54,954 nucleotides of DNA, from NCBI GenBank assembly GCA_947630425.1, contig CANRHN010000005.1, positions 1 to 54,954 on the forward strand. The letters run 5' to 3'. Source of the DNA: an uncultured Clostridia bacterium (GTDB lineage Bacteria > Bacillota > Clostridia > Christensenellales > CAG-314). This document shows, piece by piece, positions 1 to 54,954 of the stretch. The notes under the pieces are model-generated. The model saw nothing but the letters and a program-made list of their open reading frames with translations, made no database searches and was not told where the DNA came from. Each line of letters opens with the position of its first letter. Positions within the stretch are counted from its first letter, which is position 1. Made by a program: the position numbers and the translations under genes.

Positions 1-65
1 CGCCAAGGGGTAATATACGAAGTATATTAAACTTCTCAAAATACCGTATTCGGTTGGATAAACCT

Positions 66-76
66 CATCTCGACCA
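66..76 (+). other. Isolated tRNA 3'-end-like fragment (CATCTCGACCA), possible att-site remnant
   Basis: Matches a tRNA-Pro-type acceptor 3' strand plus discriminator A and CCA. No T-arm or rest of a tRNA upstream within the window. Followed by a long hairpin at 89-155. Confidence 0.4.
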
Positions 77-88
77 CAACGCAGGCGA

Positions 89-155
89 CGCCCTTTGGGT
101 CGCAACGAAAAGGACACATTTGCTTGTGCCCTTTTTTCGTCGCTTCTTTGGGGCG
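89..155 (+). terminator. Long imperfect hairpin, terminator-like
   Basis: cgccc...acgaaaaggacaca / tgtgcccttttttcgt...ggggcg inverted repeat. Confidence 0.45.
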
Positions 156-172
156 TGTCTGCTGGGGTCTAC

Positions 173-252
173 GTGACTGGACAGTCCGAATTATGTAGCG
201 TTCCGCTTCGCTACACTCACTCCGTTGCGCGGAGACGAGTCCGTCACTTCGA
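173..252. repeat. Fold-back repeat unit, copy 1
   Basis: gtgactggacagtccgaa...ggagacgagtccgtcacttcga. The ends pair (gtgac-t-ggac / gtcc-gtcac). Internal hairpins tgtagcg/cgctaca and ctccg/cggag. Confidence 0.8.
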
Positions 253-303
253 CTCTTCTTCGCAAGCAACTGACTCCCTTTTGGTTCGTCCGCCCACGGG
301 CAA

Positions 304-396
304 GTGACTGGACAGTTCGAAATAATGTAGCACTCCGCAATGTTGCACATTGCTCCGTTTACTCCCACTGCGTGGGAGACGAGTCCGTCACTTCGA
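304..396. repeat. Fold-back repeat unit, copy 2
   Basis: gtgactggacagttcgaa...ggagacgagtccgtcacttcga. Same termini as copy 1, with different but still pairing internal hairpins (ctcccac/gtgggag). Confidence 0.8.
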
Positions 397-487
397 TCGG
401 TAAGAATAATACGAGCCCTAAAACAATAAGGCACGTATTATTTTTGTAAAGACTGTTACCCACAAATGGGAGTTTGATGTTACAGAT

Positions 488-3400
488 TTATAAGGAAATT
501 TCGCCATTTAAACAAATGATTTTTGTCGCCGGAACTCCGTTATTCCACCCTTCCCCCTTTGAAACGTCGTTCCACTGAGACATTGTACCATCGAATATGA
601 TTTCGACCAAGTGATCGCAATTGCTGAAAGCATTTTCTCCTATAGATGTTACGCTATTTGGGATGGTAATGCTTGTCAGTGATGCGCAATCATAAAAAGC
701 ATAATTACCTACTGCTGTTACTGTATCTGGGATTGTAACACTTGTTATACTTTCACAATTATAAAATGCATAATCTTTTATTTCCGTAACAGTATCAGGG
801 ATTACAAGCTCTGTTACTAGGTTATCATTTATATATAAATTTTTTGCGTAGTACAGTGGATTAGCTAACTTATTTTTAAAATCAATCTTGCACCAGTCGC
901 CTATTGTTCCCGAGTAGTTTACTTTTAATAGATTATTGCATTCATAAAATGCATTTTGGCCTATCGATGTCACGCTATTTGGAATTGTAACGCTTGTTAT
1001 ACTTTTACAATTGTAGAATGCGTAATCTTTTATTTCCGTAACAGTATCAGGAATTACAAGTTCTGTTACAAGGTTATCATTTAGATATAAATTTTTTGCG
1101 CAAATTAGCGGATTAGCAACCCTATTTTCAAAATCAATCTTGCACCAGTCGCCTATTGTCCCCAGGTAGTTTACTTTTAGCAGGTTGCTACACGCCTGGA
1201 ACGTATTAGAACCTATTTTTGTTACGCTGTTTGGAATTGTTATGTTTGTTAGCATCGTGCAATAAGAGAAGGCATCACCTCCTATCGACGTTACACCGTT
1301 GGGAATCGAAATGCTTTCCAGAGCCGAGCAAGCCGCGAAGGCCCAATCGCCTATTGATTTAATGCTATTTGGCAGTGTTATATTTGTTAATTTTTCACAA
1401 GAAACAAATGTATCTATGCCTATATTTGCTATATCACTTGGTATAGTTATATCAGTTAGTGAACTTTCCGAAAATGCAGCCGAAGAAATATTTAGCACAC
1501 TGTCAGGAATATCGATACTTTCAATTGAATTATAGAGAAAAGCATTGTGCCCAATTTTTGTCACGCTGTCGGGTATGGTTATATTTTTTAGCGACCGGTT
1601 CATAGAAAACGCATATGGAGCTATCGTTTTTACAGTAGATGGAATTTGATAATTAACATCGGTTTTTCCTTCCGGATATGCTATCAATTTTGTGCAATCT
1701 TTGTTAAACAACACCCCGTCTTTAGCTGTGTAGTTTGCATTTTGTGGGGAAACGGAAATTGTTGATATAATGCTCGTATACTTACCCAGTGCTTCGTCCA
1801 TGTCGATAACGCCACTTCCAATTGTTAGGTTTTGAGTACTTGAAAAACTGTCTGGGAAAATATTGTCACCTATATATTGCACATTATCAGGTATGATTAC
1901 ATCACCCTCACTACTATACAATGCTTTTGACGCAATTACTTTTGTATTGGCGTGTATAGTTATAGATAAATTCAAGAAACGACGGGTATATAATACTAAA
2001 TATGGGTTTGAAGAATTGCCGAGATATTCTCCACCGTTCCAAATTTTTGCTGCGCCATTTTTATACAAACTGCTTATATTACCTGGAGACTGAACGCATG
2101 TAATGCCATTGGGAATGGAAATATTGGTTGCGCTGCCCAGACTTTCAAGACTCGCAATAATACACTTCGTATCATTATGTACTGTAAAACTTGTTACCTT
2201 ATTATTAGTAATATCTTTTAATATATAATACGGATTGTTGTTATTGCCGAAATAAACACCATTGTTATATTCTGTATATCTAAGATTATTACAACCATCC
2301 AATATGTCTGTTCCGACATAAATAATTGTATTTGGAATGTTTAAGTTTGTTAAATTTTCACATTGATAAAATGCCTTGTCTCCGATACGTTTTATACCAT
2401 CTTGCAATGTTATTTCAGTAAGATTTTTGCAAGCATAAAATGCCCCGTATGAAATATTGTTTTGCGTAATTACGATTTTTCTCAAAGATTTCGGAATGTA
2501 GTAAGTTGTTTTCCGAATAGAAGCTCGCTCATAGTAGCAACCCTGCGTTGTTGGTTCACCACCCGCAAATTCGTCTCGCCCGAAAACATAACCGAGTACT
2601 CCGACTTCACCTCCTATATCTGCCGTGCCGCCAACAAAAGGCATTGTCATACAATACAGTTTGGAACATCCGCTGAATGCTGCATAACCAATTGTCTCGA
2701 TATTGTCAGGCACGAAAACACTTGTGAGATTGTCACAATTTATAAATGCGGAAGCACTTATTCTGATTACAGGCAACTCGTTGTGCTTTTCCGGTATAAC
2801 TAAGTCCGTATCGCTTGCGGTACCTATTGCGGTAATACAATATCCGATTATTTCATCATTTTTTGTGACTGCGGCATATTTCATGCCTGCCGAATATTCG
2901 TTAATCGTCGTATTGCATGATTGGCAAGAATTGTGATCCCAAAAATGCTCTTGTGGCTCGTCCTGTTGGCGACATTTTTGACAAGTTCGTATATGCAAGT
3001 CATCATTGAAAAATTCCCAATCGCCCCAAGTGTGTGCCGCCTTTATAGTTTCGGTTTTTTTGTCGTGGCAATTCGTACACTCGAATGTGCGTACTCCGTC
3101 CTGTAAACAATCGCTTGGCACAGTAACAGTACCCGAATCCCAAGCGTGGCCTTTTGCAGGGATGACGATGTTCAACAATTCGTTATTCCCATTTTGGTCG
3201 GAAAAGTATTTTTCGCAACTTGTACAATACCAATAAGCGACATTGCCGTCGGTTGTACAATCGGCGTCCTTCTGCGGAGTAAAAGTCATCTCGTGTTTGT
3301 GTCTCTCTCCATTTTGATTGTTACCGCATGCGCAAACACCGTTTGTATCGTAATCGTGAGTACCCAAGTTGATATCAGGCGCATCACAGCCGATTACCCC

Positions 3401-3550
3401 ACAATGTTGTTTGTGTGTTCCATCGCCATTATCTACCCATTGATAATTATGGATGTGCGTTGGCGAATTGTCTGCACAGGCGGCAAGTCCACATGCACAA
3501 CATAAAACAAAAACAAGTGCCAAAAGAGTGATAATTGTTTGTTTATTCAT
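488..3550 (-). CDS. BspA-type leucine-rich-repeat (LRR_5) surface lipoprotein with N-terminal His/Cys-rich repeats
   Basis: 1020-aa ORF with SD GGAGG, signal peptide and lipobox-like LAAC. Many 'LxxIxIPxSVxxIGxxAFxxC' repeats and CxxC/HxH motifs in the N-terminus. Visibly more AT-rich than the neighbouring core genes. Confidence 0.9.
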   Translation of the reverse strand: MNKQTIITLLALVFVLCCACGLAACADNSPTHIHNYQWVDNGDGTHKQHCGVIGCDAPDINLGTHDYDTNGVCACGNNQNGERHKHEMTFTPQKDADCTTDGNVAYWYCTSCEKYFSDQNGNNELLNIVIPAKGHAWDSGTVTVPSDCLQDGVRTFECTNCHDKKTETIKAAHTWGDWEFFNDDLHIRTCQKCRQQDEPQEHFWDHNSCQSCNTTINEYSAGMKYAAVTKNDEIIGYCITAIGTASDTDLVIPEKHNELPVIRISASAFINCDNLTSVFVPDNIETIGYAAFSGCSKLYCMTMPFVGGTADIGGEVGVLGYVFGRDEFAGGEPTTQGCYYERASIRKTTYYIPKSLRKIVITQNNISYGAFYACKNLTEITLQDGIKRIGDKAFYQCENLTNLNIPNTIIYVGTDILDGCNNLRYTEYNNGVYFGNNNNPYYILKDITNNKVTSFTVHNDTKCIIASLESLGSATNISIPNGITCVQSPGNISSLYKNGAAKIWNGGEYLGNSSNPYLVLYTRRFLNLSITIHANTKVIASKALYSSEGDVIIPDNVQYIGDNIFPDSFSSTQNLTIGSGVIDMDEALGKYTSIISTISVSPQNANYTAKDGVLFNKDCTKLIAYPEGKTDVNYQIPSTVKTIAPYAFSMNRSLKNITIPDSVTKIGHNAFLYNSIESIDIPDSVLNISSAAFSESSLTDITIPSDIANIGIDTFVSCEKLTNITLPNSIKSIGDWAFAACSALESISIPNGVTSIGGDAFSYCTMLTNITIPNSVTKIGSNTFQACSNLLKVNYLGTIGDWCKIDFENRVANPLICAKNLYLNDNLVTELVIPDTVTEIKDYAFYNCKSITSVTIPNSVTSIGQNAFYECNNLLKVNYSGTIGDWCKIDFKNKLANPLYYAKNLYINDNLVTELVIPDTVTEIKDYAFYNCESITSVTIPDTVTAVGNYAFYDCASLTSITIPNSVTSIGENAFSNCDHLVEIIFDGTMSQWNDVSKGEGWNNGVPATKIICLNGEISL
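735..1190 (-). repeat. Intragenic tandem duplication, period 252 bp (84 aa)
   Basis: atcaatcttgcaccagtcgcctattgt starts at both 881 and 1133. The peptide LLKVNYxGTIGDWCKIDF...LVTELVIPDTVTEIKDYAFYNC occurs twice. Confidence 0.9.
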
Positions 3551-3583
3551 AGTTTACCTCCATAAACTAAAATTTAAAGAAAC

Positions 3584-3742
3584 AAAAAAGTGCCGTCTCT
3601 ACCGAAACGGCACTTGTAGATGTGCGTCCCGATAGTTACCACACTACTATTTTTCCAAAAACTTGCGCTATGGAAATGACACACCGATCTACCAAGAGAT
3701 AGTGCGCAAATTTTTGGAAATATAAAAATAGCAATGTGGTAA
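3584..3742 (-). ncRNA. Putative structured leader or small RNA ending in an intrinsic terminator upstream of the LRR gene
   Basis: Long stem 3636-3742, loop-to-downstream complementarity (3678-3692 with 3616-3628), and terminator aagtgccgtttc-ggta-gagacggcactt plus U-run at 3584-3615. Confidence 0.65.
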
Positions 3743-3746
3743 TGTA

Positions 3747-3775
3747 ATTTTACAACAACCGTTGTGAGATGTCAA
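3747..3775 (-). promoter_or_regulatory. SigA-type promoter for the LRR leader
   Basis: TTGACA-17 bp-TAAAAT on the minus strand. Confidence 0.8.
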
Positions 3776-3880
3776 CATTGCTAAAAGTAAAATCATTTAC
3801 AGATATATTCATTCAACAACATAACAGACGTTGATTTGCGCCTTATATATGCTTGTAAAAAAGCATTTTGCGCAAACCGC

Positions 3881-3909
3881 TTGCACAAAGCGTTGGCAGG
3901 TGCTATACT
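3881..3909 (+). promoter_or_regulatory. SigA-type promoter for mscL
   Basis: TTGCAC-17 bp-TATACT with TGn extension. Confidence 0.65.
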
Positions 3910-3947
3910 ATGGGCGTAATAAAAATTTTTTACAAAAAGGAGAAAGT

Positions 3948-4520
3948 ATGAAAAAGTTTTTTGGCGAATTCAAAAAATTTATCACCCGCGGCAACGTGGT
4001 TGATATGGCCGTCGGCGTCATTATCGGCGGCGCGTTCACGGCAATCGTCACCGCGCTTACCAATCAAATTTTGATGCCTCTTATCAATTGGTTCTTGGCG
4101 TTTGTAACCGGAGGCGAGGGCATGGGCGAGGTTGTCACCATGCTGAAACCCGTCACCGACGAGAGCGGCATGCTGGATATGACGCAATCCATCTACATCG
4201 ATTGGGGCGCATTTATCACCGCTATCATCAATTTTATTCTTATCGCATTGGTGCTGTTCTGCATTGTCAAACTTATCAACAACGTTCGTGAAAACGCCGA
4301 CAAGAGAAAGAACAAGTACGCTCCCCTCACCAAGGAAGAGGTCAAGGCGCTTCGCGCACAAGGCAAATCAAGAGACGAAATTGTTGCAATTGCCGCCAAC
4401 AAAAAAGCCGAGCAGGAAGAAGCCGACCGCAAAGCGGCAGAGGAAGCCGCTGCCAACGCTCCCAAAACCGAGCAGCAGCTTCTCAGCGAAATTGTCGAAC
4501 TGCTCCAACAAAAGAAATAG
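3948..4520 (+). CDS. mscL: Large-conductance mechanosensitive channel
   Basis: EFKKFITRGNVVDMAVGVIIGGAF, GAFITAIINF, LLSEIVELL. Start moved to the ATG after AAGGAG. Confidence 0.95.
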   Translation: MKKFFGEFKKFITRGNVVDMAVGVIIGGAFTAIVTALTNQILMPLINWFLAFVTGGEGMGEVVTMLKPVTDESGMLDMTQSIYIDWGAFITAIINFILIALVLFCIVKLINNVRENADKRKNKYAPLTKEEVKALRAQGKSRDEIVAIAANKKAEQEEADRKAAEEAAANAPKTEQQLLSEIVELLQQKK

Positions 4521-4535
4521 CCGACAAATTTGTGC

Positions 4536-4580
4536 AAAAAAACACGGGACGACCGCAACTGCGGACGTCCCGTTTGTTTT
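4536..4580. terminator. Bidirectional intrinsic terminator between convergent mscL and pepV
   Basis: acgggacg-accgc...gcgg-acgtcccgt flanked by A and T runs. Confidence 0.8.
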
Positions 4581-4591
4581 GTGTAAAAACG

Positions 4592-5923
4592 TCATTTCGC
4601 CAATCGGTAGATGGCTTCGAGGTAAAGTTGCGCCATGGCGCGCAGGTTTTTCAGCATAATCAGCTCGTTTGGCATGTGAATTGTTTGTTCTTCGTGCGGG
4701 AAAAGCGGTCCGAACGCCACACAGTTGGGCAAACAACGGCTGTAAGTTCCGCCGCCTATGGCAAGCGGCTGCAGGTTGGTGTGCATTTGCGAGTTGTACA
4801 CGTCCATCAACGTTGTCACAAGGTTGCTGTCGGAGGGGACGTGTAACGGTTCGCTGACGTGCCGCTCGACAATGGCAAATTGTTTGGGAGTGTTTGCGCG
4901 AAGCAGCTCGTAAATCTGCTTGCAGTTGTAGGTTACGGGAAAACGTATATCTATGGTCGCGGTGAGCGTTCCGTCGTCGGACGTGCGCAAAACGCCGAGG
5001 TTGCAGGTCAGGCTTCCGCTTTCCTTGTCGCAAAGGGCAATTCCCCATTTTTTGCCGGTGGTGTCGCGCACGCTGTGTTCCAAAAATCTCAAGGTTTCGT
5101 TGTCGCGGTAAATGTCGTCCAACAATTCTATCAAAACGTGGGTTGCGTTTACCCCCTCGTCGGGAGTGCTGCCGTGCGCGGCTTTTCCCGTTGCGGTGTA
5201 AATATAGCCGTCGGAAGTTTTTTCGCAAGCAACTTTGGGGGATTTGAGCGTGAGCGGTTCGACGGTAGTCACCGTACAAAGAGAAGGCACAACGTTTGCG
5301 CGATCACCTGCGGTAATTTTGACGCCATGGGGTAGCTTTCCGCACACAACATCAAATTGGTAAATACCTTTTTCGCGGTTGATAACGGGGAAGTCTCCGT
5401 CCGGCGAAAAGGCAACCGTGGGGTAGGGCATTTGGGAAAAATAGTGTTCCACGCACTGCATGCCGCTTTCCTCGTCGCAGCCGAAAATGAGGCGAACCGT
5501 TTTGGACGGCACAAACCCCGCCTCTTTCAACGCCTTTGTTGCGTACAGACAGGCAATCATAGGTCCTTTGTCATCCATTGCGCCCCTGCCGAACAGCTTG
5601 CCGTCGTGTATTTCCGCAGAGTAGGGCGGGTAACGCCATTCTTCTTGCTTGGCGGGAACAACGTCCAGGTGTCCCAATATGCCCAAAACCTCTTTGCCCG
5701 TTCCCGCAAAGTCGGCGTGTCCCGCGTAGCCGTCGCAGTCGTAGGTGGCAAACCCAAAGGATTTTGCCCAATTCAAAACATAGTCAAGGCACTGTTTTAC
5801 GTTTGTGCCGAAGGGCGCGTTGGGGGCGGGATCGGATTTTTCCGTGTTGAAGCGTATCACATTTTGCAGCGAGCAAACAAGCTCGTCAAACTGTTCATCG
5901 AGTATTTTTTTTGCGTTTTCCAT
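4592..5923 (-). CDS. pepV: M20 family dipeptidase (PepV/Sapep type)
   Basis: GHLDVVP, GRGAMDDKGP, GCDEESG, PDGDFPVINREKG, GGGTY, HMPNE. Confidence 0.85.
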   Translation of the reverse strand: MENAKKILDEQFDELVCSLQNVIRFNTEKSDPAPNAPFGTNVKQCLDYVLNWAKSFGFATYDCDGYAGHADFAGTGKEVLGILGHLDVVPAKQEEWRYPPYSAEIHDGKLFGRGAMDDKGPMIACLYATKALKEAGFVPSKTVRLIFGCDEESGMQCVEHYFSQMPYPTVAFSPDGDFPVINREKGIYQFDVVCGKLPHGVKITAGDRANVVPSLCTVTTVEPLTLKSPKVACEKTSDGYIYTATGKAAHGSTPDEGVNATHVLIELLDDIYRDNETLRFLEHSVRDTTGKKWGIALCDKESGSLTCNLGVLRTSDDGTLTATIDIRFPVTYNCKQIYELLRANTPKQFAIVERHVSEPLHVPSDSNLVTTLMDVYNSQMHTNLQPLAIGGGTYSRCLPNCVAFGPLFPHEEQTIHMPNELIMLKNLRAMAQLYLEAIYRLAK

Positions 5924-6038
5924 TGTGTTCTCCGTTTTTGTGACATTTTTGTTTCTTATATTATACACAAATTTACAATAATGTGCTATCATATAAAGTA
6001 CTTGCGAAAAAAAATTATCGGTAAATCAGGAAAGAGAA

Positions 6039-6746
6039 ATGGCAAAGGAAAACGAAGGACATCGTTCGCGACTTCGCGAAAGAATGATGAAGGAGGGCTT
6101 GTCGGCATTTCAGGACCACGAAGTGTTGGAGTTGTTACTGTTTCAGTATCTTCCGCGCAAGGATACCAACAAGCTTGCGCACGTGCTGCTGGAAAAATTC
6201 GGCTCGTTTGCAGGAGTGCTGGACGCCTCTCCCGAACAGCTGATGATGGTGACGGGCGTAAGCGAAGTGACCGCGTGCAACCTTGCAATGCTGAAAGAGG
6301 TTTGGCTGCGCTACAAAAGGAGCGACGCCGAAAGAATTTCGCTGAACGGAATTGCGTCCATTGTGTCCTACGCCAAAGCCCTTGTTGCCGAAAGCTACAG
6401 CGAAAGGCTTGTCGCGGTGTACGTTGATAACGCCGCGAAGTATCTTTTTAGAGATGTTTTTACTTCCGACAGCAAGCAGCGCGTGGTAATTGACATCAAG
6501 CAAATCGTAAGTTCGGCAATGCGCACAGGCGCGGCGGGCGTGATACTTTTTCACTGTCACATCAAGGGCGCGTGCGTGCCCAGCGACGAAGATTTTCACT
6601 TTACGGAAAAACTGACATTTGCGCTTGCAAGCATAAACATCGTGCTGTTGGAACACATCATTTTTAACGACAGAAACGACTACTACAGCTTTTTCCTGCA
6701 CGGCGACATCGAAAGAATACAAAACAATTACAAAAAGTTAAATTAA
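6039..6746 (+). CDS. radC: RadC family JAB-domain protein
   Basis: GHRSRLRER...HEVLELLL...PRKDTN; HhH region; HxH...PS..D...LLEHII. Confidence 0.9.
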   Translation: MAKENEGHRSRLRERMMKEGLSAFQDHEVLELLLFQYLPRKDTNKLAHVLLEKFGSFAGVLDASPEQLMMVTGVSEVTACNLAMLKEVWLRYKRSDAERISLNGIASIVSYAKALVAESYSERLVAVYVDNAAKYLFRDVFTSDSKQRVVIDIKQIVSSAMRTGAAGVILFHCHIKGACVPSDEDFHFTEKLTFALASINIVLLEHIIFNDRNDYYSFFLHGDIERIQNNYKKLN

Positions 6747-6759
6747 CAAAGAGGTTATC

Positions 6760-8193
6760 ATGACACAGCTTCGCACAAGATTTGCGCCCAGCCCCACCGG
6801 TTACTTGCACATCGGGGGCTTGCGCACGGCACTTTACTCCTATCTGTATGCCAAAAAAAACAACGGAAAGTTTATTTTGCGCATAGAGGACACCGATCAG
6901 GGCAGATACGTAGAGGGCGCGGTGGAAATCATTTACAAAACGCTGCACGAAACGGGCTTGGACTATGACGAAGGACCGGACGTGGGCGGCGATTACGGAC
7001 CGTACATTCAAAGTCAGCGCGCAAACGAGTACATGAAGTACGCGCTCCAATTGGTGGAAAGCGGTCACGCATACTACTGTTTTTGCAGCGAGGAGCGTTT
7101 GCAAACGTTGCCTTCCGTCAACGGCGCGCGTCGTTACGACAAGCATTGCCTGCACCTTTCAAAAGAAGAAGTGGCAGAGCGGCTTGCTCGCGGCGAAAAG
7201 TACGTAATTCGTCAAAACATGCCCACAACGGGCAGCACCACCTACCACGACGCGGTGTACGGCGACATCACCATTGAAAACAGCGAGTTGGAGGATCAGA
7301 TCCTCATCAAATCCGACGGCATGCCCACCTACAACTTTGCCAACGTCATAGACGACCACCTGATGGGCATCAATTGCGTAATGCGCGGTATCGAGTATCT
7401 GAGCAGCACGCCCAAGTACAATCTTTTGTACGACGCTTTCGGTTGGGAACGCCCGATGTACATTCACATGCCGCCCATAATGAAAGACGCACAGCACAAG
7501 CTTTCCAAGCGCAACGGCGACGCAAGCTACGAGGATTTGATAAAAAAGGGCTTTTTGAAGGACGCCATCATCAACTACATTGCGTTGCTTGGTTGGTCGC
7601 CCAAGGACGACAGCGAAAAGATGAGCTTTGAGGAGCTGAAAAACAAATTCGACATCGGCGGCATAAACAAAAGCCCGTCCATTTTCGACCCAATCAAGCT
7701 GGCTTGGCTCAATTCGCAGTACATCAAGGAGATGACTCCCGAGGCGTTTGCCGACTATGCCACCCCGTGGATCGAGGGGTGCTATCTGAAAAATTTCGAC
7801 AAAACGCTTGTTTGCAAGCTCATTCAAAGCCGCGTGGAAACATTTGCGGAAATTGAGGACAAGCTTCGCTTTTTGGTGGAGTTTCCGCCCTTTGACAGCG
7901 GTCTTTACGACAATCAAAAGCAAAAGACCAACGCCGACACGGCGCGCGAGGTGCTACCCGCGGTAAAAGAGAAATTTTCTCAAGTGGAAGCATGGGACAA
8001 CGAACACCTCTACGCCGCATTGGTGGAGCTTGCCGCGCAGCTCGGCGTAAAAAACGGCAAAGTGTTGTGGCCCGCGCGCATAGCGTTGACGGGACTTGCC
8101 GCAACTCCGGGCGGAGCAAGCGAAATTGCGGAGCTGCTGGGAAAACAGGAAACGTTGCGCCGTTTGCAACAATCGATAGAGCAATTGGCGTAA
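6760..8193 (+). CDS. gltX: Glutamate--tRNA ligase
   Basis: RTRFAPSPTGYLHIGG, RIEDTD, KLSKR. Confidence 0.97.
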   Translation: MTQLRTRFAPSPTGYLHIGGLRTALYSYLYAKKNNGKFILRIEDTDQGRYVEGAVEIIYKTLHETGLDYDEGPDVGGDYGPYIQSQRANEYMKYALQLVESGHAYYCFCSEERLQTLPSVNGARRYDKHCLHLSKEEVAERLARGEKYVIRQNMPTTGSTTYHDAVYGDITIENSELEDQILIKSDGMPTYNFANVIDDHLMGINCVMRGIEYLSSTPKYNLLYDAFGWERPMYIHMPPIMKDAQHKLSKRNGDASYEDLIKKGFLKDAIINYIALLGWSPKDDSEKMSFEELKNKFDIGGINKSPSIFDPIKLAWLNSQYIKEMTPEAFADYATPWIEGCYLKNFDKTLVCKLIQSRVETFAEIEDKLRFLVEFPPFDSGLYDNQKQKTNADTAREVLPAVKEKFSQVEAWDNEHLYAALVELAAQLGVKNGKVLWPARIALTGLAATPGGASEIAELLGKQETLRRLQQSIEQLA

Positions 8194-8296
8194 AACCGCC
8201 GAATTTTCGTCCGTTATTGACGGAAAAATCAACTTGTGCTAAAATAAAAATCGTTTGTACAAGCGTTACAGACATTTGTTTTGGGAGGAAACAACG

Positions 8297-9193
8297 ATGA
8301 GCGTTCTTATTTGTGACGCTGACGGCGAGCTGTGGTACACTCGCGCTGAGCAGTTGGGGTTGTATTCAATTGCAATGCCCTACAGCTACGGCGGAGAGGT
8401 TTACTACTACGATTTGGGCAAAAACACCGATTTCGACAAGTTTTTCAGGGCGGTTCGTAGCGGCGAAGTACCCAAGACAATGGCGTTGAACCCCGACGAA
8501 TACGTAAAAATTCTCGAACCTTATTTTCAAAACGGCGACGACGTGTTGTATGTCAGCTTTTCTCACGCCATGAGCGGAACTTTCGATCATCTTGACGTTG
8601 CGCTTCAAGAATTGTACAAAAAGTACCCCGAGCGCAAATGCACCGTGTTCGACACAAAATCTATTTGTTTGGGCGCGGGTATACAAATGGAGTATGCCGC
8701 CGAGCTGAAAAACGCAGGGGCAAGCGATGAAGAAATCATAGAAAAACTGACCGCGTTCCGCGATCGCGTTGCCATCTACTTTGTCGTGGACGATCTGATG
8801 CACCTCAAGCGCGGCGGCAGACTTTCCGGCATTGCCGCCTTTGCGGGAACGCTTTTGAACCTAAAACCGATGCTGACCATTGACGAACACGGTAGTCTAA
8901 AGGTTTTTGAAAAGATAACAGGCAAGCGCAAGGCGTTGCACAGGTTGGCAGACCACGTTATCGAGGAATTGACAGGCACCGAGTTCAGCGTGTACGTGGT
9001 GGACGCTGATTGTCCCGAAGAGGGCGAAGCGCTTGCCAAAATGATAACCGACGCCCGTCCCGACGCAAAAATAGTTCGGCAGAGAGTCGGTCCCGTCATC
9101 GGTTCGCACTGCGGTCCGGGCACTATCGGCGTGATATTCGTCGCCGACAAACGCCCCATTCCGCTTGCCCCCGACCACACGTGCGGCGGTTGA
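8297..9193 (+). CDS. DegV family fatty-acid-binding protein
   Basis: SHAMSGT, DDLMHLKRGGRLS, LLNLKP, GPVIGSHCGPG; SD GGAGG. Confidence 0.9.
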   Translation: MSVLICDADGELWYTRAEQLGLYSIAMPYSYGGEVYYYDLGKNTDFDKFFRAVRSGEVPKTMALNPDEYVKILEPYFQNGDDVLYVSFSHAMSGTFDHLDVALQELYKKYPERKCTVFDTKSICLGAGIQMEYAAELKNAGASDEEIIEKLTAFRDRVAIYFVVDDLMHLKRGGRLSGIAAFAGTLLNLKPMLTIDEHGSLKVFEKITGKRKALHRLADHVIEELTGTEFSVYVVDADCPEEGEALAKMITDARPDAKIVRQRVGPVIGSHCGPGTIGVIFVADKRPIPLAPDHTCGG

Positions 9194-9365
9194 TTGCTTG
9201 CTACTGCGTAACGCATGCGCAATCAACGGTTAAGTTTACAACATTTAAGAGGCTGTCGCAAGTTTACAAAATTTACTTGCAGCAGCCTTTACTTTTGAGT
9301 GTTTTGGAAAATTGGCAGGGTTTTGCACTGTTTTCGGAGTGTTTTGAAAAAAACTAAAAAATAGT

Positions 9366-9400
9366 AGTGGGGTTGCCGCTTAACGCGGCAGCCCCACTTT
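9366..9400. terminator. Intrinsic terminator between convergent genes
   Basis: agtggggttgccgc-ttaac-gcggcagccccact. Confidence 0.75.
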
Positions 9401-9435
9401 GAAAATAATTTGCTATTTGATTTTTTTTGAGTTTA

Positions 9436-12400
9436 TCAGCTGTCCGAACGGCTCAAATTTGCAATGGCATCGGACCCACCATTAACATCGTAGAAGTCCA
9501 GATTTTCACCGCTGATTTCCAATACCCAAGAAAGGTTATCGTGTTCCCAACTGAAGCCCGATTCGTCGGTATAGTGTAAATCTGCCACAGGTACAAAGTA
9601 ATCGACATTGACACTCTTGTTATCCGTGTAGGTGACTCGAATACCATTTGCGCTGATAGTGATGCGATAGCTGTAGACATCTTCGGCAGTCCACACTCCG
9701 AGCCACTGTTCAAAGTCACATTCAGTGTCGCCACCTTCCTGCGGTTTGTTGCCCTTTACAAGGTAAATATCCAAGCCGCCACCGTACATGTTGATTTTGT
9801 CGCTTATAAGCTCCAGCGTATATTGAACATCGCCCACAGTGACGCGGAAAGTTTTGTCATCCTCAATGTACCTGAAGGTGCTTTGTTGCAAAGCTCCGTT
9901 GATGTACACTTTGACAACATCCTCGGCAATCTCCACTGCATAAACATCATCGCCCTCCGTTACACTCCAATATCCGAAGTAACTTTCGTAGGGGCAACCG
10001 TTATAGGGTCTAAGCTCTACGCTAAAGTTGAGCGAGCGGTCGTCTGTACCAAGCATAAAGTAAGAACTGTAGATATCTATTTGATAGTTGATGCCGCCTG
10101 CCGTAAAGGTGAAGATTTCGTAGCCGTAGCGATCCAGCGAGAGTTTTGCTCTTGAGGTGGGAACGTCCACACCGTCAATGCTGAATTTGATAACGTTTTG
10201 CTCTATCACAATCAGATATACTTTGTCGTCGTTATCAACGCCTCTATAGGTGCCGAGGTATTTGCTCCAATCGGCAATGGGTTCGCCTGTTTTGTTCAAT
10301 GTGACGTCGATTGCGTCGTTGTCAAACATTCGGCGAGAATCCGAACCCGTGTACAAAATATGGAAGGTTTTGCCGTCCACCGTAAGCACCATGCCGCCCT
10401 CAACACCAAAGTATACAACTTTCACGGTGCAAGGTTGACCGTTTTTCCAAACGGACACAGTTTTTTCTTCAATCTTAATGGTGTAAACGCCGTCGTTATC
10501 CTCGAAATAACCTTCGTAAAGCGAGTAGTCTTCGACAAGCTTGTAGTCGGAGCTTACGAGAACGTAGCTAAGCTTGGTTTGTTTTTCGTCATTCGGGAAC
10601 ATCACAAATGCCAAAGCGCTGTTGTCATCTATGGGTTGCAACACGCACTCACGTCCGTTGTAGTCGAAACCGAATTGGAAGTACCACGCCTCTATATTGT
10701 AGTCGTACTGTTTGTAGAAAGTGACATTCAATACGGTCGGTTCGCCACCGTCCACGGTGAGAGTCACTTGTTCGGCAGTGATATCTACTTTGAAGCCATC
10801 GCCTTGGTAGCTGCCGATGTAATCGCTCCAATCGTCCAACTCGGTGTACTGATCGAGATAGAATATAAACATATAGTCCTCTTCGTTTTCCTTGGCAAAG
10901 TACAATGAAGAAACTTTTCCTTCCGTTTCGCCGGCGGGTTGAAGAATGTAGACCTCTCCTTTCCAAACAAACTCAAACTCGTAAAATTCGATACCTCTGT
11001 TGGAAACGAACATATTGAACATCAAGCGCGAGATTGTTTGCAGACTGTCGCCCACAGTCAACTCCACCTTGTTGTCGTCGATAACCAGCATGTACTCAGT
11101 TTCGTTGTCGTCCACGGCATAGTATGTGCCATTGAATTGCGACCAATCGGGAACAAAGTCGTTGCGGGCAAAATATACGTTGTAGGTGAACTTTTCGTCA
11201 TCGTAGAAATTGAAGTAGCCTGCAATTTTACCGTACTGCATCAACCAGAACACGTCGCCGTTTTCATTTTCCAAACGGAACGCGGGCGTTGCATACTCTG
11301 CATCAAGGTACTTTATTTTGTCAAACACAAGCGTTGTTTCACCCACCGTAACGGTGATTTTGCCCTGCTCTATTTTGAGAGTATTTTTGCTATCGTCAAC
11401 TTGAGTATAGTCACCGTAGAAATCGGAGTAATCCTCAACGTAACCCTCGCGTATCACTTTGAATTCGCCGTAGTCCTCGTTGTCGTCGGAGAGGAACATT
11501 TTGTCCTCGCTAATCACAAGTAATTTCCAGCCCTGTCCGTCAAACAACGTGAAGGTGATTTCAACAACAACGCCACCCGAGGTGCTTCTGTACTCGGCAA
11601 TGTAAATATCCTCGGCTTTTTCCGCTGTGGATTGATCGGGCAGCTTCACTTGAATACCGTTGTCGTCAATGACAACCCTTGCGCCGCTGTTGTTTTCGCC
11701 GAGGAAAGTGCCTTTATATGGCGTCAGATCGGCAGCTACTCCATCACGGTAGAAAGTGCAATTGACGTAATCGCTGTTCAAAAACAAAACATTGTTGTTT
11801 AGGTCGATGACGGTGAAGTAATACATATCGTAATCTTCGGTGTAGATAATCAATTCTCCGTCTTCTTCGTAGTAAGTAATATCATAGGTGTCGGTCACGT
11901 TGACAAGCTCTTTGCCGTCCAACGTGATTGTGACGGATGTCGCGCCGATTTTGAGGGTGAGAACGTGTTGCTCGTAGTTCTCGTCCAACACTTTAGCCGT
12001 GTAATCGCCGACGAAGTTTTCCCATTCGCACAGTCTGAAGCGCAATTGGTGGCTGTTTCCGTCGGGATCGACAAGCGTCATCTTGTCGCCGTCCTTGCTG
12101 AGCTTGTAATCTTCGTCAGCAAACACTAAGGTGTAGCTTCCGTCGCTGTTTTTGGTGATTTTACTTGCGGAGTCGTAGCCTATTTCCACAGTATCCAAAG
12201 TCACCAATATCTCGATATCCTCGGTGTCGCTTACCCAATTGCCTAACCAATCGGTAGCAAAGTAGCCATTGACTGCATTTTGGTCTACTTTCACCTCGGT
12301 AGGCAAATCGGTAGCGTCGAATTTGCTGAACGTAAGTTCTACATGTCCCTGTTTGTAGATTTCTCCCCAAAAGGTCATTGTATAGTCAAATGATACTTTG

Positions 12401-14318
12401 CCTATATTTCCGTTATCGAGAGAAATTTCGATGTTTGTGGCATAGGTAGCATTTTCTTTTTGCGTATCGCCCACCGTGAAGCTTGTTGCAACGAATGTCG
12501 CAAGAACTTGCTTATATGCACCGTTAAGGTCAATGTCGCGCAACACAAAATTGCCCTTTTCGTTGACGGTGAACATTCCAAGGAATACTCCGCTCAGGTC
12601 AAACGAAGCGTATACATAATTTGTGCTATCGTATGACGCATAGCTGCCCATCTCCATTGCGCCGTCTTCATTCATTTCAAAAGACCAAACGCTTCCGTCG
12701 GGGCGAGTGACGTAACCGTTTTTGTTGTCTTGTTCGTCAAACCACAGCACGCCGTCTTTGAAAAACACGTTGTAGTCGGTTGCGCTTTCGTCAGTGCCTG
12801 ATTTGTGACTGTAGTTGAGTGTAAAGCTCGATGCATTGTGAGCGTTTGCCAAAGCGTCGGCAAGAGGCTTGAGGTCTGCACTGTCGGAAGAATAGTCCTC
12901 TGTAAGGTTTTCGGGTAATTGATCCGCTTTGCCTACCGCAAGGGAAATTGTATAAACATAAATTTGATCGGTCCAAGTGCCTTGCTCTACAACCTCTTCC
13001 GACGTTACATTGATGACCAATTTGCCATCGTCAAGAAGAATTTCGAAGTCGGCCATGTCAAAAGTATAACCCGTAACGGAGCCCAGCACCTGTGCGCACT
13101 TTTCGGGATCTGCAATGTGCCATGCGCCGTTGTCGAATGTAAAATCGGCGAGCGTCAAAGCGTCGAAAGCGTTGGTATAATCGTCAAACAACAGTACATT
13201 GTTTTCCGAATCAACAAGTTGAAGCAACTCCGATTTTCCCGTAAAGATATCGTGAGCGTAAGTGCCCAAATAGCCTTCTGCTGTTTTGCCGTAAAAATAT
13301 TCCAGATCTACCGTTTCGCCCGTTTGTATCCTTTGCCAAACAATGTCAAGCTCGGGATAGAAGGCTGTAAAAATTGTGGAATTTGTTGCGGGTTCTCCGT
13401 CAAGAGTAATTTTGACGCTACCGAAAAATTTCACATTGCCCTGCAAAGTATCCAACAAATCCTGCGTGAAGGGGCGGGTTGCGGAAATATTTACAGTCGT
13501 ATTTTCGGATATATTGAAGATGTACCTGTTTTGTTGGTCCAACTCCTCTTCCTCGTTGTTGACGTACAATGAATCCAATTCGTAGCCTTCCTCAAAGCTA
13601 AACGTCAACGTCACACTTGTGCCCGCCGTGAAGGTGTAAACATCTTCCTCAGGGGTTGTTTCGGGGGTAATGCTGAAGGTGACCCCTTCCGTTTTGATGA
13701 CCTTCAAGGTGTAGGTTTCTTCTGGCTCTGCGGATTTGAATGTGACCGTGACCGTTGTGTTGCCTGTAACTTGGAAGGTGTACTTGCCCTCATTGTTCAG
13801 CGCGGCGTCGCTGTGCCCGCTTACCGTAAAGGCGTCTACTTCGTAGTCGGTTGCGGGTGTAACTGTAACCGTTACGCTTTCGCCCTCGGTGTAAGCGTCC
13901 TTTTCCGGATTGAGCTTGACAGTGCCGTTTACGGTTTCGGTCACAGTGACAGTGTAGGTAGTGGGATTCACCACCTTTGCCTCAAACTCCACAGTAACGG
14001 TTGTGTCCGCCGTTACTTCAAACGAGTAGGTACCCCCCCCGCAGGCATTGACGCATCACTATGTCCGCTGACCGTGAAAGTTTTAACTTGAAAATCATTG
14101 TTGGGCGTCACCGTTACAGTTGCTTGTTCTCCGTTGTCGAACAGTTCGCCGTCTTTGGGTGCTTTGACAGTGACGTTTCCTTGTTGCTTGTTGTAGTTTG
14201 CAACGGTAACCTTAAAGCCCGTTTCCTGCTTGTCGCATGCACCGACAACCAACAAAACGCTTGCAAGTACCAATGCCATGCACAGCAAAGCAATGGTGAA
14301 CTTTTTTGTCAGTTTCAT
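9436..14318 (-). pseudogene. Very large acidic repetitive surface lipoprotein, split by a frameshift at a G8 tract (phase-off allele or sequencing error)
   Basis: The 5' ORF 14013-14318 has SD, signal peptide and lipobox VGAC. The 3' frame 9436-13992 lacks these and continues the interrupted domain (TYSFEVTADTTVTVEF). Three InlB-B-like N-terminal domains and about ten 'W/YsxYxGxY/W' beta-rich repeats. Confidence 0.85.
14033..14040 (-). repeat. G8 homopolymer (coding strand) at the frameshift site
   Basis: Plus strand cccccccc; G6 or G9 restores the frame. Confidence 0.9.
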
Positions 14319-14789
14319 ATTTGTTCCTCCTTAAAAAATGTCTATAATCACATCGATTGGAAAAGTTTAACGGATTTTTGCTACGCGAAATCAATCAAAA
14401 CGCGTCCAACGCAATGTATTATGCAATTATTTTATCATTACAAACAACTTTTAGTAAAGTAAATTACTATAAAAAAGATTATTTACAACGATTCGCTTAA
14501 CAAAAAAAATTTTTCGTCGATAGGAAAATAATGACTGAGTAAGAAAGATAAGCTTCCGCAGACAATGCAAGCGTTGCGTTGATTGCATAACCATTAAAAA
14601 CGAATAACTATAAAAAACAACCTGAAATTGTTGTTTTTAATGCCTTTTACGGACAGGAAAACATGCAAAATTTCGACCACAGGTCTCCAAAATTGCGGAA
14701 AAACCGTGATTTTTCCGAGTGCTTCGGTTTGCAAATTCGTCCTTACACGGCACGTTTTGGCGGTGAAAAAGCGTAAGCGGCGAAAGCTC

Positions 14790-15548
14790 TTACAAAACAA
14801 TCAGCGAAATTGTGAAGGGAACAAGCAAATAGACGGCGAACCAAATCCAGCTTTTGGTTTTGATTGCGCGCATCACCATGTACACGGAAACAAGCCCCGA
14901 CAAAAACGCCGCCACAACACCGATCACAATGCAGTACCACGGGGTGGCAATGGCAACGTGCAACGCTTCATAGCCTTCCACAGCCGCGCTTGCAAGTATC
15001 ACGGGCACGGACAGCAAAAAGCTGAATTCCGCCGCGTCGCTGCCGTTCAGACCGAACAATTTCATTACGGAAATCGTGCTTCCGCTGCGCGACAATCCGG
15101 GGAAAACGGCTATGCCCTGCGTCACTCCCGTCACTATCAAGCTTGCCCAACTCGCCTGTTCCAAGCGGAAACGCGGCTTCGACAGCTTGTCGGAAAGCAC
15201 AATCAAAACGATTGTCAACGCAAATCCAACGGGAAGAACGTAGCCCATTGCGCTTTCGGGAACGAAAAGTTTGACAAGCAGCGCAATCACAAACGTCGGT
15301 ACGCTTGCCACAACAAGGTAAAGCAATTTTCTGCTTGCAACGGGGTGACGAATTGTCTGCCAAAGAGTGTGCCGCAACGCAATCACCACCGCAAAAAGCG
15401 TTCCGAGGTGCAGCATCACGTCAAAAAACAGTCCTGCGTTCACATCAAAGAGCTTTTCAGCCAGCATCAAATGACCGCTGCTGGAAACGGGCAAAAATTC
15501 GGTAAATCCCTGCAACAAGCCCAAAAATATACTTTGCAAAACTGTCAT
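14790..15548 (-). CDS. uppP: Undecaprenyl-diphosphate phosphatase
   Basis: GLLQGFTEFLPVSSSGH, PGLSRSGSTI, AAEFSFLLSVP. Confidence 0.95.
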   Translation of the reverse strand: MTVLQSIFLGLLQGFTEFLPVSSSGHLMLAEKLFDVNAGLFFDVMLHLGTLFAVVIALRHTLWQTIRHPVASRKLLYLVVASVPTFVIALLVKLFVPESAMGYVLPVGFALTIVLIVLSDKLSKPRFRLEQASWASLIVTGVTQGIAVFPGLSRSGSTISVMKLFGLNGSDAAEFSFLLSVPVILASAAVEGYEALHVAIATPWYCIVIGVVAAFLSGLVSVYMVMRAIKTKSWIWFAVYLLVPFTISLIVL

Positions 15549-15670
15549 AAACGTTCCTTTTCTATTTACTTTTAGCAAATAGTATGTTAAAATTTTACTA
15601 ATCTTATATAATGCAAAATTTGCGCACTACAAGTTTACGCAATTTTTGCAGCTTTTAGACCGAGGTAACA

Positions 15671-16762
15671 ATGAAGCTTGGTGTTGTGGGATTGCCCAAT
15701 GTGGGCAAAAGTACCCTTTTCAATGCGATTACGCAAGCGGGAGCGGAAATGGCGAACTACCCGTTTTGTACTATTGAGCCGAATGTGGGCGTGGTGGCTG
15801 TGCCAGACGAAAGATTGGACAAGCTCGCCGCGCTGTACAACAGCAAAAAAGTAACCCCTACCTATCTGCGGTTTGTGGACATTGCGGGTTTGGTCAAGGG
15901 CGCGTCCAAGGGCGAAGGCTTGGGTAACAAATTTTTGTCGCACATTCGCGAGGTGGACGCCATTGTGCATGTCGTAAGATGTTTCGAGGACAGCAACGTC
16001 ACGCACGTAAGCAACAAGGTAGACCCCGTTTCCGACATACAAACGATAAATCTCGAGCTTATTTTTGCCGATATCGAAACGGTTAATTCCCGCCTCAACA
16101 AAGCGATCTCCATGCAAAAGACGGGGGAGAAAAAGTACAAAACGGAAGCGGAGCTGCTGCAACGCATTTTGGCGCACCTCGAAAGCGAAAAACCCGTGCG
16201 CACAATGGAGCTTGACGAGGAAGAGCGGCAGGCGGTAGAGGAAATGTTTTTGTTGACAAGCAAGCCCGTCATTTACGCCGCCAACATCTCCGAGGATGAC
16301 ATAGGCAACGCCGACAATCCTCTTGTAAAAGCGGTGGAGGCTCAAGCCGCCAAGGAAAACGCCGAAACGTTGGTGATTTGCGCCAAGGTGGAGGAGGAGC
16401 TTTCCAAGCTTGACCCCGAAGAAAAGCAAATGTTTTTGGAGGAGTACGGTATTGAGGAAAGCGGCTTGAACCGTCTTGTAAAAAAGTGTTACAAGCTGTT
16501 GCACCTTGTCAGCTTCCTTACCGCGGGCGAAAAGGAGACTCGCGCTTGGACCATTACCGAGGGCACAAAAGCGCCGCAGGCGGCGGGAAAAATTCACACC
16601 GATTTTGAAAAAGGCTTTATACGCGCCGAAATTGTTCCCTACGAAACAATGTTGGAAATGGGCGGCTACACCCAAGCAAAAGAACACGGCAAGGTGCGCA
16701 GCGAAGGCAAGGACTACGTGATGAAGGACGGAGACGTGGTTCTGTTCAGGTTTAACGTGTAA
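15671..16762 (+). CDS. ychF: Redox-regulated ATPase YchF
   Basis: GLPNVGKST, NYPFCTIEPN, DIAGLVKGAS, EGKDYVMKDGDV. Confidence 0.97.
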   Translation: MKLGVVGLPNVGKSTLFNAITQAGAEMANYPFCTIEPNVGVVAVPDERLDKLAALYNSKKVTPTYLRFVDIAGLVKGASKGEGLGNKFLSHIREVDAIVHVVRCFEDSNVTHVSNKVDPVSDIQTINLELIFADIETVNSRLNKAISMQKTGEKKYKTEAELLQRILAHLESEKPVRTMELDEEERQAVEEMFLLTSKPVIYAANISEDDIGNADNPLVKAVEAQAAKENAETLVICAKVEEELSKLDPEEKQMFLEEYGIEESGLNRLVKKCYKLLHLVSFLTAGEKETRAWTITEGTKAPQAAGKIHTDFEKGFIRAEIVPYETMLEMGGYTQAKEHGKVRSEGKDYVMKDGDVVLFRFNV

Positions 16763-16776
16763 CAAGGAGACTTTTT

Positions 16777-18618
16777 ATGAGCGAAAAGGTTAAAGAAAAA
16801 AGGCAGTCCGCCTCCGGCAAGGTAAGTTTGGGCAACAAGCTGGCGTTTGCTTGCGGCGACATTTTCGGCGGCGGCAGCTTCAACATCATCAACTTTCTTT
16901 TTACTCCCTTTTTGACGTTGATTGTTGGTATACCGATGACGTATTTGGCGCCGATACTGCTGCTCACCAAGGTGTGGGACGGCATCATCGACCCCTTTAT
17001 CGGCAAGATAACCGACGCCAAGCGTCCGGGCAAATTCGGCAAACGACGGTTCTTTATGCTGATTTTTGCTCCGCTTGTGTTGGTGGGATTTGTGTTGTTG
17101 TTCTTCCCATGGAATCTCATCACGACGGAAACTTGGGCAAAGTGCTTTTTGGTAGTGTTGGTATACATGCTGTATGCCACGGCGCAGAGCTTTGTTCTCA
17201 TTCCTTACTACTCTCACGCAAGCGAAATGACGGACGATTTTGTAGAGCGTAACCGCACAAATGCCGTTCGGTTGGCGTTTTCCATATTGTCAAGTTTGAT
17301 TTGCGTTGCCGTTCCGGGAATGATAGCTTCCCCCACAAACCCCGCGGTTTTCAAAAACAACCCGTCTTTGTCCTATATCGTAATGGCGGCGACATTCGGC
17401 GGAATATTTATGATTTCGGTGTTGATTGCGGCATTGTTCAGTCGCGAGCAAGTGGTAACGCCCGCAGTCAAAGCCAAATTCGACATCAAGGATTTTGTTC
17501 GTCCTCTCAAAATGGCGACCTATCGCCGACATCTCGGCATGCAGATGTGCGCCAGCTTCGGTATGGCGGTGATGAGCAGTTTCTTCTTTACGCTGTGCGA
17601 TTTTGTGTTGAGAGCCAATTCGTACTACACGTTAAATACAACAACAGTTGCGGGCGTGTCTCGTTTTCCGATTGCAACGGTGGCGGCAGCAGCAATGTTC
17701 GTTGCGCAGATAGTGGCATTGCCCATATATCTGACGGTAATCAAAAAGAAGTCCAAACGTTTTGCCTACATCACAGGCGCTATCGTGTGGATAGTCGTTG
17801 CGGCATTTATGATATTTTTACCTGTCGAAACCTCTTCGACGATTAACGACAAATTGAAGATCGTAACTGTTGACGGCGCGCCCGATTGGTTGCTTATCGG
17901 TTTCGGACTGTTGCTGGGTTTGGGTATCGGCGGTACGGTGTTTGTGCCGCACAGCGCGTTCGGCGATGTTTGCGACGTGGGCGAACTGTACTTCGGCGAG
18001 CGCACGGAGGGCAACTTCTCCGGTCTGAACAACTTCCTTAACACCACGGCGCAGGCTGTCGGTCTTGCCATTCCGCCGCTTGTTATCGGTTTGACGGGAT
18101 ATGTTGAAACACAGTATCGTACCGCAAGCGAGTACGCCACATTGTTGGGTATGAGTCCCGATATGCAGGCTAAGGATCTCGGTATGGCTCTTGAAAACTT
18201 CAAAATTACCGAGGGCGGCGGAAATGTTCAATTATTGCCGCTTTCACAGCCCGAAGCGGCGCAAATAGCTATCAAATTGACGTTTATTCTTTTGCCGATA
18301 ATCATCGTTGGTTTGGGAATATTCATTGCTTCCCGCTACAAACTGACCGCAAAACTGCAAGCGCGCATTGTGGAACTCAACCGTCGCGAGGACAAGGGCA
18401 GCGAAGAGTGGCAAGCGGAACGCGTCGAACTGTTGGGCGCGTTGGGCGAAAACGTGGAAAAACTCCCCGTCATCACCGCAGAAAGCGCAGAAGAGGAACG
18501 GACGCCCGACGAGCAAGGCGCGGCAGAGGACTCCGCGGCAAATCTTACCGAAACGGAGCAACAACCCGAGGCGGACGGTTCGCCGGACGAAAGCGCGGCA
18601 AGCCCGCAAGAAAAATAA
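16777..18618 (+). CDS. MFS transporter, glycoside-pentoside-hexuronide (MelB-like) family, with acidic C-terminal tail
   Basis: KVWDGIIDPFIGKITD...FGKRR, IPYYSHASEMT, DVCDVGEL..GERTEG. Confidence 0.85.
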   Translation: MSEKVKEKRQSASGKVSLGNKLAFACGDIFGGGSFNIINFLFTPFLTLIVGIPMTYLAPILLLTKVWDGIIDPFIGKITDAKRPGKFGKRRFFMLIFAPLVLVGFVLLFFPWNLITTETWAKCFLVVLVYMLYATAQSFVLIPYYSHASEMTDDFVERNRTNAVRLAFSILSSLICVAVPGMIASPTNPAVFKNNPSLSYIVMAATFGGIFMISVLIAALFSREQVVTPAVKAKFDIKDFVRPLKMATYRRHLGMQMCASFGMAVMSSFFFTLCDFVLRANSYYTLNTTTVAGVSRFPIATVAAAAMFVAQIVALPIYLTVIKKKSKRFAYITGAIVWIVVAAFMIFLPVETSSTINDKLKIVTVDGAPDWLLIGFGLLLGLGIGGTVFVPHSAFGDVCDVGELYFGERTEGNFSGLNNFLNTTAQAVGLAIPPLVIGLTGYVETQYRTASEYATLLGMSPDMQAKDLGMALENFKITEGGGNVQLLPLSQPEAAQIAIKLTFILLPIIIVGLGIFIASRYKLTAKLQARIVELNRREDKGSEEWQAERVELLGALGENVEKLPVITAESAEEERTPDEQGAAEDSAANLTETEQQPEADGSPDESAASPQEK

Positions 18619-18629
18619 ACTTGTCTTTC

Positions 18630-18660
18630 AAAGAACGCAGTTATACAGCTGCGTTCTTTT
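18630..18660 (+). terminator. Intrinsic terminator
   Basis: aaagaacgcagt-tatac-agctgcgttctttt. Confidence 0.8.
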
Positions 18661-18746
18661 GTGTTAAAATATTTTCCTTTTTTATCGCAACGGCACAACG
18701 GCAAAGGGTTGTTGAATTTGTCGCAATGTGGTATAATAATTTTACT

Positions 18747-19526
18747 ATGCTAAAGATTTCGCCGCTGTTCAGCGGAAGCAAAGGAAACTGCACCCTGATC
18801 CAATCGCAGAACGTCAACATTTTGTTGGACGTCGGCTTTACCTATCGCGGAATTGTCAAGGCGCTCGAAGAGCGCGATCTGACCCCCGACGACATCGACG
18901 CAATCGTCATCACGCACGAACACACCGATCACATCGGGGCGTTGCCAATGTGGACGCGTCACACGCCCACTCCCGTTTACGCGCCCGAGCGAATTGCCGA
19001 TTTGATTGCTCAAAGGGTGTACTTTTCCGACGTCAACGGCATTGTGGACGATTTTGTTTTGGGAGACGTCGCCATTGCTCATTACGAATGTTCGCACGAC
19101 GCGGTGTGTTGCTTTGGGTACAAATTTACCTGCGGCAGCAGTCGCTTTGCATGCGTTACCGACACGGGACATTATACGGACGAATTGACGGATTTTTTGT
19201 GGGACTGTAACGCAATCATGTTGGAAAGCAACCACGACGAGGACATGCTGCGCCGCGGAAGCTACAGCTTTTCGCTCAAGCAACGCATTTTGTCCCCCTT
19301 TGGGCATTTGTCGAACGCTCAAGCGGCGCAAGTACTCAAGCAGCTTGCGGGGTCCTGCGTCAAAACAATTTTGTTGGCGCACTTGTCGGAAAACAACAAT
19401 AACAAAGAGCTGGCTTTCAACACGGCTGTGTCCGCATGCGCGGAAAGCGGCGTTGTTGAGGGTAGAGATGTGATGATTTACGTCGTCGATCAGTACAAAA
19501 ACGAGGTGTCCGTTTGCTTAGACTGA
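18747..19526 (+). CDS. yycJ: MBL-fold metallo-hydrolase, YycJ/WalJ-like
   Basis: SGSKGN, THEHTDH, SHDA, TDTG, LESNHD, GHLSN, HLSENNN; near rlmH as in other Firmicutes. Confidence 0.85.
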   Translation: MLKISPLFSGSKGNCTLIQSQNVNILLDVGFTYRGIVKALEERDLTPDDIDAIVITHEHTDHIGALPMWTRHTPTPVYAPERIADLIAQRVYFSDVNGIVDDFVLGDVAIAHYECSHDAVCCFGYKFTCGSSRFACVTDTGHYTDELTDFLWDCNAIMLESNHDEDMLRRGSYSFSLKQRILSPFGHLSNAQAAQVLKQLAGSCVKTILLAHLSENNNNKELAFNTAVSACAESGVVEGRDVMIYVVDQYKNEVSVCLD

Positions 19527-20419
19527 ACTACGAAAAACGGGATTTGGGGTTTGTGTTCGGCGTTGCCGTCGCCATGATGGTGGTGGCAAGTCTTTTGTTG
19601 TCCCTTATTTTCGGAAATGCCGAGGACGGTTGGCGTTTTTGGCTTATGCAAGCGTTGTACACGGTGGCTATAGGCAGCTCCGTATTCGTTTATGCGGCGG
19701 TTGCTCGCGTCAACCCAATTGCGGCGGGCAAACTCAACGTCAAGCCTCCGCTTGCCCACATTGGGTGGGGCGTTTTGGCAACCGCATGTTTGATATTTGC
19801 CATGATGCCCATCAACAACATGCTGATGAACGGTATCGAGCGGCTGGGACTACCCGCGCAAGGCGTTGACATTCCCGACGGAGCGGAAAATTTGGCGGGA
19901 TTGTTGATAGTCGCCGCCCTTCTACCCGCCTTTTGCGAGGAGGCGGTTTTTCGCGGTGGGGTAGCTCAAGCGGCGGCTTCATTCAAAAACAAATTTGCCG
20001 CTTTGGCTCTTTGCGGTGGATTGTTTGCCGTCTTTCACGCCAACCCCGCGCAAACAATTCATCAATTTGCGTTGGGCGCGCTGCTTTCGTTGTTGGCTTT
20101 GAGAAGCGGCAGTCTGTGGACGTCCGTTTTGGTGCATTTGTTCAACAATTTGTTGGTGGTCGCCCTCAATTTTACCGTGTTGGGGCAGAGCGCGTTTTGG
20201 AGCGTAACAAGCAACACCGCCGTTGTTTTACCCATCATGTTTGCGGGACTTGTCGGCTTTGGCTTGTGCGTGTTCGGGTATATCAAAACAACTCGCAGCA
20301 ATTGGAAAGCGTGTTCGGAATCGGACGCCCGCCCTTCGGGCACGTCCGCAATGGCTTTGTGCGTTTCCGTCGTCATTTGTCTTGTTTTGTGGTTTACAAG
20401 GTTGTTTTTGGGGGCGTGA
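19514..20419 (+). CDS. CPBP (CAAX/Abi) family intramembrane metalloprotease
   Basis: EEAVFRG, FAVFH, HLFNN; multiple TM segments. TTG start uncertain. Confidence 0.85.
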   Translation: MLRLNYEKRDLGFVFGVAVAMMVVASLLLSLIFGNAEDGWRFWLMQALYTVAIGSSVFVYAAVARVNPIAAGKLNVKPPLAHIGWGVLATACLIFAMMPINNMLMNGIERLGLPAQGVDIPDGAENLAGLLIVAALLPAFCEEAVFRGGVAQAAASFKNKFAALALCGGLFAVFHANPAQTIHQFALGALLSLLALRSGSLWTSVLVHLFNNLLVVALNFTVLGQSAFWSVTSNTAVVLPIMFAGLVGFGLCVFGYIKTTRSNWKACSESDARPSGTSAMALCVSVVICLVLWFTRLFLGA

Positions 20420-20889
20420 TGAAGTTTCGGATCGTTGCCGTTGGCAAGGTAAAAGAAGAATATTTGCGCCAAGCAATTGCGGAGTACTCCAAGCGCATTT
20501 CGCGTTTTGCCGAACTGCAAATTGTGGAAGTGGAAGAGTGTCTTAGCCGTGGCGCGCAAACGGCGGGCGAGGTGGAACGCGTAAAAGTTGCGGAAGGCAA
20601 AGCCATTCTTGCCAAGCTGGAAGGCTACGTTGTGGCAACGGATATCGACGGGGAGCTTGTTTCCAGCGAGCAATTGAGCAATCTCATTGTTCGGCAAAAG
20701 CAGCGTTACTCCACCGTGACGTTTGTTGTGGGCGGAAGCAACGGATTGTCGGACGAGGTAAAGGCAAGGGCGGACGTTCGGCTTTCTTTCGGAAAAATCA
20801 CCCTGCCTCACCAACTTTTTCGCGTTGTTTTGACGGAACAGCTTTACAGGGCGTGTTGCATTGAAAACAACGCATCCTACCACAAGTAG
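20419..20889 (+). CDS. rlmH: 23S rRNA pseudouridine-1915 N3-methyltransferase
   Basis: IVAVGKVKE, FVVGGSNGL, LSFGKITLPHQLFRVVLTEQLYRA, YHK. Confidence 0.95.
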   Translation: MKFRIVAVGKVKEEYLRQAIAEYSKRISRFAELQIVEVEECLSRGAQTAGEVERVKVAEGKAILAKLEGYVVATDIDGELVSSEQLSNLIVRQKQRYSTVTFVVGGSNGLSDEVKARADVRLSFGKITLPHQLFRVVLTEQLYRACCIENNASYHK

Positions 20890-20944
20890 AGCAGATACAA
20901 TTGACAAAATAATTATTTGTGTTACAATAAATTCGGTGAAAAAT

Positions 20945-22585
20945 ATGGAAAGTGTACTAACATCACAAACGCTGTGGGAAGGGTACGACCCCGCGGCAGA
21001 ACAACTTGATATCGACCCCATCAAACAGACGGAAAAAGGGGGCATAGTAACAAAAACCCTCTATTTTACGGGCAGAACGCTCAGTAGCGGCGCAAAAACA
21101 CGTGTGTTCGGCACGGTATGCTTCAAAAAGAGCGCGGAAAACAAGCCCGCGGTGTTGGTTGTAAGCAACTACACGCGTCCCATCGAGATGGAAGTACTGT
21201 CAGACCTCGCCTCGCGCGGCTTTGTGGCAATGTCGGTGGACCTTGCCGGCAAACGCGCCAAGGGGCTGCACACAATTTACCCCGAAGAAATTCTTTACTG
21301 CAACAACGACAACGCCCTTTCGATGTTTGAAATTTCCGAAACGGCGCGCGAGACCAAGCTTTACGAGTACACGGTCAGTTGTCGCAGAGCAATCACTTAC
21401 TTGCTGAACGAAGAACACGTGTCGCAGGTGTCCGTTCTCACCGAGGGTCGCGGAGTTTACGTGGGCATAATAGTCCTCGGCGTGGAAACGCGCGTAAAAA
21501 ACGGCGCAATTTTGTTCGGCAATTTGTACCGCAACTTTCCCGTACTCAGCAAGGACGAAAATGTCTTGGACGCGGGCAAGGACGAATTGGAACGGCACAT
21601 TGCTTACGACACGCGCCGTCAACAGTGGACGTTGGGACTTGCTCCGCAAACTTACGCCCAGCAAATAAAAGTACCCGTCTACGTGATAAATTCGGCAAAC
21701 AGCCCCTTTGTTGATATTGTTCAAACAAGCAAAACAATGCTTCGCTTAAATTCCGACAGCAGGTTGTTGATTTTGCCCACGAGCATGGACTATATACCCA
21801 AACGTTACACAGACGGAGTGTTGACTTGGTTGAACGGTTACGAGCCTTCTCCGCGCGCGGAAATAAAATCCTTCCGCAACGACAGCGGCGATTACTGTAT
21901 TTCCGTCAAAACGGACAAGCCGCTTTCTCAAACCTCGCTGTGGTACTGCACCGACGCGGATTCGCGCGCAAAGCATTGGACCAAAGCCACCCTTACGCAG
22001 TCGAACGACTGTTATGTTGCCAAACTTAACTTGTACGAAAAGGAGTGCAACATTGCAAGCTTTGCCACCTTCAACGGCAACGTGGCGGAATCTACCTTGG
22101 TGCTAACGGAAAGAGTTTCCGCGGTCAACGTTACCAAAGCGCTCAACATCATTTTCAGCGGAACGGGAAAACAAACGTTAGTGCCGCTTGTGGACGACGG
22201 GCGTTGGTGGAATGTGGATCTTGAGCCGCAGTTTGACAAGGGCTATCTCAACATTTTGGGCGCAAAGGGCAGAGTGCTTGCAACCTTTGCCATAAACGAC
22301 AAAAGTATTCGCATAAATCAATCCTTCACCGTGGTGTTTGACGTGTGTTGCAACGTCAGGCAGCAAATCAAGCTCGTTGCCGTCACCAAATTCGGCGACG
22401 CGAACCTGCAGTACAGTCAGTACGTGCAATTGGCGGGCAACGGCAAATGGGAGCATATCACCTTTGACAAGGTAAACTTCCACCGCGAGGGGGACGGAAA
22501 ACAACTTTTGGACTCCGAAAAGGTGGAAATGTTGGCGATTGTTGCCGACAATGAATTTTTGGTAAACAACATTTTCTTGGTATGA
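20945..22585 (+). CDS. Hypothetical protein with an alpha/beta-hydrolase-like N-terminus
   Basis: PAVLVV...LASRGFVAMSVDLAG...RRAITYL pattern. No GxSxG seen. Promoter TTGACA-16-TACAAT at 20901-20928. Confidence 0.6.
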   Translation: MESVLTSQTLWEGYDPAAEQLDIDPIKQTEKGGIVTKTLYFTGRTLSSGAKTRVFGTVCFKKSAENKPAVLVVSNYTRPIEMEVLSDLASRGFVAMSVDLAGKRAKGLHTIYPEEILYCNNDNALSMFEISETARETKLYEYTVSCRRAITYLLNEEHVSQVSVLTEGRGVYVGIIVLGVETRVKNGAILFGNLYRNFPVLSKDENVLDAGKDELERHIAYDTRRQQWTLGLAPQTYAQQIKVPVYVINSANSPFVDIVQTSKTMLRLNSDSRLLILPTSMDYIPKRYTDGVLTWLNGYEPSPRAEIKSFRNDSGDYCISVKTDKPLSQTSLWYCTDADSRAKHWTKATLTQSNDCYVAKLNLYEKECNIASFATFNGNVAESTLVLTERVSAVNVTKALNIIFSGTGKQTLVPLVDDGRWWNVDLEPQFDKGYLNILGAKGRVLATFAINDKSIRINQSFTVVFDVCCNVRQQIKLVAVTKFGDANLQYSQYVQLAGNGKWEHITFDKVNFHREGDGKQLLDSEKVEMLAIVADNEFLVNNIFLV

Positions 22586-22758
22586 CAAGTATCAACGTGG
22601 GCGACACTGTAACAACACGCAAGCCTCACGCGTGCGGCGGCAACAAATGGGTCGTGGTGCGCGTGGGAGCCGATTACAAAATCAAATGCGAACGTTGCGG
22701 ACGCATAGTGATGTTGGATAGCGACAAATTTTACAAGGTAGTGCAAATTGCAAAGTAA
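22582..22758 (+). CDS. DUF951 family small protein (58 aa; not in the ORF track)
   Basis: MTSINVGDTVTTRKPHACGGNKWVVVRVGADYKIKCERCGRIVML...; ATGA overlap with the upstream stop. Confidence 0.9.
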   Translation: MTSINVGDTVTTRKPHACGGNKWVVVRVGADYKIKCERCGRIVMLDSDKFYKVVQIAK

Positions 22759-23581
22759 CGACGATTTTCAACAGAATACCGTAAACGAAGAAGCTAACTC
22801 CGCCGAGGAGTCGGCTTCTTGCGTAGTGAGTGAAGAAAGCCAAACCGACAGCCAAACCGACAGTCAAGCCGTGACTGCGGAAACGTCCGAAGCAACGTCC
22901 CCAACGGCGCAAAAAAGTCGGCGCAGCAAGCTTGACAAGGCGTTCGACATCGTTTTGTGGGTGTTGGTGGTTGCGCTTATCCTTTTGGTACTTGTGCGGC
23001 TGTTTGCTTTCGGAAGAATTACCATAAGCGGAAAATCCATGACCGCCGACTACTACAACAACGAGGAGCTTGCTTCCTACAATCCCGAACTCACCTATCA
23101 CGACGGGGACACAGTGCGGGTCAACAAGCTTGTAAGCCCCAAACGCGGCGATGTTGTGGTGTTTTACGAACAGTCCGTCAACAAATTCAAGGCAATGTTT
23201 GTAAACACCAACAAAACCAAAAACAAAGAGAAGTACAAAAAACTCATCAAGCGAGTGGTCGCGCTCGAGGGGGACAAGCTGTGGTTAGAGCCCCACGCGG
23301 GCGGCGGTTACTTGCTCGTCATTTTGACTGCCGACGGAAAAACGCTTCACGAGGACTACTACGTAAAAAACGACGTCAAGCTCAGCATAGAGGCATTTGT
23401 GTTGCGCGAAACAGACGCTCTGAAGCTGGGCTGTCTCGAAAACGCAACCGCCGACGAGCCTTACGTTGTCAAGGAGGACTGCTTTTTTGCTCTCGGAGAC
23501 AACCGTGCGGAATCCAACGACTCTCGCGGCAAGCTCGGCGACGTTCCCTTCGATCGAATCTACGGCGTGGTAAGAGAATAA
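22748..23581 (+). CDS. lepB: Signal peptidase I
   Basis: SGKSM, RGDVVVF, IKRVVA, GDNRAESNDSR; one TM segment. Start uncertain (TTG). Confidence 0.9.
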   Translation: MQSNDDFQQNTVNEEANSAEESASCVVSEESQTDSQTDSQAVTAETSEATSPTAQKSRRSKLDKAFDIVLWVLVVALILLVLVRLFAFGRITISGKSMTADYYNNEELASYNPELTYHDGDTVRVNKLVSPKRGDVVVFYEQSVNKFKAMFVNTNKTKNKEKYKKLIKRVVALEGDKLWLEPHAGGGYLLVILTADGKTLHEDYYVKNDVKLSIEAFVLRETDALKLGCLENATADEPYVVKEDCFFALGDNRAESNDSRGKLGDVPFDRIYGVVRE

Positions 23582-23732
23582 CTGCCAAACGGGCTGTCGC
23601 GTTAAACATTTTTTATACCAAACGATATCAAAAACGACCTGAAAAATATTGATTTCAAGTCGTTTTTTTATATAGTTATTCTTTTTTTGTCGTTTATGCG
23701 AATGACGCAACAGCCTGTTTGTTGCCGCAAAT

Positions 23733-25136
23733 CTATTTTTTGTGGAAGGTGTTGCCTCCGTCATCTGTGGTATATGTGTTGCCGTAGCCGTCGGTGTAAC
23801 TGTCCCCGTCGTAGTGCTTCACCGTTATGGTGTTGCCGTACTCATCGGTTATTTTGAATTCATCATCGGCTACATGTTCTCCGTAGTAGCCTTGCCTGAA
23901 GCCTTTTTCCAATTTTGATCCGCCCAACATAACGCCGAATGAGTAAAGTATCCAACGCACAAACGCAACAATCAAAACGACTGCAAGCAACACGAATATT
24001 ATCGCTGTTGCAACGGGGAACAAAACAGTCACGACAAAAGCCGTACCCGTTTGCCACTTCTCGGGCAGGTTTACGTTCCAATACAAGTAGGCAACAATGT
24101 ATGCAAGCGTTGCCACAATCAGCGTTACGGGTAAAAAGATGTTCTTGAAGAAAGCTATCACGCCGTTTGTAACTTCCGGCAGATTGGAAATCAGCACCCA
24201 ACCGACGACGTCTGCGGCAACAAGCAACACAACACCCGCCACAATCAAAGCGACGTTTCCCGCTCTGCTTGTTTTGAAGGGTTTGAAAGTTGCCCAAAAC
24301 AGCAAAAAGGACGGCGTAATCAATGCGTAAGCAATGCCTATGGCGCTTATCAAAACGCCGCTGTCTCCACGTGATGAGAACCAGAAGTATAAGTATAGAC
24401 CGTAGCCCAGCAGTATCAAATATAACACCGCCACAGAACAGAAGAGTTCTATGCGCGTTTTTTTAGGCGCAGGCTCTTTGCGTTTTATGCGGGATTTGAT
24501 TTTATCCAAAAGCGCCAATGCCTTGATGTTGTGCGTTTGTTGTTCATCTTCCTCTGTTAAAGAGTTTACCGTGCTTTCAAAGTCGTCAAGCGCCTTCTTT
24601 TGAACAGCTCCGCCCGTTACAAAGTGCGCCGTTTCGGGGTGGTCATTGTCAATGTGCAACAAGTAGGTGTTGTAACCGTCTGTAGCTTTGAGACCCACCA
24701 CCATAAAGTATTCCGACTCGTATTTGTTGCACCACAAAAAGTCGTAAACCGTCTCCACGCCGTTTTCCACAACGGGTGCGTATTCTATTTCCGAGGGCGC
24801 AGCAAAGTATGCTTTGAAACTGTTGCCGTCCCGCTCGGTGACCGAGCCTTCCTCTATTATTTGTTCTGTGTTTATATCGGGGGCGTCTGTCGATTGCTCG
24901 GAAGCGCTCTCTTTGTTTTGCTCTCGCTTTGCTTTGCGTGACACGTAAAAGCACAGCAGACCAATCAAAAGCAAAAGCCCACCGTAACCAAAAGCAAAGT
25001 ACTTGACAGGCGTTTCTTTGATGTTCTGTCCCAACACCGAAGTAAAGCACAAAATTCCCACGACGATCAACGCCAAGCTTATCACCCAACAAACGATTGC
25101 CGCAACCAACATTTTTACGGATTTGTTCTTTTTCAT
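23733..25136 (-). CDS. Hypothetical multi-pass membrane protein
   Basis: SD GGAGG; two TMs, a soluble domain, several more TMs, and a C-terminal (T)DxYGN-repeat tail. Confidence 0.75.
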   Translation of the reverse strand: MKKNKSVKMLVAAIVCWVISLALIVVGILCFTSVLGQNIKETPVKYFAFGYGGLLLLIGLLCFYVSRKAKREQNKESASEQSTDAPDINTEQIIEEGSVTERDGNSFKAYFAAPSEIEYAPVVENGVETVYDFLWCNKYESEYFMVVGLKATDGYNTYLLHIDNDHPETAHFVTGGAVQKKALDDFESTVNSLTEEDEQQTHNIKALALLDKIKSRIKRKEPAPKKTRIELFCSVAVLYLILLGYGLYLYFWFSSRGDSGVLISAIGIAYALITPSFLLFWATFKPFKTSRAGNVALIVAGVVLLVAADVVGWVLISNLPEVTNGVIAFFKNIFLPVTLIVATLAYIVAYLYWNVNLPEKWQTGTAFVVTVLFPVATAIIFVLLAVVLIVAFVRWILYSFGVMLGGSKLEKGFRQGYYGEHVADDEFKITDEYGNTITVKHYDGDSYTDGYGNTYTTDDGGNTFHKK

Positions 25137-25185
25137 TGTTGCCTCCTTTTGCAATAAATTAAGTATTTGTTATAAAACTCTATTC

Positions 25186-25217
25186 ATTATAACACACGGG
25201 GGGGGGGTGACTGTCAA
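25186..25217 (-). promoter_or_regulatory. SigA promoter with a C10 tract in a 20-bp spacer
   Basis: TTGACA-gtca-C10-gtgtgt-TATAAT on the minus strand (plus-strand G10 at 25198-25207). Confidence 0.8.
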
Positions 25218-25313
25218 CACAAAATTGCCAATTCGCGTTTTTGAGTTTTTTGTCCGACGGGCAAATTGTGCAAAAAAGTATATTTTGCCTTGCAGTTGAG
25301 CAAAAATTTCGGT

Positions 25314-26723
25314 ATGAAGGTATCTTTCGATCGATTTCAAAAGTTATGGCGCGGTCAGGACGACTTTCGTCTGCGGGAACTCAACTGCGGCATAACGCTC
25401 AAAGTGGCGTGTCTCGACACCATGTGCGACGACGCCAAGGTGTCGGAATTTGTGTTGCAGCCTCTTGCCTATGTCGTTGAGGCGCGTAGCATAAAGGAAG
25501 TGGAGCAAAAGTTGGCGGCGGGAACGGGTGTAAGACAGCCTCCCAATTTGTTTGCCGCCGTCGAGGATTTTACCAACGGCTACACGCTTGTTTTCGATGA
25601 AAAAAACAACTGCTTGTCCGTAGATACGCGCACGGTGGTGGGGCGCAGCATTGCAGAACCGCCCACGTCCATGGTCATGCGCGGACCGCGCGAGGGCTTT
25701 GTGGAGGACGTCAAGGTCAACGTGACGCTCATTCGCAAACGTCTCAAAACCCCCAATCTGAAAATAGTAAACCTTGCCGTGGGCAAGTACACAAACACCG
25801 CCGTTGCGGTGTGTTATATCGAGGGAATTGCAGAACAACGCATTGTGGACGACGTTGTTCAGCGGTTGCAATCCGTCAAAACGGACGGCGTGTTGGACAG
25901 CAGCTATCTTGCGCGCTATCTGGACATCAACAAAACGTTTTTGTTCCGCCGCGTGGGCAGCACGGAAAAACCCGACATTGCGGTGGGAAAAATGTTGGAA
26001 GGTCGTCTTGCCGTCATCGTGGACGGCAGCCCCATGGTGCTGACTCTCCCCTATCTTTTTGTGGAGGACATGCAGTCCCCCGGCGACTACTACGAAAACG
26101 AGACGATGACCACCTTGAGCCGCACGTTGCGCTTTATCAGCGTCATCGCTTCGGTGTTGTTGCCCGCCTTGTACGTTTGTTTGCAGGTGTACAATTATCA
26201 AATAATACCGCTGCGTTTTCTCATAACTGTTTTGAATGCCAGCGAAGCTATACCCTTCAGTCCTCTGACGGAAATGCTGCTTGTGCTTGTCGTTTTCGAC
26301 ATTTTGCGGGAAGCCAATTTGAGAATGCCGTCGGCAGTGGGAATTTCGTTGTCCCTTGTGGGGGCTATCGTTTTGGGGGACGCTGCGGTGCAGGCGGGAC
26401 TTCTCGGCGCGCCCGCCGTAATGATAGGCGCGCTTTCGGGCATAGGATTGTTCACTTTGCCCGACAACACCCTCATTTTGTCGTTACTGCGCCTTGCCGT
26501 AACCTTTATCGGCGGAGTGATGGGCTTGCTGGGAGTGATTGTTTCCACCTTGTGGATAGTTGTTTACTTGTGTTCGATGCAGGACTACAAAACACCATTT
26601 CTTGCGCCCTTTGCGCCCGACATTCCCGAGGACAGACAGGATGCCGTTGCGCAGATTTCCGTGCCCAACATGAAAAAACGTCCAAGATCCATTCCCAATG
26701 AAAACAGAGAAAGGAGGGGCTGA
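25314..26723 (+). CDS. Spore germination receptor A subunit (GerA family)
   Basis: RSIAEP...RGPREGFVE, TEKPDI...LEGR..VIVDGSP, LREANLRMP, GAIVLGDAAVQAG. Confidence 0.93.
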   Translation: MKVSFDRFQKLWRGQDDFRLRELNCGITLKVACLDTMCDDAKVSEFVLQPLAYVVEARSIKEVEQKLAAGTGVRQPPNLFAAVEDFTNGYTLVFDEKNNCLSVDTRTVVGRSIAEPPTSMVMRGPREGFVEDVKVNVTLIRKRLKTPNLKIVNLAVGKYTNTAVAVCYIEGIAEQRIVDDVVQRLQSVKTDGVLDSSYLARYLDINKTFLFRRVGSTEKPDIAVGKMLEGRLAVIVDGSPMVLTLPYLFVEDMQSPGDYYENETMTTLSRTLRFISVIASVLLPALYVCLQVYNYQIIPLRFLITVLNASEAIPFSPLTEMLLVLVVFDILREANLRMPSAVGISLSLVGAIVLGDAAVQAGLLGAPAVMIGALSGIGLFTLPDNTLILSLLRLAVTFIGGVMGLLGVIVSTLWIVVYLCSMQDYKTPFLAPFAPDIPEDRQDAVAQISVPNMKKRPRSIPNENRERRG

Positions 26724-27823
26724 TGAAAAATCGCGTTAGTATAGACCAGCTTGCTTTGATGTACATTTTGTTGGTTATGGGCGGCAAATTTTTGACCCTG
26801 CCCTCCCTTTTGGCGAAAGACGTGGGACATGACAGTTGGCTTTCCGTCACATTCAGTTTTGTGTGGGACGGCATTTGTTTGTGTTTTTTGTTGTGGGCAA
26901 TTCGCATGAACGGCACGGCAAAAATGGATTTGTCCGCCATTCTCGACAACAGCGTCACAAAACCCGTAAGCAAGGCGGTGTTGGCAATATTTTTTGTCAT
27001 TTTTGTGCTTAGGGTAAATGTGCTGCTCAGCTCATGCTACAAGATGTTCTCCGTCACGTTCGACGTTTCCACCAATTGGATCGTCTACGTTTTGCCCGTT
27101 GCGGCGTTGTCGTTTTTTGCCGTTTCCAAAGGGTTCAACGCCATTGCTCGGACGGGACAGCTGCTGTTCGGATTGATTTTACTTTCCGTCTTGGCACTTT
27201 TTGTGTCGCCCTTTATGCAAACAGAGTGGGGCGCGCTGTTGCCGTTGGGCGAAGCGGGTTGGGGTAAAATACTGCTCACGTCCTACACGCGCAGCTTTTG
27301 GTTCAGCGATTACATCTTTATTTACTTCGTTTTAGACGGCATAAAGACAAAAAAACACGTGTTTGCTCCAATGCTCGTTTCCTTTGGAGTGGGTGCGTTT
27401 CTTTGCATTTTGCTGAACGCCGTTTTTGTTGCCTTGTTCGGCTACCTTGCGCCGAATTTTGATTTGGCAATGAGCAAAATAGGCGTGTTTTCCGCCGCAA
27501 GTACCACCAACGGGAGATGGGATTGGCTTACGCTGTCTATTTGGCTGGTAAGCGTGTTCATAAAGGTGGTCGTGTACACATTTTGCGCCTACAAATGTGT
27601 CGAAAAGCTTGTCGGGGCACACTTTGTCAAATTCAATTGGATCGCGGCGGGCATTGTCACCCTTACTTTTACATTGCCGTTGTTTGTAACGACAGATCGG
27701 CTGCTTGACACGGTTATAAAGTGGGGTATCATTCCCTTCACCTTGGTACAGTACGTTTTGCCGCTGCTGATGCCGCTTTTTACGCACATTGCCAAGCGAA
27801 GAACGGAGGTGGCGCATGAGTAA
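26723..27823 (+). CDS. Spore germination receptor B subunit (GerAB family membrane protein)
   Basis: About ten TMs, LPSLLAKDVGHDSW, RWDWL; lies between the A and C subunits. Confidence 0.85.
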   Translation: MKNRVSIDQLALMYILLVMGGKFLTLPSLLAKDVGHDSWLSVTFSFVWDGICLCFLLWAIRMNGTAKMDLSAILDNSVTKPVSKAVLAIFFVIFVLRVNVLLSSCYKMFSVTFDVSTNWIVYVLPVAALSFFAVSKGFNAIARTGQLLFGLILLSVLALFVSPFMQTEWGALLPLGEAGWGKILLTSYTRSFWFSDYIFIYFVLDGIKTKKHVFAPMLVSFGVGAFLCILLNAVFVALFGYLAPNFDLAMSKIGVFSAASTTNGRWDWLTLSIWLVSVFIKVVVYTFCAYKCVEKLVGAHFVKFNWIAAGIVTLTFTLPLFVTTDRLLDTVIKWGIIPFTLVQYVLPLLMPLFTHIAKRRTEVAHE

Positions 27824-28943
27824 CATAAAACGAATGAGTATTGTGATTTTGGTTGTGGCGGCGGTGGCGTTGATTGCCGCAAGCTTCAACGGAAGCAACG
27901 TGTTGGACAGGGCAATCATACTCGGTATCGGCGTGGACGGCGGCGAGGACGGCGGTATACTCATGACTGCGGAAGTGGTTGCCCCGGGAAACGGTACGGA
28001 GCAGGTGGGAACATTCAGCAAAACAGTTACCGTCAAAGGGGAAACGATAAACGTCGCCATTCAGAATTTGGCGGAGGTAACGGGCAAAGAGGCGTCCCTC
28101 GGACAATGCGTTGTCGTCGTTTTGGGGCAACGGTACTGCGAAGAAGTGGATTTCGGCGACTTGACGGAATACTTGATAAACCACCACAGCCTTAAAGAAA
28201 GCGCGGTTATATGCTGTTGCGAGGGAAGCGCGCAAGATTTGTTTGACAAGGGTGACGCCCTGACTCAAAGTATGTCGCTTGCCATAACGACGGCATTGCT
28301 TGACGAAGCGGAAAAGATAGCTGTCACAAACAACAGTCTGTTGGAGTTTGCTCGTAGTCAAAACGAACTGACGCGCACGGGGTTTCTCAACAGAGTCGCC
28401 TTTGTCCCCTCCGAAAACAAGGACGCTGATTTGCCTGACAAGCAGTTGGGCTACATCACCTACCGCGAGCTGTGCGTTTTTCGTGAAAACAAGTACGTTA
28501 CAACGCTCAACGAACAGCAGGTCAAGGGAATGTCCCTGTTTTTGAAGGATGTTGACGGCGAAACGTTTGTGTCCTTCGAGGACGACGTTACGCGCACAGT
28601 ACAGGTGACGGGCAAAAAAGTCAAACTTAAATCGGACGGCAATGGCGGCATAGAAGCCAACTTGGAATTGACCGTCCGCTTTGGCAGGACGGACAGCGAA
28701 GCGGTCAGCGGAGCTTTGACCGCCAAAAACGACAAGGAAATTCCTCAAAAAGTAATGGACGACGTGCGCGCTCAGGCACAGGCTGTTGCGGAAAAGTTTC
28801 TTGCCGCTCAAACGGAGTACAATTTTGATTTGTTGAACTTTCACGAAATATACCGTCGCAAGCAGGGCACATCTTCCGCGCTCGTCCAAAAGCCGATGAG
28901 CGAATTTCCCGTCAAGCTCACGGTTAAGGTCAAGGAAAGCTGA
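27816..28943 (+). CDS. Spore germination receptor C subunit (Ger(x)C family)
   Basis: LDRAIILGIGVD, GETI..AI; third gene of the operon. Confidence 0.8.
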   Translation: MSNIKRMSIVILVVAAVALIAASFNGSNVLDRAIILGIGVDGGEDGGILMTAEVVAPGNGTEQVGTFSKTVTVKGETINVAIQNLAEVTGKEASLGQCVVVVLGQRYCEEVDFGDLTEYLINHHSLKESAVICCCEGSAQDLFDKGDALTQSMSLAITTALLDEAEKIAVTNNSLLEFARSQNELTRTGFLNRVAFVPSENKDADLPDKQLGYITYRELCVFRENKYVTTLNEQQVKGMSLFLKDVDGETFVSFEDDVTRTVQVTGKKVKLKSDGNGGIEANLELTVRFGRTDSEAVSGALTAKNDKEIPQKVMDDVRAQAQAVAEKFLAAQTEYNFDLLNFHEIYRRKQGTSSALVQKPMSEFPVKLTVKVKES

Positions 28944-29067
28944 TTGAAGGTTCGCTTTCGCAAAAAAGCCTCGAAAAGTTTTCGGGGCGTTTTTTTATGC
29001 TCTCAATTGTACGCAATGTATTTCTAAATCTTGACTGCATTTTATATTTATTGTATACTAATATGTT

Positions 29068-29946
29068 ATGAAAGGGACGATTTTGGTAAACCCATACGAC
29101 GCATATCCCGTTCAAAAACGCAAGGTTGCGCGAATGGTACAGGAGTTCGATTCGTTGGGAGTGCAAATCGAAGTTGTGGAAAACGACGGCTTTGTCGCAT
29201 ACATAAAAGACGGCGACGTAAAGTGCGCGTTGCAAACGGATTTTGTACTCTACTTTGACAAGGATCGAATTGCGGCGCGTTTGCTCGAAAGGGCGGGCAT
29301 ACGAGTATTCAACAACGCCGCCGCCACGGAAATTTGCGATGACAAAATGCTGACGCACACCGTGCTTGCAAATTTCGGTATACCCATGCCCGACACTGTT
29401 GCCGGACCGCTGTGCTACAATCCTAAAGCGGCAACGAACCTTGACGAATATGTTTGCAAGGCGGTAAAAACGCTCGGACTGCCCGTTGTGGTAAAGGAGT
29501 GTCACGGAAGTTTCGGCGAACAGGTGTGTTTGTGCGAGGAAGCAAAAACGCTTAAAGACAAGCTGGAAGAAATCAAAACGAAGCCCTATCTGTTGCAACG
29601 CTACGAGCGCGAAAGCGGCGGGCGTGACATGCGCGTCATTGTGATAGGTGGCAAGGCGGTTTGCGCGATGTTGCGAACCAACGACGCGGATTTTCGTTCC
29701 AACGCCGCACCGCAAAGCAGGTGCGAAAAGGCGGATTTGCCTCAAGAAATTGCAGCCCTTTGCGAAAAGGCGGCGCGAATTGTCGGGTTGGACTACTGCG
29801 GTGTGGACGTTTTGCTCACCGACCCGCCCAAAATTTGCGAGCTGAACAGCAACGCAATGTTTGAAAAAATGGAAACAACAACAAATTTCAATGTCGCAAG
29901 GGCTTACGCCCAACACATTGTAGAGTGCGTCAACAAACGCCGATAA
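29068..29946 (+). CDS. RimK family ATP-grasp amino-acid ligase
   Basis: ICDDKMLT, PVVVKECHGSFGEQV, GRDMRVIVIGG, DFRSN, GLDYCGVD, ICELNSN. Promoter TTGACT-17-TATACT at 29031-29059. Confidence 0.9.
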   Translation: MKGTILVNPYDAYPVQKRKVARMVQEFDSLGVQIEVVENDGFVAYIKDGDVKCALQTDFVLYFDKDRIAARLLERAGIRVFNNAAATEICDDKMLTHTVLANFGIPMPDTVAGPLCYNPKAATNLDEYVCKAVKTLGLPVVVKECHGSFGEQVCLCEEAKTLKDKLEEIKTKPYLLQRYERESGGRDMRVIVIGGKAVCAMLRTNDADFRSNAAPQSRCEKADLPQEIAALCEKAARIVGLDYCGVDVLLTDPPKICELNSNAMFEKMETTTNFNVARAYAQHIVECVNKRR

Positions 29947-29974
29947 TTACAACTTTGCTAAAGGAGATCTTGTC

Positions 29975-31213
29975 ATGCAACTGAAAGAGTTTTTGGATAG
30001 CAGCTACACAGCTTATCATACCACCGCAAACGCCTGTGAAATTCTCAAAGAGGAAGGCTTTGTGCAATTGACTCTCGGAGACAGTTGGCATTTGGAAAGA
30101 GGCGGCAGTTACTTTGTAACGCGCAACGGTAGCTCGGTGGTGGCGTTTTGTCTCGGGCAATCCAACGTGTTCAACATTGTAGTCAGTCACACCGACAGTC
30201 CGTCCTTCAAAATCAAAGGGGACAGGCTCATCGAAAACGAGGGGCTGTTGCGATTGAACACCGAAAAATACGGCGGCGGATTGCTGTACAGTTACTTCGA
30301 CCGTCAAATGAAAGTGGCGGGCAGACTGCTTGTGGAAACGCCGAACGGCGTGGAACAACAGCTTGTTGTCAGCGATTACAACGTTGTCATTCCCAGCCTT
30401 GCCATTCATCTCAATCGCGAAGCCAACGAAAAACCCTTTTTGAAGCTGCAAAGCGACACCTTGCCGTTGTTTGCGCAGGACGAGGGCGAACTTTACGGCA
30501 GTCTCACGGACAGACGGGTGTTGGACGCGGATTTGTACGTAGTACCGGCAGCCGAGGCGTTTGAAAGCGGTTTGCACAACGAATTTTTGTGTTCGGCAAG
30601 GTTAGACAATCTTACAAGCGTTTACAGTTCGTTCTATGCTTTGGTGGGAGCAGAACCTCAGGGGCTTGCGGTGGTTGCCTGCCTTGACAACGAGGAAACA
30701 GGCAGCGGAACACGTCAGGGCGCGCCCGAATTTTTGAAACAGGTGCTTAACGGCATTGCCAACGCATTGGAGCTGACAAACACTGAGGTCGTCTATGCCG
30801 CGGAAAACGGCATGGTGCTTTCCGTTGACAACGGTCACGCCGCGCACCCCGCGCATCTGGAAAAGCACGACCCTCAATATCGTTGCAGAATGAACGGCGG
30901 AGTGATTGTAAAACATCACGTCAACTACGCGACCGACGGTTTGAGCGCGGCAATATTCAAGCGGTTGATGAACGATGTCGAGTTGCCTTTTCAGGATTTG
31001 TACAACAACAGCGAGCTTTCGGGCGGAAGCACCTTGGGACTTGTCACGGCGAGGGAGCTGGGCATGAAGGTGTGCGACATCGGCATTGCGCAGCTTGCAA
31101 TGCACTCGGCTTGCGAAACCTGCGGCGTTGAGGACGTTGAAACAATGCAAAAGGCATTGACGGCATTTTTGAGTTGCACCCTGTCGGGCGACAACAACAT
31201 TACCGTTCGTTAG
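29975..31213 (+). CDS. M18 family (aspartyl) aminopeptidase
   Basis: SHTDSP, RLDNL, DNEETGS, SVDNGHAAHP, GGSTLG, AMHS. Confidence 0.92.
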   Translation: MQLKEFLDSSYTAYHTTANACEILKEEGFVQLTLGDSWHLERGGSYFVTRNGSSVVAFCLGQSNVFNIVVSHTDSPSFKIKGDRLIENEGLLRLNTEKYGGGLLYSYFDRQMKVAGRLLVETPNGVEQQLVVSDYNVVIPSLAIHLNREANEKPFLKLQSDTLPLFAQDEGELYGSLTDRRVLDADLYVVPAAEAFESGLHNEFLCSARLDNLTSVYSSFYALVGAEPQGLAVVACLDNEETGSGTRQGAPEFLKQVLNGIANALELTNTEVVYAAENGMVLSVDNGHAAHPAHLEKHDPQYRCRMNGGVIVKHHVNYATDGLSAAIFKRLMNDVELPFQDLYNNSELSGGSTLGLVTARELGMKVCDIGIAQLAMHSACETCGVEDVETMQKALTAFLSCTLSGDNNITVR

Positions 31214-31228
31214 TTTGAGAGGTACGTT

Positions 31229-32881
31229 ATGAACTACGCCGACAATTACAATTTGTGGTTAAAATGTGTAAAAGACGAGCAACTGCTCCAAGAGCTTCGC
31301 GGCATGAGCGAACAGGACAAAAAAGAGGCGTTCAGCGGAGAATTGTCCTTTGGAACGGCGGGCTTGCGCGGAATTATGAGCGCGGGCACTGCAAGAATGA
31401 ATGTCTACACGGTGTACCGTGCAACAGAGGGGTTGGCGCGCTATATGGAAGCTCACAAACTGCACAGCTGCGCAATCACCTACGATTCGCGCAACAACAG
31501 CAAACGTTTTTGCGAATTGGCTGCCGCCACGTTGGCGCAACACGGATTTACGGTGTATCTTACGTCGGAGTGCATGCCCACGCCATTCCTTTCCTTTATG
31601 GTGAGGGAGCTTCATTGCGATGTGGGAGTAAACGTCACGGCAAGTCACAATCCGTCGCAGTACAACGGTTACAAGGTGTACGGCGCGGACGGCTGTCAGT
31701 TGTTGGACGACGACGCAAGCGAGGTAACGCGTTATATCGACTCGGTAAAGCTGTTTGAAAAACCCTTGCCGAGCTTGGAAGAGTACGAAGGCAACCTTGT
31801 TCGTTACACCGACAAGCTGTTGGAGGAAATGTACATAGACCGCGTGTCTCAAGAAAGGCTTACCTTTGGCGAGCTGAACGTAAACGCAGTCTACACGCCC
31901 TTGAACGGAGCGGGCTACCGCATTGTGCCCGAAACGTTGCGCAGGGCGGGCGTCAATTTTGTTACCGTCGAGCAGCAATCGCAACCGGACGGCAACTTTC
32001 CCACCTGCCCGTACCCCAATCCCGAAAAGCCGCAAACATTGGAGCTTGCCAAACAGCTTGCGGCAAAGGTTCAAGCGGACATCATCATTGCAAACGACCC
32101 CGACTGCGACAGACTCGGAGTGGCTGCGTTTGACGGCAACGAGTACCGACAGCTGACGGGTAACGAGGTGGGCGTGTTGCTTGCCGATTTTGTTTTGAGT
32201 AGGCTTCGGGCTTCGGACGATATGCCCCGAAATCCCCTTTTGGTCAAGACGATCGTCACCACCCCGATGTTGGACGCCGTTGCCAAACACTACGGCGCGG
32301 AAGTAAAGGATGTGCTTACCGGTTTCAAATATATCGGCAACGTTATCGGCAAGCTGGAAAAAGAAAGACATGCGGAGCGTTATGTGTTCGGCTTTGAGGA
32401 AAGCTGCGGCTACCTTAAGGGCACTTACGTTCGCGACAAGGACGGCGTGGTTGCCGCGCTGTTGGTTGCAGAGTGCGCTTCCGCGCTCAAGGCTCACGGA
32501 AAAACGCTCATCGATCGTCTGAACGAGCTGTACGCTCAACACGGACACTATTTTCTGAACACGCTCAGCTACCGTTTTGAGGGCTTGGAAGGCGCAAAGA
32601 ACAAGGAAAATTTGCTTTGTCGCTTGCGCAAAACGCCTTTTGCCGCATTGGGAGAAAGTCCCGTTGTCGATGTGTGCGATTTTCTGACGCAAACGCGCTA
32701 CGATTTGCCCAAGGCGGACGTGCTTCGTTTGAGGAGCGCGGACGGCAGTCAACTCATCGTTCGACCCAGCGGCACCGAACCGCTTGTCAAGTGCTATATA
32801 ACCGTCAACGGCGACGAAAAGGGCAATCTTGCCCGTTACGAGGCAATCAAAAAACAAACGGACAAATTTTTTGTCGGGTGA
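31229..32881 (+). CDS. Phosphoglucomutase / phospho-sugar mutase
   Basis: FGTAGLRG, TASHNP, DPDCDR, FEESCG, RPSGTEP. Confidence 0.93.
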   Translation: MNYADNYNLWLKCVKDEQLLQELRGMSEQDKKEAFSGELSFGTAGLRGIMSAGTARMNVYTVYRATEGLARYMEAHKLHSCAITYDSRNNSKRFCELAAATLAQHGFTVYLTSECMPTPFLSFMVRELHCDVGVNVTASHNPSQYNGYKVYGADGCQLLDDDASEVTRYIDSVKLFEKPLPSLEEYEGNLVRYTDKLLEEMYIDRVSQERLTFGELNVNAVYTPLNGAGYRIVPETLRRAGVNFVTVEQQSQPDGNFPTCPYPNPEKPQTLELAKQLAAKVQADIIIANDPDCDRLGVAAFDGNEYRQLTGNEVGVLLADFVLSRLRASDDMPRNPLLVKTIVTTPMLDAVAKHYGAEVKDVLTGFKYIGNVIGKLEKERHAERYVFGFEESCGYLKGTYVRDKDGVVAALLVAECASALKAHGKTLIDRLNELYAQHGHYFLNTLSYRFEGLEGAKNKENLLCRLRKTPFAALGESPVVDVCDFLTQTRYDLPKADVLRLRSADGSQLIVRPSGTEPLVKCYITVNGDEKGNLARYEAIKKQTDKFFVG

Positions 32882-32885
32882 AAAA

Positions 32886-33491
32886 ATGAAAACAAAATTT
32901 ACAACGTTGAATGTAGTTACCACGGCAATGCTTGCCGCCGTAGCCGTCATATTGGCGTCGGTGTTTCACATGCTGGGCGGACAACCTATAGCCACGCTGT
33001 TTAGCCCGATGCACTTTCCCGTGTTGCTTTGCGGAATTTTGTGCGGACCGTGGCTGGGCATGATTTGCGGTTTTTGCACCCCAATTGTGTCATTTGCCGC
33101 GGTAGGACGTCCGCCTTTTCCCGTACAACTCGTTCCCATGGTCTTGGAATTGACTTTTTACGGCTTTATTACGGGACTTATGCGCTGGGTCTTTCTCAAA
33201 AATTCCAAAACAAACCGTTTTGCGTCCGTGCTTGCGTTGATTGTGGCAATGGTGGTCGGACGTCTCGTCAATGCCTTTGTGGGCGCGTTCTTCATGATGG
33301 GGGACAAAACCGCATATTTTGCGGCATTCGGCACAAAAATTTTGGGCAATTTTACTTCCACTTGGGCAGGAATAGTGTTACAGCTGGTGCTTATTCCGTT
33401 GATACTTTTTGCATTGCAACGCGGCGGTATACTCATCAAGTACCTACCCGACACGCCCGTACGTAACAAAGAACAACAAACAACAGTGTAG
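32886..33491 (+). CDS. ECF transporter S component
   Basis: PMHFPVLLCG..CGPWLG, PMVLEL, GIVLQLVLIP. Confidence 0.85.
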   Translation: MKTKFTTLNVVTTAMLAAVAVILASVFHMLGGQPIATLFSPMHFPVLLCGILCGPWLGMICGFCTPIVSFAAVGRPPFPVQLVPMVLELTFYGFITGLMRWVFLKNSKTNRFASVLALIVAMVVGRLVNAFVGAFFMMGDKTAYFAAFGTKILGNFTSTWAGIVLQLVLIPLILFALQRGGILIKYLPDTPVRNKEQQTTV

Positions 33492-33519
33492 ACGCTCAAG
33501 CAAAAACAAGGAGACAAAG

Positions 33520-36500
33520 ATGCTGGAACTCAAACAAATAGTAAAGGATTACCCCGTTGCAAACACTGTGGTACGCGCATTGAAGGGCGTGGACTTGCAA
33601 TTTCGCAGCAGCGAATTCGTTTCCATATTGGGACCGAGCGGTTGCGGCAAAACCACGCTGCTCAACATAATCGGCGGTTTGGACAAGTACACGACAGGAG
33701 ATCTTGTCATAGACGGCGTTTCCACCAAGGACTACAAGGACCGCGATTGGGACACCTACCGAAACCATTCGATAGGGTTTGTTTTTCAAAGCTACAACCT
33801 CATACCCCACCAAAGCATTTTGCAAAACGTTGAGTTGGCTCTTACTCTTGCGGGCGTACCCAAGGGAGAGCGCAAATCGCGTGCCGAAAAAGCCTTGCAG
33901 CGCGTCGGGTTGGGAGACCACATTCACAAACGTCCCAACCAATTGAGCGGCGGACAAATGCAGCGCGTTGCAATTGCCCGCGCGCTTGTCAACGACCCGA
34001 AAATCATTCTTGCGGACGAGCCTACGGGCGCGCTCGACACGGAAACGGGTATTCAGATAATGGAGCTGCTCAAGGAAATGTCGCAGGATCGCCTTGTTAT
34101 CATGGTGACGCACAACCCCGAGCTTGCCGAAAAGTATTCCTCTCGCATAATTCGCATTCTGGACGGCGAAATTGTCGGCGACAGCGCGCCTCTCACGCAA
34201 GCGGACCTTTTGCGCGAAAAGTTCTTGGAAATCAATCACGATGACGACCAAACCACTCAAACGGCAGCGCAACCAAGCGCAAAGGGCGCAAAAAAAGCCA
34301 GGAAAAAGGCAAAAAAGCGTTCGTCTATGTCCTTTTGGACGGCGTTCAAGCTGTCTTTGAACAATTTGTTCACAAAAAAGGGGCGCACCGTTCTTACTTC
34401 CTTTGCGGGCAGTATCGGCATTATCGGAATTGCGTTGATACTGTCGGTGTCGCAAGGCATGACCAACTATATAGATATGGTGGAGCAACAAACGCTTACC
34501 ACCTATCCTCTTACCATACAATCCACATCTATGGACTTGTCCTCTCTTGCGGCATCCATCATGACGCAGGATGCCGAAACGATAAACGCGGACGGCAAGG
34601 TGTACCAACGTTCCATTGTGCAAAACGTCGCCAAAATGGTAAAAGCCACCAACAACAACACCAACGACCTCAAATCCTTCAAAAAGTTTCTCGAACAGGA
34701 AGTCGCCAAAGAGGACAGCAAATTGCACAGCGCGGTAGCGGGTCTGCAATATAGCTACAATCTTGATTTGCTTGTATACATGAAAAATCCTCACCCCGCC
34801 GAGGGCGAAAGTGCAATTCAACCTTCCGACCCAGCTATACTTGTGCAAAAGGTTGTAACCCGTCTGTTGAAGGACGATATGCAGTCGGCGTTGGGCGGCT
34901 ATTTCAATTCGTTGAGCAATTTTTCTCTTAATGTGTGGCAGGAACTGTTGCCCGGTCTGAACGGCGAACCCGTGAATGATGTTTTGAAAGATCAGTACGA
35001 TCTTGTCGAAGGCGAGTGGCCCGACAACTACGACGAAATTGTTTTGGTACTCAACGACAACAACGAACTCAGCGACATAGCTTTGTACACATTGGGATTT
35101 ATCGGGGACGACTACATTCAAAAGATATATGACGCAATCGACAACGACAAAGAGTTGGACGCAAGCGAGTTGGCGCACAGTTGGAGCTACCAAGAAATTT
35201 GCGACAGCGTTTGCCGCGTCATACTCAACTCCGACTGTTACTACAAAGCGGGCGATGTTTGGTTGGATAAGAGGGACAATCCCACTTTGCTCAACAACCT
35301 TTACGATAGCGCTCTTCCGCTCAAGATAACGGGCATCATTCGCCCCAACCCCGACGCGACGGCACACATGCTCACAGGAGCGGTGGCTTACACTTCGCAA
35401 CTTGCCGAGTACGTAGTACAGCGTTCCGAGCAGTCGGAAGTCATCAAGGAACAGCGAAAAAATCCCGATATCGACGTGTTTACGGGGTTGCCCTTTACAA
35501 CGGTAAAAAATTCTTGGGACAACCAAACAAAAGCACAGGCTTTTTTGGAAAACTATAACTCCTTGCCCTACACGGCTACCGAGGCAAACGCGCCCTCTCG
35601 CGAAGAGACGTATTTGGACATACAGTGTTACGAACACCCCGAGCAGATAAAAGCATTTGCCGACATATTTATTCAAGGCGTAGAAAAAGATCCCTCTTCA
35701 TTTCGCTTGATGATAGATATGATGGCGGATCAAATGGCGCAGGAAATAGGCATTTCGGCGGATGCGTTACGCTCTCTTGTAGGTCAAATGCAGGACGAGC
35801 AATTGGTCAGTTTTGCTGCAACGCAAGCGGAAAGCGTCGGCAGAATGCAGTACAGACAAGCATGTCAAAGAACGCTAAGTAATGACGAGGCTACCCGTCA
35901 CGCCACCATAGACGCAGCCGTTGCGCAGCGCGGCGACGAAACGGACGAACAGTACCAAACCCGTCTTGCAACCTACTACGACGAAACCGTCACGGAGTTT
36001 TCCACTTCCTCTTACGAAGAAAATTTGCGTTTGATGGGCTACGTCGATTTAGACGACCCAACAGCTGTCAACATTTATGCAAGCAGTTTTGAAGCAAAGG
36101 ACATTATAGCGGAGGAGATCGACCGCTACAACGAGGAAGTTATAACGGACGAAAGTCAAAAAATAGAGTACACCGACCTTGTTGCGCTTGTCATGTCGGC
36201 GGTTACGACGATAGTCAACGCCGTCACATACGTGCTGGTGGCGTTTGTGGCAATTTCTCTGGTGGTGTCCTCTATCATGATAGGCGTCATCACGCTGATT
36301 TCCGTACAGGAACGCACCAAGGAAATAGGCATTTTGCGCGCCATAGGCGCGTCCAAAAGAGACGTCAGCAGCATGTTCAATGCGGAAACGATCATTATCG
36401 GCTTTGCCGCGGGCTTGATAGGCGTGTTGTTTACGTACATTTTGTGTTTGCCCATCAACCTGATTTTGCATGCGTTGACGCACATCAACACTCTCAACGC

Positions 36501-36627
36501 GGTACTTCCGCCGTTGGCGGCATTGATACTTGTGGCAATCAGCGTGTTGCTTACGCTGTTTGCGGGATTTATACCTTCGCGCAGCGCAGCCAAAAAAGAC
36601 CCCGTTGTTGCATTGCGCACGGAATAA
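33520..36627 (+). CDS. Fused ABC ATPase/permease (MacB/FtsX-like)
   Basis: [50 protein letters not shown]. Confidence 0.93.
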
Positions 36628-36872
36628 GAATTGTTAAAGACCACCAACCCCCGTTTGCTAAAAGTCGAACAAAAAAACGGTTTTTGGCGGCATGGGGGTC
36701 GGTTTTTGAAATGCAGGCGACACAAATTACAAAATCGGGTCATTTGAAAAATTCGACAAAAACAAATTGACAGAATTTTGCATATAATTTACAATAAAAA
36801 AGTTATTGTTGCGCGTTGCAACCATGCGAAAAAATAAAGTGCAATTGCGCAAACTTGTTACGGGAGACAAAA

Positions 36873-37739
36873 ATGAAAGATTATTTGTTGTTTATGGACG
36901 TGTCGGGAGACGTTGCTCGCAACTATGTCGATGAGGGAAAGATAAAACTCATTCCGATGGAGTTTGTAATTGACGGCGAGGTGCGAGTCTACACCGACGA
37001 TCAAAACGGTATAGATCCCGTTGAATTTTACGAATTTGTCAAGCGCAAAGCCCCCATGAGTACCACGCAAATTTCTCCCTCCAAGTGGGCGGAATTTGTC
37101 GAACCGTACCTCAAACAGGGACAAAGCGTGCTGTGCCTTTGCCTAAGCAGCGGACTTTCCAATTCCTACAACTCCGCCCTTTCCGCGGCAGAGGAACTCA
37201 ACGCACGCTATGCCGACGCAAAGTTTGTCCCCGTAGATTCGTTGCGCGCAACGGGCATTTCCGGTTTGATTGCCGAGCGTATGGTAGAAAACAAGGAAAA
37301 GGGACTTTCCATTGACGAAAACCTTGCCGACCTGAACGAATTTCGTCACAAAACGCTTGCTTGCGCTTACGTTGACGATCTTGACAGTCTGAAACGCGGC
37401 GGACGTATCAGCCGTACCGTGGCGTTTTTCGGCGGATTGTTGGACATCAAACCCCTCATTCAATTCAATGCGGACGGAACGTTGTCCGTATGGGGAAAGC
37501 AACGCGGCTACAAAAAGTCCATCGCCAATATGATCCAATACTACCTGAACAAAACGGATGTAGACAACCTTCACACGGTGTACATCACGCACGCCAACGA
37601 CGAAGTGTACGCCAACGAGCTTGCGGCAAGGGTGCGCGAGGTCAACCCAAACGTTGAGGTAAAAATCAGGCTCCTTTCTCCCATCATCGGAGTACACCTC
37701 GGACCAAGCGCAATGGTACTCGGTTTTATAGGAAAGTAA
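36873..37739 (+). CDS. DegV family protein
   Basis: STTQI, LSSGLSNSY, LKRGGRIS, SPIIGVHLGP. Confidence 0.9.
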   Translation: MKDYLLFMDVSGDVARNYVDEGKIKLIPMEFVIDGEVRVYTDDQNGIDPVEFYEFVKRKAPMSTTQISPSKWAEFVEPYLKQGQSVLCLCLSSGLSNSYNSALSAAEELNARYADAKFVPVDSLRATGISGLIAERMVENKEKGLSIDENLADLNEFRHKTLACAYVDDLDSLKRGGRISRTVAFFGGLLDIKPLIQFNADGTLSVWGKQRGYKKSIANMIQYYLNKTDVDNLHTVYITHANDEVYANELAARVREVNPNVEVKIRLLSPIIGVHLGPSAMVLGFIGK

Positions 37740-37774
37740 CAAAATGACTCTGTTTTTCACAGAGTCATTTTGTT
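37738..37774. terminator. Bidirectional terminator (perfect inverted repeat)
   Basis: aacaaaatgactctgt-tttc-acagagtcattttgtt between convergent genes. Confidence 0.8.
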
Positions 37775-37794
37775 GGTCGAATTTCGGCGCGCGG

Positions 37795-38274
37795 TCAGTG
37801 TTCTTTTATAAATTTTTGTAACTCTTCCAAAGTCATTTCGCCTTCCGTAACGGCTTTGAGCTTGTCGTTGAATTTGTCTATCATATTGCAGGAAAGAATT
37901 ATCATATAGCGACACACTTCCACGCTGATCATGCTTTGCATGTATGGTATAACCAGCTTAAACGCCACAAATCCGTCGGAGTAGTCCATTTCAAAGCAAC
38001 CGTTGAGCATGGACCAATTTGCGCGCGTCAACGCCAGGGCAAGCAAGTCGCGTTTGTCCTCCGGCACGGTAAAGGGCATGGGGGATTTGAGGTACATCAA
38101 CTGCCTGTCAACGTCGATACGGATCACCAACTTCATTGTCAGGTCCTTTCCCACCGCCGACGTAAACACGGCAAAGTTATCTTCGTTTTCCTCCGTGTTG
38201 TACTTCCATTGCATGTTATCCAACGCTTCGCACAGCGTTTGGTACACAATTTTTGCTTCGTCTTTCTTTGCCAT
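37795..38274 (-). CDS. YbjN-domain-like protein
   Basis: About 159 aa; 'ANWSMLNGCFEMDYSDGFVAFK' pattern; SD AAGGAG. Confidence 0.65.
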   Translation of the reverse strand: MAKKDEAKIVYQTLCEALDNMQWKYNTEENEDNFAVFTSAVGKDLTMKLVIRIDVDRQLMYLKSPMPFTVPEDKRDLLALALTRANWSMLNGCFEMDYSDGFVAFKLVIPYMQSMISVEVCRYMIILSCNMIDKFNDKLKAVTEGEMTLEELQKFIKEH

Positions 38275-38408
38275 ACTTAGCTCCTTTTCAAATTGAGTAT
38301 AGCATATTGCGCCTGTCTTTGCAACCTCTTTGAAAATTTGACGTTTTTTTTGTTGCAATACAAGTAAAATTTTGTCAATTGGCAACACTTGTTGTGAGGT
38401 GAAAAGCT

Positions 38409-38555
38409 ATGAAATGCAGCAAATGCAACAACGAAATCGACCCCAACGACTACTGCGTATGTACCAAGTGCCGCAAAAAAATGTGCCCTTCCTGCGCCGA
38501 CAGAAACGCTTTTGTGTGCAGCGATTGCGGCGGCGATGTGGCGTATTTGTCCTAA
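38409..38555 (+). CDS. 48-aa cysteine-rich, probably zinc-binding microprotein (not in the ORF track)
   Basis: SD GAGGTG; MKCSKCNNEIDPNDYCVCTKCRKKMCPSCADRNAFVCSDCGGDVAYLS; hairpin directly after the stop. Confidence 0.8.
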   Translation: MKCSKCNNEIDPNDYCVCTKCRKKMCPSCADRNAFVCSDCGGDVAYLS

Positions 38556-38618
38556 AAAAACACCGCACAGATGATGCGGTGCAAGTAAAAAAGAAAAAAC
38601 AACATTTTCTTTTGTGCG

Positions 38619-39935
38619 TTAAAGTTGGTTGGCAAGCTTGTTGATGTCGCCTGCGCCAAGTATCAGCAGAATGTCTTTTTCCGTGGCGTTGCCGAATATC
38701 CATCGGCGTGCCGAGGCAAAGTCCGTCAAAAAACAGGCGTTTAGCCCTTTTGCCGCCGCCGATTGGGCGAGCAGGTAGGAGTTGACGCCCGCAATCGGCT
38801 TTTCCCGAGCGGAGTAGACGGGCAGGTAGGCTACAGCGTCCGCTTGTTTGAAGCAATCGGAAAAACCTTCCCAAAACGCCTTTGTGCGCGTGTAAGTGTG
38901 AGGTTGAAACACGCACAGCACGCGCCCTTTCGTCATGCTTTTTGCCGTGGCGACGGAACAGGCAATTTCCGTCGGGTGGTGCGCGTAATCCAACACCGTT
39001 TTGCCAATGCCCGCAATTTGCAGCTCGGTCCAACGTCTGTCAACCCCGACAAAACGGTTGAGACCCGTGCAGGCAACGTCCGCGGGTATGCCCAACACTT
39101 GCGCGGCGGCAAGCGCAGCCAACGCATTGTGTACGTTGTGTTTGCCGGGCACTTGCAACGAAATGCGATGTTTGGCGTTGTCGGGTTCTACCATATCGAA
39201 GCAGGGCTTGCCTTCCGTCAGTTGTAGGTTGCCGACAGTGTAAATTTTGTCGAACAGCACTCTGTTTTTGTGAGGGCAAAGACCTTTCAATTCGCTTGGT
39301 AGCACAATCCAGCCTGTTTTGCCCACGTTTTGGAAAAAACTTGCAAATGCGCGACGAACGTCCTCCAAATCGCCGTAACAATCGGGGTGATCGTGTTCGG
39401 CGTTGAGGCACACGCACACCGTCGGGTGCAGTTGCAAAAAGCTGCGGTTAAACTCGCACGCTTCCGCAATGACCGTGTGCGTTCCCGCAAAGAAGTTGTT
39501 GCCGCGGTACAATCCGCCGACAAACGCGGCATGTTCCATTCCCGCCGCGACCAAAATTTCGTGCAGCATGGCGGTGACGGTCGTTTTGCCGTGAGTTCCG
39601 CACACCGCAATTCGGTTTTCAAAGCTGTCGAACACAACGCCCAACAACTGTTCGCGCAACAACACGGGCACGCCAAGGTGTAAAGCGCGCGCAACTTCCT
39701 CGTTGGATGTGGGCACGGCAGAGGTTCTCACAACCAACTGCGCGCCGTCAATGTTTGCCGAATTGTGTCCGACAAACACTTTTATGCCAAGTTTTTTTAA
39801 CGCTTGCGTTTCCTCCGACTCCGTTCTGTCGCTGCCGGAAACATCGTAGCCCAAGCCGAAAAGGTGTTGCGCCAAGCCGCTCATTCCCACTCCGCCTATA
39901 CCCACAAAGTGTACCCGACGGGGGACCTCGTCCAT
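38619..39935 (-). CDS. murC: UDP-N-acetylmuramate--L-alanine ligase
   Basis: HFVGIGGVGMSGLA, GTHGKTT, EACE, DYAHHPTEI, FQPHTYTRT, GAGDI. Start 39935 or 39941. Confidence 0.95.
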   Translation of the reverse strand: MDEVPRRVHFVGIGGVGMSGLAQHLFGLGYDVSGSDRTESEETQALKKLGIKVFVGHNSANIDGAQLVVRTSAVPTSNEEVARALHLGVPVLLREQLLGVVFDSFENRIAVCGTHGKTTVTAMLHEILVAAGMEHAAFVGGLYRGNNFFAGTHTVIAEACEFNRSFLQLHPTVCVCLNAEHDHPDCYGDLEDVRRAFASFFQNVGKTGWIVLPSELKGLCPHKNRVLFDKIYTVGNLQLTEGKPCFDMVEPDNAKHRISLQVPGKHNVHNALAALAAAQVLGIPADVACTGLNRFVGVDRRWTELQIAGIGKTVLDYAHHPTEIACSVATAKSMTKGRVLCVFQPHTYTRTKAFWEGFSDCFKQADAVAYLPVYSAREKPIAGVNSYLLAQSAAAKGLNACFLTDFASARRWIFGNATEKDILLILGAGDINKLANQL

Positions 39936-40087
39936 TCTCATATTGTACTTTATGCTGTTTGTCCGCAAAACTGTTACAAGCAACTTTTAGCGTAAAACAT
40001 CGGACTTGCCCCGCGCGTAGACCGCCTCGCGTTTGGTCGGAATCTCAAAAAAAAAGACCAACCATCGTTGGTCTCTGACTGTTTGCG

Positions 40088-40294
40088 TTACTGCAAGCCG
40101 TACTTTTTCTTGAACTTGTCAACTCTTCCGCCGGCGTCTACAAGCTTTTGCTTACCCGTAAAGTAGGGGTGGCACTTGTTGCAAATTTCCACTTTGATAA
40201 TGTTGGTATCTTTGGTGGTGCCGGTTTCGAAGGTTGCGCCACAAGCACATACAACAGTCGCTCTGTGATAATTCGGATGTATACCTTGTTTCAT
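40088..40294 (-). CDS. rpmE: 50S ribosomal protein L31 (Zn-binding type)
   Basis: [27 protein letters not shown]. Confidence 0.97.
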
Positions 40295-40456
40295 TGTTCG
40301 CACCTCTCAAATTTTTTTGCCATTTTATTGTACAAGATTACTTTCAATCCGTCAAGCGTTTGAACCAAAAGTATGGCGCGGGAATTTTTTGCGTAAACGT
40401 TGTCAAAAAATGCATAAAGTTATATAATGATATTCGACTACAACAAGGAGAAGCGT

Positions 40457-41374
40457 ATGTCGGATATTGTTATTTCTACGACCAATCTTACCAAAAGCTA
40501 CAACGGCGTTCGCGTGGTAGACAATGTTACTCTCACGGTAAACAGCGGCGCAATCGTGGGCTTGGTGGGCAAAAACGGCGCGGGCAAAACCACGTTGCTA
40601 AGACTTTTAACGGGCTTGGTCAAACCCGATTCGGGCAGTTTTGAGTTGATGTCGGGCGTTGCGCGTAACAGCACCGACGTGGCAGCAATAGTGGAAAGTC
40701 CATCGTTGTACAACAATCTTTCCGCTGTGGAAAATTTGCAAATTCAGTGCAAGCTGCTGGGAATAAAGGAAGACTTTAACTACCTGAACCAAACGCTTGG
40801 TTTGGTGGGTTTGAATTCGCAAAACAGGCGCAAGGTCAAAAATTACTCTTTGGGAATGCGTCAACGCCTTGCGATAGCCATGGCGTTGGTGGGCAAGCCC
40901 AAATTGTTGCTGTTGGACGAGCCTACAAACGGTCTCGATCCGGACGGCATACGACAAATGCGAGAAATTTTGACAACTCTAAACCGAGAACAGGGCGTAA
41001 CGGTGCTTGTTTCCAGCCACATTTTGTCGGAATTGAGCAAGCTTGCCACGGAGTACTACATCATGGAAAAGGGCAAGGTGCTCAAGCACGTCACCGCCGA
41101 GGAGTTGGAAGAAAACCAAGGCAACAGTTACCGCATTTCCGTCAACAATGCGGAAGCGGCAGAGGCAGTGCTTGCCAAGCTCGGGCGTGTTGTCAGAGTG
41201 GGCTCGGCTCAAATAGAATTGTTTGCGGACGCTTCTGTAACGCAAATTTTGCTGTTGTTGGCAGAGGCGGACGTAATCGTTTCGGGCATAACTCGGTCGG
41301 GCGACGCGTTGGAAGACTTTTATGTTAAGACGCTGCGCGAAACCGAGTCGCAAAACAAAGGAGGCGCACAATGA
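40457..41374 (+). CDS. ABC transporter ATP-binding protein (BcrA/lantibiotic-immunity-like)
   Basis: [35 protein letters not shown]. Confidence 0.9.
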
Positions 41375-42195
41375 CCAATATATTGTCCGTGTTGTTTTAC
41401 CGTCTCAAAAAGAGCAAGTTGTTTTGGGTGATGTTGGGAGTGACGGCAGTGTTGCCGATACTTTCGGTGTTGCTTTTGGTAACCTTGGGTGCGTTTGTGT
41501 CTCCTTTTTTTGACGAGGCGGAAGTCGGTTTTTGGGAAATCCTTCACGAACTCAACATCACAACGTCGGAGCTTTCTTCCTATGGCGATTTGATGCACAT
41601 CTCGTCGTTGCTTGCAATCATCACATCAAGCGTCTTTTTGAGCAAAGAGTTTTCCTACGGCACGTACCGTAACGTTTTGCTTGCCAATCGCAGTCGTTTG
41701 GAGCTGTACGCCTCTCACCTGATTGTGTCTATGGTCATCGGCGCCGGTTTTTTGGGCGCGTCGATGACAACAACGCTTGTCGCTTCGGGCGCGGCGTTTG
41801 GGTTTGGTCAAATGCCTGCATTGGAGTGTGTCGGCGCAGTGGTAACGGCTTTTGCAATGGGTCTTGTGTCTGTGGCTTTTGCGCAGGTGCTGATGTGCAT
41901 GCTGTTGTTCTGCACGCGCAGATTGGCGGTTGCGCTTGCCTGCTCGATAGTGATATGTATGGTCGCGCCCGGTCTCATTGCGACGTTTGTGGAGTTGATG
42001 GGCGTTTTCAGCTTGCTGTCGGCGGGAGAGGTGAACATAGACTCGACTTGGACGCCGCTCTACAACGCTTCTTTGTTGGACGTTGCGGATTTGAACGGCG
42101 CGCTTGTCGGCAAAATTCTACTCTACCTTGTGCCCTTGACTGTGTTTTTCGGCTTTATGGGCTGGGTGGGCTTCCGCAAAGCGGATCTTAAGTAA
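41371..42195 (+). CDS. ABC-2 type permease
   Basis: Six TMs, [17 protein letters not shown]; overlaps the ATPase stop. Confidence 0.85.
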
Positions 42196-42268
42196 AACGG
42201 CAACAAAAAAAGGCTTGCTCTGTGGCAATACGTCACATTGCAAGTCTTTTTTTTGTATATAATTTGTA

Positions 42269-42916
42269 CTACCAAACAAAGTTTGCCCGCGCGCTTTCGC
42301 CGTTATCTATCACTATGTCCTGCGCGGTCATAGACTTGTTCACAACGGCGACAAAGTACACCCATTCGGCAATTTCTTCGGCTGACGCCCACTTTTTTAG
42401 GGGCGTTTCCTCCATTATCTGTTGCCAAAGGCGAGGTTCGTTCATCACGTGAGCGTTCAGTGGCGTTGTCACTCCTCCGGGCGAAATACTGTTGCTTGTA
42501 GCTCCCCAAGGGGCAACGCGTAAAGCAACGTTTTTCATATAGCTTACAACCCCGCCCTTGGAAGCGACGTACTCGGGAAATTCCGATCCCGTCGTCGCGC
42601 TTGCAGACGCCACAAAGACAATGCTTTTTATGCCTTTACGCACTCCGTATTGCTCCGTTATGCGCATTGCGCCCTTCAAATTGACGTCGATGTCCCGTCC
42701 GCTGTTTTGCACGCCCGCGTTGTTGACAAGCACGTCCACGTTGTCAATTTGCGGCAATTTGTCGCAAGCCACGTCCGCCACAAAGTGCATGTAGCGCGCG
42801 TGACGAATGTCGGCGGGAAGCACGTCCAAGCCCACAACGTCGTGTCCGCAAGAAAGAAATTTTTGCGCAACGGCTTTTCCTATTCCATTGCTGCTGCCCG
42901 TAACAAGCACTTTCAT
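42269..42916 (-). CDS. Short-chain dehydrogenase/reductase
   Basis: TGSSNGIG, NNAG, YVASK, NSISPG. Confidence 0.92.
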   Translation of the reverse strand: MKVLVTGSSNGIGKAVAQKFLSCGHDVVGLDVLPADIRHARYMHFVADVACDKLPQIDNVDVLVNNAGVQNSGRDIDVNLKGAMRITEQYGVRKGIKSIVFVASASATTGSEFPEYVASKGGVVSYMKNVALRVAPWGATSNSISPGGVTTPLNAHVMNEPRLWQQIMEETPLKKWASAEEIAEWVYFVAVVNKSMTAQDIVIDNGESARANFVW

Positions 42917-43665
42917 TGTTGCACCTCAAACTGCGCTATGTAGTCAAAGTAGGCTTTGCCCACCTGTTCCTTTTTCCATTTGCGGCAGACCGCGTAGCCG
43001 AGCGGACTGAACACCGCCTCGCACAACAACTCCGCCAACATTCCTGTTGCCGCACACGTAAGACATTGAAGGATGCTCCAACTGAAAAAGAAGTGGCTCA
43101 CGATGAGCGCGAATATAAGATTGTCGGCAAATTGAGCGATTGCGGTGGAAACATACGTGCGACACACGTACGCGCCAAAGCCGTCGGGGTGCTTGTGAAA
43201 CGCTTTGCCTATGCCCCAATTTGCAAAATTGTTGATGAGCGCAGAGGCAACAAACGCCACGGTACTGCCCGTCACAACAAACCAAGTGCCGCCGAAAGTG
43301 CTGTTCAAGGCGTCGTTTACAACCGGTTGCTCTCCAAAGTCGAAAAATGCGCCCCAGGTTCCGCCAATCACGCTGCCGAGAAATGTCATCAAGCAAGCCA
43401 GCAAGTTTGCGGCAATGGCAAACAGCGAAATCATTGTGGCGGCTTTTGGTCCAAAGTGTTTCGTAAGCACGTCCATGCACAAAAACGCCACCCAAGAAAC
43501 GATTATGCCGCAATCCAACGCCAGCCAACTGACGTTCAAGTCTATGCTTTTGTTGGCGAGCAAGTTCATCGTAAACACCGACAGCACAAACAAGCATACC
43601 GCCGTTGAGGGAACAGACCTCATCAAAGCGCGCCATTCGCCGCAAAAACGTTTGAATTTTTCCAT
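42913..43665 (-). CDS. VUT family (YhhQ-like, queuosine-precursor-type) transporter
   Basis: NLLANK, FLCMDVLTKHFG..AA, RTYVSTAIAQFADNLIF. Confidence 0.75.
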   Translation of the reverse strand: MEKFKRFCGEWRALMRSVPSTAVCLFVLSVFTMNLLANKSIDLNVSWLALDCGIIVSWVAFLCMDVLTKHFGPKAATMISLFAIAANLLACLMTFLGSVIGGTWGAFFDFGEQPVVNDALNSTFGGTWFVVTGSTVAFVASALINNFANWGIGKAFHKHPDGFGAYVCRTYVSTAIAQFADNLIFALIVSHFFFSWSILQCLTCAATGMLAELLCEAVFSPLGYAVCRKWKKEQVGKAYFDYIAQFEVQQ

Positions 43666-43669
43666 AAAA

Positions 43670-43766
43670 AAACTCCTTGTTTTTTAGTCCCTTCAAAGGG
43701 CGTCGACAGCGGCTTTCGCCGTCGATTGCAAACAGATGGTTACTGCAAGGACAACATCTGTTGCGT
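43670..43766 (-). ncRNA. Candidate translational riboswitch with preQ1-like pseudoknot
   Basis: Lies downstream of TTGACA-17-TATACT (43771-43799). Stem acagatg/catctgt has a loop UCCUUG complementary to the SD-overlapping CAAGGA, followed by two further hairpins and an A-rich linker. Confidence 0.55.
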
Positions 43767-43838
43767 TACAAGTATACAAAATTTGTCGCACGGTGTCAAA
43801 GCATTTGCAAAGAAATATGGGAAATTGCCTCGTTTTGC

Positions 43839-43867
43839 TTGACTTTGTAACGAATGACGGCTAAAAT
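43839..43867 (+). promoter_or_regulatory. SigA promoter for the met leader and metNIQ
   Basis: TTGACT-17 bp-TAAAAT. Confidence 0.7.
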
Positions 43868-43908
43868 AGTAGTATAATTTTTCGTCGGACATCGACAAAG
43901 AGGAAACA

Positions 43909-43989
43909 ATGAAAAGGACAAATCTCAAAATGGTCATGTGCATGTGCAATTCCCGAGCTGAGCGCGGGTTTTTGTCCATGACTTTTTAG
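43909..43989 (+). CDS. Putative Met/Cys-rich attenuator leader peptide (26 aa)
   Basis: SD AGAGGA; MKRTNLKMVMCMCNSRAERGFLSMTF*; overlaps the 5' arm of the antiterminator. Confidence 0.75.
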   Translation: MKRTNLKMVMCMCNSRAERGFLSMTF

Positions 43990-44011
43990 GGACAAACACT
44001 CAACGGCTTTC

Positions 44012-44041
44012 AAGCTCGGGATTGTTACCCGAGCTTTTTTT
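44012..44041 (+). terminator. Attenuator terminator upstream of metN
   Basis: aagctcggg-attgtta-cccgagctt plus T-run; its 5' arm can alternatively pair with tcccgagct at 43951-43959. Confidence 0.85.
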
Positions 44042-44063
44042 GTGCGATTTTCAGGAGAAAACA

Positions 44064-45047
44064 ATGATAGAGTTGAAAAATCTTACCAAAACATACCCAA
44101 CGATCGGCGGCGAAGTGGTTGCGCTCGAGGACGTCAACTTGACAATTCCCGACGGGGCGATATTCGGCGTGATAGGTCTTTCGGGAGCGGGCAAAAGCAC
44201 GCTTGTAAGGTGTCTCAATCTGTTGGAACGTCCCACATCGGGGCAGGTTATCATCGACGGCGAGGACATCACAAAGATTTCTAAAAAACAACTGCTGCAG
44301 TTGCGCCGCAACGTGGGAATGATTTTTCAGGGGTTCAACCTTTTGGAACAGCGCACAGTGGAGGCAAACGTGCGGTTTCCGTTGGAGCTTGACAGAGTTC
44401 CGCGCAATCAAGCCGCCGCGCGAGTCGCCGAGTTGTTGGAATTGGTCGGTCTGTCCGACAAAGCCAAAGCATACCCGTCGCAGCTTTCCGGCGGACAAAA
44501 GCAGCGCGTAGCCATTGCAAGAGCGCTTGCCACCAAGCCCAAGTACGTGTTGTGCGACGAGGCCACAAGCGCATTGGACCCCACCACGACGGAATCGATT
44601 TTGCAACTTGTGAAGGACGTCAACAAAAAGTTAGGCGTTACGGTTGTTGTCATCACCCACGAAATGCGCGTTGTGGAAAGTATCTGCACGCACGTTGCGG
44701 TCATAGACAACAGCCGTATTGCGGAGACGGGTTTGGTCAGCGAGGTGTTCAGTTACCCGCAGTCGGACATTGCCAAACAGCTGATAATTCCCAACCTCAT
44801 ACGTTCCCTTGCGGGCGGCGAGGGCACAAAATTGCGGTTGGTGTTCAACGGCGAACAGTCTGATGAACCGATAGTTTCCGCTTTGGCAATGGAGTGCCGT
44901 GTTGCCGTCAACATTCTTTATGCCGACACAAAAAACATCGACGGCAAGGCGTTCGGACATATGGTAATCACCGTTCCCGACGGCAAATCGGCAACGGTAA
45001 CAAAATTTTTGGACGCGCACGGCGTGTCGTACAGGGAGGAAGTATGA
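44064..45047 (+). CDS. metN: Methionine ABC transporter ATP-binding protein
   Basis: GLSGAGKSTL, YPSQLSGGQKQR, CDEATSALDP, C-terminal NIL domain. Confidence 0.95.
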   Translation: MIELKNLTKTYPTIGGEVVALEDVNLTIPDGAIFGVIGLSGAGKSTLVRCLNLLERPTSGQVIIDGEDITKISKKQLLQLRRNVGMIFQGFNLLEQRTVEANVRFPLELDRVPRNQAAARVAELLELVGLSDKAKAYPSQLSGGQKQRVAIARALATKPKYVLCDEATSALDPTTTESILQLVKDVNKKLGVTVVVITHEMRVVESICTHVAVIDNSRIAETGLVSEVFSYPQSDIAKQLIIPNLIRSLAGGEGTKLRLVFNGEQSDEPIVSALAMECRVAVNILYADTKNIDGKAFGHMVITVPDGKSATVTKFLDAHGVSYREEV

Positions 45048-45739
45048 GCGTACTGTTTACACAATTGTGGTCTAACGGCGGATTTTGGCTGGGAGTGTGG
45101 GAAACGTTGTATATGACGGTGACGTCTGCGGTGCTTGCGTATATCATCGGTTTGCCGCTCGGAGTGGTGTTGGTGCTGACCGACCGCGACGGACTGTCAC
45201 CTGTGGTCTGGTTAAATAAAATTCTTGGAACTGTCGTCAATCTTGTGCGTAGTTTTCCGTTTATCATTTTGATGGTGGCATTGGTGCCTGTGGCGGCGGC
45301 ATTGTTGGGCTCAAGCATAGGAAACGGAGCAATGATTTTTATGTTAGTGGTGGCAAGCGCCCCGTTTGTTGCGCGGATGGTGGAATCGTCGCTGAAGGAG
45401 GTGGACAAGGGCGTGATAGAAGCAGCCCGTTCGATGGGAGCAAGCAATTTCCAAATTATTTGTAAAGTGTATCTCCCCGAAGCAAAACCCTCTTTGATTG
45501 TGGGCGCGGTCATTTCTACCGTTACCATATTGGGGTATTCGGCGATGTCCGCCACTATTGCGGGCGGAGGTCTCGGTGCAATTGCGACCAGAGCGCGCAA
45601 CGTATATGCTGATGATGTTATATGGTTGTGCGTGGCTTTAACGGTAGTTGTCGTACAAGTCATTCAGGAGGGAGGCATGTTTTTGGCTCGCAAGGTAGAT
45701 AAACGTCGCCGTGTCAACAGACGAACCAAACAATCCTAA
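45044..45739 (+). CDS. metI: Methionine ABC transporter permease
   Basis: ETLYMT, RSFPFIILM, EVDKGVIEAARSMGAS, GYSAM..GGGLG. Confidence 0.93.
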   Translation: MSVLFTQLWSNGGFWLGVWETLYMTVTSAVLAYIIGLPLGVVLVLTDRDGLSPVVWLNKILGTVVNLVRSFPFIILMVALVPVAAALLGSSIGNGAMIFMLVVASAPFVARMVESSLKEVDKGVIEAARSMGASNFQIICKVYLPEAKPSLIVGAVISTVTILGYSAMSATIAGGGLGAIATRARNVYADDVIWLCVALTVVVVQVIQEGGMFLARKVDKRRRVNRRTKQS

Positions 45740-45823
45740 AATAATTCTGATACCGACGCAAGCACTGTCGAGGTGTAAGCAACGTATCTAACAATAAAAT
45801 ATCAACAAAAAAAGGAGAAAACC

Positions 45824-46669
45824 ATGAAAAAAATTATTACTTTTGTTTTGATAGCGGCACTTGTTCTTACAATTGCTTTTGCTTTGGTGGGTTGCGACAA
45901 AGCTCATACCATTACAGTGGGCGCAAGTGCCACTCCCCATGCTGAAATTCTTGAAGTAATCAAAGACGGATTAAAAGAAAACGGTTGGAAATTGAAAATC
46001 AAAGTTTTTGACGACTACATAACCCCCAACACGGCATTGGATGAGGGCAGCCTTGACGCCAACTATTTTCAACACACGCCCTATCTTGAGGACTTCAACA
46101 AAAACAACAACACCGACCTTGTGAGCGTGGGAAAAATTCACTATGAACCGCTGGGTCTTTACGGTAAGGGAGTGACGCCCACACAATACAAAACGGCGAG
46201 TTTTGACAAAACCAATCGAACCATTCTTGTTCCCAATGACGGTAGCAACCTTACCCGCGCGCTCTTCCTGTTGCAAGATGAAGGTTTCATCACATTGCGA
46301 GAAGGGGCCCAGGCAACAGATACGCTCACTCTGGAAGATATAAAACAAACCAACAGCAACACCATCAGTGATGTAGATGCCGCCACGGTTGCAGCGCATT
46401 TGAGAGACGCCGACAGTGGCACATTGGCGGTAATCAACGGTAATTTCGCATTGTCGGCGGGATTCAAAATTGCAAAAGATGCACTTGCGGTGGAAGATGC
46501 CAATGGAGACGCGGCGCAGTTGTACGCCAATATCATTGCCGTGAAACATGGTAACGAGGAATCCGAAAAGACTAAGGCGTTGCTTGCCGCGCTTTACAGC
46601 AAAGAGGTGTACGACTACATTCTTGCCACCTACAACGGCTCAGTTGTGCCCGTGTTTACGGTGGAGTAG
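45824..46669 (+). CDS. metQ: Methionine ABC transporter substrate-binding lipoprotein
   Basis: Lipobox LVGC, PHAEIL, DANYFQHTPYL, PND.SN..RAL, YANII. Confidence 0.93.
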   Translation: MKKIITFVLIAALVLTIAFALVGCDKAHTITVGASATPHAEILEVIKDGLKENGWKLKIKVFDDYITPNTALDEGSLDANYFQHTPYLEDFNKNNNTDLVSVGKIHYEPLGLYGKGVTPTQYKTASFDKTNRTILVPNDGSNLTRALFLLQDEGFITLREGAQATDTLTLEDIKQTNSNTISDVDAATVAAHLRDADSGTLAVINGNFALSAGFKIAKDALAVEDANGDAAQLYANIIAVKHGNEESEKTKALLAALYSKEVYDYILATYNGSVVPVFTVE

Positions 46670-46847
46670 CAGAGGGAACAATCGACAACAGCCAATTTTC
46701 GGCTGTAACAACCCTTTGTCGTATCAGCAGCGCCTCTTGCTGCTTGTAAAAACAGTTGAAAAAAACTTTGTTTTTTGCTATACTGTAAAATGAAGTAGTA
46801 GGCGTCAAATTGCAAGCGCGATTTTGCCCGACTCAAACGGAGAAAAT

Positions 46848-48680
46848 ATGAGTATATCCAACAAAACCGAAGATTGCAACAATTGCGAAAAAATCAAATC
46901 GGTCAGAAAAACAAAAATAGGCGGTCAAGCCGTTCTCGAAGGCGTAATGATGCGCGGCAACAGCAGCATGGCGCTTGCTTGTCGCGACGAAATGGGCAAC
47001 ATACGCTTGGATACCACGCGCCTTCCCGCCAAAAAGCCATGGTACAGGAAAGTACCCTTTGTTCGCGGCGTCGTAAATTTGGTAATTTCCATGATCTCGG
47101 GCGTCAAAATCATCGGCAAGTCCGCCGAAGTTATGGTGGAGGACGTTGACACCAAGGGCGACGGCGGCGGCATGGGGTGGATGATGTTTGTGTCTACCCT
47201 TTTGGGACTTGGCTTGGCAATAGCATTGTTCATTTTGGCGCCGACCTTTCTCACCCGCGGCATTTTCGGATTGGTAAAATTGAATATAGGGGATCTCAAA
47301 TGGGCGTGGCTCAAATCGTTGCTCGAGGGCGTGTTCAAAATTGTTGTGCTTGTGGTGTACATGGCGACAATTTCCTGTATGAAGGAAATCAAGCGTGTGT
47401 TTATGTACCATGGAGCAGAACACAAAACAATCGCCTGCTACGAAGCGGGCTTGGAATTGAACGTGGAAAACGTCAAAAAGTGCAGTCGCTATCATGACCG
47501 TTGCGGCACCAGCTTCATTGTTTTTGTTGTGGTGTTGTCGGTAATTCTCATGATGGTGTTGGACGTGGTGTGCGCCGCTTGTCATTGGGATTTTTTCTTG
47601 AAAAACGAACATTGGTGGCTCAGGGCGTTGCTCAAAATTGCCTTGTTGCCCGTTGTCGCAGGTATCAGCTACGAAATGTTGATGTTGCTTGCATGCAGCA
47701 ATTTCATTCTGTTCCGTCCTCTCAAATGGTTGGGCAAGCAGTTTCAAAAACTCACCACGCGCGAGCCGGACGACGGCATGTGCGAGGTGGCAATCGCTTC
47801 CTTCAACGCGGTGTTGGAAATGGACGCAGATCCGACCATACCCGAACGTCACTTCCCCGACCCTGTAAGCTTGGCGGAATTTCGCAAGTCGCTGGAGGAA
47901 AAGTGTCCCGAACTTGTACAAAGCGTCAAGGGGGATGTTGATTGGCTTGTGTGCGCCGTGCTGAACATCGGCAAAGAGGATCTTCTCAATCCCAAAGTAA
48001 AAGTTCCTTTCGGTTGGCTTGTTCGTCTTGACAAAATGTCGGAGAGGCTTGCGCAGGGCGAACCATGGCAGTACGTCGTGGGTGCAACGGGGTTTTACGG
48101 ACGCACTTTCAAATTGGACGGCAACGTTCTCATTCCCCGTATGGAAACGGAACTTGTGTGCGAGGAAATGCTCAAGCACGTTCAGTCCAAAGCCAAAGTG
48201 TTGGATATGTGCTGCGGCAGCGGTATTCTCGGCATTACCGCTGCATTGGAAAAGGAGTGCGACGTTACGCTTGCCGACGTGAGCAAGGAAGCTTTGAAGA
48301 TTGCCAAAGTCAACGCCAAGCAAAACAAAGCCAACGTAAGCTTTGTGCAAAGCGACATGTTTGAACAAGTAAAGGGCAAATACGACGTGATTGTGTGCAA
48401 TCCGCCTTACATCGAAAGCGACGTTATCGAAACGCTGGACGCAAGCGTAAAGAATTACGAGCCGAGACTTGCCTTGGACGGCGGCGCGGACGGGTTGGAT
48501 TTTTACAGGAAAACAGCCCAAGTCGTCACGTCGCACTTGCGCGAAAACGGGGTACTTGTGTTGGAAATCGGGTACAATCAGGGCGAAGCCATCAAAGCGT
48601 TGTTCCAAGACAAATTTGACGTGCAAGTTTCCAAAGACTACGGCGGAAACGACCGCATTGTCGTTGCGCGTCTCAAGTAA
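46848..48680 (+). CDS. prmC: Fusion of DUF1385 membrane domain and release-factor glutamine methyltransferase PrmC
   Basis: N-terminus GGQAVLEGVMMR, YHGAEHK, RCGTSF, QKLTTREP; C-terminus EPWQY, LIPRMETE, LDMCCGSG, NPPY, ALDGGADGL, EIGYNQ; single frame. Confidence 0.9.
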   Translation: MSISNKTEDCNNCEKIKSVRKTKIGGQAVLEGVMMRGNSSMALACRDEMGNIRLDTTRLPAKKPWYRKVPFVRGVVNLVISMISGVKIIGKSAEVMVEDVDTKGDGGGMGWMMFVSTLLGLGLAIALFILAPTFLTRGIFGLVKLNIGDLKWAWLKSLLEGVFKIVVLVVYMATISCMKEIKRVFMYHGAEHKTIACYEAGLELNVENVKKCSRYHDRCGTSFIVFVVVLSVILMMVLDVVCAACHWDFFLKNEHWWLRALLKIALLPVVAGISYEMLMLLACSNFILFRPLKWLGKQFQKLTTREPDDGMCEVAIASFNAVLEMDADPTIPERHFPDPVSLAEFRKSLEEKCPELVQSVKGDVDWLVCAVLNIGKEDLLNPKVKVPFGWLVRLDKMSERLAQGEPWQYVVGATGFYGRTFKLDGNVLIPRMETELVCEEMLKHVQSKAKVLDMCCGSGILGITAALEKECDVTLADVSKEALKIAKVNAKQNKANVSFVQSDMFEQVKGKYDVIVCNPPYIESDVIETLDASVKNYEPRLALDGGADGLDFYRKTAQVVTSHLRENGVLVLEIGYNQGEAIKALFQDKFDVQVSKDYGGNDRIVVARLK

Positions 48681-48719
48681 TTCGGTCCGACAACGCAAAA
48701 TATTCAGTACGGAGAATGT

Positions 48720-49790
48720 ATGTTAGAAAAACTTGAAAAATTGGTAGATCGCTACAATTTTCTCACCGAGGAAATAGCCAAACCGGAAGTTATAGCCGAC
48801 AACAACACTTGGAAAAAGCTTGTAAAGGAACATAGCAACCTTACGCCTATCATAGAGTGCTACGCGGAGTATCGCCGCACTCGCGAGGAGCTTAACGCCA
48901 ATTTGGAGCTTATGAACGTGGAAACGGACAAAGAAATGCTTTCGTTGCTCCACGAGGACGTTGCCTTGCAAAAAAAGCGTTCGGAGGAGCTTGAAGAGCA
49001 GCTTAAGGTGTTGCTTTTGCCCAAAGACCCCAATGACGACAAAAACGTCATTGTGGAAATTCGCGCGGGCGCAGGCGGCGAGGAAGCGGCGTTGTTTGCC
49101 AACGAAATTCGCCGCATGTACTATATGTTTGCGGAAAAAAACCGTTGGAAAGTGGAAGAAATAGACATAGAGGAAAACGAGCTGGGCGGTCTTAAGGAAG
49201 GCAGCTTTATGGTGGTGGGCGACGGCGCATACAGCAAGTTCAAATTTGAAAGCGGCGTTCACCGCGTGCAGCGCGTGCCCGACACGGAAAGTCAGGGACG
49301 TATTCACACCAGCACAATTACCGTTGCGGTGCTGCCGGAAGCTCCCGACGTGGAATTGGAAATTCTCGACAAGGACCTCAAGATAGACACCTACCGTTCA
49401 AGCGGCGCGGGAGGGCAACACGTAAACAAAACGGAGAGCGCAATTCGTATCACGCACCTGCCCACGGGTATTGTCGTCAATTGTCAGGACGAGCGCAGCC
49501 AAATCAAAAACCGCGAGCGCGCCATGAGCATACTCAAAAGCAAGCTGTACGATTTTTACCAATCCCAAGCGGACGCGGAGTATGCCGCCGCGCGCAAGTC
49601 GCAGGTAGGCACGGGCGATCGCAGCGAACGTATACGCACGTACAATTTCCCGCAGGGGCGCGTCACGGATCACCGTATCGGCTTGACTTTGTACTCTATC
49701 GATGCCTTTATGAACGGCGACATCGGCGAAATGGTGGAGGCGTTGCGCCTTGCCGACCAAACAAAAAAGCTGCAATCCGCCGACGAATAA
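48720..49790 (+). CDS. prfA: Peptide chain release factor 1
   Basis: ESGVHRVQRVPDTE (PxT), GAGGQHVN, RTYNFPQGRVTDHRI. Confidence 0.97.
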   Translation: MLEKLEKLVDRYNFLTEEIAKPEVIADNNTWKKLVKEHSNLTPIIECYAEYRRTREELNANLELMNVETDKEMLSLLHEDVALQKKRSEELEEQLKVLLLPKDPNDDKNVIVEIRAGAGGEEAALFANEIRRMYYMFAEKNRWKVEEIDIEENELGGLKEGSFMVVGDGAYSKFKFESGVHRVQRVPDTESQGRIHTSTITVAVLPEAPDVELEILDKDLKIDTYRSSGAGGQHVNKTESAIRITHLPTGIVVNCQDERSQIKNRERAMSILKSKLYDFYQSQADAEYAAARKSQVGTGDRSERIRTYNFPQGRVTDHRIGLTLYSIDAFMNGDIGEMVEALRLADQTKKLQSADE

Positions 49791-49857
49791 AAACTTTTAA
49801 CAAACGCTGCAACCGTTTTGTCGAACGGAACGGTTTGATTTTTTCTGAGAGGTAAAA

Positions 49858-50838
49858 ATGAAAAAACTCATTTTGTTGTTTTTGATAGCGGCAATGATCC
49901 TTTCCGCTTTCACATTTACCGCGTGCATGAACAATGCGCTCACATTGTACGTGACAGACGACTATTCCGCGCTTTCCGTTGCAAACATCATCAACGACGG
50001 CAACATCGGCGGTGAAAGTCGCCAAGCCAAAAAGGTAAAAACGGTGGTATCAGAGGAAGCGGACGTTATCGCAAAATGCACCGCGGGCGAGGCGGACATG
50101 GCTGTGCTGCCAACAAACATCGCCGTCAAAATTTGCAGCGGTTCCAAAAGCGACTACGTTTTGTTCAGCGTCAATGCGTATGGCGCGCTGTACATTGTCG
50201 GAACGGAAGAGTTGACGGAGTTCACGCAACTCAAGGGAAAGAACATGCTCGGTATCGGCGAGTCCGCCGCGCCGGAAACAGTTCTCAAAAAGGTTTGTTC
50301 CGCGCAAAAAGTCAGTTACCGCAATTCTTCGAGCACTTCGTCAACTTATCTATCCGTCAAGTACTATAACGCGTCGGAGATTATCACGCAATTGGTGCAG
50401 GGAAACGCCGATTTTGCCCTGTTGGACGCGCCTGCGGTCACGCAGTGCGCGGCGCAAATGGAGCAGAACGGAAAAACGCTCTACACCTTGTTCGACATGC
50501 AGCAATTGTGGCAAAGTGCCGTCGAAGGTAGCGGCAATGGTTTTCCGCAGACAAGCATGATTGTAAGGAAGGGCGTATTTTCCAAGTTTTCTCAACAACT
50601 CAAAGCGTCTCTCGACGCAAACGCCAAGTATCTGAACGAGCATGCGAAGGATCTCAAAACCGTTTTGCAATCGGCGGGAAGCACGCTGACGACAGATTTT
50701 ACCAAGGAAATTGTCGCCCGTTGCAACATCAGGAATGTTGCCGCGACAGACGCGCGCAGCGACCTTGACCTGTACCTTGACGTTTTTGGCGGAATGAGCG
50801 GCTTGCTTCCGCTTGATGACAAAATTTTCGGAATCTAA
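49858..50838 (+). CDS. Periplasmic-binding-protein-type lipoprotein (NitT/TauT-like)
   Basis: Lipobox FTAC, DMAVLPTN.A, GALYIVG, LKGK. No cognate permease next to it. Confidence 0.65.
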   Translation: MKKLILLFLIAAMILSAFTFTACMNNALTLYVTDDYSALSVANIINDGNIGGESRQAKKVKTVVSEEADVIAKCTAGEADMAVLPTNIAVKICSGSKSDYVLFSVNAYGALYIVGTEELTEFTQLKGKNMLGIGESAAPETVLKKVCSAQKVSYRNSSSTSSTYLSVKYYNASEIITQLVQGNADFALLDAPAVTQCAAQMEQNGKTLYTLFDMQQLWQSAVEGSGNGFPQTSMIVRKGVFSKFSQQLKASLDANAKYLNEHAKDLKTVLQSAGSTLTTDFTKEIVARCNIRNVAATDARSDLDLYLDVFGGMSGLLPLDDKIFGI

Positions 50839-50965
50839 TTGTTCAACTTGCCGCAAAAATATTTTGCAATTTTTCAAAAGCAGTTGAAATTAGTCGTCAA
50901 ATAAGTTACAATATGTAGTAGGCGGAGTTTAGGCTTCGCCCAAAACAAAACGGAGGAACACTCAA

Positions 50966-51376
50966 TTGATACAAGTAATTTACGGCGCAAAAGGCACAGG
51001 CAAAACAAAAATAATCGTAGACAGAGCAAACGAGTACGCGCGTGAAGCAAAGGGCGTGGTGGTGTACATCGATCGCACAAATCACCGCTTGCACGACTTA
51101 CATCGCAACATTCGCTTGGTGGACGCGTCCGCCTACGATCTGCACAGCCAGCACGACATTCTGTCCTTTATCAAGGGAATGTTAGCCGCAAACTTCGACA
51201 TAGAACAAATCTTTTTGGACGGCATAACGCGTCTTTTGGATTGCAACATCAGCGAGCTTCGCGAGCTTTACGATGGAATGGACGTCATTTCTCGCGATCA
51301 CGGCGTCAACTTCTGCATCACGGCAAGCGGTTCGCGCGAGGAGCTTCCGGACTTTATTGCCAAGTACGTAGATTGA
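50966..51376 (+). CDS. Small conserved P-loop protein
   Basis: GAKGTGKT Walker-A-like, IFLDG; SD GGAGG with TTG start. Confidence 0.75.
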   Translation: MIQVIYGAKGTGKTKIIVDRANEYAREAKGVVVYIDRTNHRLHDLHRNIRLVDASAYDLHSQHDILSFIKGMLAANFDIEQIFLDGITRLLDCNISELRELYDGMDVISRDHGVNFCITASGSREELPDFIAKYVD

Positions 51377-51561
51377 ATTTTTTCGCAGCACCCCGAGTTT
51401 TCGGGGTGATTTTTTGTTTGCGGCGGCGTTTACAACTGTCAGTTTCCCCTCAAAAACGTTGACACGCGCAAATTTGGTGTTATAATGTAAATAACAAATT
51501 GTCTCCATACGCGTTTGCGGTGAAGGAATTCGGGCATCCATTTCTTTTACGGGAGGAAAAT

Positions 51562-52380
51562 ATGAAAAAATTTTGGTCAATACTCTGTGCGGCGATACTG
51601 CTTGTTGTTTCGCTTTGCGCGCTTGCCGCATGCGGCGGTGTAAACGAGGTGGACGTGGACCGTCTGCTCAGAAAATGCAACTTTCACGACGAGATCCCTC
51701 TTGAGAAATTGCCTTCAACCTTGAATATCGACATCTCAAGCGACAGCTACTCGGTGTACGTACACGAAGTGGAGTATGGCACGGGTATAACGCTGGACTA
51801 CATAGAGGGCAAAAAGGGCACTGTAACCGCCACGCCCACAGTGGAAGGTGGCGCATTGAACGTTGTCATTGCGGAATCGGACAATGCCAAATCCGCCGAC
51901 AAAAACAGCTTTTTGGTTGTGGGAATTCCCGAATATCTGTTGAACAGACAGGCTGCGCAGAAATTGAACGTAACAGTCATCAGCCATTACGGCAACATTC
52001 AGATAGAGGAAATCGAGTACGCGAACAACGTTACCGCAGTCACCGACAAAGGCACGATATATGTCAACGACGGACATGCCGAATTGACAACGTTGACTTC
52101 CGACACGGGTGACATTTACGTAGAGACGGAAGGCGAAAAAGTCATTGTCACAACCGACAAGGGAAATGTGCGGTTCGACCTCACTGTCAAGGACGTCACC
52201 GTCACCACGGACAGCGGCAACATCAAGGGCACGATCGAACATCCGCAATATTGGTACGCCATAGACGCGCACTCCGACAAGGGCAAATGCAACCTCAACA
52301 AGCGTACAAGCACGGGAGAGTACAAACTGACGCTCTCAAGCAAAACAGGAAACATAAACATACGTTTTGACAACGATTAG
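51562..52380 (+). CDS. Lipoprotein with DUF4097-like beta-strand repeats
   Basis: Lipobox LAAC; repeated T/S-D-x-G-N/D-I motifs; promoter TTGACA-16-TATAAT at 51459-51486. Confidence 0.75.
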   Translation: MKKFWSILCAAILLVVSLCALAACGGVNEVDVDRLLRKCNFHDEIPLEKLPSTLNIDISSDSYSVYVHEVEYGTGITLDYIEGKKGTVTATPTVEGGALNVVIAESDNAKSADKNSFLVVGIPEYLLNRQAAQKLNVTVISHYGNIQIEEIEYANNVTAVTDKGTIYVNDGHAELTTLTSDTGDIYVETEGEKVIVTTDKGNVRFDLTVKDVTVTTDSGNIKGTIEHPQYWYAIDAHSDKGKCNLNKRTSTGEYKLTLSSKTGNINIRFDND

Positions 52381-52388
52381 GAACAACT

Positions 52389-52916
52389 ATGAACGTAATT
52401 GACATTATCTTTTTAATAACAATGGTGCTGTGCGTTGTGGTGGGCATATTCAAAGGACTCGTGCGGCAGATATTGACCATTTTGGGCATCATAACCGTTG
52501 CTTCGCTCACCGCAACTTTTGCCCCTTACGTGCAAGGCTGGTTTGCAAACGTAATTGCAAGCGAGGGCACGCGTAACGTCATTGCCATGATTGTTGCGGC
52601 ATTGCTGATTGCTGTGGTGTACGCTTTGGTGGCAATTCTTGTCACGCGCATTTTGCGCAAAATCAAGATATTCAAGCTGTTAGACAAGCTTCTCGGCGGC
52701 GTGTTGGGTTTTGTGGTGGTGTACCTTGTGTTTGCGGTAATTTTTGCTTTGTTCAACGACACGGGCGCAGAATTTATGTCTTTACTCAAAAAGGTTGCAG
52801 GCAAGAGCTTTGCGGAAAGTTGGGTAGGAAACCACATCTACGCCAACAACTTTTTCGGAAGGTGGATTATTGTTGACATCGCCCAAAAATTGCTAAACAG
52901 CGTTTCCGTAAAGTGA
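52389..52916 (+). CDS. CvpA family membrane protein
   Basis: IDII....GIFKGLVRQI, LDKLLGGVLG. Confidence 0.85.
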   Translation: MNVIDIIFLITMVLCVVVGIFKGLVRQILTILGIITVASLTATFAPYVQGWFANVIASEGTRNVIAMIVAALLIAVVYALVAILVTRILRKIKIFKLLDKLLGGVLGFVVVYLVFAVIFALFNDTGAEFMSLLKKVAGKSFAESWVGNHIYANNFFGRWIIVDIAQKLLNSVSVK

Positions 52917-52978
52917 CGACGCGCTTTTGTGCAAATAAACTTGACGGCGGCGGCTCTCTGTGGTAAACTTATTTTACT

Positions 52979-53095
52979 CGTGAGGGAGTAGTTCGCTATT
53001 GAATAGTTGTCGCACCCACATACCGAGCAATGCGCTCGGGTACGGCATTAAAGAACGAGACTTACGCAGACTTTTGTTTGCGTAGTCTTTTTTTT
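52979..53095 (+). ncRNA. yybP-ykoY (Mn2+) riboswitch with terminator
   Basis: GGGAGUAG...CGAGAC core; P1 cgtgag/cttacg overlaps the terminator 53058-53095; promoter TTGACG-17-TAAACT at 52941-52969; upstream of a cation antiporter and mntP. Confidence 0.85.
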
Positions 53096-53132
53096 ACAAA
53101 GGAGCAATTTTTTTCTGTTGCGGGAGTACAAT

Positions 53133-54215
53133 ATGTTGGCAGATTGGTTTGCGAATTTAATCAAAGATTGGCACATCGGCATTCAGCTTGCGCTGTTTGT
53201 TGTCGGCTTGGCTTTGGGCGTGTTTTGTCTGGTAAAGTTTTGCGACTACTTTGTGGACGCCGCGGGAGTGATTGCCCGAAAATTGCGCATTTCGCCGCTG
53301 ATTATCGGATTGACGATAGTCGCCATGGGCACTTCGCTGCCGGAATTGGCTGTGTCTGTTTCCGACGCGATTTCCTCCATAGGGGGAGAAAACGCCAACA
53401 TGGCGATAGGAAACGTGGTGGGTTCGAACATCTGCAACATTTTGCTTGTTTTGGGCTTTTCGGTGGTATTTACGCCGATAGTCGTCAAGCGAAGCGTCAA
53501 CCGTCGCGAAATTCCCATTTTGCTGTCCGTTACGGCGTTGATTGTCATTTTTATATGCTTGTTCGGCACACAACGCGCCGCGGATTTGCACGATATAGCC
53601 ATTACGCGTTGGGAAGGCATTGTGCTTACCGTCGGAATTGTTTTGTACGTAACTTATTTGGTGGTTATGGCAAAGCGTCACCCCGAAAACATAGAAATTG
53701 CCGAAGAAGCACAGGTAAAGGACATGCCTTGGTGGAAGGCGATTTTGTTGGTGCTGTTGGGCGCGGCGGGCGTGTTTTTGGGCGGACAACTTGTGGTTTT
53801 CGGCGCGCGCGGGCTGGCTCTTGAGGGGGCGAGTGCCTTTGGATTGGACAGAGATTTGTCCGAGTCGCTTGTCGGACTGACAATTGTGGCGGTGGGGACT
53901 TCGCTGCCCGAGTTGGTAACAAGCACCGTTGCCGCCAAAAAGGGAGAAAACGAGCTTGCGTTGGGCAACGTGATTGGCAGCAACATTTTTAACTCGCTGT
54001 TTGTGTTGGGATTGTCGGCAACCGTCAACCCGTTGCTGTCGAACACGCAGGTGTTGGTGGACGCTTTTGTGATGCTTGCGGTTACGGCGCTGCTGTTTGT
54101 TTTCTGTTTGGGCGGACAGTTGCGCAGATACCACGGTGTTGTTTTGCTCTGTTGCTACGGCGCTTATTTGGTGTACCTTGTTTTAAGAACGGTGTTGGGG
54201 TGGAGTGTAGCATGA
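53133..54215 (+). CDS. Calcium/sodium antiporter (CaCA, YrbG-like)
   Basis: Two alpha repeats GTSLPEL...GNV.GSNI. Confidence 0.92.
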   Translation: MLADWFANLIKDWHIGIQLALFVVGLALGVFCLVKFCDYFVDAAGVIARKLRISPLIIGLTIVAMGTSLPELAVSVSDAISSIGGENANMAIGNVVGSNICNILLVLGFSVVFTPIVVKRSVNRREIPILLSVTALIVIFICLFGTQRAADLHDIAITRWEGIVLTVGIVLYVTYLVVMAKRHPENIEIAEEAQVKDMPWWKAILLVLLGAAGVFLGGQLVVFGARGLALEGASAFGLDRDLSESLVGLTIVAVGTSLPELVTSTVAAKKGENELALGNVIGSNIFNSLFVLGLSATVNPLLSNTQVLVDAFVMLAVTALLFVFCLGGQLRRYHGVVLLCCYGAYLVYLVLRTVLGWSVA

Positions 54216-54805
54216 TTTGGGAACTGATTTTCGTAAGCCTCGGTTTGGGCGTGGGGTTGGCTATGGACGCCTGCGCGGTATCCATGAGCAACGGTCTGAA
54301 CGAACCCGAGATGAAAGTCGGCAAAGCATTGGGCATTGCCGGCGTTTTTGGGCTGTTTCAGGGAATTATGCCTATGATCGGTTGGCTGTGCGTCAGTTTG
54401 ATAGTGGAAGAGTTTGCCAAATTTGAGGCGTGGATACCCTACATTGCGTTGGTGCTTTTGGCAATTATCGGCGTCAAAATGATTTTTGACGGCGCGCGAA
54501 AAAGAAAAGAGGACGAAAAACCCGTCAAAAAACTTACTTTTGCCGTGGTTTTGGTACAGGCAATCGCCACATCCATAGACGCGCTTTCCACGGGCTTTTC
54601 GCTGGTAGACATTGCCGGCACGGTGTGGTGGATGGCGTTGATTTCCTCTTGCACGATTGCGTTGATTACTTTTGGCATCAGCGTTGGCGGCGTGTATCTC
54701 GGAAAAAGGTTCGGTTTGCGCTTGGGCAACAAGGCGCAGATTGTCGGCGGCTGCATTTTGATTGCAATCGGTTTGGAAATTTTCGTCACGGGAGTATTTT
54801 TCTGA
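54212..54805 (+). CDS. mntP: Manganese efflux pump
   Basis: GLAMDACAVS, FQGIMP, IATSIDAL, GG.ILIAIG. Confidence 0.92.
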   Translation: MIWELIFVSLGLGVGLAMDACAVSMSNGLNEPEMKVGKALGIAGVFGLFQGIMPMIGWLCVSLIVEEFAKFEAWIPYIALVLLAIIGVKMIFDGARKRKEDEKPVKKLTFAVVLVQAIATSIDALSTGFSLVDIAGTVWWMALISSCTIALITFGISVGGVYLGKRFGLRLGNKAQIVGGCILIAIGLEIFVTGVFF

Positions 54806-54852
54806 AAACATCCTTTTGTGTTCAAAATCGGAACATGGGGTAAAATTTTTAC

Positions 54853-54883
54853 AAAAAAGAGGCGCGCACGGCGCTTCTTTTTT
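54853..54883. terminator. Bidirectional intrinsic terminator
   Basis: aaaaaagaggcgc-gcacg-gcgcttctttttt. Confidence 0.8.
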
Positions 54884-54954
54884 GGCTCTATGTCAAATGT
54901 TGGGGTGTAGGTAATTTCTCCAACATATAATTGAGTTAGCTACTCCCTCTTCCT

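Follow-up and report, generated by a model that had tools for sequence, protein, structure and literature searches.

In the pyr operon attenuators of Bacillus subtilis, the binding protein PyrR acts on a leader with anti-antiterminator/antiterminator/terminator logic, and a favoured anti-antiterminator leads to termination. Attenuators of the Escherichia coli trp type consist of the overlapping helices 1:2, 2:3 and 3:4 and depend on a leader peptide. In replication genes of the plasmids pT181, pIP501 and pAMbeta1, an antisense RNA pairs with the nascent leader and removes an antiterminator-like structure, so that the terminator forms. The lambda PR'-tR' unit produces a short terminated '6S' transcript. 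Its antiterminator, the Q protein, works by modifying the polymerase, and alternative RNA helices play no part.

The window analysed here is the whole 54,954-nt stretch of DNA from an uncultured Clostridia bacterium. All leader features described below lie on its minus strand. Judged by predicted folds, they probably form a cis-acting transcription attenuator with its own promoter, of a type found before genes for BspA-LRR, lipoprotein and zinc-ribbon surface proteins. The parts that mark the attenuator class are present in prediction: a terminator between the promoter and the start codon, an antiterminator and an anti-antiterminator. The logic is that of the classical attenuators (pyr/PyrR, trp and T-box); the present leader would add a fourth, hairpin layer, comes with its own promoter and is spread in several copies before surface-protein genes.

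The three-layer Firmicute leader logic is common to the pyr leaders and the present one. Here, however, the anti-antiterminator strand would be locked inside a 5'-terminal hairpin, which adds the fourth layer; the genes that follow encode surface proteins and not pyrimidine functions, and the leader has no match to the Rfam PyrR model. As in the trp type, the helices overlap in a chain, and whether the terminator forms would depend on the condition of the segment nearest the 5' end; but the leader has neither a conserved leader ORF nor a Shine-Dalgarno sequence for one, and this first segment is part of a very stable hairpin. Unlike in antisense attenuation, the complementary strand, called B below, belongs to a hairpin of the same transcript and not to a countertranscript, and no conserved antisense promoter was noticed in an unsystematic look. 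The lambda unit resembles the present one in its strong constitutive promoter, its terminated RNA of 150-200 nt and the genes directly past the terminator, whereas covarying antiterminator and anti-antiterminator helices are kept only in the present leader. The titles and abstract openings consulted in the literature contained nothing on this leader family.

The features of the window copy, in order of transcription, are as follows.

3775-3770, minus strand: -35 hexamer TTGACA, invariant across the four copies of its own genome
3752-3747, minus strand: -10 hexamer TAAAAT, 17 nt from the -35 hexamer
3725-3742, minus strand: lower part of P1a, the 5' strand of the hairpin base, which pairs with 3636-3653
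3719-3724, minus strand: 5'-side A/U-rich bulge UAUAUU, 6 nt, unpaired in the minimum-energy fold
3704-3718, minus strand: middle part of P1a, the 5' strand of the hypervariable stem, which pairs with 3654-3668
3697-3707, minus strand: segment A GCGCACUAUCU, 5' strand of the hairpin tip, with segment B as partner
3678-3693, minus strand: segment B GGUAGAUCGGUGUGUC, 3' strand of the hairpin tip, with segment A or linker segment C as partner
3669-3677, minus strand: 3'-side bulge AUUUCCAUA, which extends the complementarity of B to the linker
3636-3668, minus strand: P1b, 3' strand of the middle and lower stem
3616-3635, minus strand: single-stranded linker CUAUCGGGACGCACAUCUAC, 20 nt, comprising segment E (3630-3635) and segment C (3616-3628)
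3622-3635, minus strand: antiterminator 5' strand CUAUCGGGACGCAC, the first 14 nt of the linker
3599-3613, minus strand: antiterminator 3' strand GUGCCGUUUCGGUAG, equal to the terminator 5' strand plus the loop
3588-3615, minus strand: intrinsic terminator AAGUGCCGUUUC / GGUA / GAGACGGCACUU, with 12 pairs, 6 of them G-C, and a 4-nt loop
3584-3589, minus strand: U run of the terminator
3557-3561, minus strand: Shine-Dalgarno sequence GGAGG of the LRR gene
488-3550, minus strand: ORF of the downstream gene, encoding a 1020-aa lipoprotein with BspA-type leucine-rich repeats (LRR)

The promoter TTGACA-17-TAAAAT matched the consensus at 11 of 12 positions and ranked first among 26 promoter-like sites in the first 8 kb. 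From its spacing, the transcript is predicted to start at about 3743-3740 (minus strand). A few bases past the promoter begins a 107-nt hairpin (3742-3636, minus strand). The terminator was the top-listed terminator-like site within 8 kb, and the ATG of the LRR gene (3550-3548) lies about 33 nt past the U run. The encoded protein matched Pfam LRR_5 (E = 1.5e-115), and a signal peptide and a lipobox are visible at its N-terminus. An earlier note, made by reading the letters of the window, had proposed this promoter, a long stem at 3742-3636, a 13-bp complementarity between its loop and a downstream tail, and a strong terminator abutting that tail. All four were recovered at the positions it gave, the stem in the predicted fold. 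It had overlooked the antiterminator helix (3635-3622 with 3613-3599). The divergent neighbour of the LRR gene is an MscL gene, which starts at 3948 on the plus strand.

By BLAST, three further copies were found in the same genome (1.44 Mb, 97% complete), with 81, 74 and 73% identity. A covariance model, R1, was built from these four own copies only and is biased towards their type. It scored them at 159-167 bits and additionally found one truncated remnant in the same genome. Matches occurred in 24 of the 46 other genomes of the genus, up to 8 per genome. Outside the genus, where the counts are lower bounds because R1 is narrow, it matched 3 of 35 genomes of other genera in the family and, at E <=1e-4, 14 of 145 genomes from other families of the order, seven families being represented. 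Twelve of these 14 other-family matches had the same layout of promoter, hairpin near +1 and terminator, followed in about nine by a Shine-Dalgarno sequence and a start codon; the remaining two were 5'-truncated and showed no promoter. A scan with a 16-base pattern, most of whose matches looked like chance, led to at least 80 loci that were tested with R1, of which at least 18 had a match (at least 23 matches). Among the matches listed, the public-record copies came from uncultured Clostridia, Christensenellaceae and Eubacteriales of rabbit, mouse and deer guts. The homologues that the earlier note had suggested looking for thus exist in genomes of the genus, the family and the order.

Two sets of copies were used for comparison. 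Applied to 77 loci, R1 gave 87 distinct matches, 74 of which were parsed into segments and kept. Eleven were left out for an unparsable hairpin or terminator (L183, L200, L196 with two matches, L197, L168, L011:1372, L202, L204, L019:1466 and L195), and L205 and L203 for a short hairpin or linker. The second set was an alignment of 85 sequences (A10). A promoter matching at 10 or more of 12 positions preceded 63 of the 74 parsed copies, the -10 hexamer ending exactly 7 nt ahead of the model match.

The 206-nt stretch of the window folded at -73.2 kcal/mol, against a shuffle mean of -39.6 kcal/mol (z = -9.55), and none of 200 shuffles was as stable. The model behind A10 contained the hairpin and the terminator, and the pair counts for these two lean towards structure: the hairpin base was 94.3% paired across the 85 sequences, with both-side changes in 12 of 14 pairs, in the form of A-U/G-C and C-G/G-C swaps; the A:B tip helices were 88-92% paired, with both-side changes in 10 of 10 pairs; the terminator was 97.5% paired, with both-side changes in 11 of 12 pairs. 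A 6-nt bulge at the position of 3719-3724 was present in all four own copies, and five of the six related copies compared had a similar A/U-rich bulge of 3-7 nt.

Within the own genome, every segment that has two partners was nearly invariant, the linker included. The middle stem, the only segment with a single partner, was also the only hypervariable one. It could not be aligned among the own copies, was nonetheless paired in each, and drifts by compensatory change. This distribution, with two-partner segments frozen and the single-partner segment drifting, fits a chain of four helices.

As RNA of the gene strand, the window hairpin was predicted at -45.3 kcal/mol, compared with -29.8 kcal/mol for the opposite strand. 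The gene-strand version was more stable in 42 of 44 unique copies, by a mean of 8.6 kcal/mol. The earlier note had observed that the non-Watson-Crick pairs of the stem are G-U in this orientation, and the bias extends across the family. These predicted energies support the view that the leader structure acts at the RNA level, on the gene strand. They also bear on the idea that the palindrome is a DNA-level element: a miniature transposon, whose end the earlier note had kept in mind, a REP-like palindrome, or an invertible switch for phase variation. A long inverted repeat in several copies next to variable surface-protein genes would suit such an element, as would the phase-variable tracts nearby (poly-G in a promoter spacer). 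We nevertheless regard it as scarcely credible. In 42 of 44 copies the mismatches take the form of gene-strand G-U pairs. Compensatory changes, and not identity, mark the evolution of the arms, the element keeps a constant position and orientation between promoter and gene, and pairings outside the palindrome covary with it.

The antiterminator is a helix of 14 bp (3635-3622 with 3613-3599) with a predicted energy of -17.6 kcal/mol in the window copy. When the nascent 3' domain was folded with the terminator 3' strand left out, the antiterminator was the minimum-energy fold in all 74 parsed copies, at energies from -6.9 to -21.5 kcal/mol. Its two strands change jointly between types, for example CUAUCG/CGRUAG, UGCGAA/UUCGCA, CAAGCG/CGCUUG, GCAAAGC/GCUUUGC, CGGAAC/GUUCCG and AAUCGGAG/CUUCGGUU. 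In an alignment-free comparison, cognate strands paired at -13.6 kcal/mol, as against -10.1 for non-cognate and -6.7 for shuffled strands. The hairpin base and the antiterminator together were 85.4% paired in A10, the antiterminator and the anti-antiterminator being absent from the model behind this alignment; slid partners reached 34-63% and shuffles 73.2%, and since the copies are mutually related, the shuffle controls overstate significance. A pairing between the terminator loop and the AUCUAC part of the linker was also considered and dropped, as by eye it failed in other types.

Antiterminator and terminator were nearly equal in mean stability (-15.8 and -16.4 kcal/mol), with the terminator lower in 49 of 74 copies. 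The median barrier on the direct path between them was 14.7 kcal/mol. Near-equal stability combined with such a barrier implies that the helix formed first should decide the outcome, and this would be the antiterminator.

Segment 3693-3678 is complementary to 3628-3616 over 13 bp. Complementarity between B and the linker was found in 74 of 74 copies, with sequences that differ considerably between types. Cognate B:linker pairs had a mean energy of -15.1 kcal/mol, compared with -10.75 for non-cognate and -7.5 for shuffled pairs, and only 8% of clearly different non-cognate partners matched the cognate energy. On average, 27.5 nt of the hairpin could engage the linker. B:C and the terminator together were 91.6% paired in A10, with both-side changes in 23 of 25 pairs. 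The 13-bp pairing, for which the earlier note had advised a covariation analysis, therefore covaries across unrelated sequence types, in a count that includes the terminator.

Since B:C overlaps the 5' strand of the antiterminator, it would play the part of an anti-antiterminator. Once the 5' half of the hairpin was taken away, 63 of 74 copies had anti-antiterminator plus terminator as their minimum-energy fold. With the hairpin intact, the net gain from the anti-antiterminator was just -4.9 kcal/mol and was negative in 56 of 74. Formation of B:C within one molecule while the stem of about 33 bp stays intact looks sterically blocked. An H-type pseudoknot with an intact hairpin was rejected on the same geometry, as about 8 nt would have to span that helix. 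In the folds predicted here, the 13-bp pairing is an anti-antiterminator, one of four mutually exclusive helices, and not a pseudoknot. The earlier note had ascribed control of the LRR gene to a pseudoknot or alternative fold; an alternative fold gating the terminator agrees with these predictions, a ligand-sensing pseudoknot does not.

Under the attenuator reading, five RNA segments would form four mutually exclusive helices arranged in a chain. The first is the long 5'-terminal hairpin with its A:B tip. The second, the anti-antiterminator, pairs B and the adjoining bulge with the linker. The third, the antiterminator, pairs the 5' part of the linker with the terminator 5' strand and loop, and the fourth is the terminator. 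During transcription the hairpin would close first and lock B away. The free linker would then enter the antiterminator before the terminator 3' strand is made, and the RNA polymerase would read into the surface-protein gene. If the hairpin 5' strand were held, or the hairpin opened, B could capture the linker, the terminator would form, and an RNA of about 158 nt would be released. In the order of folding, the steric lock and the direction of regulation, which we infer, this model goes beyond the parts, their conservation, their covariation and their context.

A Shine-Dalgarno sequence and a same-strand ORF of at least 80 aa followed within 450 nt in 67 of the 74 parsed copies. The start codon lay within 60 nt in 48 of these 67; in 10 it lay at 61-150 nt and in the other 9 at greater distances. 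Most copies with distant start codons were upstream units of tandem arrays. A distance of 60 nt or less leaves no space for another promoter, and the window copy likewise has no room for the separate promoter past the terminator that the earlier note had considered. Between terminator and gene, a further promoter-like site was seen in two other own copies (C37, C19) and at L021, L022, L032 and L041. At several of the loci with such a site, a G run lies within the promoter spacer. Two or three complete units stood in tandem before one gene at L018, L040, L170, L024 and L181. All five of these arrays were of mixed type; three are in one genome and hence are not independent.

The downstream proteins were varied. 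Among the 67 copies, the N-termini carried a lipobox in 30, an N-terminal zinc ribbon in 17 and other sequences in 20. Pfam assigned LRR_5 to 19 of the 61 distinct downstream proteins, a double zinc ribbon to 17, a Listeria-Bacteroides repeat to 12 and collagen repeats to 4, with scattered other domains. Such a catalogue, which the earlier note had recommended, consists of LRR, zinc-ribbon and lipoprotein genes. In the own genome, the four copies precede two LRR lipoproteins, one collagen-repeat protein and one zinc-ribbon protein. The sequence past the terminator could not be aligned among these four copies. Because of the varied downstream proteins and the unalignable sequence past the terminator, promoter, leader and terminator together are a portable cassette and not the 5' end of one gene family. 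The same lack of alignment shows that a small hairpin at about 3569-3550, with GGAG in its loop, is not part of what is conserved. The earlier note had placed the Shine-Dalgarno sequence in this hairpin, which was indeed predicted in both the minimum-energy and the centroid folds of the window.

The terminated RNA of about 158 nt could itself be the product. The copies would then be independent 'sibling' sRNAs, with downstream expression as leakage and the 20-nt single-stranded linker between two hairpins as a seed on other RNAs. A strong own promoter and a strong terminator at each copy, 4-8 copies per genome and the tandem arrays of complete units all speak for such sRNAs. The second promoter-like site after some copies could serve the gene, and invasion of one copy's hairpin tip by the linker of another would bring a net energy of -4.9 kcal/mol. 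We nevertheless consider this rather unlikely, as a conserved, covarying antiterminator makes sense only if read-through matters, and the position of 67 of 74 copies directly ahead of a same-strand gene, 48 of them with the start codon within 60 nt, points the same way. Matches in the own genome to element motifs (B, the complement of C and others; up to 2 mismatches) outside the four copies were few and chance-like, and a separate trans-acting RNA with a B-like sequence was not found there. Hfq was not found in the genome either; RNase III is encoded. An sRNA function could be a second role alongside attenuation.

No Rfam family matched at its gathering score anywhere in the window, and none matched the element at fifteen further loci. 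At E values up to 10, the leader element gave only chance-level matches; the weak ones (a nematode snoRNA, plant and animal microRNA precursors, RsaF) were far below their gathering scores and were treated as chance. The T-box model (RF00230) had no gathering-score match in the window and the 15 related loci, nor did it match the element at E values up to 10. T-box leaders also differ in their genes: aminoacyl-tRNA synthetase or amino-acid genes there, LRR, zinc-ribbon and lipoprotein genes here. The PyrR-binding and L20-leader models had no match. This agrees with the earlier note, whose reader had recognised no riboswitch. A small molecule could still bind the folded leader and shift the balance between antiterminator and terminator. 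The leader is conserved and structured, has a predicted terminator/antiterminator expression platform, and lacks a recognised protein partner. Such a riboswitch is nonetheless very improbable, because the downstream genes, whose surface or accessory proteins are unrelated to each other, share no metabolic theme, and the overlapping helices account for the conserved nucleotides. Moreover, loops and linkers differ considerably between types, even within one genome, and so show no pocket common to the types; the longest stem, too, is hypervariable.

For the attenuator, the signal that we would tentatively put first is a protein that binds the leader RNA at a conserved part of the hairpin (base, bulge or tip). 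It is possible, if doubtful, that there is no signal and that the leader sets a fixed kinetic split, its 5' hairpin stabilising the mRNA. Another RNA, sibling leaders included, would be a somewhat unlikely signal. A small molecule in this role is improbable, and something else equally so.

Several known routes of antitermination were examined in the genome. Antitermination by a specialised NusG paralogue of the LoaP, UpxY or RfaH type was rejected: in this 97% complete genome we found one PF02357 match, in a 184-aa frame, and no such paralogue beside this single NusG-family gene. A CAT_RBD protein of the BglG/LicT type was also not found in the genome, while the control genomes did match. The search for ANTAR domains gave no match in the genome and none in the control, and is therefore uninformative. 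Attenuation by a leader peptide was rejected, since no leader ORF was conserved among the 74 copies: an AUG occurred in the first 30 nt in 9 copies, and a frame was open to the hairpin tip in 19.

These uncultured gut Clostridia, which have small genomes, probably make contact with the host and with phages through their large, fast-changing surface proteins. The proteins concerned here are of the BspA-type LRR, collagen-like and zinc-ribbon-anchored kinds. A portable cassette of promoter and attenuator before many surface genes points to a shared layer of control that is absent from Rfam. For RNA biology, the leader is a clear case of an attenuator built from four helices, in which the open or closed state of a long 5' hairpin appears to serve as the sensor. 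Being short and self-contained, it lends itself to a direct test by in vitro transcription.

Sibling leaders of the same type might also talk to each other, which we consider quite unlikely. Each hairpin would carry, in B and its bulge, a built-in antisense to the linker shared by siblings of its type, and terminated leader RNAs could trap the linkers of siblings that are still being transcribed, or be trapped by these. If so, the 4-8 surface-protein genes of a genome would form one circuit made of RNA only, giving dosage feedback or mutually exclusive expression. Bacteroides capsule loci cross-control each other through proteins, and the circuit would be the RNA counterpart of that control. 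Three observations fit such cross-talk: the paralogues have linker, B and terminator sequences in common, whereas their middle stem drifts freely; several orthogonal types occur together in a single genome; and each of the five tandem arrays combines units of different types.

At some loci the element, a leader with its own promoter, hairpin, linker and terminator, occurred in tandem. Five loci (L018, L040, L170, L024 and L181) carried arrays of two to three complete promoter-hairpin-terminator units, differing in sequence type, ahead of a single lipoprotein gene. The gene-proximal unit was of one common type in all five arrays, with a linker starting CUAYGCGAA. One such array, and a remnant found in the genome to which the window belongs, are located as follows:

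L018 (contig C3 of genome G005) 996-1659, minus strand: tandem array of element units ahead of one lipoprotein gene.
G000:C31:14832-14910 (L011:1372-1450), plus strand: element remnant of 79 nt, 27.3 bits with the covariance model R1, built from the four copies of this genome (G000).

The remnant lies immediately upstream of the C31 copy. Its hairpin base is short and the long stem is missing, alongside a linker and terminator of the other sequence type. The remnant appears to be a collapsed tandem unit, now acting as terminator of the upstream gene.

A further promoter-like site was present downstream of the element's terminator, ahead of the gene:

L012 (G000:C37) approximately 1400-1500, minus strand: second promoter-like site, TTGACA, spacer and TAGAAT.

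The same arrangement was found, in the same position, in L010 (G000:C19), L021, L032 and L041. C37, L021 and L032 had 9-10 consecutive G in this spacer; in C19 and L041 the G-rich stretch was interrupted. This site looks like a slipped-strand phase-variable promoter of collagen-repeat and zinc-ribbon surface genes. Another homopolymer was seen in L029 (G014:C15), where, about 100 nt past the element, the ORF that follows it has an 8-C run and lacks a long open frame. This run could reflect phase variation by frameshifting, or else an assembly error.

Two features within the element itself were located in the window:

3719-3724, minus strand: bulge on the 5' side of the hairpin, A/U-rich and resembling a -10 hexamer.
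3678-3693 (hairpin tip) and 3595-3608 (terminator loop), minus strand: the two sites of the GGUAGA motif.

At this position in the window and in other copies, bulge sequences were -10-like (UAUAUU, UAAAUA, UUAAUA), and 52 of the 74 parsed copies had such a hexamer within nt 7-32. In the window, the bulge forms part of a weak promoter-like site (3748-3719, 9/12 match). The bulge might act in sigma-dependent pausing, as an internal start or as a contact for a protein. Because GGUAGA is found in both the tip and the terminator loop, parts of segment A (the 5' strand of the tip) and of the linker are able to pair with either; comparable cross-complementarity was not observed in every sequence type.

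Two further RNA matches lay near element copies. A weak Rfam match to the ES056 sRNA (window 3881-3966, minus strand; 26.8 bits, gathering score 43), overlapping the divergent MscL gene at its start, was taken as chance. The C37 copy adjoins an SRP RNA gene:

L012:1832-2096 (G000:C37), plus strand: bacterial large SRP RNA gene, 151.6 bits.

Follow-up and report, generated by a model that had tools for sequence, protein, structure and literature searches.

How is methionine import controlled at a metNIQ operon in a clostridial genome where the usual regulatory RNAs of methionine genes are not found upstream? The known controls of such genes are SAM riboswitches, T-boxes, MetJ/MetR and LysR-type regulators, and the SAM-I (S-box) riboswitch (RF00162) is the usual RNA control of methionine genes in Firmicutes. 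The operon lies within a 54,954-nt stretch of DNA from an uncultured Clostridia bacterium, called the window here. The initial annotation of the window saw no S-box or T-box motif ahead of metN, and Rfam bears this out: the whole window has no match at gathering score, and thus no SAM, T-box or leader-peptide family, while the 11 matches obtained at E <= 10 on 43700-44120 are at chance level (E 0.41-9.7, far under gathering), none of them SAM or T-box. The Rfam leader-peptide families, which include the His, Trp, Thr and Leu leaders, are accordingly not represented at this locus at gathering score. From the comparative sequence evidence set out below, the metNIQ leader is probably a ribosome-mediated transcription attenuator that responds to how much charged elongator tRNA-Met is available.

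The promoter, the Shine-Dalgarno (SD) sequence, the 26-codon ORF with its M-V-M-C-M-C cluster, the 9-bp pairing of 43951-59 with 44013-21 and the terminator all lie where the initial annotation had placed them, and the TTTGTCC/GGACAAA pairing that it named corresponds to the inner hairpin P2 (Table 1). The whole element is compact, at ~150 nt; TCCCGAGCT (43951-59) and AGCTCGGGA (44013-21) are perfectly complementary, and the Cys codons of the ORF lie at 43939-41 and 43945-47. Small ORFs such as this one (43909-43989) escape annotation pipelines. At the promoter, TTGAC is present at the equivalent place in 14/14 homologous leaders, and an SD-like purine run lies 4-9 nt upstream of the start in 13 of these, the SD of the remaining one (G038) being weak and distant. 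In six close relatives the position of the small 5' stem-loop is taken by a hairpin that differs in sequence (alignment, by eye).

Table 1. Coordinates of the metNIQ leader elements and neighboring genes in the window
Feature	Position	Strand	Basis
Promoter: -35 TTGACT 43839-44, 17-nt spacer, -10 TAAAAT 43862-67	43839..43867	+	consensus scan, 10/12 matches
Small 5' stem-loop GUCG/CGAC, a few nt 5' of SD	43884..43896	+	part of predicted MFE
Shine-Dalgarno GAGG, 5 nt upstream of leader ATG	43900..43903	+	
Leader ORF, 26 codons + TAG, MKRTNLKMVMCMCNSRAERGFLSMTF*	43909..43989	+	homologous in-frame ORF in 14/14 leaders
Proposed regulatory Met codons: M8 43930-32, M10 43936-38, M12 43942-44	43930..43944	+	
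Anti-antiterminator ("trap") hairpin	43928..43987	+	RNAalifold consensus; compensatory changes in helices 1-3, 14 sequences
Trap hairpin, lower pairs: R1 43928-38 (M8/V9/M10) with R2 43977-87; GCA 43940-42 with UGU 43973-75			
Trap hairpin, upper pairs: AA 43948-49 with UU 43971-72; top, A 43952-58 with B 43962-68			
Strand A, UCCCGAGCU: 5' strand of both antiterminator and A:B hairpin	43951..43959	+	
Inner hairpin P2, UUUGUCC/GGACAAA (43971-77/43990-96), stop codon in loop	43971..43996	+	MFE; antiterminator fold, excludes R1:R2
Strand C, AAGCUCGGGA: shared by terminator (5' arm) and antiterminator (3' strand)	44012..44021	+	
Intrinsic terminator: 9-bp stem 44012-20/44028-36, loop 44021-27, T7 44035-41	44012..44041	+	
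metN (ABC ATPase)	44064..45047	+	TIGR02314 MetN best NCBIfam match, E 3.8e-111, 371 bits, under equivalog cut-off of 499.7
metI (permease)	45044..45739	+	NF008049 MetI, E 4.2e-52, 177 bits, cut-off 212
metQ (substrate-binding lipoprotein)	45824..46669	+	NF008285 and TIGR00363 (MetQ/NlpA), E 2e-40, under cut-offs
Gene upstream of leader	42913..43665	-	opposite strand

The gene upstream of the leader is on the opposite strand, and the terminator thus sits between the conserved promoter and metN. No MetE or MetH was found in this 97.5%-complete genome, and import of methionine is therefore probably essential for the host. The sole SAM-I riboswitch of the genome (69.9 bits) precedes metK. SAM-I is present in 78 of 82 genomes of the family, and it lies beside a MetN-like gene in none of the 24 genomes that have a MetN-like match; one genome alone (G029) has both on a single contig, 88 kb apart. 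MetN-like matches of only ~240 aa (G065, two in G061, G066 and G002) were set aside.

Homologous leaders occur in 14 genomes from two families of one Clostridia order, that is, the arrangement recurs in 13 genomes beyond the source genome, with metN-metI downstream in all of them; the 14 sequences are not independent, as six are close relatives. All of them keep the start codon and, in frame with it, an M-x-M core. An AUG stands at the positions corresponding to M10 and M12 in every leader and at that of M8 in 11, and the cluster comprises three Met codons in six leaders, four in five and two in three (three within five codons in the source genome; an M-M-M-R-M version in five leaders). The spacing from start to cluster is 18, 21, 27 or 30 nt, a multiple of 3 in every case, and across N-terminal indels of 3, 6 and 9 nt the frame to the AUGs is retained in 14/14. 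The N-terminus, frame and C-terminus of the peptide otherwise drift, and Leu6 is encoded by the synonymous codons CTC, CTT, TTG or CTA. Downstream of the cluster the frame is broken in G036 (a 1-nt deletion) and in G243 (a 5-nt loop) with retention of the RNA helices, which argues that the peptide C-terminus is not the selected feature. Much of the nucleotide conservation in the Met region is also demanded by the helix R1:R2, so that constraint on the M8 and M10 codons is confounded with constraint on structure; in the M12 AUG, the U and the G are unpaired yet invariant. Cys is found at position 11 in 5/14 leaders and at position 13 in 6/14, these positions otherwise being Arg, Ser, Phe, Leu or Gln; the element is thus to be read as a Met sensor and not, as initially proposed, a Met/Cys sensor.

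Such a density of Met codons is rare in the source genome, where 1.7% of the residues encoded by long ORFs are Met: among 1129 SD-preceded ATG ORFs of 8-45 codons only five have three or more Met in six codons, and of those five only the metN leader ORF has a terminator-like hairpin downstream. Two of 151 genomes sampled from the order match the leader model, and among 150 genomes of the class sample the only one that scores is the source genome itself, the leader not being found elsewhere in the genomes searched; both results come from samples, and strict filters miss weak matches. A pattern scan of genome contigs gave 102 stretches, 80 of which were retrieved, and the six that match the covariance model all have already-known leader peptides. 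The strict pattern had no match in the metagenome scan. A Met-independent pattern (A:B plus C) gave at least 120 metagenome stretches, and none of the 80 retrieved matches the covariance model (designated R2, as distinct from the hairpin strand); these are chance matches in unrelated DNA, and the metagenome collection added no member. The many matches of the contig scan from Prevotellaceae/Bacteroidales and from proteobacteria fall within other genes, in frames that are long or antisense, and were rejected; weak model matches (L032, L033, L034, L038 and others; 25-30 bits) share the SD/start and the terminator alone and were excluded as members. Records listed as containing 43700-45100 number 18, all of them DNA contigs and none RNA.

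Compensatory changes are seen in three helices, namely the trap hairpin, the A:C antiterminator and the C:D terminator, in which strand C is the shared partner. The pair counts that follow are favored by the alignment (A5) from which they derive, as it was fitted to the model structure. In helices 1-3 of the trap hairpin 11 pairs are changed on both sides among the 14 sequences. The 28 pairs of the terminator-state fold are paired in 87.9% of alignment cells compared with 22-48% when the partner is slid, 14 of them are changed on both sides, a result equaled by 0 of 500 shuffles; its helix 4, the terminator, is 97.9% paired with three pairs changed on both sides. A terminator is found in all 14 leaders, 12 of which retain the core GCUCGG(G). 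For the antiterminator, the 11 A:C pairs are 83.3% paired (18-49% with the partner slid), and five are changed on both sides, some of them joining the flank of A to bases of the terminator loop; the covariation score is 0.181 versus 0.103, with one of 500 shuffles as high, and A:C duplex energies range from -16 to -33 kcal/mol across the 14 leaders. Outside the six close relatives P2 is only loosely kept (by eye). These results bear out the conservation of the ORF and its Met cluster in orthologous metN leaders and the antiterminator pairing that had been expected, the latter with compensatory changes in its flanks. The structural account given initially was sound for antiterminator and terminator and missed the conserved anti-antiterminator hairpin, which holds Met codons and sequesters strand A. 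The ribosomal-attenuator reading as a whole is supported, nothing in the Rfam, ORF-conservation or pairing checks having spoken against it.

In folding energy the leader as a whole is unexceptional (z = -1.41; 20 of 200 shuffles fold equally well), and the case therefore rests on conservation and not on energy. Predicted energies are -19.1 kcal/mol for the trap hairpin in isolation and -15.1 for the terminator alone, and in the source genome the terminator state (-45.6 kcal/mol) and the antiterminator state (-46.1) are nearly isoenergetic. The barrier to refolding from trap to antiterminator is estimated at 19.7 kcal/mol for naked RNA and at 7.7, 5.8 and 3.7 kcal/mol with a ribosome at M8, M10 and M12, respectively; with a ribosome masking strand A the path-barrier estimate makes the antiterminator impossible. 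Once R1 is masked, P2 is the pre-formed state in folding. A ribosome at M12 partly masks strand A, and the predicted pairing of C to upstream sequence then falls to 0.36-0.74 in 13 of the 14 leaders and stays at 0.97 in the source genome. Equilibrium folding with ribosome masks of transcripts that end before strand D is non-discriminating, as the A:C pairing forms under almost all conditions, and thermodynamics predicts the antiterminator alike for a ribosome stalled at Met and for one at the stop codon, two cases that the path-barrier estimates do not separate either.

The mechanism that would account for these features is as follows. Transcription would start at ~43875, and the emerging leader would fold into the 43928-43987 hairpin, with M8 and M10 in its 5' strand and strand A locked by the A:B top. 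With A locked, C would pair with D, the terminator would form, and transcription would stop at ~44041, leaving the operon OFF. A ribosome translating the 26-codon leader would melt the trap hairpin. When Met-tRNA is plentiful, the ribosome would continue across A, B and the stop codon; at the time that C and D emerge it would be covering A or be positioned between A and C, so that the terminator would re-form and the operon would stay OFF. When Met-tRNA is scarce, a ribosome parked at M8-M12, just upstream of A, would keep R1 single-stranded, and only the weak A:B top could then form; A would pair with C in a helix extending into the terminator loop, no terminator would form, and polymerase would enter metNIQ, turning the operon ON. 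Because thermodynamics gives the antiterminator at the Met stall and at the stop codon alike, the OFF state under plenty would rest on timing, on coverage of A by the ribosome and on sterics. RNA polymerase is reported to move ahead of the translating ribosome in Firmicutes, and in that event the model would need a pause site. Two further observations run against the reading: three leaders have two Met codons only, and the leader ORF itself starts with Met, so that severe starvation could block initiation too.

Several of these features could also be explained by a switch made of RNA alone, either a novel riboswitch or an element bound by a tRNA or an RNA-binding protein, in which a ligand stabilizes or opens 43928-43987 and the ORF is incidental or secondary. 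Consistent with this, good conservation and compensatory changes mark both the hairpin and the A:B/A:C/C:D alternatives, a helix contains the best-conserved nucleotides of the "Met cluster", and ribosome-position masks alone give no clean ON/OFF thermodynamically. However, an RNA-only switch does not explain why SD and ATG stay in frame with the AUGs despite the N-terminal indels, why changes in the Leu codons are synonymous, or why the change of Val9 to Met (GUC to AUG), with R2 compensated, adds a Met codon and no other triplet. The 3' side of the hairpin is merely U-rich, with no conserved bulge or junction; an Rfam family match is absent; the UGGU needed for a T-box-like contact with the tRNA acceptor is missing in the MMM-type leaders; and unrelated Met-rich ORFs precede other metN/metQ loci. 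An RNA-only switch is accordingly judged unlikely.

The alternative that translation matters and the Met codons as such do not is likewise improbable. TnaC and SpeFL are arrest peptides that sense a small molecule in the exit tunnel, and the leader product (L-K-M-x-M-[C/R]-M-x-N-S-R-A) could be another, or else the ORF could be a general sensor of slow translation. The residues flanking the cluster are fairly conserved (L-K before, N-S-R-A after), Leu is retained through its changing codons, and the Arg codon within the cluster is CGA in 8/14 leaders, all of which would suit such a peptide. N-S-R-A and R-G are, however, encoded by strands A and B, where sequence is fixed by pairing, and G036 and G243 have lost this part of the peptide; L-K is missing from about 5/14 leaders (G038, G071, G243 and G076 among them, the F-K of G246 and G247 being counted as present); leaders of independent design have the Met run alone in common; and arrest induced by Met or SAM would turn an importer on at high Met, which is the wrong sign. 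Finally, the region might not be regulatory at all: the small ORF would have arisen by chance in an unremarkable 5' UTR, and the terminator would belong to upstream transcription. The ordinary folding energy fits this, as does the fact that consensus promoter and terminator scans find about as many matches in shuffled sequence; the orientation of the upstream gene, the terminator lying between a conserved promoter and metN, the conservation of the whole arrangement across 14 genomes, three helices showing compensatory changes, and the scarcity of equally Met-rich SD-ORFs in the genome make it very improbable. The attenuator read by a translating ribosome at its Met codons is thus preferred.

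The classical leader-peptide attenuators are those of the trp, his, leu, thr, pheA and ilv operons of E. coli and Salmonella. Like these, the metNIQ leader has a short ORF with its own SD and clustered cognate codons, a codon-bearing hairpin (the "1:2" hairpin) and, ahead of the first structural gene, an intrinsic terminator with a competing antiterminator; here too a hungry codon would lead to stalling and read-through. It differs in that it concerns Met, an importer operon rather than biosynthesis, and a small-genome Clostridia host; in that strand A belongs to the 5' half of the trap hairpin and is placed inside the ORF, 28 nt before the stop codon; and in that under plenty the ribosome would cover A or sit between A and C and not cover "region 2". 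No Met leader-peptide attenuator is described in the literature searched; the supplementary tables of PMC2965389 list attenuator candidates, which may include Met-related ones. The initial annotation had regarded leader-peptide attenuation as a paradigm of Proteobacteria, a view that is too narrow given the His leader before hisS/hisZ in Bacilli and the "regular" leader peptides replacing T-boxes in Firmicutes that are reported in PMC2965389; a Leu-rich attenuator peptide of S. aureus ilv is likewise mentioned in PMC5794164. These known Firmicutes leader peptides differ from the metNIQ leader in amino acid, operon and sequence, and none is for Met or from Clostridia. The only sulfur-amino-acid leader peptides in the literature searched are Cys-rich ORFs of Actinobacteria and mycobacteria, namely Cys-codon runs before cys/cbs operons (PMC1262725) and polycysteine short ORFs acting as Cys-responsive attenuators (10.1101/834739). 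The Cys runs come without a conserved intrinsic terminator, and Rho is suggested in PMC1262725, whereas in the metNIQ leader Met is conserved, Cys is not, and there is a canonical terminator/antiterminator pair. SAM-I differs again, sensing SAM and not tRNA charging; it is absent at metNIQ.

Control of Firmicutes methionine transporters by T-boxes is mentioned in PMC2965389 and PMC7058034. Met T-boxes share with the metNIQ leader the tRNA-Met charging signal, the antitermination output and a position before metN-like genes; a T-box, however, binds uncharged tRNA directly without translation, whereas the metNIQ leader, ~90 nt shorter, would read charging via the ribosome. Rfam T-boxes (98-118 bits) precede seven related metN-like loci in seven genomes of the same family, six of them in the same genus; all seven have an AUG specifier (by eye) and would sense the same signal as the leader ORF. 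T-box-bearing and leader-bearing MetNs interleave on the protein tree, and by sequence comparison Met T-boxes are replaced by the leader at related loci. Two further designs of Met-rich leader ORF, each followed by a terminator, are found at metN/metQ loci, MSIFSHNLMMMLMP in G005 and MKFRLFDNAMMMQMYMCRMCMFSHS in G004; MFE folding of these two gave no clear antiterminator.

Leader-peptide attenuation is textbook knowledge for other amino acids, and Met has so far been a gap; a Met version is also conceptually odd, as the sensor ORF is initiated with the very amino acid whose shortage it reports. On balance, and with some reservation, the leaders appear to form the first described family of Met leader-peptide attenuators, with at least three unrelated Met-codon designs in one small-genome Clostridia family that repeatedly replaced Met T-boxes, and with operon and leader having moved between families. 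The hosts are uncultured animal-gut Clostridia that are seemingly unable to make Met; if the leader controls the importer while SAM-I is kept for metK, SAM and the charging of tRNA-Met would be two separate inputs to the cell. The ~150-nt element could become a Met-responsive part for Gram-positive hosts. The interchange with Met T-boxes, together with the two extra Met-rich designs, is a tractable case of regulatory turnover. If the reading is true, the lineage would be a natural experiment on the birth of ribosome-read attenuators, and it would show how a sensor manages when it depends on Met-tRNA for initiation as well as for the signal of starvation.

The leader of the metNIQ operon is probably a ribosome-mediated methionine leader-peptide transcription attenuator, as judged from comparative sequence analysis and predicted folds. 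The promoter, Shine-Dalgarno (SD) sequence, leader ORF, Met codons, complementary strands and terminator described in the initial annotation are all present at the positions given there, and its long hairpin closed by strands A and C is the unconstrained minimum free energy (MFE) fold of 43885-44045, at -43.8 kcal/mol, an energy that is ordinary for the composition (z = -1.41; 20 of 200 shuffles as stable). As the gene upstream lies on the opposite strand, the terminator sits between a promoter and metN. The best NCBIfam match of each of metN, metI and metQ is a methionine transporter family, all under curated equivalog cut-offs. A small stem-loop ahead of the leader SD may serve as a 5' stabiliser; six close relatives have, by eye, a hairpin of other sequence at this position.

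Features of the metNIQ leader and neighbouring genes
Feature	Position	Strand	Detail	Basis
ABC ATPase gene	40427-41374		lantibiotic-protection/DrrA type	
274-aa ORF	41371-42195	+	4-nt overlap with 3' end of ABC ATPase gene	no NCBIfam match
Upstream gene	42913-43665	-	weak queuosine-precursor-transporter match	NCBIfam
Divergent promoter	43799-43771	-	TTGACA-17-TATACT, near consensus (11/12), facing upstream gene	
Promoter, sigma-70-like	43839-43867	+	TTGACT, 17-nt spacer, TAAAAT	consensus scan
5' stem-loop	43884-43896		immediately ahead of SD	
Shine-Dalgarno	43900-03	+	GAGG	sequence
Leader ORF	43909-43989	+	ATG start, product MKRTNLKMVMCMCNSRAERGFLSMTF	translation
Met codons M8, M10, M12	43930-32, 43936-38, 43942-44	+		sequence
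Trap, lower helix R1:R2	43928-38/43977-87		AAA.GGUCAUG (M8, V9, M10) with CAUGACU.UUU	
Trap, middle			GCA:UGU and AA:UU pairs	
Trap, top A:B	43952-58/43962-68		CCCG.GC with GC.CGGG	
Antiterminator A:C	43951-59/44013-21	+	A TCCCGAGCT, exact complement of C AGCTCGGGA	
Inner antiterminator hairpin P2	43971-77/43990-96	+	TTTGTCC with GGACAAA	sequence
Intrinsic terminator C:D	44012-20/44028-36	+	9-bp stem, then seven T	
metN	44064-45047		downstream of leader	NCBIfam
metI	45044-45739		downstream of leader	NCBIfam
metQ	45824-46669		downstream of leader	NCBIfam
618-aa ORF	46824-48680	+	PrmC (release-factor glutamine methyltransferase) match confined to residues 371-613; first ~370 residues without match among listed hits	NCBIfam

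Elsewhere in the window, the 274-aa ORF is probably the partner permease of the adjacent ABC ATPase.

Homologous leaders were collected in several ways: searching the family's 82 genomes at the DNA level turned up the leader in five genomes of the same genus, a covariance model built from the close-relative alignment (model R1) added G050, G038 and G071, a second model (model R2) added four further genomes, all from a single genus that belongs to a second family within the order, and a survey of metN loci made independently of these searches contributed the leader of G076. In all 14 genomes metN-metI lies downstream of the leader. Even sampling yielded no new member, with matches in 2 of 151 genomes for the order and a score for the source genome alone among 150 for the class; when 185,579 species genomes were scanned with a pattern, the matches listed contained only leaders with the peptides of known members, and two JGI metagenome scans returned no member among the matches listed. 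The leader family is thus narrow, as far as searched. Near-identical DNA to 43700-45100 occurs in animal-gut runs X3-X12 (two studies, P2 and P3; a possible source sample was left out), whose labels are 'gut metagenome' or 'rabbit gut metagenome'; the listing contains no RNA run.

The leader peptides are MKRTNLKMVMCMCNSRAERGFLSMTF (source genome), MKKLTLKMVMCMCNSRAERGFLSMTF, MERFVLKMVMRMSDPRAKRGFLSMTF, MKKVTLKMVMCMCNSRATRGSLSMTF, MKKVSLKMVMRMCNTRTKCGLLSMAF, MKKVTLKMVMCMCKPGLGAGICS, MLTTLKMMMRMFNSRANTRGHFFVVR, MLQIKFANQIMCMCKNRAKKRGFCVML, MIFRATNMMMRMFSTRAEMRGDFALLF, MANTLKMMMRMLNSRAGVRGSFAFAE, MATNSFKMMMRMLLSRANARGFFALSK, MKRFAYTHSMRMQSSRATSAGLLPC, MATNSFKMMMRMLQSRANTHGFFALSE and MNGLLINKTMRMFASGHKVVRGYIRVAVMR. 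The ATG is in frame with the AUG cluster in 14/14, at a spacing of 18, 21, 27 or 30 nt, and an SD-like run lies 4-9 nt 5' of it in 13 (weak in G038). N-terminal codons vary freely; Leu6 is conserved through the synonymous codons CTC, CTT, TTG and CTA. The AUGs matching M10 and M12 are invariant, that matching M8 is present in 11/14, and the Val codon inside the cluster becomes a fourth Met in five leaders; conservation of the ORF and Met cluster in relatives, on which the initial annotation had made its reading depend, is therefore borne out. Downstream of the cluster the frame is not kept: a 1-nt deletion in G036 and a 5-nt hairpin loop in G243 alter the peptide and leave the RNA helices intact, and the stop codon stays at the 3' foot of the trap hairpin in nearly all leaders. 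A start and Met codons held in frame, followed by a drifting C-terminus, point to selection on the in-frame Met codons and the downstream RNA structure; the peptide itself would not be the selected feature. The proposed Met/Cys sensor stands for Met, given the invariant M10 and M12 equivalents, and falls for Cys, which is found at position 11 in five and at position 13 in six of the 14 leaders; as Cys is not conserved, the element is labelled Met only.

Of the 1129 ATG ORFs in the source genome that are 8-45 codons long and preceded by an SD, five contain at least three Met in six codons, and the metNIQ leader ORF is the only one of these that also has a downstream terminator; Met makes up 1.7% of residues in long ORFs. 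The same small-ORF scan, for amino-acid runs near a terminator, also returned MWWTTASTRSKPPTSRWRR at C12:21110 (-) and MRLWACWA at C7:28451 (+) on other contigs, both with Trp pairs, perhaps by chance.

The RNAalifold consensus of six close sequences is not the long hairpin of the unconstrained fold; it is a large hairpin at 43928-43987, termed here the trap (an anti-antiterminator), followed by the terminator. In the 14-sequence alignment A5, 87.9% of cells are paired in the 28-pair trap-plus-terminator structure, versus 22-48% with partners slid 1-3 columns, both partners differ in 14 pairs, and the observed values are matched by 0 of 500 column shuffles. The fitting of A5 to the model favours such counts, and the relatedness of the sequences keeps the shuffle figures from being probabilities. 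Compensatory changes occur in R1:R2 (GGUCAUG/CAUGACU to GAUGAUG/CGUUGUC in MMM-type leaders) and in A:B (G-C to A-U in G029, C-G to A-U in G050). In the antiterminator, strand A is put to another use: its 11-pair helix has 83.3% of cells paired in 14 sequences (18-49% when slid), five pairs changed on both sides, and a covariation score of 0.181 versus 0.103 in shuffles, equalled in 1 of 500. It is the flanks that are informative: the base or bases ahead of CCC in A change in step with those that open the terminator loop (U-A six times, A-U three times, U-G once; one position further on, G-C, U-A, C-G, A-U and G-U), covariation for which a terminator alone has no need. The core GCUCGG(G) of the terminator 5' arm is conserved in 12/14 leaders, which is unusual for a mere terminator, and in each of the 14 the segment after the cluster can form a duplex of -16 to -33 kcal/mol with the C region. 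The antiterminator pairing originally proposed is thus conserved; what that account lacked was the trap.

In the source genome the terminator state (trap plus terminator) and the antiterminator state have almost equal predicted energies, -45.6 versus -46.1 kcal/mol (trap -19.1, A:B alone -7.8, terminator -15.1). When the growing transcript is folded, the trap is the MFE structure from ~43984 until strand C emerges at ~44020. For a transcript that ends at 44027, refolding from trap to antiterminator along the direct path is estimated to face a barrier of 19.7 kcal/mol in naked RNA. Once the RNA is deleted as far as the front edge of a ribosome whose A site holds M8, M10 or M12, the estimate drops to 7.7, 5.8 and 3.7 kcal/mol, respectively; at these positions P2 is pre-formed, and the stall at M12 covers part of strand A. 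With a ribosome over strand A, the predicted folds allow no antiterminator. On these state energies and barriers the element is read as a ribosome-controlled switch. With no ribosome, or one gone past and off, trap and terminator would form (OFF); a ribosome stalled on the Met cluster would keep R1 open and let A pass to C (ON); and one that moves over A, B and the stop codon as C and D are being transcribed would cover A, or alternatively sit inside the 53-nt loop that A:C must close (OFF). The scheme assumes suitable polymerase-ribosome timing, by pausing or coupling. A:C is still thermodynamically allowed when a ribosome waits at the stop codon (barrier 9.4, gain -16 kcal/mol), and the stalled and stop-codon states look alike in their equilibrium pairing probabilities. 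With these corrections, comparative and computational evidence supports the read-through upon stalling at Met that the initial annotation envisaged.

The leader belongs to no Rfam family: Rfam 15 gave no match in the whole window at gathering score, and the 11 matches at E <= 10 in 43700-44120 (all E >= 0.41, far under gathering) include no SAM or T-box family, in line with the initial annotation, which saw no S-box or T-box motif. These models work in the lineage, since SAM-I matches in 78 of 82 family genomes and T-box models match relatives' leaders. Three T-box-like matches under gathering score occur in the source genome (C25:20157-20343, C19:11873-12112 and C4:57575-57743). All five sequence-testable defining features of leader-peptide attenuators are found in the metNIQ leader, and its mechanism is likely that of the classical attenuators, whereas the sixth, its physiological response, is predicted. 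Such attenuation, which the initial annotation gave as a paradigm of Proteobacteria, is not unique to that group: His leader peptides replace T-boxes in Bacilli according to PMC2965389, which also places T-boxes ahead of a methionine transporter; PMC1262725 gives Cys leader peptides for Actinobacteria and no RNA structures before methionine operons there. Neither a leader peptide with Met codons nor a ribosome-mediated attenuator for a Met gene turned up in full-text literature outside subscription papers and supplements; an earlier description may thus exist in those sources.

Control of metN varies among relatives. MetN-like matches at E <= 1e-60, a criterion independent of Met codons, occur in 24 of 82 family genomes, and 20 loci were examined, four partial ABC matches being left out. 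Ten carry the metNIQ-type leader. Seven have an Rfam T-box (98-118 bits) immediately 5' of the metN-like gene (loci L146, L149 and L151-L155, from G069, G011, G009, G020, G047, G010 and G012), with AUG then G at the specifier position by eye, which indicates a Met T-box. Two have an unrelated short ORF, MSIFSHNLMMMLMP in G005 (L147, C18:240100-240650, -) and a homologue interrupted by the contig end in G006 (L148), followed by a hairpin and terminator before the metN-like gene; the G005 ORF is Met-rich, with an SD and with its final codons and stop in the 5' arm of the hairpin GCCGUAGG/CCUAUGGC, 3' of which lies a strong terminator, and MFE folding found no clear antiterminator. In the remaining locus a third design, MKFRLFDNAMMMQMYMCRMCMFSHS (L278 902-1047, G004:C4; SD present, seven internal Met in 24 residues), heads metQ-metN of G004 with a strong 10-bp terminator (1024-1047 plus T7) ~190 nt 5' of the genes; its best candidate antiterminator duplex is -15.4 versus -9.7 +/- 2.5 for shuffles. 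No SAM-I lies next to the MetN-like genes of the survey. In the MetN tree (long branches G076, G004 and G011 unreliable) loci with a T-box and loci with the leader are intermixed, and even on well-supported branches at least two changes of the leader label are required. G069, with a T-box, falls within the clade of the source genome, G038 and G243, and one clade of leader-bearing MetNs has five T-box MetNs as its sister. The grouping of G050 with the leaders of the second family (98/96) suggests that the operon moved along with its leader.

The only SAM-I riboswitch of the source genome (C3:16622-16725, L277 223-326, 69.9 bits) lies immediately 5' of metK (TIGR01034, E 5e-174), with recD2 next; metK would thus respond to SAM, and metNIQ to the charging of tRNA-Met. 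Neither MetE (TIGR01371) nor MetH (TIGR02082) is matched in this genome (1.44 Mb, 97.5% complete; the window is its contig C5), which suggests that the organism is a methionine auxotroph for which the importer is probably the sole source of Met.
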